Positions 1 to 64,000 of a stretch of DNA of 64,000 nucleotides are shown piece by piece. A program made the position numbers and the translations under genes. Origin of the DNA: Thermoplasmata archaeon (GTDB lineage: Archaea; Thermoplasmatota; E2; JACPAO01; JAHFTW01); contig JAHFTW010000009.1 in assembly GCA_023269235.1 (NCBI GenBank), positions 11,872-75,871 of the forward strand, in the 5' to 3' direction. How positions within the stretch are numbered: the first letter of the stretch is position 1; each line of letters starts with the position of its first letter. Below the pieces are notes generated by a model. The model saw only the letters and a program-made list of their open reading frames with translations. It searched no databases and had not been told where the DNA came from.

Positions 1-132
1 ACGGCCGGAGGGTGAATCTCGGCAGGTCCGTCAACGCGATGCGAAGCGAACGGCAGACGGCCGCCGAGATTTCCGAGGCGAAGCAAGGAATCCCTCCGGC
101 CTGTCACGGCCGGAGGGTGAATCTCGGCAGGT
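1..132 (+). repeat. 27-nt direct repeat in two copies (1-27 and 106-132); the second copy forms the 3' arm of a perfect 10-bp hairpin
   Basis: ACGGCCGGAGGGTGAATCTCGGCAGGT reads identically at 1-27 and 106-132. CCCTCCGGCC (92-101) and GGCCGGAGGG (108-117) form an inverted repeat with a 6-nt loop. Copy 1 touches the window edge, so the element may be longer. Confidence 0.6.
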
Positions 133-175
133 TCTCGCCTGCGGGCGAGGGGTTCAAACGGGCGCGGCCCGGTTC

Positions 176-463
176 ATGCCCATGGCCGAACCGAAGAAAG
201 GTGCCAAGACCCCGCCACCCTCTGAGACGCCCGATCTCGCGGCCCTCGCCGCCGGCTTCGCCACCGAGTTCGCGAAGCTCGGCAAGCAGTTCCAGTCCGC
301 GTTCGAGCAGGCCGCTGAGGAGGCGCAGTACAAGTTCGACCAGGAGCTCGCGAAGGCGCTCGCCAAGCACCCGGAGCTCTACGCCGAGGTGCGCAAGACG
401 CTGCGCCAGGCGAAGAAGACGGTGGACAAGGCGGCCGAGGCGTTCGGCCTCAAGCCGGAGTAG
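176..463 (+). CDS. hypothetical small Ala/Lys/Glu-rich helical protein (95 aa)
   Basis: ORF with G/C-rich third positions and plausible helical sequence (AEEAQYKFDQELAKALAKHPELYAEVRKTLRQAKK). No family recognised. An alternative ATG lies at 182. Confidence 0.45.
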   Translation: MPMAEPKKGAKTPPPSETPDLAALAAGFATEFAKLGKQFQSAFEQAAEEAQYKFDQELAKALAKHPELYAEVRKTLRQAKKTVDKAAEAFGLKPE

Positions 464-647
464 GCTTTCCCTTCTTGTTGCGGAAATACGCGTAAAGCGT
501 CAAGCCCACAAGCAGCGCGGCGAGGAGGCCGAAACCTGCGACGCCGAAGACCGTCCAGCGGCCGCCGAGCGAGATGAAGACGGCGCTCGCGACGAGGACG
601 CCGACGAAGGCCAGCCAGATGGCTAGCGTCCGGAGTCCCTTGCCCAT
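450..647 (-). CDS. small two-TM membrane protein (65 aa)
   Basis: MGKGLRTLAIWLAFVGVLVASAVFISLGG...GFGLLAALLVGLTLYAYFRNKKGK contains two clear hydrophobic helices. I chose the internal ATG; the ORF is open to 671. Confidence 0.4.
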   Translation of the reverse strand: MGKGLRTLAIWLAFVGVLVASAVFISLGGRWTVFGVAGFGLLAALLVGLTLYAYFRNKKGKPTPA

Positions 648-678
648 GGTGCTGGACCTTGCGCCCCGCATTTAGACG

Positions 679-2166
679 CTACAGCTTGAGCGGGAGGATG
701 CTTCGCCCCGAGCCTGCCGCCGCGACGAGCTCGTGCTCCTCCATGACCGCCCTGCCGGCGAGGAAGGTGTGGCTGGGGAAGATGGCGTTGTGGCCGTCGA
801 AGGGGGACCATCCGCATTTGCTGTGCAGGTTGTCCTCGTCCACCTTGGTGGGCTTCCACTCATAGACGGCAAAGTCCGCGCGCAGGCCAGGCTCCAAGGC
901 GCCGCGGTCGGAGGCGCCGATGAGTGCGGCCGGGTTGACGGTTGCGGCATCCACGACGGTGCGCAAATCCACGTGCCCCGCCTTGGCCTGGGCGAGCAGG
1001 AGGGGCATCATCGTCTCGACGCCGGGGACGCCGGAGGGGGCGGCGTGGAAGTTGTCCTCCTTCTCGACGCTCGTGTGCGGGGCGTGGTCGGACTCGAGGA
1101 TGGGGATCTTGCCGGCGGCGAACACCTTCCACAGCGCCTCGCGCGCGGCGGGGCTGCGCAAGGGGGGATTCATCTTGCCGTAGGCGTGCCGGAGCGGCGC
1201 ATCGGTGTCGAGGAGAAGATGGTGTGGACAGACGCCGGTGCTGAACTTGGCGGCCGTGGCGGCCTGGATGGCGTCGGTGCTCGCGGCGTGCGCGATGTGG
1301 ACGACGGGGGCCTTCTTGATGGCGGCGACCGCCTTCATGGCGTCATAGATGGCCTCGACTTCGGCGAGAGGCGGGCGAAGCTGGTCGTGGTCGGCGACGC
1401 CGGCCTCGCTGCGACGAAGCTGCTGGAGGACGCGCTGTGCCTCCGCGTGGAGGACGACGGGCTTGCCGGCCGTCGCCGCCGCGGAGAGGATGGCCTGGAG
1501 CCGCCCGATGTCCTCGAGGAGCAGGTCGCCGGTGCTCGCGCCAAGGTAGGTCTTGACGCCGGCGCACACCTTGAGCATGTCCGGCAGCTCTTGCGTGTAC
1601 CAGGTGCCGCCAGCCCACACGGCGTAGTCCACGACCGACTTGGAGGCGGCGAGGGCGAGCTTGTCCTTCGCGGCGCGCAGGGTCGTCGTCGCGGGCAGCG
1701 TGTTGGGCATGTCCACGAAGCCCGTGACGCCGCCGAAGGCGGCCGACGTGGAGCCGGAGAGGAAGTCTTCCTTGTGCGTGTGGCCCGGCTCGCGGAAGTG
1801 GACGTGCAGGTCGAGCGCGCCCGGGAGGAGGACCTTCTTGCCGAAGTCCAGGTGCTCGTCGAGCGCGGTGGACTTGCTGACGCGCACGATGCGGCCCGAG
1901 GCCGTGTCGATGTGCAGGATGCCGGGGGCCAGCTTGCCGCGCTGGTAAATTTGCCCCGCGACGGAGAGGTCGGCGTCCCCGGAGCGGACCTTGGGGGAAC
2001 CGACGGAGCGGGCCGGAGCGGATGGTTTGGGGGCGGCGGCCTTGCGGATTTTGGCGGCCTTCTTCGCGGCGGCGGCGCGGGCCTTTGGCTTGGCGGGGGA
2101 CTTGCTTCGTTTTGCGGGCTTCGGCTTGGGGGCTTTGGAAGGCTTCGAGGTCGCCTTCCCCGCCAT
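679..2166 (-). CDS. pyrC: dihydroorotase (cyclic amidohydrolase) with a ~60-aa Lys/Ala/Pro-rich N-terminal extension
   Basis: Metal-binding motif DLHVHFREPG, plus GGVTGFVDMPNT and ESDHAPH, typical of class I dihydroorotases. The ATG at 2166 shares one base with the TGA of the upstream gene (TGATG). Confidence 0.8.
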   Translation of the reverse strand: MAGKATSKPSKAPKPKPAKRSKSPAKPKARAAAAKKAAKIRKAAAPKPSAPARSVGSPKVRSGDADLSVAGQIYQRGKLAPGILHIDTASGRIVRVSKSTALDEHLDFGKKVLLPGALDLHVHFREPGHTHKEDFLSGSTSAAFGGVTGFVDMPNTLPATTTLRAAKDKLALAASKSVVDYAVWAGGTWYTQELPDMLKVCAGVKTYLGASTGDLLLEDIGRLQAILSAAATAGKPVVLHAEAQRVLQQLRRSEAGVADHDQLRPPLAEVEAIYDAMKAVAAIKKAPVVHIAHAASTDAIQAATAAKFSTGVCPHHLLLDTDAPLRHAYGKMNPPLRSPAAREALWKVFAAGKIPILESDHAPHTSVEKEDNFHAAPSGVPGVETMMPLLLAQAKAGHVDLRTVVDAATVNPAALIGASDRGALEPGLRADFAVYEWKPTKVDEDNLHSKCGWSPFDGHNAIFPSHTFLAGRAVMEEHELVAAAGSGRSILPLKL

Positions 2167-2774
2167 CACAGCACGCCCCACACACCGATCTCGCCGTTTT
2201 CCACCATCTCAGCAACTGTGGCGCGGAAGGCGCGGAACCAGCGCCCGAGGGCGAGCCCGCGGCCGGCGAGGACGCCCGCCACAAGACCGTTCAGAACAAG
2301 GACCGGCAGGGCGAGGGGAAGGCTCTGCGCGGCCGATGTGAAGGCGAGGACCAGGAGGGTCCCTTCGAGTCCCCAGGCAAGGAACAGGATGGCCGCGTAG
2401 AGGAACGGAAGGTTGCGGCCGGCGCGGCCGTGCACCTTGCGGTGGATCTCGGCGACCGATTCTGCGGCCACCGCGAAACGCATCCACTGGCTCCACGTGG
2501 ACTTGATGCTAAGCTCGTAGCGGCGCACGACGCCCCGCGCGGAGACGAGGCCGACGAGGAGGCCGACGAGGACGGCCCCAGCGTGGGCGGCGAGGCCGAG
2601 GGGGCCCGCGAGGACGACCGCGAGCGCGCCGAAGAGGAGGGCCAGGAGGACGCCGAGGACGACGCGGCTGCCAGCGGCGCGCTGGTCGCTTCCGAGCACG
2701 TGCAGGAAATGGCTCGCGACCTCCCCTGATGGCACAGGGGAAGCACCGTTGGCCGGCTCTTGAAGGCCCCACAT
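2166..2774 (-). CDS. hypothetical multi-pass membrane protein
   Basis: About four hydrophobic helices (VLGVLLALLFGALAVVLAG, FLYAAILFLAWGLEGTLLVLAF and others). Coupled to pyrC. Start uncertain. Confidence 0.45.
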   Translation of the reverse strand: MWGLQEPANGASPVPSGEVASHFLHVLGSDQRAAGSRVVLGVLLALLFGALAVVLAGPLGLAAHAGAVLVGLLVGLVSARGVVRRYELSIKSTWSQWMRFAVAAESVAEIHRKVHGRAGRNLPFLYAAILFLAWGLEGTLLVLAFTSAAQSLPLALPVLVLNGLVAGVLAGRGLALGRWFRAFRATVAEMVENGEIGVWGVL

Positions 2775-2813
2775 TCGATTCGGGGGGTTTTCCTCCTGTT
2801 GGAGGGGCCTGCG

Positions 2814-3632
2814 TCAGGCCTTGCCGAGCCAGCGCGCGAAGACCAAGAAGCCGGTGTGCCCAAGGCCCTCGAAACTGGGGCGGGAGCCGCGCTCCTTGAC
2901 TTCCCATTGCCGCTCGATGAGCTCCAGGCAGCGCACCTGGACGAAGCCCTTCTCGGTGAGCGTCTTGCTGGTGGTCTCCATCTGGCTGACCTGCGGCGTG
3001 TAGCAGGCGACGCGGGCGCCGGGGGCAAGGACAGGGAGGATGTTGGGGAGGGCGTTCCAAGGCTCGGGCTGGTCGAGGAGGACCGCGTCGAAGGGCCCCG
3101 CGGCCGCGATGCCAGGAGCGAGGGCTTGCGTGAGGTCGCCGAGGTGGGCCTCGACGCGGGCGCCGAGGCCGGCGCGCTCCAGGTTGGCGACGGCGAAGGT
3201 GGCGAACTCGTCGCGCAACTCCTGGACGACGACCTTGCCGGTCGCGCCGACCGCCCAGGCGAGCGCCATCGTGGTGGCGCCGGAGCCGATGCCGGATTCC
3301 AGCACGCGGTCGCCGGGGCCGACGCCGAGCTCGAAGAGGATGCGGCTCGCGTCTTTCGGGAGGATGACTTGCGCCTTGCGCTCCAGGGTGGCGCTCAAGT
3401 CGGCGAGGCCGGGGCGCAAGACGACGACGGCCTTGGCGCCGACCGTGGCGCGGGCGCCGTAGGGCATGCCGACGAGGCGGTCGGGGTCGAAGACGCCGAG
3501 GCCGCGCTGCTTCCGAGCACCCTTGCCGTCGGGGACGACGAGGTGGAGGTGGCCCGTGTCGGGTTCGAGGAGAAGGACGCGGTCGCCCGGCTGGACGGCA
3601 GGGATCCGGGCGGGGGTCGGGGTCGGGCTCAT
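2814..3632 (-). CDS. trmI: tRNA (adenine-N1)-methyltransferase, TrmI/Gcd14 family
   Basis: SAM motif VLESGIGSGATTMALAWAVG and the overall TrmI layout (N-terminal beta domain plus Rossmann fold). Starts 5 nt after the prefoldin stop. Confidence 0.75.
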   Translation of the reverse strand: MSPTPTPARIPAVQPGDRVLLLEPDTGHLHLVVPDGKGARKQRGLGVFDPDRLVGMPYGARATVGAKAVVVLRPGLADLSATLERKAQVILPKDASRILFELGVGPGDRVLESGIGSGATTMALAWAVGATGKVVVQELRDEFATFAVANLERAGLGARVEAHLGDLTQALAPGIAAAGPFDAVLLDQPEPWNALPNILPVLAPGARVACYTPQVSQMETTSKTLTEKGFVQVRCLELIERQWEVKERGSRPSFEGLGHTGFLVFARWLGKA

Positions 3633-3636
3633 CGGC

Positions 3637-3996
3637 CTAGGCCTGGCCGGCGGCCTTGAGGGCGGCCTGGATCTTCTGCTGCAGGGCGACGAGCTGCTGC
3701 TTCAGTTCGCCTTCCTGCTTCTGCATGCGCGTGACGCGCAGCGTGAGGGTCTCGACGTCGTCCTTGAGGCGGGCCTCGGCGGCGGCCTTGGTGTCCTGGA
3801 CGAGGAGGGCGCCGACGCTGCGGTACACGGGGGCGCCGTCGGCGAGGCCGCTCAGGGCCTCGAGGGCCTGCTCGGACTCCGCCTTCATGACGTCGAACTG
3901 GGCGCGCTGCTGCGCGGTGGCGCCGAGCTGCTGGTTCATCTGCTGCAGCTGCGCCACCTGCTGCTGGAGTTGCGGGGTCATCTGCGGCTCGGCCAT
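3637..3996 (-). CDS. pfdB: prefoldin beta subunit
   Basis: 119-aa coiled-coil/hairpin/coiled-coil sequence (QLQQQVAQLQQMNQQL ... PVYRSVGALLVQ ... LQQKIQAAL), typical of archaeal PfdB. Confidence 0.85.
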   Translation of the reverse strand: MAEPQMTPQLQQQVAQLQQMNQQLGATAQQRAQFDVMKAESEQALEALSGLADGAPVYRSVGALLVQDTKAAAEARLKDDVETLTLRVTRMQKQEGELKQQLVALQQKIQAALKAAGQA

Positions 3997-4089
3997 GGCG
4001 CGGCCGACGAGGGGGTTCTTCTAAAGGGCTTGGAGGAGACGAGCCTCCCGTCGGTTGCGCGCCGCGGCCAAATCCTGAAGAACTCGAAC

Positions 4090-4803
4090 ATGTTCACCAT
4101 CATGGCGACCTGTATGGGAATGACCGAGCTGCTGTTCCAGGTCGAGCTTCCCGACTGGCCTGTCTCCCTTTTCACGAAGGAGACCAAGGACGCGCGCGTC
4201 CTGATGAACCACATCCGGTTCGACGACGACCACTTCCCCACCCGCAACGTCTTCACCATCCTCGCCCCGCCCGCGAGCTACCGCGGCATCCTCGCGAAGA
4301 TGCAGGAGTTCTACACCAACGTCACCGTGCTGCGCGAGGACGGCCAGGCGCTCTCCGTGCTCGTCGAGCCGGCGCCGGACAAGATGAAGTTCCTCAAGGC
4401 GCCCTTCACCGCCGCCCTGCGCGCCCTTGGCCCCGACCGCATCCTGCGCCCCATCATCATCCAGAACGGCTGGATGACCGTCGGCATCATCACCGCCGCG
4501 AAAGTGGACATCGGCGAGGTCATCCGCACCGCCGGCGACTCGTTCAAGCGCGCCGGCCTCAACATGAAGCTCATCCGTTGGGGCGAATGGAAAGCCGAGG
4601 AGCACGCGATGAACGACTTCGAGGAGAAGCTCACGCCCAAGCAGGTCGAGATCGTCAAGATGGGCCTCGCGCTCGGCTTCTACGACAACCCGCGCAAGTG
4701 CGACCTCTCCGCCCTCGCCAGCGTCTTCGGAATCTCCAAGGCGGCCGCGCACAACCGCTTGAAGGCCGCAGAACGCAAGATTCTCAGCGCGTACTTCAGC
4801 TAA
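4090..4803 (+). CDS. transcriptional regulator with a C-terminal HTH_10 (Bat-type) DNA-binding domain
   Basis: C-terminus LTPKQVEIVKMGLALGFYDNPRKCDLSALASVFGISKAAAHNRLKAAERKIL matches the HTH_10 signature. The upstream 208 codons of the ORF are antisense to pfdB and are not called. Confidence 0.7.
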   Translation: MFTIMATCMGMTELLFQVELPDWPVSLFTKETKDARVLMNHIRFDDDHFPTRNVFTILAPPASYRGILAKMQEFYTNVTVLREDGQALSVLVEPAPDKMKFLKAPFTAALRALGPDRILRPIIIQNGWMTVGIITAAKVDIGEVIRTAGDSFKRAGLNMKLIRWGEWKAEEHAMNDFEEKLTPKQVEIVKMGLALGFYDNPRKCDLSALASVFGISKAAAHNRLKAAERKILSAYFS

Positions 4804-4876
4804 GACGTCCATCGTTCCAAGGTTGCCCGAGGTAGTTTATACGGCGTGGACGCAGGTCTACTGTTGAGGACTGCCT

Positions 4877-5686
4877 ATGCACCCCACAAAATCGATCCTT
4901 CCCCTCGGCCTTACGCTGGTCTTGGCGGCTGCCGCCCTTGCAGGCTGCACGGCCAACGCCAGCGGTACCGCCGCCATCTACGTCAAGGACGCCCCATCCG
5001 ACGCGTTCACGCACCTTTACGTCTCCTTCACGAAGGCCGAGCTCCATCAACTCCGGGCCGAGCCGAAGGACACCGACGCCAATGAGACCGGCGACGAAGC
5101 TTCCGGCCACGACGACAAGAACGAGACCGAGTCCGAGAAAAACGCCGAAGGCAACTCTGGCAAGGGCCGCCAAGACGGCCAGTTCGGTGAGGAGATGTCG
5201 GCCGACGAAGACCACGGCGAACATGACGGAGCTGACCGCGCCGAAGGCGCCTGGATCACGGTCATGGACCGCAACGTCACGGTCGACTTGAAGGCCTTCG
5301 CGGGCAACGCGAGCGCCTTCCTCGACGCCGCGACCCTGCCCCCCGGGACCTACAACGGCATCCGCCTCACCGTCACGAACGCGGTCGGTGTGCTCGCCAA
5401 CGGAACGCAAGTCCCAGTCAAAGTTCCCAGCGGCGCACTTCGCATCAAGGGCCACTTCATGGTGGTCGCCGGAAAGGAGACCGCGCTCACCCTCGATTTC
5501 AACCTGGCACGCAGCATCGTCGAGACCGGGCACGGCAAATACATCCTGAAGCCGGTTCTCCGCCTCGCCTCCCTGGAGCGCGACGAGGCCAACGACGGAG
5601 AGCACCGCCAACGCGAGGCCCGCCGCGACGAGCACGACCGCGACAGCCGCGAGAAAGAGGGTCGCGGCGTTCACAGCGATCGCTAG
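4877..5686 (+). CDS. DUF4382-type lipoprotein with an acidic insert
   Basis: Signal peptide plus lipobox LAGC. YVKDAPSD ... VTVDLKAF ... GTYNGIRLTV ... KVPSGALRIKG ... LTLDFNLARSI follows the DUF4382 pattern. Confidence 0.65.
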   Translation: MHPTKSILPLGLTLVLAAAALAGCTANASGTAAIYVKDAPSDAFTHLYVSFTKAELHQLRAEPKDTDANETGDEASGHDDKNETESEKNAEGNSGKGRQDGQFGEEMSADEDHGEHDGADRAEGAWITVMDRNVTVDLKAFAGNASAFLDAATLPPGTYNGIRLTVTNAVGVLANGTQVPVKVPSGALRIKGHFMVVAGKETALTLDFNLARSIVETGHGKYILKPVLRLASLERDEANDGEHRQREARRDEHDRDSREKEGRGVHSDR

Positions 5687-5690
5687 GACA

Positions 5691-5745
5691 TCCGTCCTCC
5701 CCTTTGTCCCCCTTTCCCTCGCCTCCTTTCTCGCTCCGCATTCTA
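5691..5745 (+). terminator. polypyrimidine (C/T-rich, T3-run) tract downstream of the gene; putative archaeal terminator
   Basis: TCCGTCCTCCCCTTTGTCCCCCTTTCCCTCGCCTCCTTTCTCGCTCC starts 5 nt after the stop. The same class of tract follows radA, rpl15e, rps3ae and the DUF1761 gene. Confidence 0.4.
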
Positions 5746-5853
5746 GCCGGCCTGAGTCCCTGCTTGGAATCGAGGTCCGCCGGGGGGCGGAACGACGAGG
5801 CCTGCCTTCACCAACCGTTAAGAAGGTCCGACAGGGTGCCCCACTCGAAGAGT

Positions 5854-6111
5854 ATGACGCGCGTCATCACCTCGAAGTGCATCGGCACCAAGGACACCTC
5901 CTGCGTGGACGTTTGCCCGGTCGACTGCATCCACCCGAAGAAGGACGACGCCAAGTTCGGCGCCAACACGCACCTCTTCATCAACCCGGACGAGTGCATC
6001 GACTGCGGCGCCTGCGAATCCGCGTGCCCCGTCAACGCCATCTTCCCCGAGGACGAGGTCCCCGCCGGCGAGCAGCAGTACATCAAGATCAACGCGGACT
6101 ACTTCAAGTGA
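5854..6111 (+). CDS. fdx: ferredoxin, 7Fe-type ([3Fe-4S][4Fe-4S] pattern)
   Basis: C-x7-C-x3-CP (CIGTKDTSCVDVCP) followed by CIDCGACESACP. Confidence 0.85.
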   Translation: MTRVITSKCIGTKDTSCVDVCPVDCIHPKKDDAKFGANTHLFINPDECIDCGACESACPVNAIFPEDEVPAGEQQYIKINADYFK

Positions 6112-6515
6112 GTCCGACCGAGCCGCCGGCCGCGTTCCCGCTCCAGCTTCTGTCCGGCCGCTTCGCCGTCTGCCGCCTCAGCGCCCAGGCCCCCGTGCCG
6201 CCGTGGGCGTTGCGGCCGAACGCCCGCTTCGTCTGCATCACGCGCACCGAGGACGAGCTCTCCATCGTCTGCCCCGAGTCCGACGTGCCGCCCCCGGTGC
6301 GCGTCGCGGAGCGTGGCTACCGGGCCTTCAAGCTCCAGGGTCCCGTCCCGTTCACGACCACCGGCGTCGTGAGCGGCCTCACCGGCCCCCTCGCCGCCGC
6401 GGGCATCAGCGTCTTCGTCGTCTCCACGTACGACACCGACTACCTCCTCGTCAAGGAGGCCAGCCTCGCCGCCGCGCAGGCGACCTTGACGGCGGCGGGG
6501 TTCGTCTTTCGATAG
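6108..6515 (+). CDS. ACT-domain protein (ACT_7-like)
   Basis: FPLQLLSGRFAVCRL ... FVCITRTEDELSIVCPE ... RAFKLQGPVPFTTTGVVSGLTGPLAAAGISVFVVSTYDTDYLLV. The GTG start overlaps the ferredoxin TGA (GTGA). Confidence 0.6.
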   Translation: MSPTEPPAAFPLQLLSGRFAVCRLSAQAPVPPWALRPNARFVCITRTEDELSIVCPESDVPPPVRVAERGYRAFKLQGPVPFTTTGVVSGLTGPLAAAGISVFVVSTYDTDYLLVKEASLAAAQATLTAAGFVFR

Positions 6516-6560
6516 GGCTCTGCAACGGGACCAAATAGGAAGCCCTCGATTGTTCGCTCG

Positions 6561-7841
6561 ATGACGGTGGACGGGGGCGTTGATTATGCGGCCCTCATCC
6601 GTGCGGCGACCGGCTTCCCGTACTTCCTGCTTGGTCTTTTCCTCGTGCTTCGCCGGCCGCGCACGCGCGTGATGGTGCTGTGGGGCGTCCTCCATCTCGC
6701 TCGTGGGTTCACGATTGTCTACTTCAACGCCGAATTGTTGGCGCAGAACGCTCTCCTCCGCCCGCTCCACACCAGCCTCGTTGTGTCGGTCGCCTTCGAC
6801 GCATTGGCGGTCGGGATTCTTGCCGCCCTGTTCCTTCCCGCCTACCGGTCGCTTTCTGGCCCCAAGCGTCGCATCATTGCACTCCTGACCGGCGGCCTGG
6901 TGCTTCTGTCCATCGCGGGCGCGCTCCTTCTGCTTCCGAATTTGTACGGCCCCCACCACGACGTCATCCTCGACACCTACTTTCTGGCGAGCACCTTTGC
7001 CGACCCCATTGCCGGGGCGGCGTTCGCTGGCGCCTGGATCATCGGCCTGGAAACGCTGCGCTCCGGGACATCCAGCGCCCGTTGGGGCTTGCTGGCTTTG
7101 TTCCCCTTCATCGGGGAGTTCGTGCAAAACCCCGCCTCCCATCTGGTTCAGGCCCTTGGTGCTCCCTTGGTCCAACCTCCCTTTCTGCTCAGTGACATCC
7201 CGGCCATCCTCGCGGCTTTGCTGTCGCTCGCTCCACTTCTCTGGTGCTTCCGGCTGATGAAGGGACCCGACGCCCGCTGGACGCGAAACGTGCAGGCCGG
7301 ACTCTATGTCTGGACCGCCGTCTTGTGCCTCTACACGCAGGTCTCCATCGTCGGCGTCCTCGGGACCTTGCCAGGCATCATGCGCATCCTCTCGTTGGGA
7401 ACGATTGGCTACGCCATCATCGCGGGAGATTTCCTCCCGATGCCGCTCAAGCGACCGACAGCGCGTCGCGGCGCGCTGGCGGGTTTGGCCTTGGCCGCCC
7501 TCCTCATCAGCACGCAGGTCCTGCAGAATCTTCTGAGTGCCGGCGGCAACCTGGTGGTGGGCGGCGTCATCACCGGCGTCGTCGTCTTCGCATCCCTGCC
7601 GCTGCAGAGGGCCGCGGAGCGCGCCGTCGAGAAACGGAAGCACCATGCTGGCCAGGACTCGCCCGCCTCCAAGTACCGTCGCCACGCCGAGATTGCTTGG
7701 ATCGACGGCAACCTGTCCGCCAACGAACGGCTGATGCTGGCCGAGACGCGTCGGCAGCTTGGGCTCGACGCGGAAACGGCGGCCTCCATCGACGAACAGG
7801 TCGCTGCGTGGCACGCGCGGAGACGCAAACGCCCCGCCTGA
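6561..7841 (+). CDS. polytopic membrane protein with a soluble C-terminal helical (TerB-like) tail
   Basis: About 9-10 hydrophobic helices, then IAWIDGNLSANERLMLAETRRQLGLDAETAASIDEQV. No family assigned with confidence. Confidence 0.55.
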   Translation: MTVDGGVDYAALIRAATGFPYFLLGLFLVLRRPRTRVMVLWGVLHLARGFTIVYFNAELLAQNALLRPLHTSLVVSVAFDALAVGILAALFLPAYRSLSGPKRRIIALLTGGLVLLSIAGALLLLPNLYGPHHDVILDTYFLASTFADPIAGAAFAGAWIIGLETLRSGTSSARWGLLALFPFIGEFVQNPASHLVQALGAPLVQPPFLLSDIPAILAALLSLAPLLWCFRLMKGPDARWTRNVQAGLYVWTAVLCLYTQVSIVGVLGTLPGIMRILSLGTIGYAIIAGDFLPMPLKRPTARRGALAGLALAALLISTQVLQNLLSAGGNLVVGGVITGVVVFASLPLQRAAERAVEKRKHHAGQDSPASKYRRHAEIAWIDGNLSANERLMLAETRRQLGLDAETAASIDEQVAAWHARRRKRPA

Positions 7842-7854
7842 ACGCTTATCCACG
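7841..7854 (+). promoter_or_regulatory. TATA-like promoter element (AACGCTTATCCACG)
   Basis: The CTTAT core lies ~30 nt upstream of the ATG at 7876. Member of the recurrent motif listed in the findings. Confidence 0.4.
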
Positions 7855-7875
7855 TCCCCCTGCGTCGCGCGGCCC

Positions 7876-8955
7876 ATGCGGATTGTTGCCGCCCTCCTCG
7901 CCTTGGCGTTCCTCGCCTCTGGCTGCGCCACCAAGACGACCGACTCGCCCACGGGCGGCACGATGGCCACGGTCCCGAACGGAGCCTGCGGCGCCCTGCT
8001 CTGCAACGCCACCGTCACCGTCCCCCACGTGGACGCCCGCAAGACCCTCGATGACCTCAAGGCCTTCAGCCAGGCGTTCCCCTACCGCCAGTCCGGCAAC
8101 CCCTCCCACGTCGCCGCCCGCGACGACTTGGAGGCCCGCTTCACGGCGGCCGGCCTGCCCGTCCTGCGCCAGAGCTTCGAGCGCCCCCTCGGCGCCAACC
8201 TGCCCGTGGTCGCCGGACCGACGTACACGGGCCAGAACGTCATCGGCATCAAGTGGGGCGCGCAGCGGGATCATTTCGTCGTCATCGGCGCCCACTACGA
8301 CGTCACCGAGGGCGCCATCTACGGCACCTACGACGACGGCTCCGGCACCGCGCTCGTCTTCGAGCTCGCCGCCGCCTTCGCCCATGTGGCCACCGACCGC
8401 ACCATCCTGTTTTGCGAGTTCGACCAGGAGGAGCTCGGCCTCGTCGGCTCCGCGCACCTGCTCTCGACCTTCGAGGACCACACGTTCCCCTACAACGGCA
8501 CCATCGACGCGATGCTCGACCTGGACATGATCGGCATCACCTACCCGCACCCGGCGAAGATGGTCGTCTGGCAGAACTCGCCCGAGGTCAAGGGCCTCGT
8601 CACCAACCTGACCGCGGCCGCCAAGGTCCCCGCGGCCCAGCTCGAGTTCCGCAAGACCAAGGGCGGCACCTCCGACGGCGCCACCTTCATCGCCGCCGGC
8701 ATCCCGACCGCCTATTTCTGGAGCGACTGGGACGAGTACTCTCTCCCCAACGGCCAGCCCATGCCGTACGTCGGCCTCTACGTCGGCGCCTACCCCTGGT
8801 GGCACAAGGTGGACACGTACGACACGATGGTTCTCGCCGCCGGCAACGAGGCGACACTCCAGGCCGGATTCCAGACGACGCTCGACGTCGTGAGCCCCAC
8901 CCTCGCCACCTTCGCGAGCGCCGCGTTCCAGCCCACCGTCGCCACCGACGCGTGA
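7876..8955 (+). CDS. M28-family aminopeptidase lipoprotein
   Basis: Lipobox ASGC. Zn-ligand motifs in order: GAHYD, YDDGSG, DQEELGLVGS, DLDMIG, WWHKVDT. Confidence 0.85.
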   Translation: MRIVAALLALAFLASGCATKTTDSPTGGTMATVPNGACGALLCNATVTVPHVDARKTLDDLKAFSQAFPYRQSGNPSHVAARDDLEARFTAAGLPVLRQSFERPLGANLPVVAGPTYTGQNVIGIKWGAQRDHFVVIGAHYDVTEGAIYGTYDDGSGTALVFELAAAFAHVATDRTILFCEFDQEELGLVGSAHLLSTFEDHTFPYNGTIDAMLDLDMIGITYPHPAKMVVWQNSPEVKGLVTNLTAAAKVPAAQLEFRKTKGGTSDGATFIAAGIPTAYFWSDWDEYSLPNGQPMPYVGLYVGAYPWWHKVDTYDTMVLAAGNEATLQAGFQTTLDVVSPTLATFASAAFQPTVATDA

Positions 8956-8961
8956 GCGAAC

Positions 8962-8973
8962 CGCTTTAGACGG
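8962..8973 (+). promoter_or_regulatory. TATA-like promoter element (CGCTTTAGACGG)
   Basis: ~29 nt upstream of the ATG at 8994. Confidence 0.4.
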
Positions 8974-8993
8974 CCGCTTCGGTCCAAGCCCGA

Positions 8994-10589
8994 ATGGGCG
9001 GCCCGATCCAGTTCAAGCCGAACCTCCGGTTGTTCGAGGCCATCACCATCATCGTCGGCTCGATGATCGGCTCCGGCATCCTCCTGCTCCCCGCGGACAT
9101 GGCGGAGCTCCTGCCCAGCCCTGGCCTCATCCTGGTCGTCCTCGTCGTCGGCGCGCTCCTGACCGTCGTCGGCGCCCTCACCTTCGCGGAGCTCGCGAGC
9201 ATGTTCCCCCGCGCCGGCGGCCAGTACCATTTCCTCAAGGAAGGCCTAGGCCGCCCCGCATCCTACCTCTTCGGCTGGACGCAGTTCTGGGTCATCCAGA
9301 GCGGCATCGTGGCCGGCGTGGCGGTGGCGTTCAGCCGGTTCCTGAAGTACTTCGTCGAGCGCGCCGGCGGCGCGATGCCCGGGTTCGCCGTCAAGCTCAC
9401 CCCCAAGCTCGCCGTCGGCCCTTGCGTCACCACCAACGCCGACGGCGCCTGCCTGCGCCAGCTCCTCCAGATTGACCCTATCCAGATTCCCCCCTGGGGC
9501 GAGGCGTTCGTCGCCATCGCCGTCATCCTCGTGCTCTCGGCCCTCAACGCCCGATCCACGCTGCTCGCCGGCCGCGTGCAGAACCTCTCCACCATCGCCA
9601 AGGTGACGGGCCTCGCCGCCCTCGTCTTCATCGTCTTCGCCCTTGGCACGGCCTTCGGCAAGGTCGCGCCCGACGCCTACGCGGCGCGCGGCGGCGGCTT
9701 CGTGCCCGCCGGCATGGACGGCACCCAGCTCGTCATCGCCTTCGGCGGCGCGCTCGCGCTCAGCCTGTTCGCGTTCGACGGCTGGCCGCAGGCGACGTAC
9801 GTGGCCTCCGAGGTGCGCAACGCGCGGCGCAACCTGCCGCTCGCCCTCACCATCGGCCCGCTCGTCACGAGCGCGATTTACATCGCTCTGGCGGCTGCCT
9901 ACTTCTATGTCATCCCGACGGAGCAGGCGGTCCAGCTTGGCGTCGCCGACGCGCGCATCGCCCCGGAGGCGGCCGGCGCCGTCCTGGGGACGGGCGGCCG
10001 CGATTTCATCAGCGCCGTCGCGCTCGTCTCGGTCTTCGGCACAGTGAATGGCTTCCTGCTCACGGCGCCGCGCATCTTCTTCGCCTTCAGCCGCGATGGG
10101 GGCCTTCTCGGTTCGATGGGCAAGCTCAACCGGCATGGAACGCCGGCGTGGGCCATCTACTTCACCGCCGTCTGGGCGAGCCTGCTTGTCATGACGGGCG
10201 GCTACCAGCAACTCGTCACGATGGTCGTGTTTGGCATCTTCCTGTTCTACATCCCGACGTCGTTCGCCCATCTTCGCATGCGAGGCGTCCCGTGGCTACG
10301 GTTGCCGGGGACGCTGCGGGACGCGGACCGGCCCTACCGGACGCCGCTCTACCCGTTCATCCCCATCGCGTTCCTCGTGGCCTCCGTCTTCGTGGTCGTG
10401 AGCATCCTCTTGACCTCGATGGCGCAGGCGCTCTTCGCCCTCGTGCTCATCCTGCTTGGCATCCCTGTCTATTTCCTCCAACGCCGCCGCATGGAAGGGG
10501 CGGCGGAGGCCTTGGCCGAGGAAGAGGCTCGAGGCAGTGCCCTGCATGAGCCCGAAGAGCGCGCCGACCCCGACGCGGACGTGACCTGA
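8994..10589 (+). CDS. APC-superfamily amino acid permease
   Basis: 12-TM layout with an N-terminal signature (ITIIVGSMIGSGILLLPADM), FAFDGW and GTPAWAI. Confidence 0.85.
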   Translation: MGGPIQFKPNLRLFEAITIIVGSMIGSGILLLPADMAELLPSPGLILVVLVVGALLTVVGALTFAELASMFPRAGGQYHFLKEGLGRPASYLFGWTQFWVIQSGIVAGVAVAFSRFLKYFVERAGGAMPGFAVKLTPKLAVGPCVTTNADGACLRQLLQIDPIQIPPWGEAFVAIAVILVLSALNARSTLLAGRVQNLSTIAKVTGLAALVFIVFALGTAFGKVAPDAYAARGGGFVPAGMDGTQLVIAFGGALALSLFAFDGWPQATYVASEVRNARRNLPLALTIGPLVTSAIYIALAAAYFYVIPTEQAVQLGVADARIAPEAAGAVLGTGGRDFISAVALVSVFGTVNGFLLTAPRIFFAFSRDGGLLGSMGKLNRHGTPAWAIYFTAVWASLLVMTGGYQQLVTMVVFGIFLFYIPTSFAHLRMRGVPWLRLPGTLRDADRPYRTPLYPFIPIAFLVASVFVVVSILLTSMAQALFALVLILLGIPVYFLQRRRMEGAAEALAEEEARGSALHEPEERADPDADVT

Positions 10590-10620
10590 GCCGAATCGGC
10601 CCTCAAGTGGCCCACCCAGA

Positions 10621-10634
10621 ATCCTTTAGGACGG
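10621..10634 (+). promoter_or_regulatory. TATA-like promoter element (ATCCTTTAGGACGG)
   Basis: ~28 nt upstream of the ATG at 10654, which favours that ATG over the GTG at 10642. Confidence 0.4.
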
Positions 10635-10653
10635 CCCCCCGGTGAGGCGGGCA

Positions 10654-12078
10654 ATGGCGGAATCCCCGCAGAAGGCACTGGGGCTCACGACGGCCATCAC
10701 AATCATCGTGGGGGCCATGATTGGCTCGGGGATCCTATTCTTGCCGGCGGACATGCTGGCGCTCCTGCCTTCGCCTCCGTTGGTAATGCTGGTCTTCGTC
10801 GTCGCCGCCGTGCTCACCGTCCTCGGTTCCGTCACTGTCGCCGAGCTGTCCGGGATGTTCCCCAAGGCGGGCGGCCAGTACGTGTACCTCCGCGAGGCGT
10901 TCGGGCCCTTCCCAGCCTACCTGTTCGGATGGACGACGTTCTGGGTCGTGCAGACCGGGACCATCGCCGCCGTCGCCGCCGCGTTCGCAAAGGTGCTCGG
11001 CCGCTTCGTCGACCTGCCCGGCGCCAAGACGCCGCTCGTCGTCGCCGGCACCACGTTGCTGACGCTTCCCCCCTACGGCGAGGCGTTCGTCGCCATCGCG
11101 CTCATCCTGCTGCTCACGGCCATCAACTACTTCGGCGTCCGCTTCGGCGGCTTGGTGAGCAACGTCAGCACGTTCGCCAAGGCGACCGGATTGGTCCTCG
11201 TCGTCCTCCTGGTCCTTCTCTTCTACCACGGCCCCAGCCACCTCGTGGACCCCGCGACCCCGGCGCACGCCGACGGGACCGCATTCGGGTTCGGCGAAGC
11301 GTTCCAGGGCTTCGCCCTCTCCTTGGTGCTCATCCTCTTCGCGTACGACGGCTGGTACATGGCGACCTACGTCGCCCACGAGATGCGCAACCCCAAACGG
11401 GACGGCCCTCTCGCCCTGGGCCTCGCACCCCTCGTGACGACGGTCATCTACCTCGCCGTCGCGGCCGTGAGCCTGCACGCCGTGGGACTGACCGACGCCC
11501 TCGACATTCACGTCAACGGCGGCTACCTCGCCGGCAAGGCCGCGGAGATTGCCCTCGGCGACGTGGGGTTGAGCGTGGTGAGTGCCCTCGCGCTCGTCAG
11601 CATCTTCGGCACCACCAACGCCTTCGTCCTCACGGCGCCCCGCATCGCCTACGCCCAGGCGAAGGACGGCCTGTTCTTGCGCTCGATGGGGCGCCTCGAC
11701 CCCAAGCGCGGCACACCGGCGTACGGCTCCATTCTCTGCGGCCTGTGGGCAAGCCTGCTCGTGATGACGGGCCTGTACGACCAGCTCGTCGCCAGCGTGG
11801 TCTTCGCGGTCTTCCTGTTCCACATCCTGACCGCGGCGGCCTGGATGCGCCTGCGCAAGACTCAGCCTGACGCCGAGCGACCCTACAAGACGCCGGGAGG
11901 CCCAATCATCCCCGCACTCTTCCTGGCCACGAGCGCCGCCGTGGTCCTGGCGACCCTGGTGTACCCGGACTACCGCAACCAGGCGCTTCTCGAACTCGGC
12001 ATCATCGCCCTGGGGGTTCCCGTCTATTTCCTCCAGCGGAACAACGCGGCCAAGAAGGCCGCCCTGGGCGCGCCTTAG
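10654..12078 (+). CDS. APC-superfamily amino acid permease (paralog of 8994-10589)
   Basis: ITIIVGAMIGSGILFLPADM, FAYDGW and GTPAYGS are collinear with the upstream paralog. Confidence 0.85.
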   Translation: MAESPQKALGLTTAITIIVGAMIGSGILFLPADMLALLPSPPLVMLVFVVAAVLTVLGSVTVAELSGMFPKAGGQYVYLREAFGPFPAYLFGWTTFWVVQTGTIAAVAAAFAKVLGRFVDLPGAKTPLVVAGTTLLTLPPYGEAFVAIALILLLTAINYFGVRFGGLVSNVSTFAKATGLVLVVLLVLLFYHGPSHLVDPATPAHADGTAFGFGEAFQGFALSLVLILFAYDGWYMATYVAHEMRNPKRDGPLALGLAPLVTTVIYLAVAAVSLHAVGLTDALDIHVNGGYLAGKAAEIALGDVGLSVVSALALVSIFGTTNAFVLTAPRIAYAQAKDGLFLRSMGRLDPKRGTPAYGSILCGLWASLLVMTGLYDQLVASVVFAVFLFHILTAAAWMRLRKTQPDAERPYKTPGGPIIPALFLATSAAVVLATLVYPDYRNQALLELGIIALGVPVYFLQRNNAAKKAALGAP

Positions 12079-12299
12079 GATCGGACGGTCTCGTCGGGCG
12101 TCAGCTTGGCCGCAAGCTGCGGCGCGGTCACCCAGAGCAGGATGGCCGCAAGGCCCGCGACGACCATGGAGCCGGCGTGAAACAGATGGTCGCCACCCGT
12201 GGTGAGGATGAAGGCTAGGCCGATGCTCCAAGCGGGGAGCGCCACCAGGGCCGCCACGACGCGGACAATGACGACCGCTTTCTGGCGGTCGCTGCTCAT
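12075..12299 (-). CDS. small two-TM membrane protein at the distal end of the oxidase operon (possible small oxidase subunit)
   Basis: 74 aa with two hydrophobic helices. Its ATG overlaps the CoxIII stop (ATGA). Confidence 0.45.
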   Translation of the reverse strand: MSSDRQKAVVIVRVVAALVALPAWSIGLAFILTTGGDHLFHAGSMVVAGLAAILLWVTAPQLAAKLTPDETVRS

Positions 12300-13132
12300 G
12301 CGAAGCCGAGCGCGGGCAGGATGTAGAGCACCGTCAGGACGACGACCCAGACGATGTCCACGAAGTGCCAGTACATGCTCGCGACCTGGGGGCCGGCGTG
12401 GCGCTGGGCGTTGAACTGGCCCTTGCGGGCGCGCAGCCACATCACGAACAGCAGGCCGAGGCCGCCGAAGACGTGCAGGCCGTGCGTGCCGGTCAGGATG
12501 AAGAACGCCGTCATGAACTGCGACGAGCCGAGCGTGTGGCCCTCCGCGATCAAGTTGGTGTACTCCATGACCTGGCCGCCCAGGAACACCAGGCCGAGCA
12601 GGATAGTGAGGCCCCACCAGCGCACGAACTGCTTGTGCTCGTTGCGGCGCAGGTGGTTGTCCGCCTTGTGGATGGTCGCGGAGGAGGCGAACAGGAACAG
12701 GCTGAAGAAGCCGGTCTTCAGGAGGGGCAGCTCGACCTCGCCGTCGGGCCATCCGAGACCGTTCGCGTGGCTCAGGTGCTGGAACGTGAAGTAGTTGGCA
12801 AAGAGGGCGCCGAACAGGAAGAACTCGCTGCTGATGAACAGGAGCGCGCCCGCCTTCGGGATGTGCGTGCCGGTGCCGGTGTTGGAGGGCCACCACTTGT
12901 AGTCCTCGAAGAACCAGCCCGCGAGGGTGCCGACGACCGCGGCGACGCCGAGGCCGAGCACGGTGAGGCTGAGCGGCGAGGCGACGTGGGCGGCGTTCGG
13001 GTCGTTCATCTGCAGGCTCTGGCCCAGCATGACGAGGCCGATGCCGAGCAGGCTGATGGCGACGGCGAGCCAGAACGGCCAGACGGAGCCGTGCGGCAGG
13101 TGCGGGTGGTCCCCGCCTTGGTCGGAGGACAT
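12296..13132 (-). CDS. coxC: heme-copper oxidase subunit III
   Basis: Seven-TM CoxIII-like sequence (FFLFGALFANYFTF, GTHGLHVFGG, HFVDIVWVVV). The ATG immediately follows the CoxI stop (TAGATG). Confidence 0.85.
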   Translation of the reverse strand: MSSDQGGDHPHLPHGSVWPFWLAVAISLLGIGLVMLGQSLQMNDPNAAHVASPLSLTVLGLGVAAVVGTLAGWFFEDYKWWPSNTGTGTHIPKAGALLFISSEFFLFGALFANYFTFQHLSHANGLGWPDGEVELPLLKTGFFSLFLFASSATIHKADNHLRRNEHKQFVRWWGLTILLGLVFLGGQVMEYTNLIAEGHTLGSSQFMTAFFILTGTHGLHVFGGLGLLFVMWLRARKGQFNAQRHAGPQVASMYWHFVDIVWVVVLTVLYILPALGFA

Positions 13133-14812
13133 CTACGCGGCCTCCAGGCGCTCGGCGGCGGCGCGGGCCTTCGCCTCGGTGACGGCGAGCGGCTCGGGCT
13201 CATGGTCCACGATGAGGCCCTCGCCGAGCTTGACGCGGCCCTGCTCCCAGAGCTGGTACTCGACGACGCGGTTGCCGCCCCAGGGGTCGGCGCTGACGCG
13301 GACGTTGCGGCGGTGGCTCACGGCGACGTTGAGGAGGAACACGAAGACCGCGAGCGCGATCATGAACGCGCCGACGGTGCTCATCTGGTTCAGGAGGGTC
13401 TGGATGTTGCCATACTGCGGCAGCGGGTCGTAGTCGACGACGCGGCGCGGCATGCCGTTGAGGCCGAGCAGGAACTGCGGGAAGAACGTGAGGTTGAACC
13501 CGACGAACATGAGCCAGAACTGCCCGTTCGCCATCTTCTCGTTGTACATGCGGCCGTTGGAGAGGATGGGGTACCAGTAGTAGATGCCCGCGAAGATGCC
13601 GAAGACGGCGCCGCCCACCATCGTGTAGTGGAAGTGCGCGACGACGAAGTAGGAGTCGTGCAGCGCGTAGTCCACGGGGATGGCGCCGAGCATGACGCCG
13701 GTGATGCCGCCGATGACGAAGAGCCAGATGAAGCCGAGAGCGTGCTTCATCGGGGCCTTGAGGGCGATCTGGCCGCCCCACATCGTGGTGAGCCAGTTGA
13801 ACACCTTGACGCCGGTCGGGACGCCCACCAGCATCGTGTTGAACATGAAGACGGCGCGCACGGTCGGGTTGATGCCGGTGGTGAACATGTGGTGGGCCCA
13901 CACGATGAAGCCGACGATGGCGATGCCCATCATGGCCCACGCCATCGAGGTGTAGCCGAAGACGGGGCGGCGGCTGAACTTGGGGATGACCTCGTTGAGG
14001 ACGCCCATGAGGGGCAGGATGAGGACGTACACCTCGGGGTGGCCGAAGAACCAGAACAGGTGCTGGTAGAGGATGGGCTCGGAGCCGGCGCCGGTGAAGA
14101 AGTGCGTGCCGAAGCTGCGGTCGAAGAGCAGCATGAGGAACGCGACGGTGACGACGGGAAGCGAGAAAACGAGGAGGACCGAGGTGGCGAGCTGCGCCCA
14201 CGCGAACAGGGGCATGTTGAACAGCGTCACGCCGGGGCCGCGCATCTTGAAGATGGTGACCAGGAAGTTGATGGAGCCGAGCGTGGAGGCCATGCCGAGC
14301 AGGATGAGCGCGAGGATCCACAGGTCGAGGCCGACGCCGGGGAACGTGGTGGAGAGCGGCGGGTAGCCGACCCAGGTGACGTTGACGGCGGTCCAGCCCT
14401 GGATGAGGAGCGGGAGGTAGAGCAGGATGCCGGCGGGGACGATGAGCCAGAACGACAGGGCGTTGACGCGCGGGTACGCCATGTCCTTCGCCTTCAGCAT
14501 GATGGGCACGAAGTAGTTGCCCAGGCCGGCGACGGCGGGCATGATCCACAGGAACACCATCGTGGTGCCGTGCAGCGAGAAGAGCTCGTTGAACGTCTCG
14601 CCGGAGACGACTTGCAGCCCGGGTTGGAACAGCTCCAGGCGCATGAGGAGAGCCGCGATGCCGCCCAGGATGAAGAACACGAAGCCGGCCCAGAGGTACA
14701 TCAGGCCGATCTCCTTGTGGTCGGTGGTCGTGAGCCAGCGCATCAGGCCGGTGCGCTTGTGGGAGGGCTCGGCCATCACGAATTCAGCGGCAGCCATGGG
14801 CAGCTTCGCCAC
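13133..14812 (-). CDS. coxA: heme-copper (cytochrome c/quinol-type A) oxidase subunit I
   Basis: Canonical motifs WFFGHPEVYVLILP, GFIVWAHHMF and VVAHFHYTMVGG. Confidence 0.95.
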   Translation of the reverse strand: MAKLPMAAAEFVMAEPSHKRTGLMRWLTTTDHKEIGLMYLWAGFVFFILGGIAALLMRLELFQPGLQVVSGETFNELFSLHGTTMVFLWIMPAVAGLGNYFVPIMLKAKDMAYPRVNALSFWLIVPAGILLYLPLLIQGWTAVNVTWVGYPPLSTTFPGVGLDLWILALILLGMASTLGSINFLVTIFKMRGPGVTLFNMPLFAWAQLATSVLLVFSLPVVTVAFLMLLFDRSFGTHFFTGAGSEPILYQHLFWFFGHPEVYVLILPLMGVLNEVIPKFSRRPVFGYTSMAWAMMGIAIVGFIVWAHHMFTTGINPTVRAVFMFNTMLVGVPTGVKVFNWLTTMWGGQIALKAPMKHALGFIWLFVIGGITGVMLGAIPVDYALHDSYFVVAHFHYTMVGGAVFGIFAGIYYWYPILSNGRMYNEKMANGQFWLMFVGFNLTFFPQFLLGLNGMPRRVVDYDPLPQYGNIQTLLNQMSTVGAFMIALAVFVFLLNVAVSHRRNVRVSADPWGGNRVVEYQLWEQGRVKLGEGLIVDHEPEPLAVTEAKARAAAERLEAA

Positions 14813-14865
14813 TTCCGGGCCCTACAAAAGCCCGGCGGGCCGCAACAGGAGGAAAACACCGGCTG

Positions 14866-14875
14866 GGTTTATGGG
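14866..14875 (+). promoter_or_regulatory. TATA-like element (GGTTTATGGG) in the coxA/coxB divergent intergenic region
   Basis: ~33 nt upstream of the coxB ATG at 14903, in a 90-bp divergent spacer. Confidence 0.4.
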
Positions 14876-14902
14876 CGGGGCCCTCGTCGGCCGACCCTGT
14901 CC

Positions 14903-16276
14903 ATGATGCGCCCGGCCCGCGCCGCAGCCGTCTTCCTCACCGCCCTCGCCGCCGCCGTCGTGGCCTTCCCCGCCGCCACGGCGAAGTGGGGCATGCCCGA
15001 CGCCCTCACCGGCCGCGGCAAGGTCGTCGAAGACCTGTTCGGGATGATCCTGATGTTCAGCATCGTCACGTTCGCCATCGTCTTCGTCTGGCTCGTCATC
15101 CTCATTGTCCGCTACCGCGAGGGCACGGGCCACGGCCGCGCCACGCATGAGAAGGAGCGCCACAGCATCAAGGCGGAGGTCGCCTGGTTCGGCGTCCCCC
15201 TCCTCATGGTGCTGTTCATCGGCTACTCCGCGTACGGCGGCCTCGTCACGCTCGACCATGGCATCCCCATCGACCAGACCTCGATGGAGATCAAGATCAC
15301 CGGCAGCCAGTGGAACTGGCTCGCGGACTACGGCTCCGGCGTGCAGGTGTTCGCCAACCCCGACGCCACGACCGGCCACGTCGCCGGCGCGAACGCGTTC
15401 ATGGTCCCGCAGGACACCAACATCCTGCTCAACATCACGAGCGTGGACGTCATCCACGCCTTCCAGGTGCTCGACGCCAACCGCGCCTACGTCCTCTTCA
15501 ACGACGCCAACCCCGGCGGCGAGAACGCGCACGCCCTGCAGACCGTCAACTTCCCGGCGGGCAGCTACTTCGTCCAGTGCAACAAGATGTGCCTGAACCC
15601 GGGCCACGCCTACATGCACGCCGCCATCCAGGCCGTGCCGATGGCGCAGTACCAGCACTGGTTCTTCGGCAAGGCCGCCGCCGGCACCGCTCCTCTCGTG
15701 CAGGACCTGAAGCTCGAGTCCAAGGCGGACGGCCTGCACTGGGCCGGCAACCACACCCTCCTTTCCGGCGGACTCACCGTCGCCGCGCAGACGCGCGTCG
15801 TCGTCGAGCTCACCGACACCACCGCCGGCGTCACCCTCAAGGCGCAGGGCGTGCAGGAGAAGACCATTCCCGCCGGCACCGTCGCGGACACCTTCATCAG
15901 CTTCGACGCCGCGCAGGCGGGGACCTACACGCTCTCCGGCTCCAACGGCGGCAAGCTCACCCTCACCGCCATCGCGGCGACGCCGCTCACCGTGGACCTG
16001 GGCAATTTCCAGTTCGTCCCGGACCACATCGACCTGAAGGCGGGCACAACCTACCTCATCCAGGTCCCCAACCTTCACAGCGCGACGCACGACTTGCACG
16101 TCGGCACCTACAACGGCGGCACCGGCGACGTGGTCTTGGCCACCAGCCCCAGCGTGGCCGGCGGCGCGACGAGCGCGTTCCTCATCACGCCGACGCAGAA
16201 GGGCACCTTCGACATGTGGTGCAGCCAATCCGGCCACGTCGGGCTCGGCATGCGCGGAACCGTCACCGTCAGTTAG
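14903..16276 (+). CDS. coxB: heme-copper oxidase subunit II (CuA) fused to C-terminal cupredoxin domains, the last with a type-1 Cu ligand set
   Basis: Two N-terminal TM helices. CuA region DVIHAFQV ... QCNKMCLNPGHAYM. C-terminal ~100 aa has H (SATHDLHV) and C-x4-H-x4-M (WCSQSGHVGLGM). The upstream 846 codons of the ORF are antisense to coxA/coxC. Confidence 0.85.
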   Translation: MMRPARAAAVFLTALAAAVVAFPAATAKWGMPDALTGRGKVVEDLFGMILMFSIVTFAIVFVWLVILIVRYREGTGHGRATHEKERHSIKAEVAWFGVPLLMVLFIGYSAYGGLVTLDHGIPIDQTSMEIKITGSQWNWLADYGSGVQVFANPDATTGHVAGANAFMVPQDTNILLNITSVDVIHAFQVLDANRAYVLFNDANPGGENAHALQTVNFPAGSYFVQCNKMCLNPGHAYMHAAIQAVPMAQYQHWFFGKAAAGTAPLVQDLKLESKADGLHWAGNHTLLSGGLTVAAQTRVVVELTDTTAGVTLKAQGVQEKTIPAGTVADTFISFDAAQAGTYTLSGSNGGKLTLTAIAATPLTVDLGNFQFVPDHIDLKAGTTYLIQVPNLHSATHDLHVGTYNGGTGDVVLATSPSVAGGATSAFLITPTQKGTFDMWCSQSGHVGLGMRGTVTVS

Positions 16277-16339
16277 GCCGCTGCGCAAGGCTCCTCCTCA
16301 AGCGTCTGCATGACGGCACGTGCTGCGCGTTGTGGCGGC

Positions 16340-16400
16340 CTAAGGGGTCAACCGTGTACCATCCCGCGGGAAGAGGACGCTTCCCTGATGTTCGGCAATC
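16340..16400 (-). repeat. degenerate, frameshifted copy of the last ~20 codons of aspS
   Basis: On the minus strand it reads LPNIREA, then, after restoring a 1-nt deletion, ILFPRDGTRLTP-stop. The genuine aspS end is LPNIREAILFPRDVTRLTP-stop at 16509-16568. Confidence 0.7.
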
Positions 16401-16508
16401 TCACGCCGGCGCGCCGAGCGCGGCCGGGAAGCGGCCGTCGCTTCGCTCGGACGACTTGCGCTTGAGCAACCGGGACACGCACTTGCCCGCGAGGGTCCGC
16501 ACCTTCGC

Positions 16509-17867
16509 CTACGGCGTCAGGCGCGTCACATCGCGCGGGAAGAGGATGGCTTCCCTGATGTTCGGAAGCCCCAACATCATCATGAGGATGCGTTCGATGC
16601 CGATGCCGCAGCCGCCATGCGGGGGCATCCCGTAGCGGAAGGCGTCGAGGTAGTCCTTGAAGTCCTTCGGGTCGAGGCCCCAGCGCTTGATGCCCGCCTC
16701 GAGGAGGACGGGGTCGTGGATGCGCTGGCCGCCCGAGATGAGCTCGACGCCGCGGTAGTCCAAATCGAAGCCGCGGCACAGGCGGGAGTCTTGGGTGCCG
16801 TCCTCGGGCATGACGTAGAACGGCTTCGGGGCGAGCGGCCACTTCGTGATGAAGTAGAAGTCGTGGCCCTCGCGCTTCATGGCGCGCCACAGGACCTTCT
16901 CGGCGGAGCTTCCGATGTCGTCGCCAAACTTCAGGTGGGGCATCTTGAGCTCGGCCGGCAGGTCGGTGGCGGTGTCGAGCTCGTGGTTGATGATGGTGAG
17001 CGCCTCCTCGTAGGGGACGCGGCGGAAGCCCTTCGTCGGCACGGGGACGTCGGCCTTGAGGGTCGCGACCTCGGCCGCGCAGTCCGTCGCCACGGCCTTC
17101 CAGATGTGGCTCAGCAGGCCCTCGATGGCCTTCATGACGTCCTCCTCGGACTCGATGAACGAGAGCTCGAGATCGAACGCGGTGGACTCGTTGAGGTGGC
17201 GCACGGTGTTGTGCTTCTCGGCGCGGAAGTACCAGCCGACCTCGAAGACGCGGTCCATGCCGGCGGCCATCATCATCTGCTTGTAGAGCTGCGGCGACTG
17301 GGCCAGGAACGCCTTGCGGCCGAAGTAGTCGAACTTGTAGACGTCCGTTCCGCCCTCGCTGGAGGCGCCCGAGATGTTGGAGGTGTGGATCTCCTGGAAG
17401 CCGTTGGCGCGAAGCCAGGTGCTTCCCGACTCCACGACCTTGTGCCGGATGCGGAAGATGGCCGCGCTGCGGTTGCCGCGCAGGTCGAGGTAGCGGTTGT
17501 CGAGGCGCGTGTCGATGCCGGTCTCGATCTTGTCGTCCCACAGCGCGAACGGCAGGGGTGTCGCGGCGACGTTGAGGACCTTGGCGGCGCTCGGGATGAC
17601 CTCGAAGCCCGCCTTCGCCTTCTCGGTGGCCTGCACGAGGCCGGTGATGGAGACGACGGACTCGGGGCTCAGCGGCGTGAGCTGGTCGAAGAGCGGGCCG
17701 TTGCCCTCCTTCTTGATGACGAACTGGACCAGGCCGGTGCGGTCGCGCAGGACCAGGAACGCCATGGTGCCCTTGGCGCGGATGGTCTGGACCCAGCCCG
17801 CGAAGGTCTGCGTCGTGCCGTAATGGGCGGGCTTGACCTCGCCGCAGCCGAGCGTGCGCAGTGTCAT
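16509..17867 (-). CDS. aspS: aspartyl-tRNA synthetase, archaeal type
   Basis: OB-fold N-domain plus class II motifs (FRAEKHNT, GGQRIHD, GMPPHGGCGIGIERI). Confidence 0.9.
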   Translation of the reverse strand: MTLRTLGCGEVKPAHYGTTQTFAGWVQTIRAKGTMAFLVLRDRTGLVQFVIKKEGNGPLFDQLTPLSPESVVSITGLVQATEKAKAGFEVIPSAAKVLNVAATPLPFALWDDKIETGIDTRLDNRYLDLRGNRSAAIFRIRHKVVESGSTWLRANGFQEIHTSNISGASSEGGTDVYKFDYFGRKAFLAQSPQLYKQMMMAAGMDRVFEVGWYFRAEKHNTVRHLNESTAFDLELSFIESEEDVMKAIEGLLSHIWKAVATDCAAEVATLKADVPVPTKGFRRVPYEEALTIINHELDTATDLPAELKMPHLKFGDDIGSSAEKVLWRAMKREGHDFYFITKWPLAPKPFYVMPEDGTQDSRLCRGFDLDYRGVELISGGQRIHDPVLLEAGIKRWGLDPKDFKDYLDAFRYGMPPHGGCGIGIERILMMMLGLPNIREAILFPRDVTRLTP

Positions 17868-17893
17868 CGCGGGCGCGACGGAGGGGCTCTACT

Positions 17894-18583
17894 TTACTTC
17901 GGCGGCGCCCGCTTCTGGGGGGCCGGCGGGGGCGACGAGGCGGGGGCCTTCCTCAAGGGGGCGGCGACCGTGGGAATGGTCTTCGGGGGACCCGCCGGTT
18001 TGAGTCCACCGGGCACCGGGCGTACGGGGCTGGGGGCGAAGGCGGGCGGCACGGGGGTCGGGGCTGCCTCGGCATCGGCCGGGGCGCGCAGAAGGAGCAC
18101 CATCGGGGCGACGAGGAGCAGGCAGAGCAGGCCTGCGAGGATGTTGGCGCCGTTGCCGAAATTGCCGAACTGGTTGCTTGGGATGAACAGCATCGTCAGG
18201 ATGGCGATGCCGGCGGCGACCGGACCCGCCGCGAGCATCCAGGCGGGCTCGACGCGCTCCTGGCGGGCGAGCAGGATGGCGACCCAGGCGAGCACGCAGA
18301 GCGCGGCCTGGTAGGGGCCGTTGAAGAGATCGGGCAGCCGTGGGACGAGGGTTCCGCCCTCGCGCACGATGGGGTTGAAGTAGAGCAGGGCCGAGAGTCC
18401 GGCCAGGGCAAGGGCGACGCCGAGGAAGACCGGGGTGGCGCGGCGCTCCAGGATCAAGAAGAGCGCGGCGGCGAGCAGGAACAGGAGGACCAGGAACGGC
18501 ACGAGCGGCCCCACGACGGCCCAGGAGAAGGCGGCCCCAAAGACCGCGGCCACGATGCCCACGACGGGAAGCGACTTGCCCAT
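17894..18583 (-). CDS. hypothetical polytopic membrane protein with a Pro/Ala/Lys-rich C-terminal tail
   Basis: About six hydrophobic helices, then PTPVPPAFAPSPVRPVPGGLKPAGPPK...APQKRAPPK. I chose the internal ATG (MGKSLPVV); the ORF is open to 18700. Confidence 0.5.
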   Translation of the reverse strand: MGKSLPVVGIVAAVFGAAFSWAVVGPLVPFLVLLFLLAAALFLILERRATPVFLGVALALAGLSALLYFNPIVREGGTLVPRLPDLFNGPYQAALCVLAWVAILLARQERVEPAWMLAAGPVAAGIAILTMLFIPSNQFGNFGNGANILAGLLCLLLVAPMVLLLRAPADAEAAPTPVPPAFAPSPVRPVPGGLKPAGPPKTIPTVAAPLRKAPASSPPPAPQKRAPPK

Positions 18584-18701
18584 GGGAACCCACCGGCGGG
18601 AATGGATGAAAACCTGCCGACCGACCTTCAAGCGAAGGTCGATCACGCTGGACGGCGGGACCTGCGGTCCCGCAGGCCTGTTTTTGGGGCGGGCGACCAA
18701 C

Positions 18702-20345
18702 CTATTCCCGGCGTCCTTTGAACGCCTCGCTCCACAGCACCATGACGAGCGTCCAGAGGGCGGCGACGGCGGCGGAGGCGAAGAGGAACTGGCCGACGCG
18801 GCCGGACGAGGCGCCGGAGGCGTACACGATGCCGAGCCCGATGAGGAGGGCCGCCATCATGACGGTGAAGGCCATCTTGAGGACGCCGCGGCCCTGCGCC
18901 TGCTTGATGCCCTCGAGGCCGACCAGATCCACGCGCGTCGTGATCTCGTTGCGCTCGATCTTCCGGAGCACGGTGTTGAGGGTGTGCGGCAACGTGCGGC
19001 CGAACTTCAGCACCTCCCCGATGGTCTCCTGGACGAGGTCCTTCTGCGCGCGCGGGTCGGAGAGGTTGCGCCACAGAATCTGCTGGACGAACGGCTGCAG
19101 GACCTCCGTGAGGTCGAAGGCCGGGTCGAGGGCGCGGCAGAAGCCCTCGAACTGGAACAGGGCCCGCGTGATGAGGGCGAAGTCGGGCGGCAGGAGCATC
19201 TTGTGGCTGCGCGCGATGCCGACGATGAGGTCCATGAGGACCGGGTCGGCAACACTCACGGACTCGCGCTCGAAGTAGTCCACGATGCGCTCGACGTCGG
19301 ACTGGAACCGTTTCACGTCCAGCTCGGCGCGCTGGTCGCACAGGTCGAGGATGGCCTGCCCGGTCTCCTCGGGGTCGCCCTTGCTGATGCTGGTGATGAG
19401 CGCCAGGATGGTCTTGGCGCGCCGTTCCGTGACGAGGCCGACGGCGCCGAAGTCGAGGAAGACGACGGTGCTGGTGCCCTGGACCATGAGGTTGCCGGGG
19501 CTCGGGTCGGCGTGGAAGAGGCGGTCCACGAAGATCTGCTTCGCCATCGCGGTGGTGAGGTTGCGGGCCACGGCGCGGCGGTCGAGGAGGGCGACCTCGG
19601 GGCCGTCGAGGCGGCTGAGCTTCGTGCCCTCGATGAACTCCATCACCAGCAGGCGCTTGCCGCACAGGCCGGGATAGACCGCCGGGATGTGCACGGTGGC
19701 GTCGCCGCTGAAGTTGGCGCACACCTGCTTCGTCGTGCGCATCTCGTAGCGGTAGTCCAGCTCGCGCTCCAGCATCAGCCGCAGCTCCTCGAGGTGGTCC
19801 ATGGGCTGCCAGACGCGGCTCTCCGAGAACGTCTTCTCGATGAAGGTGACGAGCCCCTTGAGAATCTGGAAGTCGAGCACCATGCGCTGCTCGATGCCGA
19901 CGTGCTGCACCTTGACGGCGACGGGGGTGCCGTCGAGCAGGGTCGCCTTGTGGACCTGGCCGATGCTGGCGCTCGCGATGGGGCGCGTCTCGAAGGTGGC
20001 GAACACCTCGGACGGGTCGCGGCCGAGCTCCTCCCGCAGGACGCGCTGCACCTCGTCGGCGGGGCTTGGCGGCGTCTGGTCGTAGAGCTTGCTGAACTCC
20101 TCGACGTAGCTTTTCGGCACCAGGTCGGGGCGCGTGGCCAGGAGCTGACCGAGCTTGATGAAGGTCGGGCCGAGGGCCTCCAGGAGTTCGCGGACCTTGA
20201 TGGCGCGGGGGGCGCCGTCCTCGTCGTCCTCCTCCTCGTCCATCATGTCGCGCAGAAGGGACCACGCGTTGTGCCGGAGGAGGATGGCGACGATCTCGTT
20301 GAAGCGCGTCAGGCGCGAGGTGCCAACGAAGACCGTCCTGGCCAC
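18702..20345 (-). CDS. ABC1/UbiB-family atypical kinase with a C-terminal TM anchor
   Basis: FIKLGQLLATRPDLVP, ASIGQVHKA and FHADPSPGNL are hallmark UbiB/ADCK motifs. Confidence 0.85.
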   Translation of the reverse strand: MARTVFVGTSRLTRFNEIVAILLRHNAWSLLRDMMDEEEDDEDGAPRAIKVRELLEALGPTFIKLGQLLATRPDLVPKSYVEEFSKLYDQTPPSPADEVQRVLREELGRDPSEVFATFETRPIASASIGQVHKATLLDGTPVAVKVQHVGIEQRMVLDFQILKGLVTFIEKTFSESRVWQPMDHLEELRLMLERELDYRYEMRTTKQVCANFSGDATVHIPAVYPGLCGKRLLVMEFIEGTKLSRLDGPEVALLDRRAVARNLTTAMAKQIFVDRLFHADPSPGNLMVQGTSTVVFLDFGAVGLVTERRAKTILALITSISKGDPEETGQAILDLCDQRAELDVKRFQSDVERIVDYFERESVSVADPVLMDLIVGIARSHKMLLPPDFALITRALFQFEGFCRALDPAFDLTEVLQPFVQQILWRNLSDPRAQKDLVQETIGEVLKFGRTLPHTLNTVLRKIERNEITTRVDLVGLEGIKQAQGRGVLKMAFTVMMAALLIGLGIVYASGASSGRVGQFLFASAAVAALWTLVMVLWSEAFKGRRE

Positions 20346-20399
20346 ATCGGTCCTACCCAGCCGGGGGTGATAAGCCGGAGGGCCGTCCTCTCTGTCGCT

Positions 20400-20861
20400 T
20401 CAGGAGGAGCCGAGCTTGACGATGCGCTCGTAGTGCGCCTTGTCCACTGGCTGGACGGAGAGCTGCATCGCCTTTCCGGAGGTGAGAAGGAGGCCCTTCA
20501 GCTTGGCGTCCTCCTTGAGCTCCTCGAGCGGGACGAAGCGCTTGAACGCCGCGGAGTAGGCGAGGTCCACCTGGAACCACGTCGGCTTCTCCGGGTTCGA
20601 CTTGGGGTCGAAGTGGTGGTCACCCTTGTCGAAGGCGGTGCCGTCCGGGTACGCGGTGCGGGCGACGGTGGCAAGGCCCGCGGCGCCGGGCGGCGCGGCG
20701 TTGGAGTGGTACACGATGACCTTGTCGCCCACCTTCATCGCCTGCATGGAGTTGCGCGCCTGGTAGTTGCGCACGCCGCTCCAGCCGGTCGTCCGGTCGC
20801 GCTCCAGGTCGGCGAGGGAGTAGCTCGTCGGCTCGGTCTTCATGAGCCAATGCTGCACCAT
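20400..20861 (-). CDS. EVE (PUA-like) domain protein
   Basis: WLMKTEPTSYSLADL ... WSGVRNYQARNSMQAMKVGDKVIVYHS matches the stand-alone EVE/Thy28-like pattern. Confidence 0.8.
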   Translation of the reverse strand: MVQHWLMKTEPTSYSLADLERDRTTGWSGVRNYQARNSMQAMKVGDKVIVYHSNAAPPGAAGLATVARTAYPDGTAFDKGDHHFDPKSNPEKPTWFQVDLAYSAAFKRFVPLEELKEDAKLKGLLLTSGKAMQLSVQPVDKAHYERIVKLGSS

Positions 20862-20915
20862 GGCCGTGCCATCGGGTCCGCGGCTTGACGGTTGGGGTCG
20901 GTGCGCGCGAAAGGG

Positions 20916-21218
20916 CTAGTGGCTGTGGCCCTGGTGGCCGTCGTCGTCGCCGCAGTCTCCGCAGTCCCCGCAGTCGCAGTCGTCGCCGCAGCACTTGCAG
21001 CCGCCGCTGGGCCCGCACGCGTCGCCGCAGCAGTCGCAGCCCCCGGAACAGCCGGAGCCACACCAGCTGGAGAGCGAAAGCAAGGCCAAGCTGACGATGA
21101 CGGTCAGGTTGAGGAAGATGAACGCGAGGTCGTTGGAGACCCAGGCGGGCTTGGCCCACCAGATGTAGAGGAACTCCAGCAATCCGAAACCGAGCAGCGT
21201 CCAGGCAGGCCAGCGCAT
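20916..21218 (-). CDS. membrane-anchored Cys/Asp-rich (metallothionein-like) protein, paralog B (100 aa)
   Basis: Two hydrophobic helices, then SWCGSGCSGGCDCCGDACGPSGGCKCCGDDCDCGDCGDCGDDDGHQGHSH. G/C-rich third positions on this strand. The antisense ORF is low-complexity Ala/Val. Confidence 0.55.
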   Translation of the reverse strand: MRWPAWTLLGFGLLEFLYIWWAKPAWVSNDLAFIFLNLTVIVSLALLSLSSWCGSGCSGGCDCCGDACGPSGGCKCCGDDCDCGDCGDCGDDDGHQGHSH

Positions 21219-21265
21219 GCCCGGAAACCTGGGCCCTCGTTCTTCAGGCTTGCGACCCGGCCCGG

Positions 21266-21598
21266 TCAGGCGTGGTCGTGCTCGCCGTCGCCGCAGTCCG
21301 AGCAGTCGCCGCAGTCGCAGTCGTCGCCGCAGCAGCCGCAGGAGCCGCCCTCGCAGCAGGGGCCGTCGTCGCAGCAGTCGCCGCAGGAGTCGTCGCAGCA
21401 CTGGGCGAGGACGGTGTTGCAGGCGGTCTGCAGGCCGAGGAGGCCGGCGGAGAGGACCAGGAGGCCGCCGATGACGAGGGGGCCGGCGAGCACGAGCAGG
21501 CTAACGTTGCCCGTGATGAAGGCGAACACGACGCCGGTGATGAAGAGCAGGAGACCGAAGAGGACGGCGAGCCAGGATGCGGCGGTGAAGTTGCGCAT
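21266..21598 (-). CDS. membrane-anchored Cys/Asp-rich (metallothionein-like) protein, paralog A (110 aa)
   Basis: Two TM helices, then QTACNTVLAQCCDDSCGDCCDDGPCCEGGSCGCCGDDCDCGDCSDCGDGEHDHA. Shares CCGDDCDCGDC-x-DCGD with paralog B. Confidence 0.6.
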   Translation of the reverse strand: MRNFTAASWLAVLFGLLLFITGVVFAFITGNVSLLVLAGPLVIGGLLVLSAGLLGLQTACNTVLAQCCDDSCGDCCDDGPCCEGGSCGCCGDDCDCGDCSDCGDGEHDHA

Positions 21599-21653
21599 GG
21601 CCCAGGCGTCGCGCGCGCCCTGATGAGGCTTTGGGAAGGCCGCGAAGCCACTC

Positions 21654-24600
21654 CTAGAACCAGGAGCTTAGGTCGCGCTGCGTGGCCAATTCGAGGGAAT
21701 CGAAGCCGAAGGCCCCCTTGACGTAGTCCTCGACCATGGACTTGTACCAGGTCCAGTCAATCATGCCGTCCTTGACCTTCTCGATGGGCCACATGTACTC
21801 GATGGGCTTGAGGCCGCGGTTCTTGGGCTCCTTGACGACGAGCTGGAAGCCGTGGCGCGCGAGGTCGGCCTTCTTCTGCTCCTGGCGCTCCTTCTCTTTG
21901 TAGAGCGGCAGCGGGTCGCGGCAGACGATGAACTTGAACTTGCGCGTCGCCGTGATGGTCTCGCCCAGCAGGTCCTCGAGGGCGGCGGTGCGCACGGCCT
22001 GGCTTCGGAGCGTGCCGTCGGGGTTCGGCTCGTAGCTCTTGATGCTGCTGACCGACTGCTTGAGCGTCAACTCGGCGCGCTCGGTCTTCGCGACCTGGAC
22101 CGTGGCCATGACCTCCTTGGTGGCCTTCTTGATGGCGACCTTGAGCGCCTCGCGCGCCTTGTCCTCGACGTCCCACGCGGCGGTCTCGGCGAGTGCCTTC
22201 TGCATGATGTCGCGCAGAAGCTCCTGGGCAAGCGGCGCCTTGTCGCTTCCCTTGAAGTTGTTCCCTTTCGTCTCCATCTCCAGCTTGCCGCCCTTGGCGT
22301 CGAAGATGAGGTAGTTCTTGTGCACCACGAAGACCATGGCGTCGTGCTGCTCGGCCTCCAGCTCGAAGCCCTCGTAGTCGAGCTGGCGACGGAACTTGGT
22401 GTTGGCCGCGGCGACGGCGCTGAGCGCCTTGTCCGGCATCGTGATCCACTTGTCCTGCTCCGGCTCGAGGTCGGCGCCCAGGGCGGCGGCGAGGTGCGGC
22501 AGGTTGCCCGCCGACTTGCTACACGCGAGGTAGATGCCGTCGGTGTCGCCGTACACGACGCGGATGCCTTGGCCCTCGAAGTCCGTGAGGGCGTCGTGCA
22601 AGATCTTCTGGCCGATGGTGGTGATGTTGGCGCCGCCCCAGACGTTGAACTGGCGGCAGGAGACGTTGACGGCGACGAGGATGCCGTGCGTGCCGGCGTT
22701 GCGGGCCGCCTTGAGGCTCGCGTACGTCATGTCGTGGATGCGGATCTCGTCCTTGGGCCGGTTGTCGCGCTTCGCCTTGGCCCGGGCGGACTTGACCTTC
22801 TGGATGGTGCTGAGCACGCCGGTCATGGCGAGGTTGACCATGCCGGGTTCGGGGTTGTGCTTGACGCCGATGAGCCAACCCTTGCCCTTCGTGAACGGGT
22901 CCTCCTTCTCGGCCTTCTTGACCTCGTATTTCCCGCTTGCCGCGAAGACGGGGTCTAGCTCGAACAGCCAGATCCAGTCGTCCACCTTCTCGCCCTTGCG
23001 CGCCGGCTGGACCGTGTCCGCGGTGAGGTTGCGCGCCTTGAGGATGGTCGGGTACATCGCGCCGACGTCGGCCGCGACGACGTGGAACCACGGGATGAGA
23101 TGGCTCTTCAGGTCGGAGTCCGGCTTGAGCGTCATGCCGCCCGGGATGGCGTAGCCGGTCGTGTCGTCCGGGTCGCCGAACTCGGCGCCCTCGGCCTTGA
23201 CGATGACGCCCGGGTGCTCGCACCAGAACGGCATCTCAGGGCCCTGCTTGGCGACGCGCACGAACTCCTTGTTGCCAGCACTCGTGCGCTCCTCGACGGG
23301 GAGGTTCATGATGCTGGCCGCGACCTCCTCGCGCGTCGGGAACGGCTTGTTGGGAAGGAAGCGCTGGATGCTGCGCGCGACGCCTTGGGCGCGGCAGGTC
23401 GCGGGCATGATTTTCCGCTGGCGGCGGGCCCGGATGAAGGCCATCTGGTCCCACATCTTCGTCGTCCCCGAGGTCAGCAGCTCGTCGAGGGGGAGGTTGA
23501 CGGTGAAGCAGAGCGGCAAGGCCTGCGCGATGAGCTGCATCGTGATGCCAAGCTGCTCCTGGATGTCGTGTTTGTTGTAGAGCAGCGTCTTGGGGCCGAG
23601 GTCCATCTCGTGCGGTTCCAAGTAGACGCGATCGGGGACGTCCACGCCGAGCCAGGGGGCGAGGCCCTTGAGGGTGAAGTCGTCGTGGAAGAAGTAGAAC
23701 TTGCGCGCCGCCATGAACGTGTCCAGGCTCGCGGGGTACCAGTTGGCGATCTCCTGCTTCGTGCCGAAATGGAACGAACTGTCGGGGCGCGAGTAGACGC
23801 CGGTGAACTCCTCGAACCACGCCTTCATGTTGGGGCTGATGGACTGCTTGCGCTGGTCTTTCTGGAGAAGCTCGACGATCCGCTCGTGGACTTGCTTGTT
23901 GTCGAACGAGAGGATGTTGTGGCCCGCCACCATGTCCTGCCGCGCCGCGTGCTGCGTGAAGCGAGCCAGGTTGTCAAGCTCCTCGTCCAGGTTGCGCGAG
24001 ACAAGTTGCGTCACCTCGGGCTCGGCCCAGTCGTTGGGGATGTGGCGGAAGCGAAAATCGAACTGCTCCGTCTCGAGGTCCTTTTGCGCCTCGTACTCGA
24101 CATCGAAGTGGGCGTACCCGATGATGTCAATCGGAAGCGAGCCCTGCGAGCTTCCGGTAGATGACCGCGGACGACCGTCCGCGGTCGTCGGAGTCTTGCC
24201 GTACTGCGTCGTCTCGATGTCGTACGTCATCACCTTGAGCGTGTTCGGGTGGCCCTTCGTGTCGAGAAGCCACCAGCCTTTCTCGGCGACCAGGTCGGCG
24301 TTGGCGCGCTCCGTGTACGGGACGTCGTGCTCGCAGGTGTAGAATCCGTGCTCGAAGAACAGCTTGTCCGAGATGTCGGGGACCCAGAACGAGCGGCGGG
24401 CGACGATGGGGATGACGTCGCGCGACTGGCCGTGGTTCCAGAACGACTTGTAGCGGATGGGCTCCTGGACCTCGAAGACCTTGGCGAGCGGCTCCTCCTC
24501 CGTGGACTTCCCGGCCGCAGCCGCGACCAGCTTGAGCAGCCGGTCGTGCGCCTTCTGGATGGACTCGTGCGGATCCTGCGGGAACGCCAGGAAGAAGGGC

Positions 24601-24677
24601 CGGTGGACCTTGTCGATGGGCTCCGGGGGCTTGCCCTGCCAGAACAGGTGGGTGTTCGACAGGTTCAGGAGGACCAC
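21654..24677 (-). CDS. polB: family-B DNA polymerase (GTG start)
   Basis: Exo I YDIET, Exo [11 protein letters not shown], Exo III YNKHD, motif [11 protein letters not shown], motif C YGDTDGIY. Motif B is atypical ([10 protein letters not shown]). Confidence 0.9.
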
Positions 24678-24696
24678 GACCGGGCGACCGGGGGCG

Positions 24697-24712
24697 GGCG
24701 CTTCAAGGTTCC
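24697..24712 (-). promoter_or_regulatory. TATA-like element for polB (minus strand GGAACCTTGAAGCGCC)
   Basis: ~28 nt upstream of the GTG start at 24677, in the polB/radA divergent spacer. Confidence 0.35.
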
Positions 24713-24798
24713 CAGGCCAGCCCCCGGACCACCACTTTCATCCCACCCCCCGTACTGTCCTAACTAGGGCCCAAGCCTTCTGGGGCTTGGTGCCACGA

Positions 24799-25851
24799 AT
24801 GGCGAAGAAACCCACGAGCCCGGTTGCCATGGAAGAAGACTACGACGCAACCTTTGATGACCAGTTGGACGCGGTGGCCGCAGCGGCGGACCCGAAGAAG
24901 GAAGGCCACATCCGCATGACGGTGGAGGACCTGCCCGGCGTGGGCCCCGCCACCGCGGAGAAGCTCAAGGAGTCCGGCTACGAGGACCTGATGGCCATCG
25001 CCGTCGCCTCCCCCGGCGACATCGCCGAGAAATGCGACATCGGCGAGGGCATCGCCCAGAAGATCATCAACGCGGCCCGCAAGCTCGCCGACGTCGGCGG
25101 CTTCGAGACCGGTCTCGAGGTGGCCGAGCGCCGCAAGACCGTCAACAAGATCGGCACCGGCTCCAAGGCCTTCGACGAGCTGATGGGCGGCGGCATCGAA
25201 ACCCAGTCCATCACGGAGTTCTACGGCGAGTTCGGCTCCTGCAAGACTCAGTTCGGCATGCAGCTGGCCGTCAATGTCCAGCGCAGCGAGGCCGAGGGCG
25301 GCCTGAACGGCCACGCCCTCTACATCGACACCGAGAACACGTTCCGCCCCGAGCGCATCACCCAGATGGCCAAGGCCATGGGCATGGACCCCAGCGAGGT
25401 CCTCAAGAAGATCCACGTCGCCCGCGCCTTCAACAGCAACCACCAGATGCTGCTGGCCGAGCGCGCCACGGAGATCTGCCGCCAGTTCCCGGTCAAGCTC
25501 ATCGTCGTGGACTCCCTGACGGCGCATTTCCGTGCCGAGTTCGTCGGCCGCGGCACGCTGGCCGACCGCCAGCAGAAGCTCAACCGCCACATGCACGACC
25601 TCCAGCGCCTGGCCGGCATCAACAACGCCGCCTGCGTCGTCACGAACCAGGTCAGCGCCAAGCCGGACGCTTTCTTCGGCGACCCGACCCGCCCCATCGG
25701 CGGCCACATCGTCGGCCACACCAGCACGTTCCGCATCTACCTCCGCAAGTCAAAGGGCGGCAAGCGCATCTGCCGCCTCGTGGACTCCCCTCACCTCCCC
25801 GAGGGCGAGGCCATCGTCAACGTGACCGAAGATGGGATTCGGGACGCATAG
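24799..25851 (+). CDS. radA: DNA repair and recombination protein RadA
   Basis: HhH N-domain ([18 protein letters not shown]), Walker A region GEFGSCKTQ, Walker B LIVVDSL, and the C-terminal RadA/Rad51 core. Has a ~40-aa acidic N-terminal extension. Confidence 0.95.
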
Positions 25852-25913
25852 TCCCGAAGCCTAGCAGGCGCGAAGCGCCTGCGGACTATCCGGCCGTCGC
25901 AAGACGGCCGGAT
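25840..25913 (+). terminator. three consecutive hairpins beginning across the radA stop codon
   Basis: CGGGAC-GCATA-GTCCCG (25840-25856, encloses the TAG). CAGGCGC-GAA-GCGCCTG (25865-25881). ATCCGGCCGTC-GCAA-GACGGCCGGAT (25888-25913, 11 bp with a GNRA loop). Confidence 0.5.
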
Positions 25914-25934
25914 GGGGGCATCCGAGACGCGTAG

Positions 25935-25970
25935 CCGCCTCCCTTTTCTCCCCCTTCCCCCCTCCCATCC
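25935..25970 (+). terminator. polypyrimidine tract (CCGCCTCCCTTTTCTCCCCCTTCCCCCCTCCCATCC); terminator for radA and/or promoter region of the next gene
   Basis: Pure C/T run with TTTT directly upstream of the ATG at 25971. Confidence 0.35.
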
Positions 25971-26162
25971 ATGTCCATGGCCTTTGAGAAGAACGGCTAC
26001 ACCCTGCATGCGCGCGAGGTCGTCCTCAAGGGCGGTCACAAGCAGGTCGTGTACTTCTTCAGCCAGCGCAATCCCAAGTCCGGCACCCCCGTCGAGATGC
26101 CCGAGGGCTACTCGGTTGCCCTCAACAAGCGCACCGGCCTTCCCTACCTGAAGAAAAGCTGA
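25971..26162 (+). CDS. small conserved protein (63 aa) consisting of one NGYTL...YFFS...RTGLP(Y/F)LKK module
   Basis: Clear similarity to residues ~105-165 of the protein at 44249-44992. No family name recognised. Confidence 0.6.
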   Translation: MSMAFEKNGYTLHAREVVLKGGHKQVVYFFSQRNPKSGTPVEMPEGYSVALNKRTGLPYLKKS

Positions 26163-26167
26163 CCCAC

Positions 26168-26180
26168 GCCCTTATGGGCC
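26168..26180 (+). promoter_or_regulatory. TATA-like promoter element (GCCCTTATGGGCC)
   Basis: ~28 nt upstream of the ATG at 26200. Confidence 0.4.
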
Positions 26181-26199
26181 CAAGCGGTCTGGAAGCGGC

Positions 26200-26904
26200 A
26201 TGGAGAGCGACGAAGCCCTCATCCTCGACTGCCCCGACTGCGGCGAGGAGCAGGGCCACGAGGTGCTGCGCGCGGCCGACTCCGGCTGGACCGTGCAGTG
26301 CGCGCGCTGCAAACGCATCCGCACGCTCCCCGCTCCGCGCCAGGAGCGCACCATGCCCGTCCCGGTCATCCTGAGCCGCGGTGCCACCTCCGAGAGCGCG
26401 CAGCTCCAGGTCCCCGTCGAGGCCGGCGTTTCCCTGAACGACGAGTACGAGCTCGACGGCCACCGCCTGCGCATCACCGCCATTGAGCTGCGCGACGGCA
26501 CCCGCCCCTCGCACGCCGCCGGCCAGGTCCTCAAGACGCTTTACGCGGTCGTGTTCGACACCGTCCGCCTCCACTACACGGTGAACCAGGGCGAGATCAC
26601 CACGAGCTACCAGGAGGACGTGTCGCCGGAGGAGGAGATCCACATCGGGACCGTCCGCGAGGTCAAGGGCATCAAGCTCGCCATCAAGACGTTGAAGTCG
26701 GACCAGAACCGCACCATCAACCGCGGCTTCCTCCTCGCCCGCAGCATCACGCGCGTCTTCGCCGACGTGGCGGGCAAACGCGCCCGCGCCGGCGACAAGG
26801 TGAAGACCCGCAGCCGCGGCGCCGGGCCGTGGGGCCAGGCGCGCACGAAGGGCCCCATCAAGCGCATAGGTCGCCCGCGCGGCTCGGGCCCCAAGAAATC
26901 CTGA
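26200..26904 (+). CDS. archaeal zinc-ribbon protein with a basic C-terminal tail
   Basis: N-terminal CPDC-x17-CARC zinc ribbon, a beta-rich middle and a KRARAGDKVKTRSRG...RPRGSGPKKS tail. Confidence 0.6.
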   Translation: MESDEALILDCPDCGEEQGHEVLRAADSGWTVQCARCKRIRTLPAPRQERTMPVPVILSRGATSESAQLQVPVEAGVSLNDEYELDGHRLRITAIELRDGTRPSHAAGQVLKTLYAVVFDTVRLHYTVNQGEITTSYQEDVSPEEEIHIGTVREVKGIKLAIKTLKSDQNRTINRGFLLARSITRVFADVAGKRARAGDKVKTRSRGAGPWGQARTKGPIKRIGRPRGSGPKKS

Positions 26905-26951
26905 GCCCGGTTGGGCCAAGGTTTTCATCCCTGGACCTTCCAGGAGCTGTC

Positions 26952-27338
26952 ATGCCTGCCAAGAAGGTCGCCAAGCCCGCCGCCAAGCCGTCGAAGCCGG
27001 TGGCCAAGCCGGCAGCGAAGCCTGCCGCGAAGGCCGCCCCGAAGACGGCTCCCGCCAAGCCGGCCGCGAAGGCTCCCACCAAGGTCCTCTCGGCCCCGAC
27101 GAAACTCGCGCCGGGCGTCACCAAGGCCCCGAAGGTCTCCGCGGACGAGGCGCCTGTGAAGGCGCCCGCCGAGAAGCTCTCCGGCAACACCATGGCGCTC
27201 ATTGAGGTCGTCAAGGACGGCCACTTCTTCATCGCCCGCACCGAGACGCACGCCGGCACGAAGGAGTACAAGAACACGGTCTTCGAGGATCTCCTGACGG
27301 AGATGCTCAGCACGCTGCAAGAGCAGCTGAACGACTGA
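26952..27338 (+). CDS. hypothetical protein with a Lys/Ala/Pro-rich (histone H1-like) N-terminal half and a small globular C-terminal domain
   Basis: MPAKKVAKPAAKPSKPVAKPAAKPAAKAAPK..., then MALIEVVKDGHFFIARTETHAGTKEYKNTVFEDLL. Confidence 0.5.
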   Translation: MPAKKVAKPAAKPSKPVAKPAAKPAAKAAPKTAPAKPAAKAPTKVLSAPTKLAPGVTKAPKVSADEAPVKAPAEKLSGNTMALIEVVKDGHFFIARTETHAGTKEYKNTVFEDLLTEMLSTLQEQLND

Positions 27339-27435
27339 GGCTGGAACCTGGCGAACTCATACGAAGCCTAGCGTGAGCCAGACCGCGTCCGCCTTGCTGC
27401 GCGCACGGCGGCGCTTCCGCTGCTTGGTCGGTTCC

Positions 27436-27466
27436 AAAGAAAGGGGAGAAGGAAGGGAAAAGGGAG
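27436..27466 (-). terminator. polypyrimidine tract on the minus strand, 14 nt after the rpl15e stop
   Basis: Minus strand reads CTCCCTTTTCCCTTCCTTCTCCCCTTTCTTT. Confidence 0.45.
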
Positions 27467-27479
27467 TGGATGAATCGCT

Positions 27480-28112
27480 TTACAAGCGGTTCTGGACGGC
27501 TTGGTCCTGCTTCTTCCACAGGAGCTTGTCCTTGGCGCGAACACCGGACTTGCGGACCGAGGGGCGGGTGTGCTCCGAGCCCTTGCCGCTCCAGCGCAGG
27601 CCACGGTGCTTCTGACCGGCCGAGGTCTTGCCGCGCAGGACACGGTTGCGGGCGTTGGACTGGCAGAGCCAGTTCAGGTCCTTGTCCGCCTCGATGGAGG
27701 GGTGGTACGGGTCGACCATGATGACCTCGTAGTACAGGTTCTTGCCGTCCTCGCCCACGTAGTAGGAGTTGAGGACCTCAAGGTTGGGGAAGTGCTTCGA
27801 GGTGCGGACCTCGGCGATCGCCTGCGTGTTCTGGCGCATGGTGATCTTGTTGACACCCATCTTGGAGGGGACACGGCCCTGGACGAAGCGCTGCTTGCGC
27901 AGGCCACCGCGGCGCACGCGGGCGCGCACGACGATGATGCCTTGCTTGGCCTTGTAGCCGAGGGCGCGGGCCTTGTTCAGGCGGAGGGGCTTGTCGACCT
28001 TGACGAAGGACTCGCCGTCGCGCCATTGGACCAGGCGCTCCCACTGGGGGGAGCCGTGCGATTTCTCGATGCCTTTCCAGGCCTCGCCGATGTGGTGGTA
28101 CGCGTTTGTCAT
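27480..28112 (-). CDS. rpl15e: 50S ribosomal protein L15e
   Basis: Full-length match to the L15e pattern (YHHIGEAWK ... GYKAKQGIIVVRARVRRGG ... SYYVGEDG ... RGLRWSGKG). Confidence 0.95.
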   Translation of the reverse strand: MTNAYHHIGEAWKGIEKSHGSPQWERLVQWRDGESFVKVDKPLRLNKARALGYKAKQGIIVVRARVRRGGLRKQRFVQGRVPSKMGVNKITMRQNTQAIAEVRTSKHFPNLEVLNSYYVGEDGKNLYYEVIMVDPYHPSIEADKDLNWLCQSNARNRVLRGKTSAGQKHRGLRWSGKGSEHTRPSVRKSGVRAKDKLLWKKQDQAVQNRL

Positions 28113-28245
28113 GTTGCACCTGTTGGTGCGATGCGCAGTGAAGCGCGGTCGCGGTTCGCCGGTTCACCCAGCCGCCGAGGCGGGCCGCGCCAAAGGCGCG
28201 GAAGCGGGCACATTCCAGCACTCCAGTCGCCCGGAGCATTTTGGC

Positions 28246-28260
28246 CGACGAGGGGCCCAT
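28246..28260 (-). promoter_or_regulatory. strong TATA box (minus strand GCGATTATATATGGG) ~140 nt upstream of rpl15e
   Basis: It is the most AT-rich octamer I noticed in the window. No credible CDS lies between it and the ATG at 28112, which implies a ~110-120 nt leader or a separate small RNA. Confidence 0.4.
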
Positions 28261-28314
28261 ATATAATCGCGAAGGGCGGCCGAAAGAGGCGGCTGAACGG
28301 GTTGGACCGCGGGC

Positions 28315-28866
28315 TTAGCCTTCGTAGACGCCGGTGGTGCCGAAGTCGTTGCCCTCGAGCGTCTTTCCGGTCCAGGGGTTGCGCAGGCGGCCGGGCTGGA
28401 CGACCTGGATGGGCGTCTCGGCCTTGGGGATCCAGCGCTCTCCGTTGACGAGGAGGCCCATGATGTCGTCGTGCTCGAGCACGTAGTCGCCGTGGAAGAC
28501 GGTCGTGCGGCGCGGCACCGGGATGATGGCGTCGCAGCATTGGCAGGGCCAGCGGGCGTAGCGGTCGTTGACGATGTGGGCGTTGCGGGCGAGCTCGGCC
28601 TCGATCTCGGCGCCGAAGAACTCCATGAAGTCCTCTTCGCCGAAGCCGACCTTCTTGGCGACGGTGGGGCGGAACTCGACGTGCTCGTCGCGCAGTTTCT
28701 TGAGGAGCTGGGCGGCCATGGACCCGGTCGGGTCGAGGGTGTCCTTGACGACGAGGGGGGCGGGGGCGGGCTTGCGGCCCTTGCCGGAGGCCTTCGTGGC
28801 GGGGGCGGTGTCCGTCTTGGCCTGGAAGCGGGCGGAGCGCTTGGAGCGGGAGGTCTTGCTGCTCAC
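28315..28866 (-). CDS. hypothetical protein (183 aa) with a basic N-terminus and a Cys-containing C-terminal domain
   Basis: The GTG start overlaps the upstream stop (GTGA). RWPCQCCDAIIPVPRRTTVFHGDYVLEHDD...NPWTGKTLEGNDF. No family recognised. Confidence 0.5.
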   Translation of the reverse strand: MSSKTSRSKRSARFQAKTDTAPATKASGKGRKPAPAPLVVKDTLDPTGSMAAQLLKKLRDEHVEFRPTVAKKVGFGEEDFMEFFGAEIEAELARNAHIVNDRYARWPCQCCDAIIPVPRRTTVFHGDYVLEHDDIMGLLVNGERWIPKAETPIQVVQPGRLRNPWTGKTLEGNDFGTTGVYEG

Positions 28867-29261
28867 GTCAGCACCTCCAAGGAGCCGAGGTAGACCTTGA
28901 GGGCGAGCTTCATGCCGCGCACGTACTCGGGGTCGGCGCCGGGGACGGCGTGCTGGTACATCTGCACGAAGTTGGCGACCGCGCCGCGGACGTCCCACTC
29001 GTTGCCGAGCTCGCGGCGTTTGGCGCGCACGGCCATGAGGACGCGGCGGCAGCCGTCGGCGACCGGGCCCTCCTCGTGGAGGAAGCCCTTGATCTCTTCC
29101 TGCTGCTCGAAGGCAAGCTGGGCGGGGGTCTTCACCGCGACGCCGCGCGACGGGGCCGGGGCACCGGGAAGAGGCGGGCCCGCGGGGGGGCCGAGCTCGA
29201 CGCGGCTCTGGAAGAAGCGGTTCTCCTTGATCCGGCGGTTGGCCGCCAAGGGCTGGCTCAT
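28863..29261 (-). CDS. hypothetical protein (132 aa)
   Basis: Its ATG overlaps the GNAT stop (ATGA). Helical C-terminal half (VANFVQMYQHAVPGADPEYVRGMKLALKVYLGS). No family recognised. Confidence 0.45.
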   Translation of the reverse strand: MSQPLAANRRIKENRFFQSRVELGPPAGPPLPGAPAPSRGVAVKTPAQLAFEQQEEIKGFLHEEGPVADGCRRVLMAVRAKRRELGNEWDVRGAVANFVQMYQHAVPGADPEYVRGMKLALKVYLGSLEVLT

Positions 29262-29806
29262 GCGGTTCCCGGTGAGGTTGGCCCAGGATTAAGGTTTGGG
29301 GCCGTCCAACAGAAGGCGAGCCGGCCATTGGCGTCGGGTCCCATGGCGGCGAAGCCCAGGCGTTCCAACAGGCGGCGCGACGCCGCGTTCTCGGGGTGGC
29401 AGCGCGCCACCACCGTCGGCGTGTCGGGGGCGCACCAGGCCAGGACCGCGGCGGCGGCCTCGCTCGCCCAGCCGTGGCCCCATGCGGCGGGGGCAAGACC
29501 GTAGCCCAGTTCGGGCAGTCCCGAATCGTCGTGGGCGGGCTGGAAACGGACCGCGCCGACGGGGCGGCCGACGGCGTGCGGGATGATGGCCCAGTGCGGC
29601 CACCCCTGCGCATCGAGCTCGCGAAGCCGCAGGAGATGCTCCTCCGCGTCGGCGAGCTGGTAGTCCTGCCGGAGGCGGAGCGGGGCGTGGTCGAGGTAGC
29701 GGAAGAAGTCGGGCCGGCCTGCATAGCCGAAGACGGCGGGCGCCTCGTCCTCGCGAAACGGACGCAAGAGAAGGCGCGGGGTGGTGAGTCGGCCGGCGGG
29801 GCGCAT
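29258..29806 (-). CDS. GNAT-family N-acetyltransferase (RimJ/RimL-like)
   Basis: LTTPRLLLRPFREDEAPAVF ... GYGLAPAAWGHGWASEA ... ENAASRRLLERLGF. Confidence 0.8.
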   Translation of the reverse strand: MRPAGRLTTPRLLLRPFREDEAPAVFGYAGRPDFFRYLDHAPLRLRQDYQLADAEEHLLRLRELDAQGWPHWAIIPHAVGRPVGAVRFQPAHDDSGLPELGYGLAPAAWGHGWASEAAAAVLAWCAPDTPTVVARCHPENAASRRLLERLGFAAMGPDANGRLAFCWTAPNLNPGPTSPGTA

Positions 29807-29866
29807 GCTACGCCTTCGCCCTCGTCCGGGCCTGGCGGCCCGGAGTCCAGCCAAAACCTGAAGTCG

Positions 29867-31054
29867 TCATGTCTTGGCCACGATCTTGATGACGTCGCCG
29901 GCGGCGAGTTCGTGGTCCGCCCCGATGGTGCGGTGCGTGCGGCAGTCGATGGCGCGGATGAAGTGATCCGCGAGGTCGGTGTGGACGCGTCCTGCGAGCT
30001 GGCGCGCCGTCGTGCCCGCGGGGACGAGGTGGCAGTCGGGGAGCACGCGGCCGTCCTTGTCGGTGAGCTTCGTCTCGTCCTCGACCGGGAAGACGGGGAT
30101 GCGGCCGAGCAGCGTGAAGACCGCGGTCTCGAGCGCCTTGTGGACGCCGGTGGAGCCGAGAGGCGCGAGGACATGCTCGCGGATGTAGTCGAGTCCTTTC
30201 TGCTGCGCCGGGTTGAGCGCGGTCTTTGCGGTGAACGCATCCGAGCCGCCAGCGTACTCCAGAAGACCCGCCTGGGCGCCCTTCGCGAGGGCAAGCTCGG
30301 ACTGGGCGGAGGCCCGCACGCTGGGGGCCGTGATGGCCTTCTCCAGCCGCGCTAGCGCCTCGGGCGCGACTGTGTCGGCCTTGTTCCATACGACAGCGAG
30401 CGGTTTGGCGGCGCGGCGCAGCGCCTTGGCGAGGTCGGAGAGGTTGCCGGTCATCTCCATGAGCTTCTTGCCGGCGAGGTGCGTGTCGCGTAGCGCCTTG
30501 GAGGCGACGACCTCGGTGACGCCGATGCCGCCCAGCCGCTCGGCCAGGATGGCCTCCGCCTTGCGCGGCGACGCCTGCGCCTGCTTGGCGAGGCGGTCCC
30601 ACCCATCGCGCAGGATGCCTTCGATCCAGGCGTCCATCTCGGCCTCGAGGAAGCGCACGTCCTCGACGGGGTCGCGGGTGCCGGCGGCGACGGAGTTCCC
30701 CTCGGCGTCGGTGCCGCCGGAGGCGTCCACGATGTGCAGCAGCGCGTCGGCGGGGTTGAGGTCGCTGAGGAACTGGTTGCCGAGGCCACGGCCTTGGTGC
30801 GCGCCGGGGACGAGGCCGGCGACGTCCACCAGCTCGACGGGGACGTAGCGCGTCGCTCCGACGAGCTTGCCGTGCTTGGGGGCGCTCTGCACGCCGAGCG
30901 CGGCGCCCGGGTCCGCGACGCGCACGAAGCCGACGCCATGGTTCGGCTTGATGGTGGTGAACGGGTAGTTGCCGATGGCCGCGTCCGCCAACGTCGCCGC
31001 CACGAAGAACGTGGACTTGCCCACGTTCGGCTTGCCCACCAGTCCGATCTTCAC
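29867..31054 (-). CDS. OBG-family GTPase (YchF/Ygr210-like) with a C-terminal TGS domain
   Basis: G1 GKPNVGKST, G3 DVAGLVPGA, G4 NKAD, and a TGS-like end (AIDCRTHRTIGADHELAAGDVIKIV). Confidence 0.85.
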   Translation of the reverse strand: MKIGLVGKPNVGKSTFFVAATLADAAIGNYPFTTIKPNHGVGFVRVADPGAALGVQSAPKHGKLVGATRYVPVELVDVAGLVPGAHQGRGLGNQFLSDLNPADALLHIVDASGGTDAEGNSVAAGTRDPVEDVRFLEAEMDAWIEGILRDGWDRLAKQAQASPRKAEAILAERLGGIGVTEVVASKALRDTHLAGKKLMEMTGNLSDLAKALRRAAKPLAVVWNKADTVAPEALARLEKAITAPSVRASAQSELALAKGAQAGLLEYAGGSDAFTAKTALNPAQQKGLDYIREHVLAPLGSTGVHKALETAVFTLLGRIPVFPVEDETKLTDKDGRVLPDCHLVPAGTTARQLAGRVHTDLADHFIRAIDCRTHRTIGADHELAAGDVIKIVAKT

Positions 31055-31092
31055 GCGCGGCCCAGGCGGGGGGCGCGCTTAGAGCCTAGCGC

Positions 31093-31644
31093 CTACGCGA
31101 GGGCCGGGTCGGGGTCGGGGGCGCCCGCGAGCTGGCCCAGCGCCTCGGGCAGCCCCGGCTCGGGGAAGTAGCGGTTCGTCTGCAGGCCCTTGCGCTCGTG
31201 CACGAGACCTTCGTCCACGAGGGGCCCGATGCTGCTGCGGAACGTCTTGCGGCTCACGTCGAGCGCGTCGCAGATGTCCACCTGGCGCTGGCCGGGGTTC
31301 TCTTGGATGAAGCGCGCGATCTCGGGGCGGCGGCCCTGGTTCAGGAGCGCGAGGAGGCGGGCGTGGCGCGGCTCGGTGCCGGCGGGGAAGAAGCGGCGCT
31401 CGCGGCCGGTGTCCACGCTCTGCACGAGCTCGCCCTTGCCAAGAAGGCCGAGGTGGTACTGCACGGTGCCCCACGGCCCGCCGGCCTCGCGACAGAGGCG
31501 GCTCGCGTGGATGCCGGGCTGCTCGCGGATGATGGAGAGCAGGCGGGCGCGCATCGGCTGCTCGACGAGGTGGTCGAGGCCGCCGGGCAACGCGGGGAGC
31601 CCGGGCAGGCCCGGGTCGGACGGAAGCGACGGCAGCTCAGACAT
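31093..31644 (-). CDS. transcriptional regulator with two winged-helix (ArsR/MarR-like) domains
   Basis: RARLLSIIREQPGIHASRLCREAGGPWGTVQYHLGLLGKGELV, and a second domain, IARFIQENPGQRQVDICDALDVSRKTFRSSIGPLVDEGLV. Confidence 0.6.
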   Translation of the reverse strand: MSELPSLPSDPGLPGLPALPGGLDHLVEQPMRARLLSIIREQPGIHASRLCREAGGPWGTVQYHLGLLGKGELVQSVDTGRERRFFPAGTEPRHARLLALLNQGRRPEIARFIQENPGQRQVDICDALDVSRKTFRSSIGPLVDEGLVHERKGLQTNRYFPEPGLPEALGQLAGAPDPDPALA

Positions 31645-33115
31645 AGCTGGCCTCCAGGAAGGACGGGCGCGCTGGGCGCTGCGGCAGGACGTCGAAGGCG
31701 CGGGCGCGCACGTCGGCCTCGAGTTCCGGGGTGCGGCGGACGGCCTCGCGCAGCGCGGCGCGGCCCTCCTCGTCGCGGCCCTTGTCGAGCAGCGCGAGGC
31801 CCATCACGTAGTGCAGCGAGCCGTCCGTGGGCTCGGCTCGGCGCAGGTGGCGCTCCACCTCGCGCGCGGCCCGGCCTGGGCTGCCAGCACGGGTCAGCGC
31901 GATGGCCCGCCCGAGGCGAGCGTCCTCGTGGCCCGGGAGGCGGCGCAGGATGGCGGCGGCCACGCGGGCGGCGCGGCGGTTCTCGCCGGCGGCGATGGCC
32001 GCCTCCATGGCGTCCAGGCTCGCGCCGCGGCCGCGCAGGGCGAACCAGGCCAGTCCCGCCACAAAGGCCGCGAGGGCGAAGACGAGGCCGGCGGGACCCG
32101 CGGCGAGGACCGGGATGGCGACGAGGCCCGAGGGCGCCGGGGCCGGGGGGGTCTCGAGTTCGGCGGAGAACGTCGAGGCGTCGGCGGGGCGGAGGATAAG
32201 GTGAGCGCCGGCCGGGGCGACGAAGCGCTCGTGGTCGAGGCGGACCTGCCCGTTCGCGGTGGCGAGGACGCCCGTGGCCGAGGCGAAGGCGACGGGGCCG
32301 TCGTGCTGGGACGCCAGGTCGCCCGCGGCCCAGAGCAGGGCGCCCGAGGGTCCGTCGGTGGCGACGGTCACGACGGCGTCGGTCAGGTAGAGCCGGAGGA
32401 ACACCTCGTGGTCGCGGTGAACCGTGCCGGAGACCGGGGCGACCTCCTCCGCGAAGTGTCCGCTCTGGAGGACGAGCGAGCGAGCGGCGTCCACTTGGAG
32501 GTCAAGGCCCGACAGCTCAAGGACCATGTCCGGGGCGCGCAGGATGGCGCTTGCGCGGTTGGCGGCCGAGGCGTGCAAAATCTGCGAACCCGCGCGCTCG
32601 ATGGCGCAGAAGCGCGCGGCGTCCGGGCGGGCGTCGGGGCAGTCCGCCCCGGAGCCGTCGCCGGCGGAGAGGCCCGTCTGACTGAGCTTGAGGTCCTCCT
32701 TCGCGGCGGCGACGCCGCGCGACGCCTCCGCGTGCAGGCCCATGGGGCCGGAAGAGAAGGCGTTGAGGCGGTAGAGGCCGCGGAAGGCGACGAGGCGCAT
32801 CTGCCCCGCGCCGAAATCATAGGGCGTCCGGGTGGGCGCCTGATGGGGATCGGGATAGACGACGGGCTGCTGCGGGCCAGGCCCTGTGGCCACGTCGGAG
32901 ATGAAGGATGTCGAATTGTACTGCACGGCCTCGATGCGGCCGGCCTGGACCTCGACCCAGGGGGAGCCGGCGCCCTCCTCGTCGGCGCGAAGCTGCAGCA
33001 GGGAGAGGTGGCCGTCGAAGGTGGAGGAGGCGTCGTAGCTCAAGCTGTCCGCCTGGATGGCGGCCTGGGCCGCAGGGACCGCCAGGAGGAGGGCGAACAG
33101 CGCGGCGCGCATCAC
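31637..33115 (-). CDS. single-pass membrane protein with a large extracellular domain and a cytoplasmic TPR-like tail
   Basis: Signal peptide ending AAQAA, a TM segment (VAIPVLAAGPAGLVFALAAFVAGLAWFAL), then helical repeats. Overlaps both neighbouring genes (operon). Confidence 0.5.
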   Translation of the reverse strand: MMRAALFALLLAVPAAQAAIQADSLSYDASSTFDGHLSLLQLRADEEGAGSPWVEVQAGRIEAVQYNSTSFISDVATGPGPQQPVVYPDPHQAPTRTPYDFGAGQMRLVAFRGLYRLNAFSSGPMGLHAEASRGVAAAKEDLKLSQTGLSAGDGSGADCPDARPDAARFCAIERAGSQILHASAANRASAILRAPDMVLELSGLDLQVDAARSLVLQSGHFAEEVAPVSGTVHRDHEVFLRLYLTDAVVTVATDGPSGALLWAAGDLASQHDGPVAFASATGVLATANGQVRLDHERFVAPAGAHLILRPADASTFSAELETPPAPAPSGLVAIPVLAAGPAGLVFALAAFVAGLAWFALRGRGASLDAMEAAIAAGENRRAARVAAAILRRLPGHEDARLGRAIALTRAGSPGRAAREVERHLRRAEPTDGSLHYVMGLALLDKGRDEEGRAALREAVRRTPELEADVRARAFDVLPQRPARPSFLEASYV

Positions 33116-33360
33116 GGGCCCCCCCAGCCGATGATCTTGCGAATCTGGTGGCGCAGGCAGCCGTCCGGGTCCACGTCCACGCCGTACACGACCTCGCCAG
33201 GCTCGGCCGGCCGGATGACAATCCAGGGGCAGGATTGGACCCCTTCAAGGTCGGTCGTCACCTCCGCGGCGGACGGAAGGCCGTTGACGGCCGGGACTAG
33301 GAGAAGGACAAGCGGCAGGCCCAGCAGGAACAACGTGACGCGCACAAGGCACCCGGACAT
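33112..33360 (-). CDS. small secreted or membrane protein (82 aa)
   Basis: N-terminal hydrophobic signal (VTLFLLGLPLVLLLVPAVNG). ATGA overlap with the downstream gene. Confidence 0.4.
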   Translation of the reverse strand: MSGCLVRVTLFLLGLPLVLLLVPAVNGLPSAAEVTTDLEGVQSCPWIVIRPAEPGEVVYGVDVDPDGCLRHQIRKIIGWGGP

Positions 33361-33708
33361 CCAAGCAGGCGTCTAGGGCCGTCAAAAGGCTTTGTCCCGG
33401 TTCCCATCTATCGAACCCGAACAGGTTCAGGCCGCCACAGGGGTCCATCCTGAGAGGGATGGTTCGTCAAATTGGAACCACGGCGCCGGGGATTATGCCG
33501 CCCGGGCGCCATGGGGTTGCGCCGGCGGGGCACGTCGGCGCCTTGATTGGCGCCGGCCACGCGACAACCACCACCCACCTGACTCCACCCAACACCTCGG
33601 ATACCCTTCGAGGTGCGCCCCGCCGGTTTCTTCGGGGTGGAGTCGGCTTTCTTGGCCGAGCGTCCGCTAGGCGGTTCGTTGCGCCCTGCGTGGGGTCGAA
33701 TTGCGGGA

Positions 33709-34416
33709 CTACGCTGAGCCGCCCTTCTGGAGCACGCGGACCTGCTCGCCCTTCGTGGTGATGGGGATGGGCACCATGGACTCGACGAGCTCGACGGTGA
33801 TCTCCTCGCGGGTGTCGTCCACGCGGGTGACCTTCGCCTTCTCGCCGCGGAACGGACCCGAGACGAGCTCGACGATGTCGCCCTCGGCGATCTTGGCGAC
33901 CGCCGACGCCGGCGTGAGGAACCGGCTGATGTCGCTGAAGGGGATCTCGACGAACTCCTTCTTGACGACGGTCATGCCGTTCTTGCGGACGACCTTGCCG
34001 TCCTCGTCACGCACCTCGAGGTTGTGGTTCATGAGGCCGCGCGCGTAGGAGACGCCGCGGATGCCCTTCTCAACAGCGAGCGGGTCGGTGGTCTCGATGA
34101 AGACGAGGCCGCGCAGCTCAGTGGCCCACAGCAGGCCGAGGACGGGGAGCTTGAACCGCTTCGCCTTGCCGCCGAAGGCCTCGGCGACGCGGCGTTCCTG
34201 GCCGACCTGGGTCTTGAGCGCGAGGAGCATGGAGCCGGTGCGGACCACGGGCTCGGCGTCGAGGTCGGTCTTGCGGTCCTTGGCGCGCTTCTTCGGCGCC
34301 TTGGGCGCGGGCGCCTCCACGGCGGGGGCGGCGGACGGCTTGGCCTGCGCCTTCTTGGTGAGCTCGTTCTTGGTGGGAAGGATGCCGAGTCCGCCGTTGT
34401 CGTCCATGGGTGTCAC
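33709..34416 (-). CDS. spt5: transcription elongation factor Spt5 (NusG family) with an N-terminal Lys/Ala/Pro-rich extension and an insertion in the NGN domain
   Basis: NGN core (LALKTQVGQERRVAE ... GLVFIET) and KOW (EGDIVELVSGPFRGEKAKVTRVD). Located directly after secE, as in the conserved archaeal arrangement. Confidence 0.8.
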   Translation of the reverse strand: MTPMDDNGGLGILPTKNELTKKAQAKPSAAPAVEAPAPKAPKKRAKDRKTDLDAEPVVRTGSMLLALKTQVGQERRVAEAFGGKAKRFKLPVLGLLWATELRGLVFIETTDPLAVEKGIRGVSYARGLMNHNLEVRDEDGKVVRKNGMTVVKKEFVEIPFSDISRFLTPASAVAKIAEGDIVELVSGPFRGEKAKVTRVDDTREEITVELVESMVPIPITTKGEQVRVLQKGGSA

Positions 34417-34510
34417 CGCGTTCGTTGGGCGCTCCGCTGGAGGTTTGAAACCCTAGAAGAGCAAGCGCGCGACAGACCCCTCGTATTTCAGGGTTTGGCC
34501 GGGGCCGTTC

Positions 34511-34864
34511 CTAGGCGCCCGCGCCCATCGAGCGCAGGAGCCAGCTCATGAAGAGGTAGGTGAAGAAGCCCAGCGCGCCGATGACGCCGATGCCGACCAG
34601 CACGATGATGCTGGACTGGCGGAACTCCTCCGGCTCGGGCTTGCGCGCCATGCGCAGGACGCGGGCGATGCGGCCGCGGGTGACCGACTGGATGCGGCCC
34701 TCGACGTTGCGCTGGACGGCCCAGGCGCGCTGGACCAGGCTGGCGTCCGGGGCGGCCTTGACCTTGGGCGCGCGCGGCGCCGGCGTGGGCTCGTCCTCCA
34801 GCTCCATGTCCTCCTCGTCGTCCACGGGGGGCGCCGCGGGAGTGGGCTGGTTGGGGTCGGTCAT
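34511..34864 (-). CDS. secE: protein translocase subunit SecE/Sec61-gamma with an acidic/Pro-rich N-terminal extension
   Basis: C-terminal amphipathic segment plus one TM helix (RMARKPEPEEFRQSSIIVLVGIGVIGALGFFTYLF), and position upstream of spt5. Confidence 0.7.
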   Translation of the reverse strand: MTDPNQPTPAAPPVDDEEDMELEDEPTPAPRAPKVKAAPDASLVQRAWAVQRNVEGRIQSVTRGRIARVLRMARKPEPEEFRQSSIIVLVGIGVIGALGFFTYLFMSWLLRSMGAGA

Positions 34865-34930
34865 GCTGGAACGCGCGACTTGGGGGAACCGTTTAACGGT
34901 TGCCGTGCGGCTTTCCCCTGGGACGCGTCC

Positions 34931-36601
34931 TCATTCGTCGCGCGTCGTGCCGGCGGGGCGGCCGTTCGTGAAGGGGTCGGCCTCTTCCTCGCTGGCGGCC
35001 ACGTGGCGGTGGTGGGCCTCTTTGCTGTTGCGCACGCCGTAGAAGGCGTACACCAGCAGGCCGAGGCCAGCCCAAGTCACCGAGGCGAGCAAGGTGAACT
35101 TGTCCAGGCTGAAGACGAGAGCGACGACGCCCAGCATGCCGAGGATGCTGAGGAAGGGCACGAGCGGACGTCCATCGCGGCCCTTGATGGCCCACAGCGC
35201 CATCGTGAACGGGCGCTCGATGTCGGGGCGGCGGACGCGGAAGATCCACACGGCCAGGATGACCATGAAGAACGCGAACAGGGTGCCGATGTTGACGAGG
35301 TCCACGGCCGCGCCGAGCGTCAGGAGGCCGGCGAACGCCATCGTGAATCCGCCGTACAGGAGCGTCGTCTTGGCCGGGGAGCCGCGGGAGGAGACCGTGC
35401 TCATCCAGCCGGGCAGGAGGCCGTCGCGGCTCATGTTGAAGAAGACGCGCACACCGCCGAGGATGAGGACGAGCAGCACGGAGGTGGTGCCGATGAGGGC
35501 GCCGATGCGCACCAGCAAGGCGCCGAATCCGAAGCCGTTGAACTGCAGGAAGCCGTTCTGCTCGAAGACGTAGCCGAAGGGCTCGCCGCGCGCGTTGGTG
35601 GCGGCCACCGAGTCGCCGACGAACGTGGTCCAGTGTGCGGCGCTGGAGAGCGCGAAGGCCGCGAGGACGTACAAGATCGTCGTGATAGCGAGGCTGCCGA
35701 GGATGCCGCGGGGCAGGTCCTTCTTCGGCTCGCGGGTCTCCTCCGCCGTTGTCGAGACGGAGTCGAAGCCGATGTAGGCGAAGAACATGATCGCGGCCGC
35801 CGCGAAGACGGCCTGGACCGCGCCGAAGAACCCGGTGGCGTCGTACTGGGAGCCGTCGGGCTTGGCGTAGTGCGGCAAGGGGTCGCTGAAGTTCGAGGCG
35901 TTGAAGGCCAGGAAGCCGCCGATGATGGCGAGGATGAGGATGGCGACCTTGATGATGACGAGCACGAAGGTGAACTTCGCCGACTCCTTCGTGCCGCGGA
36001 TCAGCAGCAGCGTGCAGAACAGCACGATGAGGATGCTCGGCACGTTGAGGATGCCGTGCAGCACGGTGCCGCTGGCGGTCGTCACCGACTCGAGGGGGCT
36101 GTGGGTGAACCAGTAGAGCCACGGTTTGTCCGGGTTGCTGAACAGGTCCGTCGTCGGGTCCGAGTCCTTGAACTGGTTGATGAGCGCGAGGAGGTTGTTG
36201 CGCCAGCCGATGGCGACCGCGATGGCGCCGACGGCGTACTCGAGGATGAGCGCCCACGCGACCATCCAGCCGGGCAGCTCGCCCATGGCCGTGTAGATGT
36301 AAGCGTACGCGGAGCCGGAGGCCGGGATGGCGGCGGCGAGCTCGGCGTAGGCGAAGCCGGCGACCGCGCAGATGGCGGCGGCGACGACGAAGGCGGGGAT
36401 GACGCCGACGCCGGCCTTGGCGATGCCCTGGCCGATGAGGACGAAGATGCCGGCGCCGATGATGCCGGCGACGCCGAGGACGATGAGGTCCTTGGCGGCG
36501 AGCGTCTTGGCAAGGCCGGCCTTGCTGTGGGCCTCCTCAAGGAGGCGGTCGATGTTCTTCTGGAAGCCGAGGCGGGCGAAGCCGCGCTGGATAGAGCTCA
36601 C
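34931..36601 (-). CDS. APC-superfamily permease (cationic amino acid transporter-like)
   Basis: LIVLGVAGIIGAGIFVLIG, FFAYIGFD and a 12-14 TM layout. The GTG start overlaps the upstream stop (GTGA). Confidence 0.85.
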   Translation of the reverse strand: MSSIQRGFARLGFQKNIDRLLEEAHSKAGLAKTLAAKDLIVLGVAGIIGAGIFVLIGQGIAKAGVGVIPAFVVAAAICAVAGFAYAELAAAIPASGSAYAYIYTAMGELPGWMVAWALILEYAVGAIAVAIGWRNNLLALINQFKDSDPTTDLFSNPDKPWLYWFTHSPLESVTTASGTVLHGILNVPSILIVLFCTLLLIRGTKESAKFTFVLVIIKVAILILAIIGGFLAFNASNFSDPLPHYAKPDGSQYDATGFFGAVQAVFAAAAIMFFAYIGFDSVSTTAEETREPKKDLPRGILGSLAITTILYVLAAFALSSAAHWTTFVGDSVAATNARGEPFGYVFEQNGFLQFNGFGFGALLVRIGALIGTTSVLLVLILGGVRVFFNMSRDGLLPGWMSTVSSRGSPAKTTLLYGGFTMAFAGLLTLGAAVDLVNIGTLFAFFMVILAVWIFRVRRPDIERPFTMALWAIKGRDGRPLVPFLSILGMLGVVALVFSLDKFTLLASVTWAGLGLLVYAFYGVRNSKEAHHRHVAASEEEADPFTNGRPAGTTRDE

Positions 36602-37260
36602 TTGCTGGCCTCCGCGGGGAGGGTGGCGGTGAAGCCCCACGCGGTGGCGGACAGCTCGACGGAGACGCTGAGGGTGGGGGCGTTGACGCCGGGGAGGGAC
36701 GGGACGGTCGAGGCCGCGCGGGTGGCGCTGACCTCGACGGTGTAGGTGACGTCCTGCATGCCGGCCATGGTCTTGGCGTCCACGGCGGCGCGCGCATCGG
36801 CTTCGTCCTTGCCCTTGACCGTGCCCAGGTCGGGCGCCTTCATCGTCTCCATGGGGAGGGCGCTGGGCTTGTTGGCGCAGGTGAAGGTGGCGGGGTTGCC
36901 AATGGGGGTGCTCTTGCCGGCGACGGTGCGGGTGAGCTTGACCGTGATGCTGGCGGCGGACTGGCCGGTGGCGGCGCCGCTGCCGGCGCTGTCGTTGCAG
37001 CCCTTGAGGGTCAGCATCGCCATCGCGGGGAGCTTGTCCATGAGCATGACCTGGGCGGTGACGGGGGCGCTGGTGCTCGTGAGCGCCGCGTCCTTGGTCA
37101 TGGCCTTGCCCTGGCTCCAGGCGACCGTGAAGTCTTTGCCGGTGTCGGTGACCTCCAGGTAGGCCTGGACCGTGAAGGGGGCGCTCACCAGGATGACGAG
37201 GACGCCCATGGCGGCGGCGAGGGCGGCGGCGGGAACGTCGTAGTCGCGACGGCTGGGCAT
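36598..37260 (-). CDS. hypothetical membrane-anchored extracytoplasmic protein (220 aa)
   Basis: N-terminal TM segment (AAALAAAMGVLVILVSAPF), then a Thr/Ala-rich beta-type sequence. Translationally coupled to the permease. Confidence 0.5.
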   Translation of the reverse strand: MPSRRDYDVPAAALAAAMGVLVILVSAPFTVQAYLEVTDTGKDFTVAWSQGKAMTKDAALTSTSAPVTAQVMLMDKLPAMAMLTLKGCNDSAGSGAATGQSAASITVKLTRTVAGKSTPIGNPATFTCANKPSALPMETMKAPDLGTVKGKDEADARAAVDAKTMAGMQDVTYTVEVSATRAASTVPSLPGVNAPTLSVSVELSATAWGFTATLPAEASK

Positions 37261-37358
37261 GGCAGGTTCACGACCGAGGGGTCGGTTATAGCGTCTTTCG
37301 TGCCCCGCCTTGAACGGCTGTTCCTTTCTGGGCGTGGGCAGTTCTGGGCAGGCCGCGC

Positions 37359-38804
37359 TCACGCCGGCATGAGCGTGCCGGTCGCCGCGTAGAGCGACGG
37401 ACCGGACTGCAGGACGGCGACCGTTCCGAGACGGTCGCGCGAGTCGGCGGGCTTGGCGGCCGGTCCGCGGCAGGCCTCCGAGGTGCAGCCGTCGGCGAAC
37501 GCGACGTGGACGCGGCCGTCGTGGTCGATGACGATGTCGATGAAGTCGAGCAGGTTGCGCTCGGCGCCATCGGAGTCGCCCGAGTTGGTGCTGATGCCGC
37601 CGACCTGGATGGGGTCGTCGCCGGTGACGCGGACCGTCTGGAACGTGGGGTGCTCGGCGAGCGCGTCGAGGCTGAAGGTGACGAAGAGGCTCCAGCGCAC
37701 CGTGTCGTTGACGTTGTCGGGCACCGCGAGGAGGCCGTCCTTCGTGGTGGACGAGGCGGCGTCGGCGACGCCGTAGTACGCCATCGCCACGCGGCCCGGC
37801 GAGCCGGCGGCGATGACGGGCATCGCGACCGTGCCAAGCTCGGGGGTGACGACGACGGCAGGCGCCCAGGTGGCGCCGTGGTCCATCGAGTGGCTGAGGT
37901 AGAGGCGGTTGTCGCCGCCGGGGAACGCGATGTAGACGGTGTTCTCCGTGTCCACGGCGAGCTCCGGGTTCTTGTCATGGTCGGGGGTGCCGACCTCGTT
38001 CGCGACGATGGTGTTCGTCCAGGTGAGCCCGTTGTCGGTGCTGTGCGCCACGACGGGGCCGCCCAGCGTTCCGGGGCGGGCGCCGGCGCAGTTGCTGCGG
38101 CTCGGGACGTAGACGGTGCCGTCCGGGCCCGCGACCAGGGAGCCGTGCAGGCCGCCGCCGCACCGCGGGACGTCGCCGCTGGGCAGCGGGGTCGAGGCGG
38201 GGAAGGACTCCGCGACGAAGGGGAAGGTCTGGCCGCCGTCGATGCTCATCGCGATGCGGCTGTCGGCGATGCCGTTGACGCCGTAGTAGACGACGTTCGG
38301 GTAGACGAGCTTCGTCGCGGTGGCCGCGCGGTCGAGGGGGCTGCCCGGGACGTACGCGCCGGTGGTGACCTTCTGGTGGTCGTTGGCGGGCGTGCCGCAG
38401 GCCACGGGGTTCGCGACCCAGGTGGCGCCGCCGTTGTCGGAATAAAGGAGGTAGCTGCACGCGACGTAGAGCTGGTCGGAGAAGACGCGGTCGGTGACCG
38501 GGTCGACCCAGAGGAAGGGGTCAAGCGTGGTCGGGAGGGCGTAGGGCGGGTTGACGTTCGCCCAGGTGCGGCCGCCGTCCGTGGACTTCATCGTGTTCGC
38601 GAGCGCCTGGAAGAAGATGCTGCCGTCCGAGGTGACGCCGATGGTCGGTTCGGGGCCCTGCTCGCCGACGCTCGCGACGAGGAACGTCGGCATCGCAGAG
38701 GAGGCGCCAACCGGGTTCGTCGACGAGGAGACGGAAGGGTCGCTCGAGGAGCATCCGGCCAGGAAGGCCACCGCGAGGAGGGCGACGGGGACGAGGGCAC
38801 GCAT
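37359..38804 (-). CDS. BNR/Asp-box repeat (sialidase-like beta-propeller) lipoprotein
   Basis: Lipobox LAGC. Asp-boxes STDGGRTW, SDNGGATW, SIDGGQTF, STDNGLTW and SMDHGATW. Confidence 0.75.
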   Translation of the reverse strand: MRALVPVALLAVAFLAGCSSSDPSVSSSTNPVGASSAMPTFLVASVGEQGPEPTIGVTSDGSIFFQALANTMKSTDGGRTWANVNPPYALPTTLDPFLWVDPVTDRVFSDQLYVACSYLLYSDNGGATWVANPVACGTPANDHQKVTTGAYVPGSPLDRAATATKLVYPNVVYYGVNGIADSRIAMSIDGGQTFPFVAESFPASTPLPSGDVPRCGGGLHGSLVAGPDGTVYVPSRSNCAGARPGTLGGPVVAHSTDNGLTWTNTIVANEVGTPDHDKNPELAVDTENTVYIAFPGGDNRLYLSHSMDHGATWAPAVVVTPELGTVAMPVIAAGSPGRVAMAYYGVADAASSTTKDGLLAVPDNVNDTVRWSLFVTFSLDALAEHPTFQTVRVTGDDPIQVGGISTNSGDSDGAERNLLDFIDIVIDHDGRVHVAFADGCTSEACRGPAAKPADSRDRLGTVAVLQSGPSLYAATGTLMPA

Positions 38805-38853
38805 GGACGCGGCCACGTCCTTTCCGGATTGAGCCTTGCGGTGGGGACCTGCG

Positions 38854-40287
38854 TTAGAGCGGTTTGAGGTCGCCCTTCGTCGCGTAGAGCGACGGCCCCG
38901 TTTCCTGGATGGCGACCGTGCCGCGGCGCGCGCGCGAGTCGGACGCCTCGGGCGAGCCGTCGTGCGCGCATTCGCCGCGGCATCCGTCGGCGAAGGCGAT
39001 GTAGAGGCGGCCGTCGCGGCCCATGCTGAGGTCGTTGAAGTCCAGCAGGTTGCGGTTCGTCGTCGTGCGGCCCGCATCGGTGCGGCAGTCGCCGGAGCTG
39101 ATGCAGATGGAGCCGGCCTGCACAGGATCCCCAGTGACCTTGACGGTGTGCCAGGTCGGGTTCGCCGCGAGCGCGTCGAGGCTGAAGGTGACGTAGAGGT
39201 CGTAGGTGACGCCCTCGGGCGCGTAGTGCGGGTTGCCCCCCCAGGGCTTCTTGTCGATGTCGTCCGTGCCTAGCAACTCCTTGTTCGTGGAGCCAAGATA
39301 GGCGAGGGCGATGCGGCCAGGGTCGCCGGCCTGGATGTGCGGGAACGTGGTGCTAATGACGTTGGAGGGGGACGCGCGCAGGCTGGTCGTGTCCCAAGTC
39401 TTGCCGCCGTCCGTGGAGCGGGAGACGTACACGCCGAAGTCCTTGCCAATCCACGTGTAGTAGGCGTTGGAGGCGGTGTCCGCGGCCACTTCTGGGTTCT
39501 TGCGTGGGTTCGGGGTCCCGGCGTCCTGCCCGAGCTGGACGACTGACCAGGTGTAGCCATTGTCGTGGCTTACAGCGACCTCGGGGACCTCGGTGCGCGG
39601 CGGGACGTACACGGTGCCGTCGGGGGCGGTGCTGATGGCGCCGTGCAGCCCCGTGGTGGGGTTCGTGACCTCGCCCGGCAGGACGGCGCCGATGGCGGTG
39701 GAGCCGACGGGGAAGGTCATGCCGCCGTCGAAGCTGGTGTAGCAGAGCACGCCCTCGCCGGAGTTGTGGCAGAAATAGGTGGCCTGGTCGTACACGCCGA
39801 GGGTCTTCCCGACGGGGCCGAAGCCCGCGTTCGTCCATGGCCCGGTGGCGAGCTTGATGTGGTCGATGTCGGGGACGGTGCCCATGTCGAGCGGGTTGGC
39901 GAGCCAGGTCGCGCCGTCGTCGTCGGACCACGCGATCCAGGTGCCCTGCGTGCTGAGCATCTGCAAGTCGAAGATGCGGTTCGTGACCGGGTCCACCCAG
40001 AGGTAGGGGTCGCTCGTGGTGGGCGCCTGGAGCGGGCTCGCGACCTGCTCCCACGACAGGCCACCGTTGCAGGAGCGCATCACGGCGATGTCCGCGAGGA
40101 AGAAGGCGCAGCCGCTCGCGGTGATGCCGATGCTGGGCTCGGGGCCGTCGCGGCCGACGTCGCTCACCAGAAACGTGGCGATGGGCGTCTCCGGCGCGGG
40201 GGCCGTCGAGGGGACAGGGTTGGTGGCCTTCTGGGCACAGCCCGCGAGGACGACGACGAGGGCGGCGAGCACGGGCAGGACGCGCAT
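38854..40287 (-). CDS. BNR/Asp-box repeat (sialidase-like beta-propeller) lipoprotein, paralog
   Basis: Lipobox LAGC. Asp-boxes SDDDGATW, SFDGGMTF, SHDNGYTW and STDGGKTW. Collinear with 37359-38804. Confidence 0.75.
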   Translation of the reverse strand: MRVLPVLAALVVVLAGCAQKATNPVPSTAPAPETPIATFLVSDVGRDGPEPSIGITASGCAFFLADIAVMRSCNGGLSWEQVASPLQAPTTSDPYLWVDPVTNRIFDLQMLSTQGTWIAWSDDDGATWLANPLDMGTVPDIDHIKLATGPWTNAGFGPVGKTLGVYDQATYFCHNSGEGVLCYTSFDGGMTFPVGSTAIGAVLPGEVTNPTTGLHGAISTAPDGTVYVPPRTEVPEVAVSHDNGYTWSVVQLGQDAGTPNPRKNPEVAADTASNAYYTWIGKDFGVYVSRSTDGGKTWDTTSLRASPSNVISTTFPHIQAGDPGRIALAYLGSTNKELLGTDDIDKKPWGGNPHYAPEGVTYDLYVTFSLDALAANPTWHTVKVTGDPVQAGSICISSGDCRTDAGRTTTNRNLLDFNDLSMGRDGRLYIAFADGCRGECAHDGSPEASDSRARRGTVAIQETGPSLYATKGDLKPL

Positions 40288-40358
40288 GGACGGCTGGACG
40301 GCGCCGACCGCTTCAGGGTTTTGGGGCAGGCTTAGAGCACAAAGTCTAGGCCCACCAG

Positions 40359-40420
40359 CCGGGCGTCCAAGGACGCCCGGCGGAAAGGTTTGGCTTCGTT
40401 CAAAGAACGAAGTCCAAACC
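40359..40420 (-). terminator. two strong hairpins at the ftsZ 3' end, the first spanning the stop codon
   Basis: Minus strand: GGTTTGGACTTCGTTC-TTT-GAACGAAGCCAAACC (40387-40420, 15 bp with one bulge; the TGA spans the loop/3'-arm junction). Then CCGGGCGTCC-TT-GGACGCCCGG (40359-40380). Confidence 0.5.
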
Positions 40421-41530
40421 CATGTCCTTGCGCTGCTTCTCGACCTTCTGCGGCGTCGGGCCGAGGATCTGGCGCGACTTGACACCGGTGATGACGAGCA
40501 TGACGCGGATGGCGCGGTCCATGGCCTCGTCGATGCGGGCGCCGAACAGGACGCGGGCGTCGCGGTTGACGCGCTCATGCACTTCCTGCACGGCCTGCAT
40601 CGCCTCCTGCATAGTCATGTCGCGGCCTCCGACGACCATGACGAGGGCGCCGGTGGCGTCGGAGATGTCGACGTCGAGAAGCGGGGAGTTGAGGGCCTCC
40701 AAGACGGCGTCGCGGGCGCGCTCGTTGCCGTCGGACTCGCCAATGCCGATCATGGCCACGCCGCCGCGCTTCATGATGGTCTTCAGGTCAGCGAAGTCGC
40801 GGTTGACGAGGCCCGGCTTGGTAATGATCTCGGTGATGCCCTTGATGCAGCGCATGAGGACGCCGTCGGCGACCTTGAAGGCCTGGCTCAGGGGAAGACG
40901 CGGGGCGATCTCGAGGAGCTTGTCGTTGGGGATGACGATGACGGTGTCGCAGACGTCGCGCATGCGGGCGAGGCCGGCCTCGGCGTTTTCCATGCGGACC
41001 GCGCCCTCGTAGCGGAAGGGCAGGCTGCAGACGGCGATGGTGAGCGCGCCGGCCTCGCGGGCGAGCTTGGCGACGACGGGCGCGGAGCCGGTGCCGGTGC
41101 CGCCGCCGAGGCCGCAGGTGACGAAGACGATGTCCTGGCCGGCGACGTGGGCGCGCAGGTCGGCCTCGGTCTCGAGCGCGGCCTCCTCGCCCACTTGAGG
41201 CAAGGCACCGGCGCCGAGGCCGCGCGTGAGGTGGCGGCCGATGAGGACCTTGTGCGGCGCGCGGACCGCGAGGAGGTGCTGCGCGTCGGTGTTGAGGGCG
41301 ACAAGCTCGACGCCGTCGCCGAGATCCTCCTCAAGGCAGCGCTGGATGGTGTTGCTGCCGGCGCCGCCGCAGCCGACGACCTTGATGCGCGTGGTGAGGG
41401 ACTGCAAGACGGCCTCCAGCTCGGTGCCCTGGCCTTGCGGCTTGGCGGAGAGGACGCCGCCGTAGCCGTTCTGGACGGTGCGGGTCTCGAGTTCGGCGCG
41501 GGCCACGGCTTCGCGGATAATGTCCTTCAT
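40400..41530 (-). CDS. ftsZ: cell division protein FtsZ
   Basis: [10 protein letters not shown], tubulin signature [15 protein letters not shown] and NTDAQ. The longer ORF start (41629) is rejected because a TATA-like element lies inside it. Confidence 0.95.
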
Positions 41531-41588
41531 GTGTGCATCCCCAGGGAGCTTGCGCTCCCCATCCCACTCCTGGTGACCCAGAAGGACC

Positions 41589-41603
41589 GGGATAAGGGTT
41601 TCC
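41589..41603 (-). promoter_or_regulatory. TATA-like element for ftsZ (minus strand GGAAACCCTTATCCC)
   Basis: CTTAT core ~65 nt upstream of the ATG at 41530, giving a short leader. Confidence 0.35.
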
Positions 41604-41650
41604 AAATGAAATGGAGGTCCTTCGCCCAAGGTTGTGGCCGGGGCAGGCGG

Positions 41651-44246
<2,596 letters not shown>

Positions 44247-44248
44247 CC

Positions 44249-44992
44249 ATGCAGAACCGAACCTACCGCGCCCTCATCGTCTCGGGCATGATGCTCAATG
44301 TGATGTTCCTCGCCCTCGTCCTCGCGGACGAGTACAAGTGGGAGCGCGCCTACATGGTGCCGCTCTTCATCGCCTGGGTCTTCCTGATCTTCCTGACCAT
44401 CCTGCTGCTGTTCTTCGGCCGGCCCGAGTCGGTGGTCCGCTTCGCGCGCGTCGAGGAGCGCTCGCCCTCCCCCGCCCGCCCGATGCCCGAACCGGCCTTC
44501 CAGCCGGTCACCCCCGCGGCGAAGCCCGCGCTCCGCTTCGCCAGCGTCAAGGCCGGCGGCATCCCCTTCGAGTTCAACGGCTACACGCTATACGGCCGCG
44601 ACGTCGAGCTGAAGAACGGCGGCACCCGCCCCATCTACTTCTTCAGCAAGCATGAGCCGAAGTCCGGCAAGATGGTCGCCAAGCCCGCCGGGTTCCACGT
44701 CGGCGTCAACGAGCGCACCGGCCTTCCGTTCCTGAAGAAGGGCACGGGCAACGACGGCGAGGATCTGACCCCCGAGGCCGTCTTCCAGTACCAAGCCCAG
44801 TGCGCCGCGCTCACGGAGGATGGCGCGCAGTGCCGCAACTCCAGCCGCATCGGCTCGAAGTACTGCGCGAGCCACTTCGGCTACCAGCCCAAGGTCATCC
44901 CGAAGGCCGAGGCCAAGCGCGAGGACACGAGGCCGCGCTACAAGAACGCGCCCGACACGTTGCCCGCGGTTCGCAAGAAGTCGTCCGCCTAG
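44249..44992 (+). CDS. membrane protein carrying the NGYTL...YFFS...RTGLPFLKK module plus a C-terminal Cys/His motif
   Basis: Two N-terminal TM helices. The module at aa ~105-165 resembles the protein at 25971-26162. CAALTEDGAQCRNSSRIGSKYCASH. Starts 3 nt after the upstream stop. Confidence 0.55.
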   Translation: MQNRTYRALIVSGMMLNVMFLALVLADEYKWERAYMVPLFIAWVFLIFLTILLLFFGRPESVVRFARVEERSPSPARPMPEPAFQPVTPAAKPALRFASVKAGGIPFEFNGYTLYGRDVELKNGGTRPIYFFSKHEPKSGKMVAKPAGFHVGVNERTGLPFLKKGTGNDGEDLTPEAVFQYQAQCAALTEDGAQCRNSSRIGSKYCASHFGYQPKVIPKAEAKREDTRPRYKNAPDTLPAVRKKSSA

Positions 44993-45042
44993 CCCGCCGC
45001 GAAGCAAACGCTTAGAGCCGCGACGGGCTGGCCGCGCCCAGC

Positions 45043-45504
45043 ATGTTCGCCTGCCCCCACTGCAACGCCATCGGGATGTTCATGGCGATGAAGGATGGCC
45101 AGCTCATCCGCGTCCTCGAGGACCACGAGGACGTCGAGAACCTCGACAAGGTGTACGAGCTGCTGTGCGTGGAGTGCAACAAGTGGTTCCCCAACCCCGC
45201 GAAGGGCGACGCCGTCCACAAGCGCGTCCTCACGGGCGAGCTCGTGACCATCACGGGCCTGGTCAGCCGCGGCACCATCAAGGTCGTCGCCACGGGCGTC
45301 ACGATGCGCTTCCACTACGCGAGCTATGAGACCGACGCGGCGAAGCTGCTTGCCGCCCAGCCGCGCCAGTTCATCGAGGACCTGTTCGAGTTCAGCCACC
45401 ACCGTGACTGCACCCTCGGGCTGCGCGTCAAGGCGAAGGATTCCCCCAACACCTGGGTGTACCGCCTGGACAAGAAGCGTCTCCGGAAGGCCCTGAAGGC
45501 CTGA
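45043..45504 (+). CDS. hypothetical zinc-ribbon protein (153 aa)
   Basis: CPHC-x34-CVEC at the N-terminus. No family recognised. Confidence 0.5.
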   Translation: MFACPHCNAIGMFMAMKDGQLIRVLEDHEDVENLDKVYELLCVECNKWFPNPAKGDAVHKRVLTGELVTITGLVSRGTIKVVATGVTMRFHYASYETDAAKLLAAQPRQFIEDLFEFSHHRDCTLGLRVKAKDSPNTWVYRLDKKRLRKALKA

Positions 45505-45553
45505 CGCGTGGCGTGAAAGGCAGGATTATCCGCACCCGGCCGAATCGTGGGGC

Positions 45554-45745
45554 ATGGACCCCATCCTCCTGGACGGCCTGTTCGGCGTCGTGCCCTGGTC
45601 GGTCGTCATCCTCATCGCGATCGTGGCCATTGGCCTGCTGTTGATCCGCGCCACCATCTCGCTCATCAAGGTCGCCATCCTGGTGGCCATCGGCGTCGGC
45701 TGCTTCTTGCTGGTGCAGTTCGTGCTGAAGAACTTCGGCGTCTAG
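45554..45745 (+). CDS. small two-TM membrane protein (63 aa)
   Basis: VVPWSVVILIAIVAIGLLLI and VAILVAIGVGCFLLVQFVL. A TATA-like GGATTATCCGC lies ~28 nt upstream. Confidence 0.4.
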   Translation: MDPILLDGLFGVVPWSVVILIAIVAIGLLLIRATISLIKVAILVAIGVGCFLLVQFVLKNFGV

Positions 45746-46026
45746 GCGAACGGCGGCGACGGGGCATCAAGCGCCGCGAGGAACGCGCCGCTCGGCGTGG
45801 CGCTGTCCAGCCGCACCGCGACGAGGCGGCCCCGGCGTGCCACCACGACCGCGCGCAGGGTGGTGAGCTCGCGCACGGCGCGGCTCGCGACCATCGGGGC
45901 CACGTCCGCGAGCCGGGCCAGCTCGCGCACGCTGAGCGAACGGTGCGGGTTCCGGCGCAGGGCCTCGACGACGGCGCCGCGGCCGCGCCGGCCGAGCATC
46001 GCCAGGAGGGGATTGTCGTTCAGCAC
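45742..46026 (-). CDS. small winged-helix DNA-binding protein (GTG start)
   Basis: RGAVVEALRRNPHRSLSVRELARLADVAPMVASRAVRELTTLRAVVV is HTH-like. AAATTTGATA lies ~30 nt upstream on the minus strand. Confidence 0.45.
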   Translation of the reverse strand: MLNDNPLLAMLGRRGRGAVVEALRRNPHRSLSVRELARLADVAPMVASRAVRELTTLRAVVVARRGRLVAVRLDSATPSGAFLAALDAPSPPFA

Positions 46027-46070
46027 AGACTCCTGACCTTGTCCTGGTGTATCAAATTTGGGACAGCGGC

Positions 46071-46083
46071 GTCAAATAGGGGG
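46071..46083 (+). promoter_or_regulatory. TATA-like promoter element for rps3ae (GTCAAATAGGGGG)
   Basis: ~26 nt upstream of the ATG at 46101. Confidence 0.4.
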
Positions 46084-46100
46084 CCTTTGTCGGAGCCTCC

Positions 46101-46817
46101 ATGGCCCTAGCACGCGCACGCGTCCAAGCCCGCAAGACGAAGGACCGCTGGAAGTCCAAGCAGTGGTTCAAGCTCACCGCCCCCGTCGCCTTCAACAGCG
46201 CCATCCTGGCCGAGACCCTCTCCGATGAGGGCGAGAAGGTCATGGGCCGCACCGTCGAGGTCACCCTCAACGAGCTCACCGGCGACATGAAGCAGATGCA
46301 CATCAAGCTCACCTTCCAGGTCAAGGAGGTCGTGGACCTCCAGGCCAAGACGCAGTTCGTCGGCCACAGCATGACCTCGGACTACGTCCGCCGCCTCGTG
46401 CGCCGCGGCAACACCCGCATCCCCGGCGTCTTCGACGTCCAGACCACCGACGGCTCCCGCGTCCGCGTGAAGCCGTTCGCCGTGACGGACCGCCGCTGCC
46501 AGACCACCCAGAACATGGCCATCCGCGCCATCATGGGCGCCGCCATCCAGGAGTCCGCCAGCCGGAACAACCTGAGCGGCTTCCTGGCCGACGTCCTCCA
46601 GGGCGGCCTCAGCGAGCGCATGCACAACGCCGCCCGCAAGATCCACCCGGTCCGCCGCATCGAGGTCGCCAAGACCGAGATCCTGCAGGCCCCCTCCATC
46701 GAGGTCGACGAGACCCCGGTGTTCAAGGTCGCGGCCCCTGAGGCCGAGCCCGCCGCCGAGGCCCCCGCCGCCGACTCCGCCGAGGAGAAGGTCGTCGAGG
46801 ACCTGAGCGACGAGTAG
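46101..46817 (+). CDS. rps3ae: 30S ribosomal protein S3Ae (eS1)
   Basis: KDRWKSKQWFKLTAPVAFN ... GRTVEVTLNELTGD ... DYVRRLVRRG follows the S3Ae pattern. Acidic C-terminal tail. Confidence 0.9.
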   Translation: MALARARVQARKTKDRWKSKQWFKLTAPVAFNSAILAETLSDEGEKVMGRTVEVTLNELTGDMKQMHIKLTFQVKEVVDLQAKTQFVGHSMTSDYVRRLVRRGNTRIPGVFDVQTTDGSRVRVKPFAVTDRRCQTTQNMAIRAIMGAAIQESASRNNLSGFLADVLQGGLSERMHNAARKIHPVRRIEVAKTEILQAPSIEVDETPVFKVAAPEAEPAAEAPAADSAEEKVVEDLSDE

Positions 46818-46820
46818 GCG

Positions 46821-46863
46821 CCCGTCCATTCCCCCTCTTTCCTTCCTTCTCCATTTTCTTTTC
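46821..46863 (+). terminator. polypyrimidine tract after rps3ae
   Basis: CCCGTCCATTCCCCCTCTTTCCTTCCTTCTCCATTTTCTTTTC begins 4 nt after the stop. Confidence 0.45.
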
Positions 46864-46920
46864 ATGGCATCGTGAAGCACGGCGGAGCGCCCGCTAGGCC
46901 ACGTTGGGATTCCTGCCAGT

Positions 46921-47283
46921 CTAGTGCGCCGCGGTCGGGCGGACGACGACCTGGTGGACGACGCCGCGCAGGGCCAGAACGCTCATCGTGAGGTGCTCGG
47001 GCGCCTTGCCGAAGCGGCCCGAGACGCTGATCTGCAGGTGCGTCACCGCTCCGTCGCCGGAGAGGTCGCGGATGGTGAATGACGGGCGCTTCACGGGGTC
47101 GTTGAGCCACCCCTTCAGGAACGCCTCGATGGCGGGCTTGCCAAGCAGCTTGCCGGACCACGGCGTGTCCCACGCGGCGTCCTCGGCGAGCGGCTTCACC
47201 GCGCGGGCGACGTCGTAACTGCGCACGGCATCGAAGAACTCCTGCACGGTCGTGGTGAGGATGCTGCGCCCGGCGGTTGCCAT
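46921..47283 (-). CDS. SnoaL/NTF2-like fold protein (120 aa)
   Basis: VQEFFDAVRSYDVARAVKPLAEDAAWDTPW ... FLKGWL... matches the size and pattern of NTF2-like proteins. Only the last 120 codons of the ORF are called. Confidence 0.55.
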   Translation of the reverse strand: MATAGRSILTTTVQEFFDAVRSYDVARAVKPLAEDAAWDTPWSGKLLGKPAIEAFLKGWLNDPVKRPSFTIRDLSGDGAVTHLQISVSGRFGKAPEHLTMSVLALRGVVHQVVVRPTAAH

Positions 47284-47308
47284 CACGACGGCCACCCCAA
47301 AGGGGAGC

Positions 47309-48436
47309 TTAAGCGCGGCGGCGGCGCACCAGGGCGACTGCGCCCAGCCCGGCCGCCACCAGGAAGGGCAGGCCAAGGGCCGGGGTCCCTTGGCTGGTGC
47401 TGCTGGTTCCGCTGCCCGTCGCCAACGAGGCCGCCATATCGCCGCCCTCCATCGCAGTGGAGGTGGCGGAGGGGGGACCCGGCGTGGAAGCCGAGTTTGA
47501 CCCCGACGAGGCCTTGCTGTCCGGGGCGCGCACCTGCAAATGCACGGACCCGGCGAACCCCGTCGCGTTGAGCAAGATGCGCCACGGGCCGGCTTTGCCA
47601 TGGACAGGGAGGTCGGCGGTGCCGTTGGCAAGGACGCGGGAGACCAGTTTTGCGCCCGCCGCGTCAAACATCGTGAGCGCGGTGCTGCCCTTCGACACCG
47701 TGGCGGCGAGGGAGACCGTCGCGTTGGCGATGGGCGAGGTCCAGTTGAGCTGCAGGTTCTTGGTGCCGTTCAGGGACGGCCTCACGTCGACGAAGGAGCC
47801 GGTGAGCGCCTGGTATGTGGTGGCCGTCTTGGTGGCGGACGCAGCTGTGGAGAGGACGGGGAGGATGATTCGCGTCCAGCCCGGATCCGCGGCGAGGTTG
47901 ATGCGGATGCCGAAGCCGCTGCCGGAGACCGTGACCGTGAACACCAGGTCGCCATCGGCGGGCTTGAAGGAGGTGACGACGGGGGCGACGCTCCAGGTGA
48001 GCTCCTTGATTTCCGACGTGTACTGCAGGGCCTGCTTCGCGCCCGTGGCGAGGACTGTGGAGCCCGCGGCGAGCTTCCAGGAGACATCGAACTGGCCGAA
48101 CTCGCCCGTGTCGCCTCCAATCCAGACGTGGGCCTCGACCTTGCCGACGGGGTCCAGCTGTAGGGTGGTGGCATAATCGGGGATGAGCGTGAACGCCCAG
48201 TCACGGCCGGACATTGCGTACGGCGCGCCTCCCACGCCGGCTGGGTTGCTCGCGCCCCAGGCCCCCGCCTGGTGGCCGGCCTCGTCGCTGTTGGGGCCCA
48301 TCACGTAGCTGGTGCCGACGCGCAGGCCGTACAGCGTGTTGTTGGCGGCAGAAATTGGCGCTCCCGCCTGGACGGGCAAGGAACCGGCGAGCAGCCCCGC
48401 GAGAACGATGAACACCGCGATGACGCGACGAGCCAT
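47309..48436 (-). CDS. secreted surface (S-layer-like) glycoprotein candidate with a Ser/Thr-rich linker and a PGF-CTERM-like anchor
   Basis: Signal peptide. Several N-x-S/T sequons (NGT, NWT, NAT). Linker SSGSNSASTPGPPSATST. C-terminus GLPFLVAAGLGAVALVRRRRA. Confidence 0.6.
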   Translation of the reverse strand: MARRVIAVFIVLAGLLAGSLPVQAGAPISAANNTLYGLRVGTSYVMGPNSDEAGHQAGAWGASNPAGVGGAPYAMSGRDWAFTLIPDYATTLQLDPVGKVEAHVWIGGDTGEFGQFDVSWKLAAGSTVLATGAKQALQYTSEIKELTWSVAPVVTSFKPADGDLVFTVTVSGSGFGIRINLAADPGWTRIILPVLSTAASATKTATTYQALTGSFVDVRPSLNGTKNLQLNWTSPIANATVSLAATVSKGSTALTMFDAAGAKLVSRVLANGTADLPVHGKAGPWRILLNATGFAGSVHLQVRAPDSKASSGSNSASTPGPPSATSTAMEGGDMAASLATGSGTSSTSQGTPALGLPFLVAAGLGAVALVRRRRA

Positions 48437-48854
48437 GCCATGACCACGCGGGCACGGCCAGAAAAACTCTACCGTGGAATCGCTCAAACGTGGAGGGGCC
48501 CCGTGCGGTCGGGGGCCGAACTCCACGGCTTCACACGGTTGCGCCCCGGCCGCTCGGGTCGGGCATCCAGGTTTTTCCCCATACCAGGCCGAGCGGGCCT
48601 GGCCTTCGGTTCACTTGCCCCGGGCCTGCATCCCTGCAGTCGGGGTGGGACGGAGTAGACCGCCGTCCTCTCCTGGGTGGTGAAGGGCCAGCAGGTAGTT
48701 GCCTGCTGTCCTATCCCTGTCGCTTGCGCGGCACGGCAACCGCAGTATTGGGCGCTTCTCCTGAAGAGGGTTGGGTTGCGGGAAGGCGAAAATCTTCGGG
48801 GTTTGAATAGCGGAAGGGAGGTTGCCCGTTGCCCTCCTTTGGGCAGTGATTACC

Positions 48855-49337
48855 ATGGACCCCAATGCAATGGACTTCAGCGGCATCAACTGGCTCGGCC
48901 TCGGCCTCGCCGTTCTCTTCAACATGATTCTTGGCTTCGTCTGGTACGCCAAGTTCACCCCGACGGGGCGCATCTGGATGCGCGAGATGAAAATCGCGAC
49001 CGATGCCAAGCCGACGAGTGCGCAGATGGCGCAAGGCATGATCCTCATGCTCGTGGGCGCGTTCCTCACCATGTTCGTCCTGGCGCACAATTTCTGGGTG
49101 TACCAGGACGCGGGCCGCAACGTCGTCACCAACGGCGTGGCCGGGTACAAGCTGACCCTCATGGACGGCATGACAGGCGGCTTCTTTGTCTGGCTCGGGT
49201 TCTTCGTCCCGCAGCACTGGAGCGGCGTCGCGTGGGAAGGCAAGAGCTGGACCCTGTTCTTCGTGCAGGCCGGCTACTCGCTCGTCACCATGGTCGTCGC
49301 GGGCATCTTGCTCGTCACCGTCGGCCACTCCGGCTAA
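48855..49337 (+). CDS. DUF1761-family membrane protein
   Basis: INWLGLGLAVLFNMILGFVWY ... four TM helices in a DUF1761-like pattern. The ATG at 48855 is preferred over the TTG at 48822, because the TATA-like GGTTTGAATAGCGG at ~48800 is too close to 48822. Confidence 0.6.
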   Translation: MDPNAMDFSGINWLGLGLAVLFNMILGFVWYAKFTPTGRIWMREMKIATDAKPTSAQMAQGMILMLVGAFLTMFVLAHNFWVYQDAGRNVVTNGVAGYKLTLMDGMTGGFFVWLGFFVPQHWSGVAWEGKSWTLFFVQAGYSLVTMVVAGILLVTVGHSG

Positions 49338-49342
49338 TCGCG

Positions 49343-49408
49343 CTTCCCGTTTCTCTTTCCCCTCCTCCATCTCCCTTCTAACCTTCTTCCTTCTAACCTC
49401 CGCTTCCG
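49343..49408 (+). terminator. long polypyrimidine tract after the DUF1761 gene
   Basis: CTTCCCGTTTCTCTTTCCCCTCCTCCATCTCCCTTCTAACCTTCTTCCTTCTAACCTCC. Confidence 0.4.
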
Positions 49409-49456
49409 GCCCACCGTCCCCCGCGCCGCGGCGAGCCTGGACGCTGGTTTTGGCGC

Positions 49457-49951
49457 CTACTTCGGCTGCGTCGTCACCTTGGCGTAGCGCAGGACGCGAC
49501 TCCCCAGCAGGTAGCCCGGAAGGACGACGCGGCTGACGGCCCCGGGCGTGACCCCGTCTGCGGCCTCCTCGCCGACCACCTCGTGGCGGCTCGCGTCGAA
49601 CGGCTCCCCGACCGCGCCGGTGGCGACGAGGCCTTCGCGCTCGAGCAGGCGGCGGAACTCGCGCGCCATGAGGACGACGCCCTCGGAGACGGGGCTGGGG
49701 TGAAGCTCCGCCTGGTGCGCCGCCATCTGGGCCAGCTCGAAGACGGGCAGGAACCCCTCGAGGACGCGGGCCTGGGAGCGCTCGCGCTCGGCGGCGGCGT
49801 CGCGGGTGACGCGCTTCTGGAGGTTGTCGTAGTCGGCCCGGGCGCGGGCGAGCGCGTCGCGTGCCTGCGTGAGCGGCGCCTCGAGGGGGTTGGGCCCCGC
49901 GGTGGGCTGGGGTGGGGACGGCACGGCGTCGGGGGCGGTCGGGTCGGGCAT
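49457..49951 (-). CDS. grpE: nucleotide exchange factor GrpE
   Basis: [15 protein letters not shown] ... FDASRHEVV ... [18 protein letters not shown]. No dnaK or dnaJ is adjacent. Confidence 0.8.
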
Positions 49952-50045
49952 GATGAGGCGGCCACAGGGCCCCACTCGTAAAGGTTGGCGACCGGGGACT
50001 TTCCACGGGGGTGGAGGTTTTCAAGGCCAGGCCGGATGGGAGGGC

Positions 50046-50498
50046 GTGAAAATCGTCGCCGAGTTCCGCGAATTCGCGCTCAAAGGCAACGTCATGGACC
50101 TCGCGGTCGGCGTCATCATCGGCGCCGCCTTCGGCGCCATCGTTAAGTCGCTCGTGGACGACCTCATCATGCCGCTCGTCGGCCTCCTGCTCGGCGGAGT
50201 GGACTTCTCCGACCGGTACTACGTCCTGAAAGGCTCCGTGCCCAGCGGAACGAGCCTGGAGGAGGCCCGCAAGGTGGCCGGTGCCTCCCTGCTCGCCTAC
50301 GGCCATTTCCTGAACAACGTGCTGACCTTCCTCATCGTCGCGGTCGCGGTCTTCCTCATCGTGAAGGCGATGAACCGCTTGCGCCGCAAGGGCCCCGCCC
50401 CATCGCCAACGACCCGCGCCTGCCCGGAGTGCACCTCCCCGATCCCACTTGCGGCACGGCGCTGCCCCCAGTGCACGGCGGCCGTCGCAAGGCCCTGA
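50046..50498 (+). CDS. mscL: large-conductance mechanosensitive channel MscL with a C-terminal CxxC...CxxC tail (GTG start)
   Basis: [41 protein letters not shown], with the tail [18 protein letters not shown]. Confidence 0.85.
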
Positions 50499-50504
50499 GA
50501 GAAA

Positions 50505-50515
50505 CCCTTATGGGG
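50505..50515 (+). promoter_or_regulatory. TATA-like promoter element (CCCTTATGGGG)
   Basis: ~28 nt upstream of the ATG at 50536. Confidence 0.45.
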
Positions 50516-50535
50516 CGCGAACCGAACGCGCCCCC

Positions 50536-51483
50536 ATGCAGAAGTCTTGGGCCGTGGTCGTCCTCCTCCTCGCCACCGTGCTGGCCGGCTGCGCCGCGAG
50601 CACCGACACGGAGACCAACGCGCCGAAGCTCCAGGTCACGAGCGACACAGGCGGCATCCGCGGCGTCGTCCTCGACGAGCGCATCGTCCCGGTCGTCGGC
50701 GCCCTGGTGAGCCTCACGAAGGAGAAGACCGCCAAAACCGACGCGCAGGGCCTGTTCAACTTCACCGGCCTGAAGGAAGGCGACTACCTTCTCAAGGTCA
50801 CGAAGCTGGGCTACGAGTCGAGCCAGACCACGGCGCACGTGACGGCCGGCGTCGCCGACCCCGCCGTCGTGAAGATCCAGATTCCGCTCATCCCCGGCTT
50901 CAAGGCGTCGCGCGACATCTTCAAGCTCGACGGGTTCTACGAGTGCGGCTTCGCCATCGGCCAAGCGGGCCGGCCTTTCATCACCGACCAGTGCGACATG
51001 GCCGTGCGGACCTTGTACGACGGCTTCAACGGCACCATCCCGGGCTACCCGTTGCCCCGCAACGTCGAGCAGGGCACGAACACGCAGTTCATCCAGGTCG
51101 CCGCCGACGTGCAGAGCATCGTCCAGCAGACCTACTGGGAGGACGCCGCGGTCGGCAACATGATGACGACGCTCTCCTCGACGCCCATCTCCAACGACTG
51201 CGACTGCAGCAAGACCGACTACATGTTCAACTTCGTCAAGCCCGGCGAGGTCATGCGCTCCGACTTGAGCGCTGGTGGCGCCACCACCTACCAGGATGGC
51301 TACGACAACCCGCACATTTTCCCCGCGGGCCTTGAGGTGGCCTCGCGCAGCTTCCTCAACTGGGAGAGCATCTCCACGGCGCAGAACCTGAAGTTCCAGG
51401 TCATCACCGTGCTCTTCCACAACTACGAGGCCCAGGCGGGCTTCGACTTCGCGAAGATCAAGGAGTACCCAGTCCCGACCTAG
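50536..51483 (+). CDS. lipoprotein, paralog 1 of 4: carboxypeptidase-regulatory-like (Ig-like) N-domain plus an uncharacterised Cys-containing C-domain
   Basis: Lipobox LAGC. GGIRGVVLDERIVPVVGALVSL...TDAQGLFNFTGLKEGDYLLKVTKLGYES matches CarboxypepD_reg. Collinear with paralogs 2-4 but lacks the KGDKxPF end. Confidence 0.7.
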   Translation: MQKSWAVVVLLLATVLAGCAASTDTETNAPKLQVTSDTGGIRGVVLDERIVPVVGALVSLTKEKTAKTDAQGLFNFTGLKEGDYLLKVTKLGYESSQTTAHVTAGVADPAVVKIQIPLIPGFKASRDIFKLDGFYECGFAIGQAGRPFITDQCDMAVRTLYDGFNGTIPGYPLPRNVEQGTNTQFIQVAADVQSIVQQTYWEDAAVGNMMTTLSSTPISNDCDCSKTDYMFNFVKPGEVMRSDLSAGGATTYQDGYDNPHIFPAGLEVASRSFLNWESISTAQNLKFQVITVLFHNYEAQAGFDFAKIKEYPVPT

Positions 51484-51504
51484 ACGCTTCGTCGTCCCCG
51501 CCGC

Positions 51505-51517
51505 AATGGTTATGCGG
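51505..51517 (+). promoter_or_regulatory. TATA-like promoter element (AATGGTTATGCGG)
   Basis: ~29 nt upstream of the ATG at 51539. It overlaps the alternative ATG at 51506, which argues against that start. Confidence 0.45.
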
Positions 51518-51538
51518 CCGCCAGGTGGTCGCTCGACC

Positions 51539-52507
51539 ATGGTTCGCTTGCTGGTGGCTGGACTCATTCTAGGCGCTCTCCTCGCCGGGTGCGCGGGAAC
51601 GCCAGGCCCGACATCCTCCTCGGACGCCGCGCGATTCGACGACCTGCAGGGCCAAGCGACGGAGACGACGGGGATCATCCGCGGCGTCGTCGTGGACACG
51701 GCCGTGACCCCCATCGCCAAGGCGACGGTCCTCGTGAGCGGCCCCGTCAAGCAGAACCTCACCACGGACGCGCAGGGTCGCTTCCTCGCCCAAGGCCTCC
51801 CGGCGGGCACCTACCTCGTCAAGGCGAAGGCGCCGCTCTATGTGGAGGCGCAGACGACGGCGGAAGTGGTCGCCGGCGTGAGCGACCCGGCTGTGACGAA
51901 GGTGCAACTGCAGCGCCTCTTCAGCCAGAAGCCGTTCGTCCAGGCCGACCACAAGCGCGGCTACTTCGACTGCTCGCAAAACGGGGCGGGCATCTACTCC
52001 TCCAGCAACTGCGTCACCGACCAATGCCCGCTCGTGCTCGACCCGGCCACGTGCAACAGCTTGCCGACCCGCATGATGGACAACATCACGACGCAAAGCC
52101 GCGAGTGGCACATGGACGTCGGCCCCGGATGGCAGAACATCGTCTTGGAGATGCAGTGGACGCAGGCCACCGCAGGCACCGGCTCGACCCTCGGCATGGT
52201 CGTGAGCACCTTCAAGCCGCTGCGCAACCCAGCGCACTCGTTCGCGAATGTCGCGGGCACGAGCCCCTTCCTGCTCCGCCTTGACGTCGGCGTGAAGCAC
52301 CCGACGGCCGCGAGCGTGGAGCCCACCATGATCCCGGCGGAGGGCATGAACCAGGTGAGCTACTTCGTCTCCGCGCGCCGCGACGCCGGCTCGCCGCTGC
52401 CCGGCATCGCGTTCCAGCAGAACTTCGACGTCTACTACCACCAGTTCTACTACGGCCTTGCTCCCACGGACTGGTCCTTCCTGAAGGGCGACAAGGCCCC
52501 CTTCTAG
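51539..52507 (+). CDS. lipoprotein, paralog 2 of 4 (CarboxypepD_reg-like plus unknown C-domain, C-terminus WSFLKGDKAPF)
   Basis: Lipobox LAGC. IIRGVVVDTAVTPIAKATVLV...TDAQGRFLAQGLPAGTYLVKAKAPLY. Confidence 0.7.
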   Translation: MVRLLVAGLILGALLAGCAGTPGPTSSSDAARFDDLQGQATETTGIIRGVVVDTAVTPIAKATVLVSGPVKQNLTTDAQGRFLAQGLPAGTYLVKAKAPLYVEAQTTAEVVAGVSDPAVTKVQLQRLFSQKPFVQADHKRGYFDCSQNGAGIYSSSNCVTDQCPLVLDPATCNSLPTRMMDNITTQSREWHMDVGPGWQNIVLEMQWTQATAGTGSTLGMVVSTFKPLRNPAHSFANVAGTSPFLLRLDVGVKHPTAASVEPTMIPAEGMNQVSYFVSARRDAGSPLPGIAFQQNFDVYYHQFYYGLAPTDWSFLKGDKAPF

Positions 52508-52516
52508 GGCCGCGCA

Positions 52517-52527
52517 AACCTTATCGG
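52517..52527 (+). promoter_or_regulatory. TATA-like promoter element (AACCTTATCGG)
   Basis: ~28 nt upstream of the ATG at 52549. Confidence 0.45.
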
Positions 52528-52548
52528 TCGCGCTACGAATGGGCGCGC

Positions 52549-53478
52549 ATGCGTGTCGGTGTGCTGCTGGTGGCGATGCTCGTCCTCGCGGGCTGCGCCG
52601 GGTCGTCGAGTGGAACCGCAAGCTCGAGCGGAGCCGATTTCTCCGGCTTGGACGGCAAGGCGACGGACACGACCGGCCTTCTGCGCGGCGTCGTCGTCGA
52701 CGTCGCCATCCGGCCCATCGCCGGCGTCGCCATCGCCGCCAAGAGCGGCGCCACGGAGAAGACCACGACCTCGGACGCGCAGGGCCGCTTCCTGCTGAAG
52801 GACCTGCAACCCGGCACGTATCTGGTGAAGGCCACCCACCCTCTCTACCTCGCGGCGCAGACGTCGGTGGACGTGGTGGCCGGTGTGGACGAGCCTCCCA
52901 TCGCGCGCCTCCAGATGGACGCGAAGTTCTCCCAGAAGCCGTTCAGCACCGCGACGAAGTTCGAGGGCTTCGTCGAGTGCGGCTACGAGGCGGTCATCAT
53001 CACGAGCCAGTGCGTCAACGACTACTCCACGCTCGTCATCAACGGCGGCTGCTGCAACCAACTGCGCACCATCCTCGACAACCGCGGCTATGTCGGCGGC
53101 GTGGACCGCGGCTGGCAGACCCTGGTCTTCGAGCTCACCTGGACTCCTTCCGCGCAGGGGACATCGCCCCGCATGGGCATCGTCGTGAGTTACTTCAACC
53201 GCACCGCGAGCGACTGGTTCGCCTCTGTGGACGGCCTCGACCCGGTGCTGGCGCGCCTGGAGACGAACGTCACGCATGAATCGCAGGGGGGCACACCGGA
53301 CAAAATCCGTCCCGAGGGCCAGAACGACCTCTACACGTTTGGCGGCATCCGGGCGGCCGAGGGCCAGTTCATCGGCGCCGGCTTCGAGCAGCGCTTCACC
53401 ATCTACCAGCACAACTTCTACTACGGCTCGCCCCCGGACCCGTGGTCCTTCGTGAAGGGCGACAAGCCTCCATTCTAA
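52549..53478 (+). CDS. lipoprotein, paralog 3 of 4 (C-terminus WSFVKGDKPPF)
   Basis: Lipobox LAGC. LLRGVVVDVAIRPIAGVAIAA...SDAQGRFLLKDLQPGTYLVKATHPLY. Confidence 0.7.
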   Translation: MRVGVLLVAMLVLAGCAGSSSGTASSSGADFSGLDGKATDTTGLLRGVVVDVAIRPIAGVAIAAKSGATEKTTTSDAQGRFLLKDLQPGTYLVKATHPLYLAAQTSVDVVAGVDEPPIARLQMDAKFSQKPFSTATKFEGFVECGYEAVIITSQCVNDYSTLVINGGCCNQLRTILDNRGYVGGVDRGWQTLVFELTWTPSAQGTSPRMGIVVSYFNRTASDWFASVDGLDPVLARLETNVTHESQGGTPDKIRPEGQNDLYTFGGIRAAEGQFIGAGFEQRFTIYQHNFYYGSPPDPWSFVKGDKPPF

Positions 53479-53800
53479 GCCCTTCACGCCGAAGGAATCC
53501 TTCGGCGCCCGCCCGTGCGGGCGACGAAGGTCGTGAAGGGCGACAAGCCCCCATTCTAGGCCCTTCACGCCGAAGGAATCCTTCGGCGCCCGCCCGTGCG
53601 GGCGACGAAGGTCGTGAAGGGCGACAAGCCTCCATTCTAGGCCCTTCACGCCGCAGGAATCCTTCGGCGCCCGCCGCGCGGGCGACGAAGGTCGTGAAGG
53701 GCGACAAGCCTCCATTCTAGGCCCTTCACGCCGCAGGAATCCTTCGGCGCCCGCCGCGCGGGCGACGAAGATCGTGAAGGGCGACAAGCCTCCATTCTGA
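53452..53800 (+). repeat. head-to-tail tandem array of 80-81 nt units (4 full units plus a 27-nt partial), each made of the CDS tail (VKGDKPPF-stop) plus a multi-hairpin block
   Basis: Units start at 53452, 53533, 53614, 53694 and 53774. Unit: GTGAAGGGCGACAAGCCYCCATTCTAR GCCCTTCAC GCCGMAGGAATCCTTCGGC GCCCGCC(CGT/GC)GCGGGC GACGAAGGTC. Confidence 0.9.
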
Positions 53801-53808
53801 GGCCGCAA

Positions 53809-53819
53809 AGGCTTATCGG
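53809..53819 (+). promoter_or_regulatory. TATA-like promoter element (AGGCTTATCGG)
   Basis: ~28 nt upstream of the ATG at 53841 and 9 nt after the repeat array ends. Confidence 0.45.
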
Positions 53820-53840
53820 AGGAACGTCCGCTGCCGACGC

Positions 53841-54779
53841 ATGCGTGGCGTGCTTGTGGTGGCCGTGCTGGTGCTGGCCGGGTGCTCCTCGGCTCCAGTC
53901 GAGCCGACCGGTTCCTCCTCGGGGGCCGACTTCTCGGGACTGGACAATGGCGTGAGCGAGACGACGGGCGCCATCCACGGCGTCGTCGTGGACCCAGCCA
54001 TCGTGCCCGTCGCGGGCGTCACCGTCCTGGCCCATGGCGCGTCGTTCAACCGGAGCCTGCAGAGCGACGCCCTTGGCCGCTTCGTCTTCACCGGGCTGAC
54101 TCCAGGCACCTACTTCCTGGTCCTCACCCATTTGCTATACCACAAGGCACAGACAAGCGTCGAGGTGAAGGCCGGCGTCGAGCCGCAAGTGACCCGGATC
54201 GCCCTCGACCCAGTGTTCACACAGAAGCCGTTCCATGACCAGCACAAGTTCACTGGATACCTCTTCTGCGGCTACTCTGCCGGCCTCACCTCTCCCTGCG
54301 TCTTCGACTACACCCAGCTTGCGTGCGGCGGCGGCTGCGACCCGACCCTGCACGACATCCTCATCCACGCGCAGGGCGACACGCGCTACTTCATCACGGC
54401 CGTCGGCCCGAACTGGCAGACCGAGATCACGGAGCTGAGCTTCGACCCGCCGCAGGCCGGGATCTCGAAGTCCATGACGATGAGCTACAGTTACTTCAAG
54501 CGCACCTCCACCGAATACATGGGCTCGGTGAACGGAGCGAGCCCGCTCCTGCTCCGCCTCGAGCTGGGCGTGGACGGCCCCGGCGCCGCGGGCCCGCGCC
54601 ACCAGATCAACGCCTCGGGCAACGACGACCTGTACATCTTCCTCAACGTTCACGCCGACTCCGGCGGCTTCGTCGGCCTCGCCGTCCAGCAGAAGTTCGA
54701 GGTCGTCGAGACCACGTTCTACAACGCGAAGCCGCCAGCGGACTGGTCGTTCGTGAAGGGCGACAAGTTCCCGTTCTAG
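53841..54779 (+). CDS. lipoprotein, paralog 4 of 4 (C-terminus WSFVKGDKFPF)
   Basis: Lipobox LAGC. AIHGVVVDPAIVPVAGVTVLA...SDALGRFVFTGLTPGTYFLVLTHLLY. Confidence 0.7.
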   Translation: MRGVLVVAVLVLAGCSSAPVEPTGSSSGADFSGLDNGVSETTGAIHGVVVDPAIVPVAGVTVLAHGASFNRSLQSDALGRFVFTGLTPGTYFLVLTHLLYHKAQTSVEVKAGVEPQVTRIALDPVFTQKPFHDQHKFTGYLFCGYSAGLTSPCVFDYTQLACGGGCDPTLHDILIHAQGDTRYFITAVGPNWQTEITELSFDPPQAGISKSMTMSYSYFKRTSTEYMGSVNGASPLLLRLELGVDGPGAAGPRHQINASGNDDLYIFLNVHADSGGFVGLAVQQKFEVVETTFYNAKPPADWSFVKGDKFPF

Positions 54780-54859
54780 GCCCTTCACGCCGCAGGTATC
54801 CTTCGGCGCACGCCGTGCGGGCGACGAAGGTCGTGAAGGGCGACAAGTTCCTGTTCTGA
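54753..54859 (+). repeat. second copy of the repeat system: 80-nt unit plus a 27-nt partial, built from paralog 4's own codon tail
   Basis: GTGAAGGGCGACAAGTTCCCGTTCTAG starts at 54753 and GTGAAGGGCGACAAGTTCCTGTTCTGA at 54833. The same hairpin block lies between them (GCCCTTCACGCCGCAGGTATCCTTCGGCGCACGCCGTGCGGGCGACGAAGGTC). Confidence 0.9.
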
Positions 54860-54860
54860 C

Positions 54861-56081
54861 CTATTCGTCCAGCGGCGCCATGACCAGGCCGCTGCGCGGC
54901 TTCGGCACGAAGTAGGTCGCCTTGGGCGGCATGAGGTGGCCGGCGGCCGCGACGTCGAGCACCGCCGCCGGCGACTCGGGTGGTAGAAGGAACGCCGCCT
55001 GCGCGTGGCCGGAGCGGACCTCCTGAAGAGCGCGGGCCACGTCGCGCGTGAAGCGGACGCGCTCGTCGCCGGCCGGAAGCCCGAGCGGGCCAAGCGCGCG
55101 CTCCTGCAGGCGGCTCACGGCGAGCCGGTCGAGCCGCCCGAGGCCGCGCGCCAGCTCGGCGTCGGGGCGCAGCTGGAGCCGCCACGCGCCGGCCTGGGTC
55201 GCGAGGATGACCTCGCGGCCGTCGGAGGCCAAGCCCCGCAGCGCGGCCAACGGGTCCGCAATGGGCTGCGCGTTCCACGCCGGAAGGTCCGCGGGACCGG
55301 GCGCGGACGGGAGACCGTGGACCAGCCGGTGGGTCGCCTCGATGGCAAGACCGGGGTCGTCGTCGCGGACCAGGAGGGTCAGGATGGCGCCCCGGCGCGG
55401 GTCGCCGGCGGCCTCCTCGAGCGCCGTCTGGTACCGGTGGTGGCCGTCCGCGATGACGAGGGTGCGCTCCTCGAACTGCGCCACAAGCTCGCCGACGGCC
55501 TCGCGGCGGTCGACGCGCCAGAGACGATGCTCGTGGCCGTCGTCGTCGGTGAAGCGGACAAGCTCGTCGATGGCGTTGGAGACGGCGACCTCATTGACCC
55601 AGCCGCGCGGGTCGCGGTAGAGCATCCAGATGGGCTCCATGTCGCAACCGGTGGCCTGGCGGAGCCGGAGGCGGTCCTTCTTCGGGCGGCTCAGGGTCGC
55701 CTCGTGCGGCTTGACGCGGCCGCCAGTGGGGTCGAGCGTGATGCGGCCGATGAGGGCGGTGAGCGTGCGGCGCGCCTCGGGAGGGCCGTGCGCAATGGTG
55801 TAGAGGTAGAGCGCCGGGGCGCGGTCGCGCACGAGCGTGCGGTCGGCGACCCAGGAGCGCAGCGTGTCCGCCGCGCGCGCGTGCCAACTTGGGTGGGCGG
55901 GGCCCTCGCCGTCGCCGGGGTTCTCCTGGCCGCGCACGAGGCGGGCGACGTTGTGCGGGTCGCGGGCGAGGAGGGCGTCGCGCTCGGCCAGCGTGAAGCA
56001 GTCGTGCGGCGGCGTCGTGGTCGCGGCGAGGTCGGTGCCGGGGGCGAAGCGAAGGGCGCGGAACGGACGCAGGACATCCAC
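54861..56081 (-). CDS. DUF1015-family protein
   Basis: VLRPFRALRF ... TTPPHDCF ... IADGHHRY fits the DUF1015 pattern. The GTG at 56081 is preferred, 2 nt after the upstream stop. The ORF is open to the ATG at 56144. Confidence 0.7.
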   Translation of the reverse strand: MDVLRPFRALRFAPGTDLAATTTPPHDCFTLAERDALLARDPHNVARLVRGQENPGDGEGPAHPSWHARAADTLRSWVADRTLVRDRAPALYLYTIAHGPPEARRTLTALIGRITLDPTGGRVKPHEATLSRPKKDRLRLRQATGCDMEPIWMLYRDPRGWVNEVAVSNAIDELVRFTDDDGHEHRLWRVDRREAVGELVAQFEERTLVIADGHHRYQTALEEAAGDPRRGAILTLLVRDDDPGLAIEATHRLVHGLPSAPGPADLPAWNAQPIADPLAALRGLASDGREVILATQAGAWRLQLRPDAELARGLGRLDRLAVSRLQERALGPLGLPAGDERVRFTRDVARALQEVRSGHAQAAFLLPPESPAAVLDVAAAGHLMPPKATYFVPKPRSGLVMAPLDE

Positions 56082-56085
56082 GAGG

Positions 56086-56649
56086 TCACCGGAATGCGCC
56101 GTGCTCGTTAAGGGGGCCGCGCACGGTCTTCCACAGGCCCGCAAGGTGCTCCTCGCGGTACCGGTGGTAGCGTTCCGTGTTCATGAACGCCATCTGGGCG
56201 ATGGCGGGGTCGCCTTGCTTCTTGAGGACGCAAGGGCTGCCGACGGCGAGCGCGCCAGGCGGGACCTGGAAGTTGTTGGGCACGAGCGTCAGCGCGCCGA
56301 CGACCGCCTTCGCGCCGATGGTGGCGCCGTTGAGGACGACCGCGTTCATGCCGACGAGGGCGCGCTCGCCGATGGTGGCGCCATGCACGACCGCGCCGTG
56401 GCCGACGGAGGCGTCGGGGCCGATGGAGACCGGGTGGCCCTTCTCGGTGTGGACGGTGCAGTTGTCCTGGATGTTCGACCCCTTGCGGATGATGATGGGC
56501 TCGATGTCGCCGCGCAGCACCGCGTTGGGGCCGATGAAGCACTCCGCCTCGATGGTGACCTGGCCGATCACCACGGCGCCGGGTGCCAGCACGGCGGTGG
56601 GATGGATGGTCGGGCCGATGGGGGATCCGGTGCGGGGCGGCTGGTCCAT
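56086..56649 (-). CDS. gamma-class carbonic anhydrase-like / hexapeptide-repeat (LbH) protein
   Basis: Left-handed beta-helix repeats with the CTVHTEKGHPVSIGPDASVGHGAVVHGATIG pattern of the gamma-CA/PaaY/YrdA family. Confidence 0.8.
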   Translation of the reverse strand: MDQPPRTGSPIGPTIHPTAVLAPGAVVIGQVTIEAECFIGPNAVLRGDIEPIIIRKGSNIQDNCTVHTEKGHPVSIGPDASVGHGAVVHGATIGERALVGMNAVVLNGATIGAKAVVGALTLVPNNFQVPPGALAVGSPCVLKKQGDPAIAQMAFMNTERYHRYREEHLAGLWKTVRGPLNEHGAFR

Positions 56650-56673
56650 GCGGGGCCCACGGCGTGGCCGACT

Positions 56674-57642
56674 TCAGCCTTGCCGGACGGGCGCCACAGC
56701 GGCGGCACGGGGCGGCGCCCCTTTGCGGACGTCGAACTTGTGGTTCTGCGTGCAGACCACCTGGCCGGCGGAGCGCGGCGCCACGCGGTGGCCGCACGTC
56801 GGGCAGGCGGCGCTGCGGAAGAACCGATCGAGCCAGGCCTGGAAAACGGCGGGCTCGTCGTGGTTCTGCACCATGTGGTCCCACACCGCCTTCGTCTTCG
56901 GGTCGCGGGCGAACGGGGCGAGCGCATCGAGGTCCACGGGGACGGGACCCTTCATGCGCTTCGGGTGGATCAGGGCGAGGCCGAGGACGATGCCGGCGGC
57001 CGCGCCGCCGAGGTGCGCGTAGTACGCGGTGCCGCCAAGCCCCGGGACATCGCGGTTGACGTAGAGGTACAGGACCTGGAACGCGATGTACGCGACGGCA
57101 CCGAGGACGACCCTCATGGGGAAGACGAAGAACAGGAGCGGCACCGCGACGACCTGGTTCGGGTAGCGGATAGCGAAGGCGCCCAGGATGGCGAAGATGC
57201 AGCCGGAGGCGCCCATGAGGAGCGTGGGGTGGCCCCAGTCAGCGCCGACCTGGACCAGGGTCGCGACGAGGCCGCCGAGAAGGTAGATGGCGACGAAGCG
57301 GGGCCCGCCCACGCGCTGCTCGAACGGGAGGCCGAAGGCGACGAGGACGAGCATGTTGCCGAGGAGATGGAAGCCGTCGAAGTGCACGAACATGTTCGTG
57401 AACAGCTGCAGGAAACCGCCCGGCTGGAGCGCCGCGAGGTTGCTGGTGAAGAGACCGAGTTCGGCCTGGATGACGGGGAGCGCGCCGGGGCCGCTGCCCT
57501 GCGTGGGGCCGAAGGCGGTGAGCGCGAAGACGCCCAGGTTGGCGAGGATGAGGGCCCCCGAGGCGAGCACGCGCTTGCTCAGGCCGGCCACGACGGCCCC
57601 CAGCATCAGGGCGATGGCGACGAGGGAGACAGCGCTTAGCAC
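56674..57642 (-). CDS. rhomboid-family intramembrane serine protease with a C-terminal Cys/His (zinc-ribbon-like) tail
   Basis: HFDGFHLLGNM, catalytic GASGCIF and AHLGGAAAG, tail CPTCGHRV...VCTQNH. The GTG at 57642 overlaps the upstream stop by 7 nt. An alternative ATG lies at 57606. Confidence 0.8.
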   Translation of the reverse strand: MLSAVSLVAIALMLGAVVAGLSKRVLASGALILANLGVFALTAFGPTQGSGPGALPVIQAELGLFTSNLAALQPGGFLQLFTNMFVHFDGFHLLGNMLVLVAFGLPFEQRVGGPRFVAIYLLGGLVATLVQVGADWGHPTLLMGASGCIFAILGAFAIRYPNQVVAVPLLFFVFPMRVVLGAVAYIAFQVLYLYVNRDVPGLGGTAYYAHLGGAAAGIVLGLALIHPKRMKGPVPVDLDALAPFARDPKTKAVWDHMVQNHDEPAVFQAWLDRFFRSAACPTCGHRVAPRSAGQVVCTQNHKFDVRKGAPPRAAAVAPVRQG

Positions 57643-59435
57643 CGGCGACCGACCGCAACGACGAGAAGGAGGACCAAAAGCGTTGGGACAGGGGCCGCCG
57701 GGATTCCGTGCAGGTCCCGGCCCACGACGCCAGCGTCCGGCGGGGCCCCGCGACCCTCCCAGTCGCCGTCGAAGAGGCCGCGGAAGAACGCCGCCGCGCC
57801 CGGGCCCTGAAGGACGAGGTCCACCTCGCGGTTCGCACTCCGGCTGTGGTGGTTGCCGTTCATGGAGCCGAGCACGACCCTGTCGTCCACCAGAAGCCCC
57901 TTGTTGTGCAGCGTCGCGATGCCGGCGCGGTCGAGCACCGAGGTCGCCGCTCCCGCCGCGGCGAGCTCGTCCAAGGCGGGTTGGTTTCCCGCGTCGCCGG
58001 ACGCGAAGGGCGCGGCCGCCTGGACACGCACGGTGACGCCGCGCCGTGCTGAGGCCTCCAGGCTGGAGAGGAACGGGTCGGGGCCGGACCAGCCGATGCC
58101 GTTCTTGGCGCCGGTGGCGAGGTCGAGCTGCTGCGCCTCGACGCGCGTGGTGGCCGACGTGACGAGGGCGGCGAGCGGGTCGGCGCGCGGGTCTTGCGTG
58201 TGGTCGGGGGCCACCAGCGGCGTGACCGTTAACGGACCTTGGAGGGTCACGGCAGGGACCCTGGGGCCATACGCTCCCGTGCGGGGCGCCGCGGGACGGT
58301 CCCAACCAGAATAGAGTGGGTCGTAGCGAGTGAGGTTGAACGGCTGGACGTCCCACGATGCGCGGTCGGCCGCCATCCAGGACGCAAACCAGCCGGCCGC
58401 CTCGGCGCCGGGGACGACGGCGCCCCATCCTCTGTTGCCGGTGCTCGGGTCCTCCGGGACGCCGGAGTCCACCCAGTTCTCCGACTGGACCGCGACGGCT
58501 TCGTCGGCGACGAGGACCTTGAGGTGCCAGTCGTCGTAGCGTCCGTTTCCGGCAAGCCAGGCGTGGCCTCCCAGGGCCGTGATGCGGCGCAGGGCGTCGG
58601 CGGTGGCGTGCCGTTCCGAGGCGCTCTGGCCGACGGGGTCGGCGTCCACGAGCACTTGGAGGTCGAGGGCGGGATGCGCCGTCTTGGCGGCGACGAGGGC
58701 GTCCACCAGGGCGGCGGAGCGCAGTTCGTACACGTGGAGATGAAGGCGCTGCGACGACCCGGCGACGAGAGCCGTCAGCACGCCGAAGCTGCTGTCCGGG
58801 CTGGAGTACAGAGTGAGGCTGGGAACCGTGAAGGTAGGCCGGTCGAGGCTGGACTCCCCGATGCGGTGCTCGCGCGGCGTGGCCCAGTCCGCGGCGCGGT
58901 CGGTGTCCACCCAGGCACCGCCGACGCGGTCGCGTAGGTAGACAAGCCCCGGCGAGGTCTTGGCGATGGCGCCGGACATCCCGGCAACCGTCTTGTCGCC
59001 CCAGGCGAAGGCGTCCACGGCGTGGCCGGTCGGGTCGCGCAGCTCGATTCCGTCGCCGCCGTTGGCAAGAATCAAGTCGCCCGAGAGGCGCCCGGACGCG
59101 AGGCCGATCGCAGGTTGGAATCCTTTGAAGGAGGCCCAGGTGGCGAGATCGCCTGCAACCCAGAGCGTCGCCCCCGCGTCCAGGCGGGTCCCGTTCGGGA
59201 ACGCCCAGGTCCCTTCGCCGTCGCTGAGGGTCCATCCCGTGAGGTCGCATGCCTCAGGACAGCCGACCGCGAACCCTTCGTCGCCCGGCAGGGAGCCGGG
59301 GAGGTCCGGGACCGCGCCGACCAGGAGCGGATGCGCGGCCACCGTCGGCAACAGGAGCAGGGCCAGGAGCCAGCGCACGACCCGAGGAAGGCGCCCCGGC
59401 TGATGAGCGTGGAGGACGGCGAAGTGAAACCGCAC
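57636..59435 (-). CDS. secreted phospholipase-D-superfamily (two HKD motifs) protein with an N-terminal lamin-tail-like domain and a C-terminal TM anchor
   Basis: HKD 1 WHLKVLVADE...SEN and HKD 2 LHNKGLLVDD...GSMN. N-terminal LTD-like GWTLSDGEGTWAFPNGTRLDAGATLWV. C-terminus IPAAPVPTLLVLLLVVAVGRRC. Confidence 0.75.
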   Translation of the reverse strand: MRFHFAVLHAHQPGRLPRVVRWLLALLLLPTVAAHPLLVGAVPDLPGSLPGDEGFAVGCPEACDLTGWTLSDGEGTWAFPNGTRLDAGATLWVAGDLATWASFKGFQPAIGLASGRLSGDLILANGGDGIELRDPTGHAVDAFAWGDKTVAGMSGAIAKTSPGLVYLRDRVGGAWVDTDRAADWATPREHRIGESSLDRPTFTVPSLTLYSSPDSSFGVLTALVAGSSQRLHLHVYELRSAALVDALVAAKTAHPALDLQVLVDADPVGQSASERHATADALRRITALGGHAWLAGNGRYDDWHLKVLVADEAVAVQSENWVDSGVPEDPSTGNRGWGAVVPGAEAAGWFASWMAADRASWDVQPFNLTRYDPLYSGWDRPAAPRTGAYGPRVPAVTLQGPLTVTPLVAPDHTQDPRADPLAALVTSATTRVEAQQLDLATGAKNGIGWSGPDPFLSSLEASARRGVTVRVQAAAPFASGDAGNQPALDELAAAGAATSVLDRAGIATLHNKGLLVDDRVVLGSMNGNHHSRSANREVDLVLQGPGAAAFFRGLFDGDWEGRGAPPDAGVVGRDLHGIPAAPVPTLLVLLLVVAVGRRC

Positions 59436-59517
59436 AGGCGTTGGCCTGTCCGATGCTTTCGAAGCCTGCGTCGCGGCCCCAAACGCTCATGGCCGCGCGA
59501 CAACTGGCCCGGGATAG

Positions 59518-59592
59518 GCGCCTGTACTCTAGCTTGGATAAGGGACGGCCCTCCTAAGGCCGATGTCGTGCGTTCGAATCGCACCAGGCGCG
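59518..59592 (+). tRNA. tRNA-Arg (anticodon CCU)
   Basis: Cloverleaf folded by hand. Acceptor GCGCCTG/CAGGCGC. D arm CTCT-AGCTTGGATA-AGGG. Anticodon arm CGGCC-CTCCTAA-GGCCG. Variable loop ATGTC. T arm GTGCG-TTCGAAT-CGCAC. Discriminator G. No encoded CCA and no intron. Confidence 0.9.
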
Positions 59593-59633
59593 CTTCCATT
59601 CCTTTCAAGTCCCCCGGCCCCCTGGGAGCCTCC

Positions 59634-59834
59634 ATGCCTGGGCCGTTCGAGGGAGCCAACAAGCTCTACGAGGATTCCCTCAAGCTCACGGTCAACAAGA
59701 ACATCGAGGACGTCCGCGTGCTCCTGCAGTGGGCGCAGGAGGCGTCGGCGGTGCGTGAGAAGATCGCGCACGCCCAGCAGGCGCTCACCTATTTGTCCGA
59801 GGTCGTGGCGACCTTGGGCGAGATGGAGTCCTAG
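59634..59834 (+). CDS. hypothetical small helical protein (66 aa)
   Basis: MPGPFEGANKLYEDSLKLTVNKNIEDVRVLLQWAQEAS...LSEVVATLGEMES. Only the terminal part of a long GC-artefact ORF is called. Confidence 0.4.
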   Translation: MPGPFEGANKLYEDSLKLTVNKNIEDVRVLLQWAQEASAVREKIAHAQQALTYLSEVVATLGEMES

Positions 59835-59902
59835 GCCGCCCACCGCAGCTTCGCTGGACCGGGCTACCCGTCAGGGCGCCTGAATGATGACCGGTGTCCG
59901 TC

Positions 59903-61078
59903 CTACTTGACGACCGCGTCGAAGCCCGGGTTCGGGTGCGCGGCGGCGAGGTAGAGCAGGTGCGCGGCGAGGTCGCCGGCGGCCTGGAAGCCCGCCTCGG
60001 TGTGGGGGTGGGGCAGCGCGTCCGCGGGGGGGTCGCCGGCCATGAAGCGCATGGTCTCGATGGTGTCCTCGAGGTGCCAGAAGGGGTACACGCCGGCGGG
60101 CGCCGGGGTGTGGACGTCCACGGGGACGGTCGTGGAGGGGGCGACCTCCTCGAAGGCGCTGATGAGGAAGATGGTCGGGATGGGGCCGCCGTCCTCGGGC
60201 GTGACCTCCCAGAAGCGCGCGTAGTCGCTGGACCCGAGCTGGAGGCTGTTCTTGCGGACGATCTGCCCGTTGGGGAAGCCCATCGCGTTGGTCTTCGCGA
60301 CGGTCTCCTTGTAGAGCGCCTCGGAGTTCGTCATGACGTTGATGGGGTTCCAGGTGCCGGGCCAGTTGATGCCGACCATGTCGAGGTCCACGTCGGTGAC
60401 GACCTTGATGGCGCCGAACGGCTGCGTCAGGTTCTCGCCCTGGGCGGGTCCGCGCACGAACTCCTGCACGAAGGCGGCGGCGCCCTGGGTGCCGCGCTCC
60501 TCGCCGTCGTAGGCGACGAAGGCCATCGTGTAGTAGGTGGTGACGTTGGCGAACGCCTTGCCGAGGTGGACGCTCAGCATGGTGCCGGAGCCGTCGTCGT
60601 AGGCGCCCTGGCTCAGCGTGCGCAGGGCGCAGGGGTTGGGCTGGTTGGCGACGGGGACGGTGCCGACGAGGCAGTCGTCCGTGATGGTGTCGTAGTGGCC
60701 GCCCACGACGACCCACTGGTCGCGCACGGCGCCCCACTTGATGCCGATGATGTTGGCCTGGACGAGGCCGCCGGTGGTGAAGTTCTGGCGGTAGGTCGTG
60801 AGGCCGTAGGACTCGAAGCGGGCCATCAGGTCGGCGCGGGCCGCTTCGTGGGTGGGCTTGTTGGCGGCGCGCTCGTTGTCCTTGCGCACGAAGGCGGCGT
60901 GGTCCTCGAGGAACGCCTTCACGTCGAAGGCGGGGGCCTTGGAGCCGGCCGGGACGGCGTCGGAGCCGCCGGGGCCCGTGGATCCGGTCGTGGAGGTCGA
61001 GGCAGGGGCCATGCAGCCGGCCAGGAAGAGGCCTGCCAGCGCGAGGGCCAGGGTTGTGCGCATCAGGACGCGTCCCAC
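59903..61078 (-). CDS. M28-family aminopeptidase lipoprotein (tandem copy 3)
   Basis: Lipobox LAGC. GGHYD, YDDGSG, YDGEERGTQGA, DLDMVG, FWHLEDT. Confidence 0.85.
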   Translation of the reverse strand: MGRVLMRTTLALALAGLFLAGCMAPASTSTTGSTGPGGSDAVPAGSKAPAFDVKAFLEDHAAFVRKDNERAANKPTHEAARADLMARFESYGLTTYRQNFTTGGLVQANIIGIKWGAVRDQWVVVGGHYDTITDDCLVGTVPVANQPNPCALRTLSQGAYDDGSGTMLSVHLGKAFANVTTYYTMAFVAYDGEERGTQGAAAFVQEFVRGPAQGENLTQPFGAIKVVTDVDLDMVGINWPGTWNPINVMTNSEALYKETVAKTNAMGFPNGQIVRKNSLQLGSSDYARFWEVTPEDGGPIPTIFLISAFEEVAPSTTVPVDVHTPAPAGVYPFWHLEDTIETMRFMAGDPPADALPHPHTEAGFQAAGDLAAHLLYLAAAHPNPGFDAVVK

Positions 61079-61133
61079 CGGGGGACGTTCTTCAGGGTTG
61101 TGGTGGCTGGGCTCGGCCGCGACCGCAGGGGGT

Positions 61134-62201
61134 CTAGCAGGCGCCGGTCGGGTTGGGGGCGCTGCTGGGGGCCGCGTGGACGTCGAGCGTCAGCGTCGGC
61201 GTGTCGGCGAGCGCGTGCAACTCGGCGGCGGCAAGCGTCGTCGCGGTGGTGAAACCCTGCAGCAGCTGGGGTGCGCCGCCGGCCATGGCCTGCATGGTGT
61301 CGTAGGTGTCCACCTGGTGCCAGAACGGGTACGCGAAGAACGGCAGGGGGGCCGGGGACATCGGGGGCGCGACCTTGCCGAAGTCGCTCGAGAAGAACAC
61401 GGTGGGGACCTTGGCCTTGAAGTATTCCGCGAAGTCGCTCGAGCCAAGGGTGGCGATGTCGGAGCAGTACGCCATGCTGTCAGGCATGCCGATGCTCTTG
61501 CGCGTGTCGTCGAACACCTTGTGCAGGGCGTCGGAGTTGTCGAGGATCTGGGTGGGGGCGTTCGTGCCGGGCCAGGTGATGCCGAACATGTCGATGTCGA
61601 GGGCGCCGTGCAGGGTGATGTTGCCGAGCGGGTTGTCGCCCTCGGTGACGGAGCGGACGAACTCCTGCGCGCCCTGCGTGCCCTTCTCCTCGCCGTCGTA
61701 CGTGATGAAGGCGATGGTGTAGTAGGGCGTGACGTTGGCCCAGGCCTTTGCGAGGTGGACCGTCATCATCGTGCCGGAGCCGTCGTCGTAGGCGCCCTGG
61801 CTCTGGTCCTGCCCTGCGTTGGTCGTGGTGTCGTAGTGGCCGCCGACGGCGACGACCTGGTCGCGCACGACGCCCCACTTCACGCCGATGATGTTGGCCT
61901 GCTGGGTGTTGCTGGCCGTGAAGTTCTGGCGGTAGACATCGAGGCCGTAGGAAGCGAAGGTGCTGCTGATCCAGGCGCGAGAGCCCTCATGGGTCGGGGC
62001 GTTGTCCTTGCGGACGGGGTAGGCCGCGGCGAAAGACTTCAGGTCGGCGAGCAAGGCCGCGGTGTCCACCTTGGGCTGCATGGGCGAGTGGTAGTCCGCG
62101 GGCTCGGGCGTCGAGGAGCCGGTCGTGGTGCCGGTCTGAGACTGGACGCAGCCGGCGAGGGCGGCGACCGCGAGGAGGCCCAGGAGGGCGAAGGCGCGCA
62201 T
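61134..62201 (-). CDS. M28-family aminopeptidase lipoprotein (tandem copy 2)
   Basis: Lipobox LAGC. GGHYD, YDDGSG, YDGEEKGTQGA, DIDMFG, FWHQVDT. Confidence 0.85.
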   Translation of the reverse strand: MRAFALLGLLAVAALAGCVQSQTGTTTGSSTPEPADYHSPMQPKVDTAALLADLKSFAAAYPVRKDNAPTHEGSRAWISSTFASYGLDVYRQNFTASNTQQANIIGVKWGVVRDQVVAVGGHYDTTTNAGQDQSQGAYDDGSGTMMTVHLAKAWANVTPYYTIAFITYDGEEKGTQGAQEFVRSVTEGDNPLGNITLHGALDIDMFGITWPGTNAPTQILDNSDALHKVFDDTRKSIGMPDSMAYCSDIATLGSSDFAEYFKAKVPTVFFSSDFGKVAPPMSPAPLPFFAYPFWHQVDTYDTMQAMAGGAPQLLQGFTTATTLAAAELHALADTPTLTLDVHAAPSSAPNPTGAC

Positions 62202-62261
62202 GGGAACCGAGCGACCCGGGCGGCCACTTCAGCGTTGTGGCGGCCCCTGGCCCCACCCGGC

Positions 62262-63395
62262 CTACTTGACGACGGCGTCGAGCGTCACGTTGGGCTGGTA
62301 GGCCAGGAAGTGGACGACGTGCGCCGCGAGGTCGGAGGCGGCCTGGAAGCCGTCGTGCAGGTTCTGCGCGCCGCCCGCCATCGCCTGCATCGTCGCCAGG
62401 GTGTCCTCGCGGTGCCAGAACGGGTAGAGGCCGGCGGGCAGGGTCGGGGTGTGGCCGCCCTCGGGGATGGGCGACGGGGCGCCGAGCTCCTCGAAGTCGC
62501 TGATGAAGAAAACGGTCGGAATCGGCTGCGGGACGTCCACGTGCCAGAAGGCGGCGTAGTCGCTGGAGCCGGCCTGCAGGCCGTCCTTGGGGAGGATCTG
62601 GCCGTCGGGGAAGCCGATCTCCTTGGCGGCGGCGAGGACGAGCTCCTTGGCCTTCTCGCTGTTGGTGAGAAGGTTGATGGGGGCCATCGTCCCGGGCCAG
62701 TTGATGCCGATCATGTCGAGGTCCAGGTCGCCGACGATGGTGATGTCATTGCTGCCGGCGACGGTGAGGTTGCCCTCGGTGACGGCCTGGACGATGGCGC
62801 GAGCGCCCTGGATGCCCAGCTCCTCGCCGTCGTACGCGGTGAAGGCGAGGGTGTAGTAGGGCTGGAGCTTGGAGAAGATCTCCGCGAGGTGGACCGTCAT
62901 CATGGTGCCGGAGCCGTCGTCGTAGGCGCCCTGCGTCTGGATGGCGCAGCCGTCGCCAACGGGGGCGGGGCAGGCGGGGCTGTTGACGATGTCGTAGTGG
63001 CCGCCGACGAAGACCCACTTCGTGCGGTCCACGCCCCACTTGATGCCGAGGATGTCGGCCTGGTTGGCGAGGCTGGTGGTGGTGAAGTTGAAGCGGTACG
63101 TCTCGAGGCCGTAGGACTTGAACATCCCAAGAAGCGCCTGGCGCGCGCCTTCGTGGTCGGCCGTGTTGGCCTTGCGGTTCGGGTGCGCGGTGACGAAGGC
63201 GGCGTGGTCGGCGAGCAGCTTCGTCGCGTCGGCCTTCGGGACGGCGGGGACGACGAAGGCGGCGGGGTCGGGGGCGCCGAACGTGGCGGCCGGCGGCGTG
63301 CTGGACTGGACGCATCCCGCAAGCAGGGGCAGGACCGAGAGGACGACGAGGGCGAGGCCGACACGCATCGCCCGCTCCGACCCGGGGCGGGGCAT
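62262..63395 (-). CDS. M28-family aminopeptidase lipoprotein (tandem copy 1)
   Basis: Lipobox LAGC. GGHYD, YDDGSG, YDGEELGIQGA, DLDMIG, FWHREDT. The ATG at 63395 shares one base with the TraB-family stop. An alternative ATG lies at 63368. Confidence 0.85.
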   Translation of the reverse strand: MPRPGSERAMRVGLALVVLSVLPLLAGCVQSSTPPAATFGAPDPAAFVVPAVPKADATKLLADHAAFVTAHPNRKANTADHEGARQALLGMFKSYGLETYRFNFTTTSLANQADILGIKWGVDRTKWVFVGGHYDIVNSPACPAPVGDGCAIQTQGAYDDGSGTMMTVHLAEIFSKLQPYYTLAFTAYDGEELGIQGARAIVQAVTEGNLTVAGSNDITIVGDLDLDMIGINWPGTMAPINLLTNSEKAKELVLAAAKEIGFPDGQILPKDGLQAGSSDYAAFWHVDVPQPIPTVFFISDFEELGAPSPIPEGGHTPTLPAGLYPFWHREDTLATMQAMAGGAQNLHDGFQAASDLAAHVVHFLAYQPNVTLDAVVK

Positions 63396-64000
63396 CAGGC
63401 TTGCGGTGGCCCGAACAGGGAGAAGCCCACGCTCTCGGTGCTGCCGGTGGCGACCGGCGTGGTGGGGCGCGGCAGCCGTCCTTCCCGCACGTCGGAGAGG
63501 CGGTACACGGTGGGGGCGAGGTCCGAAAGCCGCTCCAGCATGCCGCCTACGTGGCCGTCCCCCACGACCGCGACGCCGTGCCGGGCCCCAGAGAGGCCGG
63601 CGCGGATGCGGGCCGCCATGCGCTCGTCGCGCTCGGCGATGAGGACGCGGTGGAGGGTCGGGAACTTGGCCCGCAGCTCGCCGAGGACGGCGGGGGGGTC
63701 GTCCTGGTAGCGGGCCAGCTCCTGCTCGACCTCGCCCTTCGCGTCGCGGCCTGGGACCAGCGCCTTGAGGCCGCCGCCGATGGCCATGCCGAGGCCGCGC
63801 AGCTTCTCGCGCCAGGTCAGCTCCTTGAGGGCGCGTTGGAGCATGCCGTCGGCCGCGTCGTCCACGAGGGCGACGCGGGCGTTCAGGGCACGCGCGCCGT
63901 CGAGGGCACCGAGCATCTCGAGGCCGACGCCGGCCCCGTAGGACGACGCCATCTCCTCCTGGAACGCGGCGAGGCGCTTGTGGACGAAGCCCTCGGGCGC
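63395..64000 (-). CDS. TraB/GumN-family protein, 5'-truncated by the window end
   Basis: LIAERDERMAARI and GVAVVGDGHVGGM resemble the TraB family. The frame stays open to position 64000. Confidence 0.6.
   Translation of the reverse strand, partial: APEGFVHKRLAAFQEEMASSYGAGVGLEMLGALDGARALNARVALVDDAADGMLQRALKELTWREKLRGLGMAIGGGLKALVPGRDAKGEVEQELARYQDDPPAVLGELRAKFPTLHRVLIAERDERMAARIRAGLSGARHGVAVVGDGHVGGMLERLSDLAPTVYRLSDVREGRLPRPTTPVATGSTESVGFSLFGPPQA

Follow-up and report, generated by a model that had tools for sequence, protein, structure and literature searches.

A tandem repeat straddling the stop codons of two paralogous lipoprotein genes in an uncultured Thermoplasmata archaeon

Genes and repeats at the locus

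The window analysed here, a stretch of 64,000 nt (64 kb), belongs to an uncultured high-GC Thermoplasmata archaeon (Thermoplasmatota) and contains two repeat arrays, each situated 3' of one of two tandem paralogous lipoprotein genes (paralogs 3 and 4; Table 1). The neighbourhood is of housekeeping character and syntenic across genomes, and the neighbouring genes are a DUF1015 gene, a hexapeptide-repeat gene and MscL, the latter assigned by motif and synteny. No transposase or integrase was seen adjoining the arrays. Paralogs 3 and 4 share 46.7% amino acid and 59% nucleotide identity and fall into different ortholog groups, each being closer to a gene of another genome (51.8% to L001_5299 and 56.6% to L003_5903); their protein clusters are each represented on a single contig. 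A TTAT element is found at position -28 or -29 in all four paralogs of the window. Paralog 4 starts 40 nt past the main array, behind its own TATA box, and is probably leaderless.

Table 1. Genes, repeat units and promoter at the two arrays (positions within the window).
Feature	Position	Strand	Description
Paralog 2	51506..52507	+	tail CTGAAGGGCGACAAGGCCCCCTTCTAG, without repeat; reference for the unexpanded state
Paralog 3	52549..53478	+	309-aa lipoprotein; LAGC lipobox, CarboxypepD_reg domain, conserved C-terminus WSFVKGDKPPF*; functional stop TAA 53476-53478
Unit 1 (81 nt)	53452..53532	+	27-nt CDS tail GTGAAGGGCGACAAGCCTCCATTCTAA, then 54-nt hairpin block
Unit 2 (81 nt)	53533..53613	+	79/81 identical to unit 1; tail copy ends TAG
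Unit 3 (80 nt)	53614..53693	+	GCAGG variant giving a mismatch in hairpin 2; loop of hairpin 3 shorter by 1 nt
Unit 4 (80 nt)	53694..53773	+	79/80 identical to unit 3
Terminal 27-nt tail copy	53774..53800	+	ends TGA; ancestral position directly before the paralog 4 promoter
BRE/TATA-like promoter GCCGCAAAGGCTTAT	53803..53817	+	TTAT 28 nt before the ATG of paralog 4
Paralog 4	53841..54779	+	312-aa lipoprotein gene; functional stop TAG 54777-54779
Single unit (80 nt) behind paralog 4	54753..54832	+	own 27-nt tail GTGAAGGGCGACAAGTTCCCGTTCTAG and 53-nt block, 93-94% identical to the paralog-3 blocks
Terminal tail copy of paralog 4	54833..54859	+	ends TGA; abuts the convergent DUF1015 stop
Convergent DUF1015 gene	54861..56081	-	stop 54861-54863; ancestral boundary of the locus

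The main array

The initial annotation had described an 80-81-nt unit, composed of a coding sequence tail and a hairpin block and repeated head to tail, and we could reproduce both its coordinates and its periods. As assembled, the main array (53452-53800) consists of units of 81, 81, 80 and 80 nt followed by a 27-nt partial unit. Tandem Repeats Finder delimited it to 53450-53804 (period 81, 4.4 copies, 97% matches, score 638), and a repeat search placed the copies 81, 81 and 80 nt apart, with a fifth copy at 54751-54859. The 15-mer GTGAAGGGCGACAAG occurs without any mismatch at 53452, 53533, 53614, 53694, 53774, 54753 and 54833, and a 30-nt core of the block is present five times (0 expected), with no other occurrence within the 64-kb window. 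The repeat is real and far beyond chance. Its first tail copy is the true 3' end of the paralog 3 open reading frame. Pairwise identity among the units amounts to 76-79 of 81 positions; units 1 and 2 would preserve the reading frame, yet every tail copy closes with a stop codon, and units 3 and 4 measure 80 nt.

Near-identical units of 80-81 nt are shorter than typical reads, which raises the question if the copy number, or part of the array, could be an artefact of short-read metagenome assembly, a graph loop having been miscounted or strain variants having been chained. Assemblers usually collapse rather than expand tandem repeats, which counts against this explanation. Moreover, the unit variants are distinct and follow a consistent order, units 1 and 2 being alike as are units 3 and 4; the paralog-4 unit has private variants and the correct synteny on both sides; and analogous arrays are present in independent assemblies of other metagenome-assembled genomes (MAGs). 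On the other hand, an independent k=31 Logan assembly of this organism (SRR14366791) is interrupted precisely at a different 27-nt repeat, located elsewhere in the genome, so such repeats do disturb assemblies. Taken together, we regard an artefact as quite improbable.

Transfer of the block to paralog 4

The 3' end of the paralog 4 open reading frame opens the second array, which, as had been noted, exactly fills the gap to the convergent DUF1015 gene. It comprises 1.3 copies, compared with 4.3 at paralog 3. Blocks behind paralogs 3 and 4 match at 50 of 53-54 positions. Since the two paralogs are old while their blocks are nearly identical, the block was copied recently from one locus to the other. 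The co-amplification of tail and block in situ, as proposed previously, thus holds behind paralog 3 but not for the paralog-4 copy, where a block of 93-94% identity stands behind genes of 59% nucleotide identity. Judged from these identities, the latter is not an independent in-situ product; the block came from the other locus, and the recipient contributed only its duplicated tail. That the tail duplicated is in each case the gene's own would be accounted for by two template switches, one at TTCT and the other at GTGAAGGGCGACAAG.

Comparison with unexpanded gene ends indicates which part of the arrays is additional. The distal tail copy of paralog 3 is followed by GGCCGCAAAGGCTTATCGG, which is homologous to the sequence after the paralog 2 stop codon (GGCCGCGCAAACCTTATCGG) and represents the BRE/TATA element at -28 of paralog 4. 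The distal tail copy of paralog 4 abuts the DUF1015 stop codon; in the syntenic relative L002, which lacks the approximately 80 extra nucleotides, the real gene end occupies this very place. With the distal tail copy at the expected ancestral gene end, "block plus one extra tail" is the insertion.

This layout invites the explanation that the 53-55-nt block is a miniature site-specific mobile element, inserting at GTGAAGGGCGACAAG...TTCT by a staggered cut that duplicates about 25 nt in a Cas1- or casposase-like manner, and that repeated insertion into the duplicated target builds the array. Direct repeats of 25-27 nt, specific for the recipient, indeed flank the block in both genes at exactly the same codon, the blocks are 93-94% identical between old paralogs, the site is empty in the syntenic relative, and the block ends, as read from the sequence, are weakly inverted (GGCCCTTCACGCC versus the reverse complement GACCTTCGTCGCC, with CCTTC/GAAGG motifs). 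The earlier statement that target duplications are absent is therefore debatable, as the recipient-specific tail copies formally constitute a target-site duplication. Known transposases, however, generate far shorter target duplications than 25-27 nt. Considering all cases (see below), the duplicated lengths vary (9, 15, 24, 27, 28, 37 and 59 nt), with unrelated sequences between the copies, a poor fit to one enzyme with a fixed stagger. The syntenic housekeeping neighbourhood, with no transposase or integrase seen adjoining, likewise speaks against an element. Further copies of the block were found neither in the 64-kb window nor in 330 kb of related genomes, and it was absent from 84 other loci and, in two scans, from viral contigs. 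A scan of JGI metagenome contigs with GCCGNAGGNATCCTTCGGCGC returned 46 single matches, all attributable to chance and without flank similarity. The block of the distant family member L031 has likewise no copies beyond its own locus. A dispersed mobile element was rejected on the lack of copies in metagenome and viral contigs, and a miniature site-specific element is in our view very unlikely.

Tail duplications at other genes

Duplications across stop codons are not a peculiarity of paralogs 3 and 4. In the window, the gene of a class II aminoacyl-tRNA synthetase carries a stop-spanning duplication of 59 nt (83% identity, offset 169), and in another MAG (L027) the gene of ribosomal protein eL15 carries one of 37 nt (92% identity, offset 78) whose two copies are separated by a hairpin. 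A similar tail duplication is present at an archaeal pilin-like gene (L004). Within the lipoprotein family, the distant member L031 has 2.5 copies of a 62-nt unit, L002 has a 24-nt tail doubled without any block, and diverged tail-duplication copies were seen at L001, L011, L033 and L084. Strong tail duplications were found at 4 of 58 family genes and at 2 of 198 other genes. A family-specific hotspot was nevertheless rejected, because without the two window genes that had prompted the search the numbers are 2/56 versus 2/198, which is no clear difference.

In 393 kb of sequence, five of the nine short-range direct repeats that are not gene-internal span a stop codon, and all five duplications at gene boundaries are located at 3' ends, none at 5' ends. 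A pure neutrality filter does not fully predict this 3'-only bias. The L001 ortholog of paralog 3 has a tail copy preceded by a block that is diverged, though recognisable; among the downstream regions of the family it scored best (33-34, z about 4). If this block is homologous, its persistence far exceeds the neutral expectation for non-coding DNA flanked by direct repeats in a compact genome, and selection, or constant renewal with the conserved tail as template, might then be suspected.

Predicted hairpins and possible RNA function

For one unit, RNAfold reproduced the four hairpins that had been drawn on paper, with a free energy of -44.7 kcal/mol (z = -5.4 versus shuffled versions). Hairpin 1 (9 bp) encloses the stop codon; hairpins 2 and 3 comprise 8-9 and 6-7 bp, and hairpin 4 merely 3-4 bp. 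An alternative long stem, CCTTCG-G-CGCCCG / CGGGCG-A-CGAAGG, competes with hairpins 2 and 4. In units 3 and 4 and in the paralog-4 copy, hairpin 2 contains an uncompensated C/T mismatch, and hairpin 3 is altered in the paralog-4 copy.

These structures could point to a selected 3'-UTR module of lipoprotein mRNAs, in which hairpins keep 3' exonucleases away from the mRNA or help to set its 3' end in a genome without T-rich terminators. One hairpin would sequester the stop and the last codons, repetition would boost the effect, and base-pairing in trans would be conceivable between the anti-tail segment GCCCTTCAC and the mRNA tails of sister paralogs. Apart from the unit folding much better than its own shuffled versions, such a module is favoured by the arms complementary to the tail, which track the tail of their own gene in the window (GTGAAGGGC/GCCCTTCAC), at L001 (CGTCGACGGCG/CGCCGTCGACG and GTCGCAGGCGAC/GTCGCCTTCGAC) and at L031 (GACCCTTG/CAAGGGTC). 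Arms matching the own tail are, however, equally expected from inverted copying (PMC8794818). The retention of a diverged block at the L001 ortholog, the position of the array exactly between a stop codon and the next promoter, and the restriction of gene-boundary duplications to 3' ends would also suit a functional RNA, whereas the block is missing altogether from most of the family, the paralog 4 orthologs and the syntenic L002 among them. Covariation, which the initial annotation had named as a check, was not detected in a comparison of low power, the five units being nearly identical: none of 22 predicted pairs showed double changes, and three substitutions break pairs. Stop-enclosing stems were neither enriched nor longer at stop codons than at control positions within coding sequences of these genomes, so a general stop-codon hairpin was rejected.

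In the scan against Rfam, the array matched no described RNA family. At the gathering threshold, the sole match in the window was a tRNA (59518-59592); at E <= 1, the best matches in the array reached at most 25 bits, with thresholds of 40-150. Nor did a scan of positions 53400-54900 for intrinsic terminators return a terminator-like site. The units contain no T-run, in agreement with the earlier remark on missing oligo-T, and for this reason the array is not an intrinsic terminator. The roles suggested at first, namely reiterated terminators, a small-RNA array or a hotspot of paralog expansion, are left unsupported, given that covariation, dispersed copies and an excess of stop-codon hairpins were all lacking. 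We consider a selected RNA module rather unlikely. A more far-reaching variant would be a self-propagating 3'-end cassette of Thermoplasmatota genes with the order tail-hairpin-tail, which copies itself to gene ends sharing the tail motif, each time doubling some 25 nt of the recipient and so leaving the protein intact, and is kept as its stop-sequestering hairpins set the mRNA 3' end or stability; this we hold to be unlikely.

Comparison with known systems

With a period of 81 nt and 97% matches, the main array conforms to a minisatellite or VNTR (contiguous units of about 10-100 nt with high identity). The claim that no described element has this architecture went too far: tandem repeats overlapping a gene end are ordinary VNTRs, and tail duplications also occur at unrelated housekeeping genes.

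MIRU-type intergenic repeats are among the closest formal parallels in arrangement. MIRUs, too, are built of units some tens of bases long, joined head to tail between co-oriented genes of a high-GC genome; their unit boundaries overlap the flanking stop and start codons while leaving coding undisturbed (PMC12548453). In both cases, copy number is expected to vary by slippage. Unlike the present block, which in the 64 kb is confined to two paralog ends, MIRUs are dispersed over many loci and seemingly mobile. Start codons are their insertion sites, and they contain a small open reading frame translationally coupled to the downstream gene, whereas the unit described here holds the last nine codons of the upstream gene and has a stop codon at the end of every tail copy, and a separate promoter precedes the downstream gene.

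Translational bypassing elements are known from phage T4 gene 60 and, as 'byp' inserts, from yeast mitochondria. They resemble the array in being GC-rich inserts on the scale of 50 nt, in which a hairpin holds a stop codon immediately behind a codon that is repeated unchanged further downstream. Here, however, the reading frame meets a stop right after the downstream copy, the tail copies ending in TAG or TGA, so bypassing would have no product.

The alternation of a 27-nt repeat with a 53-54-nt segment is reminiscent of CRISPR or of neo-CRISPR off-target integration, where the repeat would be duplicated with each insertion. In contrast to such systems, the intervening segments are all one sequence, the repeat is the end of a coding sequence and the spacers are of unusual length. 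Identity among the five intervening blocks is 93-100%, and because of these identical spacers the array is not a CRISPR, as had been concluded before. The features of a diversity-generating retroelement, a 3'-end repeat pair differing at adenines with a reverse transcriptase close by, were not found either: copies differ by T/C, A/G and A/C at only 1-5 positions, the repeated coding part measures just 27 nt, and the neighbours are the DUF1015, hexapeptide-repeat and MscL genes.

Template-switch (quasipalindrome) mutations share with the array the direct-inverted-direct layout, stem arms derived from neighbouring sequence, and seeding at a coding palindrome (PMC8794818, PMC7202029). The events described are usually single small conversions or inversions, whereas here the product was amplified as an 81-nt array and copied over 1.3 kb to a paralog, with switch points that we infer from the sequence.

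Proposed origin of the arrays

We propose that the array is a minisatellite (VNTR) straddling the stop codon, generated by errors of replication or repair with no dedicated system involved, and assign this explanation a probability of roughly 60%. According to our proposal, a short-range template switch or snap-back synthesis would have occurred at the natural palindrome within the W-S-F-V-K-G codons (CCTTCGTGAAGG). Its product would be a block built for the most part from tail fragments in alternately inverted and direct orientation, with another direct tail copy behind it (A, inverted A, A). Template switching has been documented to make perfect hairpins in one step (PMC8794818). In line with such an event, the block opens with 9 nt that are exactly reverse-complementary to the tail start, and the GAAGG/CCTTC motif occurs five times in 81 nt, in alternating orientation, with 0.43 occurrences expected. 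Against this origin stands that the block aligns with the gene's own 3' end at no more than weak significance (z = 2.5 in inverted and about 1 in direct orientation). The alternative that the block derives by decay from the final 70-140 nt of the coding sequence was dropped as unproven, since alignments that seemed persuasive to the eye were not significant (z = 0.7-2.5).

Once 27-nt direct tails flanked the 53-54-nt block, slipped-strand mispairing or unequal recombination may have expanded the unit to the 4.3 copies at paralog 3. The block was then transferred to paralog 4, 1.3 kb apart, in our proposal by a nascent strand that exits the paralog-4 template after TTCT, copies the paralog-3 block together with the next GTGAAGGGCGACAAG, and re-anneals at the GTGAAGGGCGACAAG of paralog 4. 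Return at this site would automatically duplicate the tail of paralog 4 itself. The insertions were presumably tolerated, since the first stop codon ends translation and the protein is unchanged; they also stop short of the neighbouring gene's promoter in one case and of the end of the convergent gene in the other. The hairpins may incidentally stabilise the mRNA 3' end, with no indication of selection for them.

Implications

In practical terms, the arrays call for caution with gene callers and CRISPR finders, and if the stop-straddling minisatellite is the correct explanation, the main array would be usable as a VNTR marker for strain typing of the host lineage. It would also be a clean natural example of template switching and slippage building hairpin-rich 3' UTRs from coding sequence, and of such a product hopping between tandem paralogs while leaving the proteins untouched. 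The question how high-GC archaea define and protect their mRNA 3' ends would be touched only if the block were a 3' module that is under selection or mobile; a 3'-end cassette, if real, would found a class of its own, either as a tiny site-specific insertion or as a regulatory 3' module, in archaea without canonical terminators. Under the minisatellite explanation, the locus would show why tandem duplications in compact archaeal genomes survive mainly across stop codons.

Structure and genomic setting of the array

The tandem repeat behind paralog 3, the third of four tandem lipoprotein genes, proved real, with Tandem Repeats Finder, a repeat search and exact motif matches in agreement. Its 80-81-nt units consist of a 27-nt tail (the last nine codons of the gene) and a hairpin-rich block of 53-54 nt. 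In the assembled sequence, Tandem Repeats Finder reported 53450-53804 as by a wide margin the strongest tandem repeat of the window (period 81, 4.4 copies, 97% matches, score 638), and the repeat search spaced the copies at 81, 81 and 80 nt, with a fifth at 54751-54859. The 15-mer GTGAAGGGCGACAAG matched exactly at all seven positions listed in the initial annotation. A 30-nt block core has five occurrences in the 64 kb, all of them in these units, where 0 would be expected. The predicted fold of a single unit (-44.7 kcal/mol, z = -5.4) reproduced the four hairpins described earlier, but the fourth has merely 3-4 bp and a long stem competes with them. A 92-aa ORF in another frame (53442-53720, + strand) traverses units 1-3 and ends with VKGDKPPF*, brought back to the lipoprotein frame by the 80-nt length of units 3 and 4; it shows no sign of use.

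Location of the lipoprotein paralogs and of further genes with duplicated tails
Feature	Location	Strand	Remark
Paralog 1	window 50449-51483	+	lipoprotein family
Paralog 2	window 51506-52507	+	lipoprotein family, unexpanded 3' end
Paralog 3	window 52549-53478	+	lipoprotein family
Paralog 4	window 53841-54779	+	lipoprotein family
Class II aminoacyl-tRNA synthetase gene (Pfam tRNA-synt_2)	window 16509-17888	-	tail duplicated
Ribosomal protein eL15 gene end	L027 4670-4784	-	37-nt tail repeated
Distant family member, MAG SO_2017_GW1_49	L031 6800-6951		26% aa identity; 62-nt unit, 2.5 copies

In this thermoplasmatotal archaeon (68% GC), all four paralogs carry a LAGC lipobox, a CarboxypepD_reg domain and the conserved C-terminus PEGWSFxxGDxxPF*, and comparable tandem arrays of the family were found at 33 loci of other Thermoplasmatota MAGs (89 genes in total). 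A TTAT box lies 28-29 nt 5' of each ATG (50508, 51510, 52521 and 53813), with a BRE-like GCAAA/GAAAC just upstream. This arrangement points to an individual promoter for each paralog and to mRNAs that are probably leaderless; the cGAAAccgTTATc motif also precedes many family genes in other MAGs. The array falls in the untranslated 3' stretch of paralog 3, its end being 2-5 nt 5' of the paralog 4 promoter.

Directly 3' of the distal tail copy of paralog 3 (53774-53800, stop TGA) comes GGCCGCAAAGGCTTATCGG, which matches the sequence 3' of the paralog 2 stop (TAG GGCCGCGCAAACCTTATCGG). In paralog 4, the distal copy (54833-54859, stop TGA) reaches right up to the stop of the DUF1015 gene, which runs convergently; the true gene end has the same place at the syntenic locus L002, which lacks ~80 nt. 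The distal copies hence occupy the ancestral position, and the block plus one extra tail copy was inserted where the coding body formerly met its old downstream sequence. The stops in present use, TAA in paralog 3 and TAG in paralog 4, are those of the proximal copies.

Origin, growth and transfer

The block starts with GCCCTTCAC, the exact reverse complement of the tail start, and its 3' part (GTGCGGGCGACGAAGGTC) is similar to the tail (GTGAAGGGCGACAAGCCTC). GAAGG/CCTTC occurs five times per unit in alternating orientation (0.43 expected), and the palindrome CCTTCGTGAAGG is present in the coding sequence itself. Short-range template switching or snap-back synthesis may have made this layout of direct, inverted and direct copies; a single event of this kind is known to yield perfect hairpins (PMC8794818, PMC7202029). 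Since formal alignment of the block with the gene's own 3' end was only weakly significant, we regard this origin as suggestive. The two 27-nt direct tail copies then flanking the block would permit expansion by slippage or unequal recombination, and the variants, by which unit 1 resembles 2 and unit 3 resembles 4, fit successive duplications.

Paralogs 3 and 4 share 46.7% amino acid and 59% nucleotide identity (57% over the last 150 nt 5' of the tail), paralog 3 being closer to L001_5299 (51.8%) and paralog 4 to L003_5903 (56.6%), both from other genomes, whereas 50 of 53-54 positions agree between the blocks of paralogs 3 and 4. No block follows the paralog 4 orthologs in L003, L004 and L011. 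The tail copies on both sides of the paralog 4 block have its own codons (TTCCCGTTC and TTCCTGTTC). Co-amplification of tail and block in situ, as initially proposed, holds behind paralog 3; behind paralog 4 only the tail is the recipient's own, and the comparison identifies the unit there as a recent copy of that of paralog 3. The simplest account would be two template switches: the nascent strand would depart from paralog 4 after TTCT, copy paralog 3 as the donor, beginning at AG-GCCCTTCAC and running on across the block into the following GTGAAGGGCGACAAG, and re-enter paralog 4 at its own GTGAAGGGCGACAAG. Because the return point lies upstream of the exit point, the recipient tail would be duplicated automatically. 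Such a model is consistent with every junction base, including TAG in the proximal and TGA in the distal copy.

Stop-spanning tail duplications at other genes

When 393 kb of Thermoplasmatota DNA was compared with itself, internal protein repeats left out of the count, nine short-range direct repeats emerged. Five of them span the stop of a called gene, with the second copy downstream, and not one of the nine spans a start codon. The five are the two window arrays and the three further genes in the table. In the synthetase gene, the final 59 nt including the stop TAG (16507-16565) recur at 16338-16395 on the - strand (83% identity, offset 169 nt downstream), the second copy having kept a TAG of its own. 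Here a housekeeping gene of the same genome has an older duplication of its tail. The eL15 gene end, GGCCGAGCGCACGCGCCAGTAGGCGCG..., in another Thermoplasmatota MAG, has its tail segment repeated 78 nt downstream (92% identity), a hairpin lying between the two copies, and the palindrome CGCGCC-AGTA-GGCGCG surrounds the stop. The L031 unit combines a 26-nt CDS tail with a 36-nt block unlike that of the window in sequence, with the hairpin GCCCGCA-CGC-TGCGGGC and a stem (GACCCTTG/CAAGGGTC) surrounding the stop.

Weaker or older cases comprise a 24-nt tail (AGDERPF*) doubled directly without a block (L002 5902-5949), an archaeal type IV pilin-like gene ending WSFTF* and followed by two 24-nt units each with ACGTTCTGA (L004 12049-12097, - strand), and diverged tail copies in L001, L011, L033 and L084. 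Stop-spanning tail duplication is not specific to the lipoprotein family, whose enrichment is not clear once the two window genes that prompted the search are removed. A MITE-like block with a 25-nt target duplication is disfavoured, as no other block copies were found in the 64 kb or in JGI metagenome or viral contigs, and duplication lengths vary in the other cases.

Other repeats were seen in the window. An exact 27-nt direct repeat, ACGGCCGGAGGGTGAATCTCGGCAGGT, at 1-27 and 106-132 encloses an interrupted inverted copy (GCCGAGATTTC...CCCTCCGGCC), the direct, inverted, direct layout of the paralog arrays. It contains an in-frame-looking ...GGA GGG TGA and lies ~50 nt 5' of a 93-aa ORF (182-463). 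The window start falls inside this repeat, and the second copy is exactly where a Logan contig assembled independently for the same organism (L085, SRR14366791) stops. Internal direct repeats at 20941-21384, a region also rich in 9-18-nt GCAGTCGTC-type tandem repeats, and at 43676-44134 lie within coding regions (20889-21623 and 42987-44246) that probably encode repetitive proteins.

Function and classification

The array matched no Rfam family. No hairpin with a T-run was found there, so a terminator was rejected as its identity, and the suggested role as reiterated terminators was not upheld. Nor is it a diversity-generating retroelement or a translational bypass element. Covariation was absent, the five units showing no compensatory and three stem-breaking changes, and stop-enclosing stems are not in genome-wide excess. 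Two observations count against pure neutrality. In L001 (a JGI soil or sediment contig), the stop of the paralog 3 ortholog is followed by a 130-nt hairpin-rich stretch (5299-5430) with its own tail inverted (GTCGCCTTCGAC), a diverged counterpart of the window block (AATCCTTCGGC...GACGAGGTCGTG) and, with TAG at its end, a decayed copy of the tail; in the adjoining paralog the inverted tail copy stands alone (4210-4270). Moreover, every duplication at a gene boundary affects the 3' end. The persistence of the L001 block could instead reflect re-templating from the conserved tail, and the 3' bias a stronger selection against 5' duplications.

The initial observation was thus confirmed and its interpretation borne out in part, including the exclusion of a CRISPR array. 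We class the array as a minisatellite (VNTR) that overlaps the end of a gene; it is archaeal, rich in hairpins and stop-spanning, and was copied between paralogs. Mycobacterial MIRUs (PMC12548453) are the nearest named relatives, but the dispersal and translationally coupled ORF that define them are both absent from the paralog arrays. Most likely, the array is a by-product of replication or repair, tolerated since translation already stops at the first stop codon.
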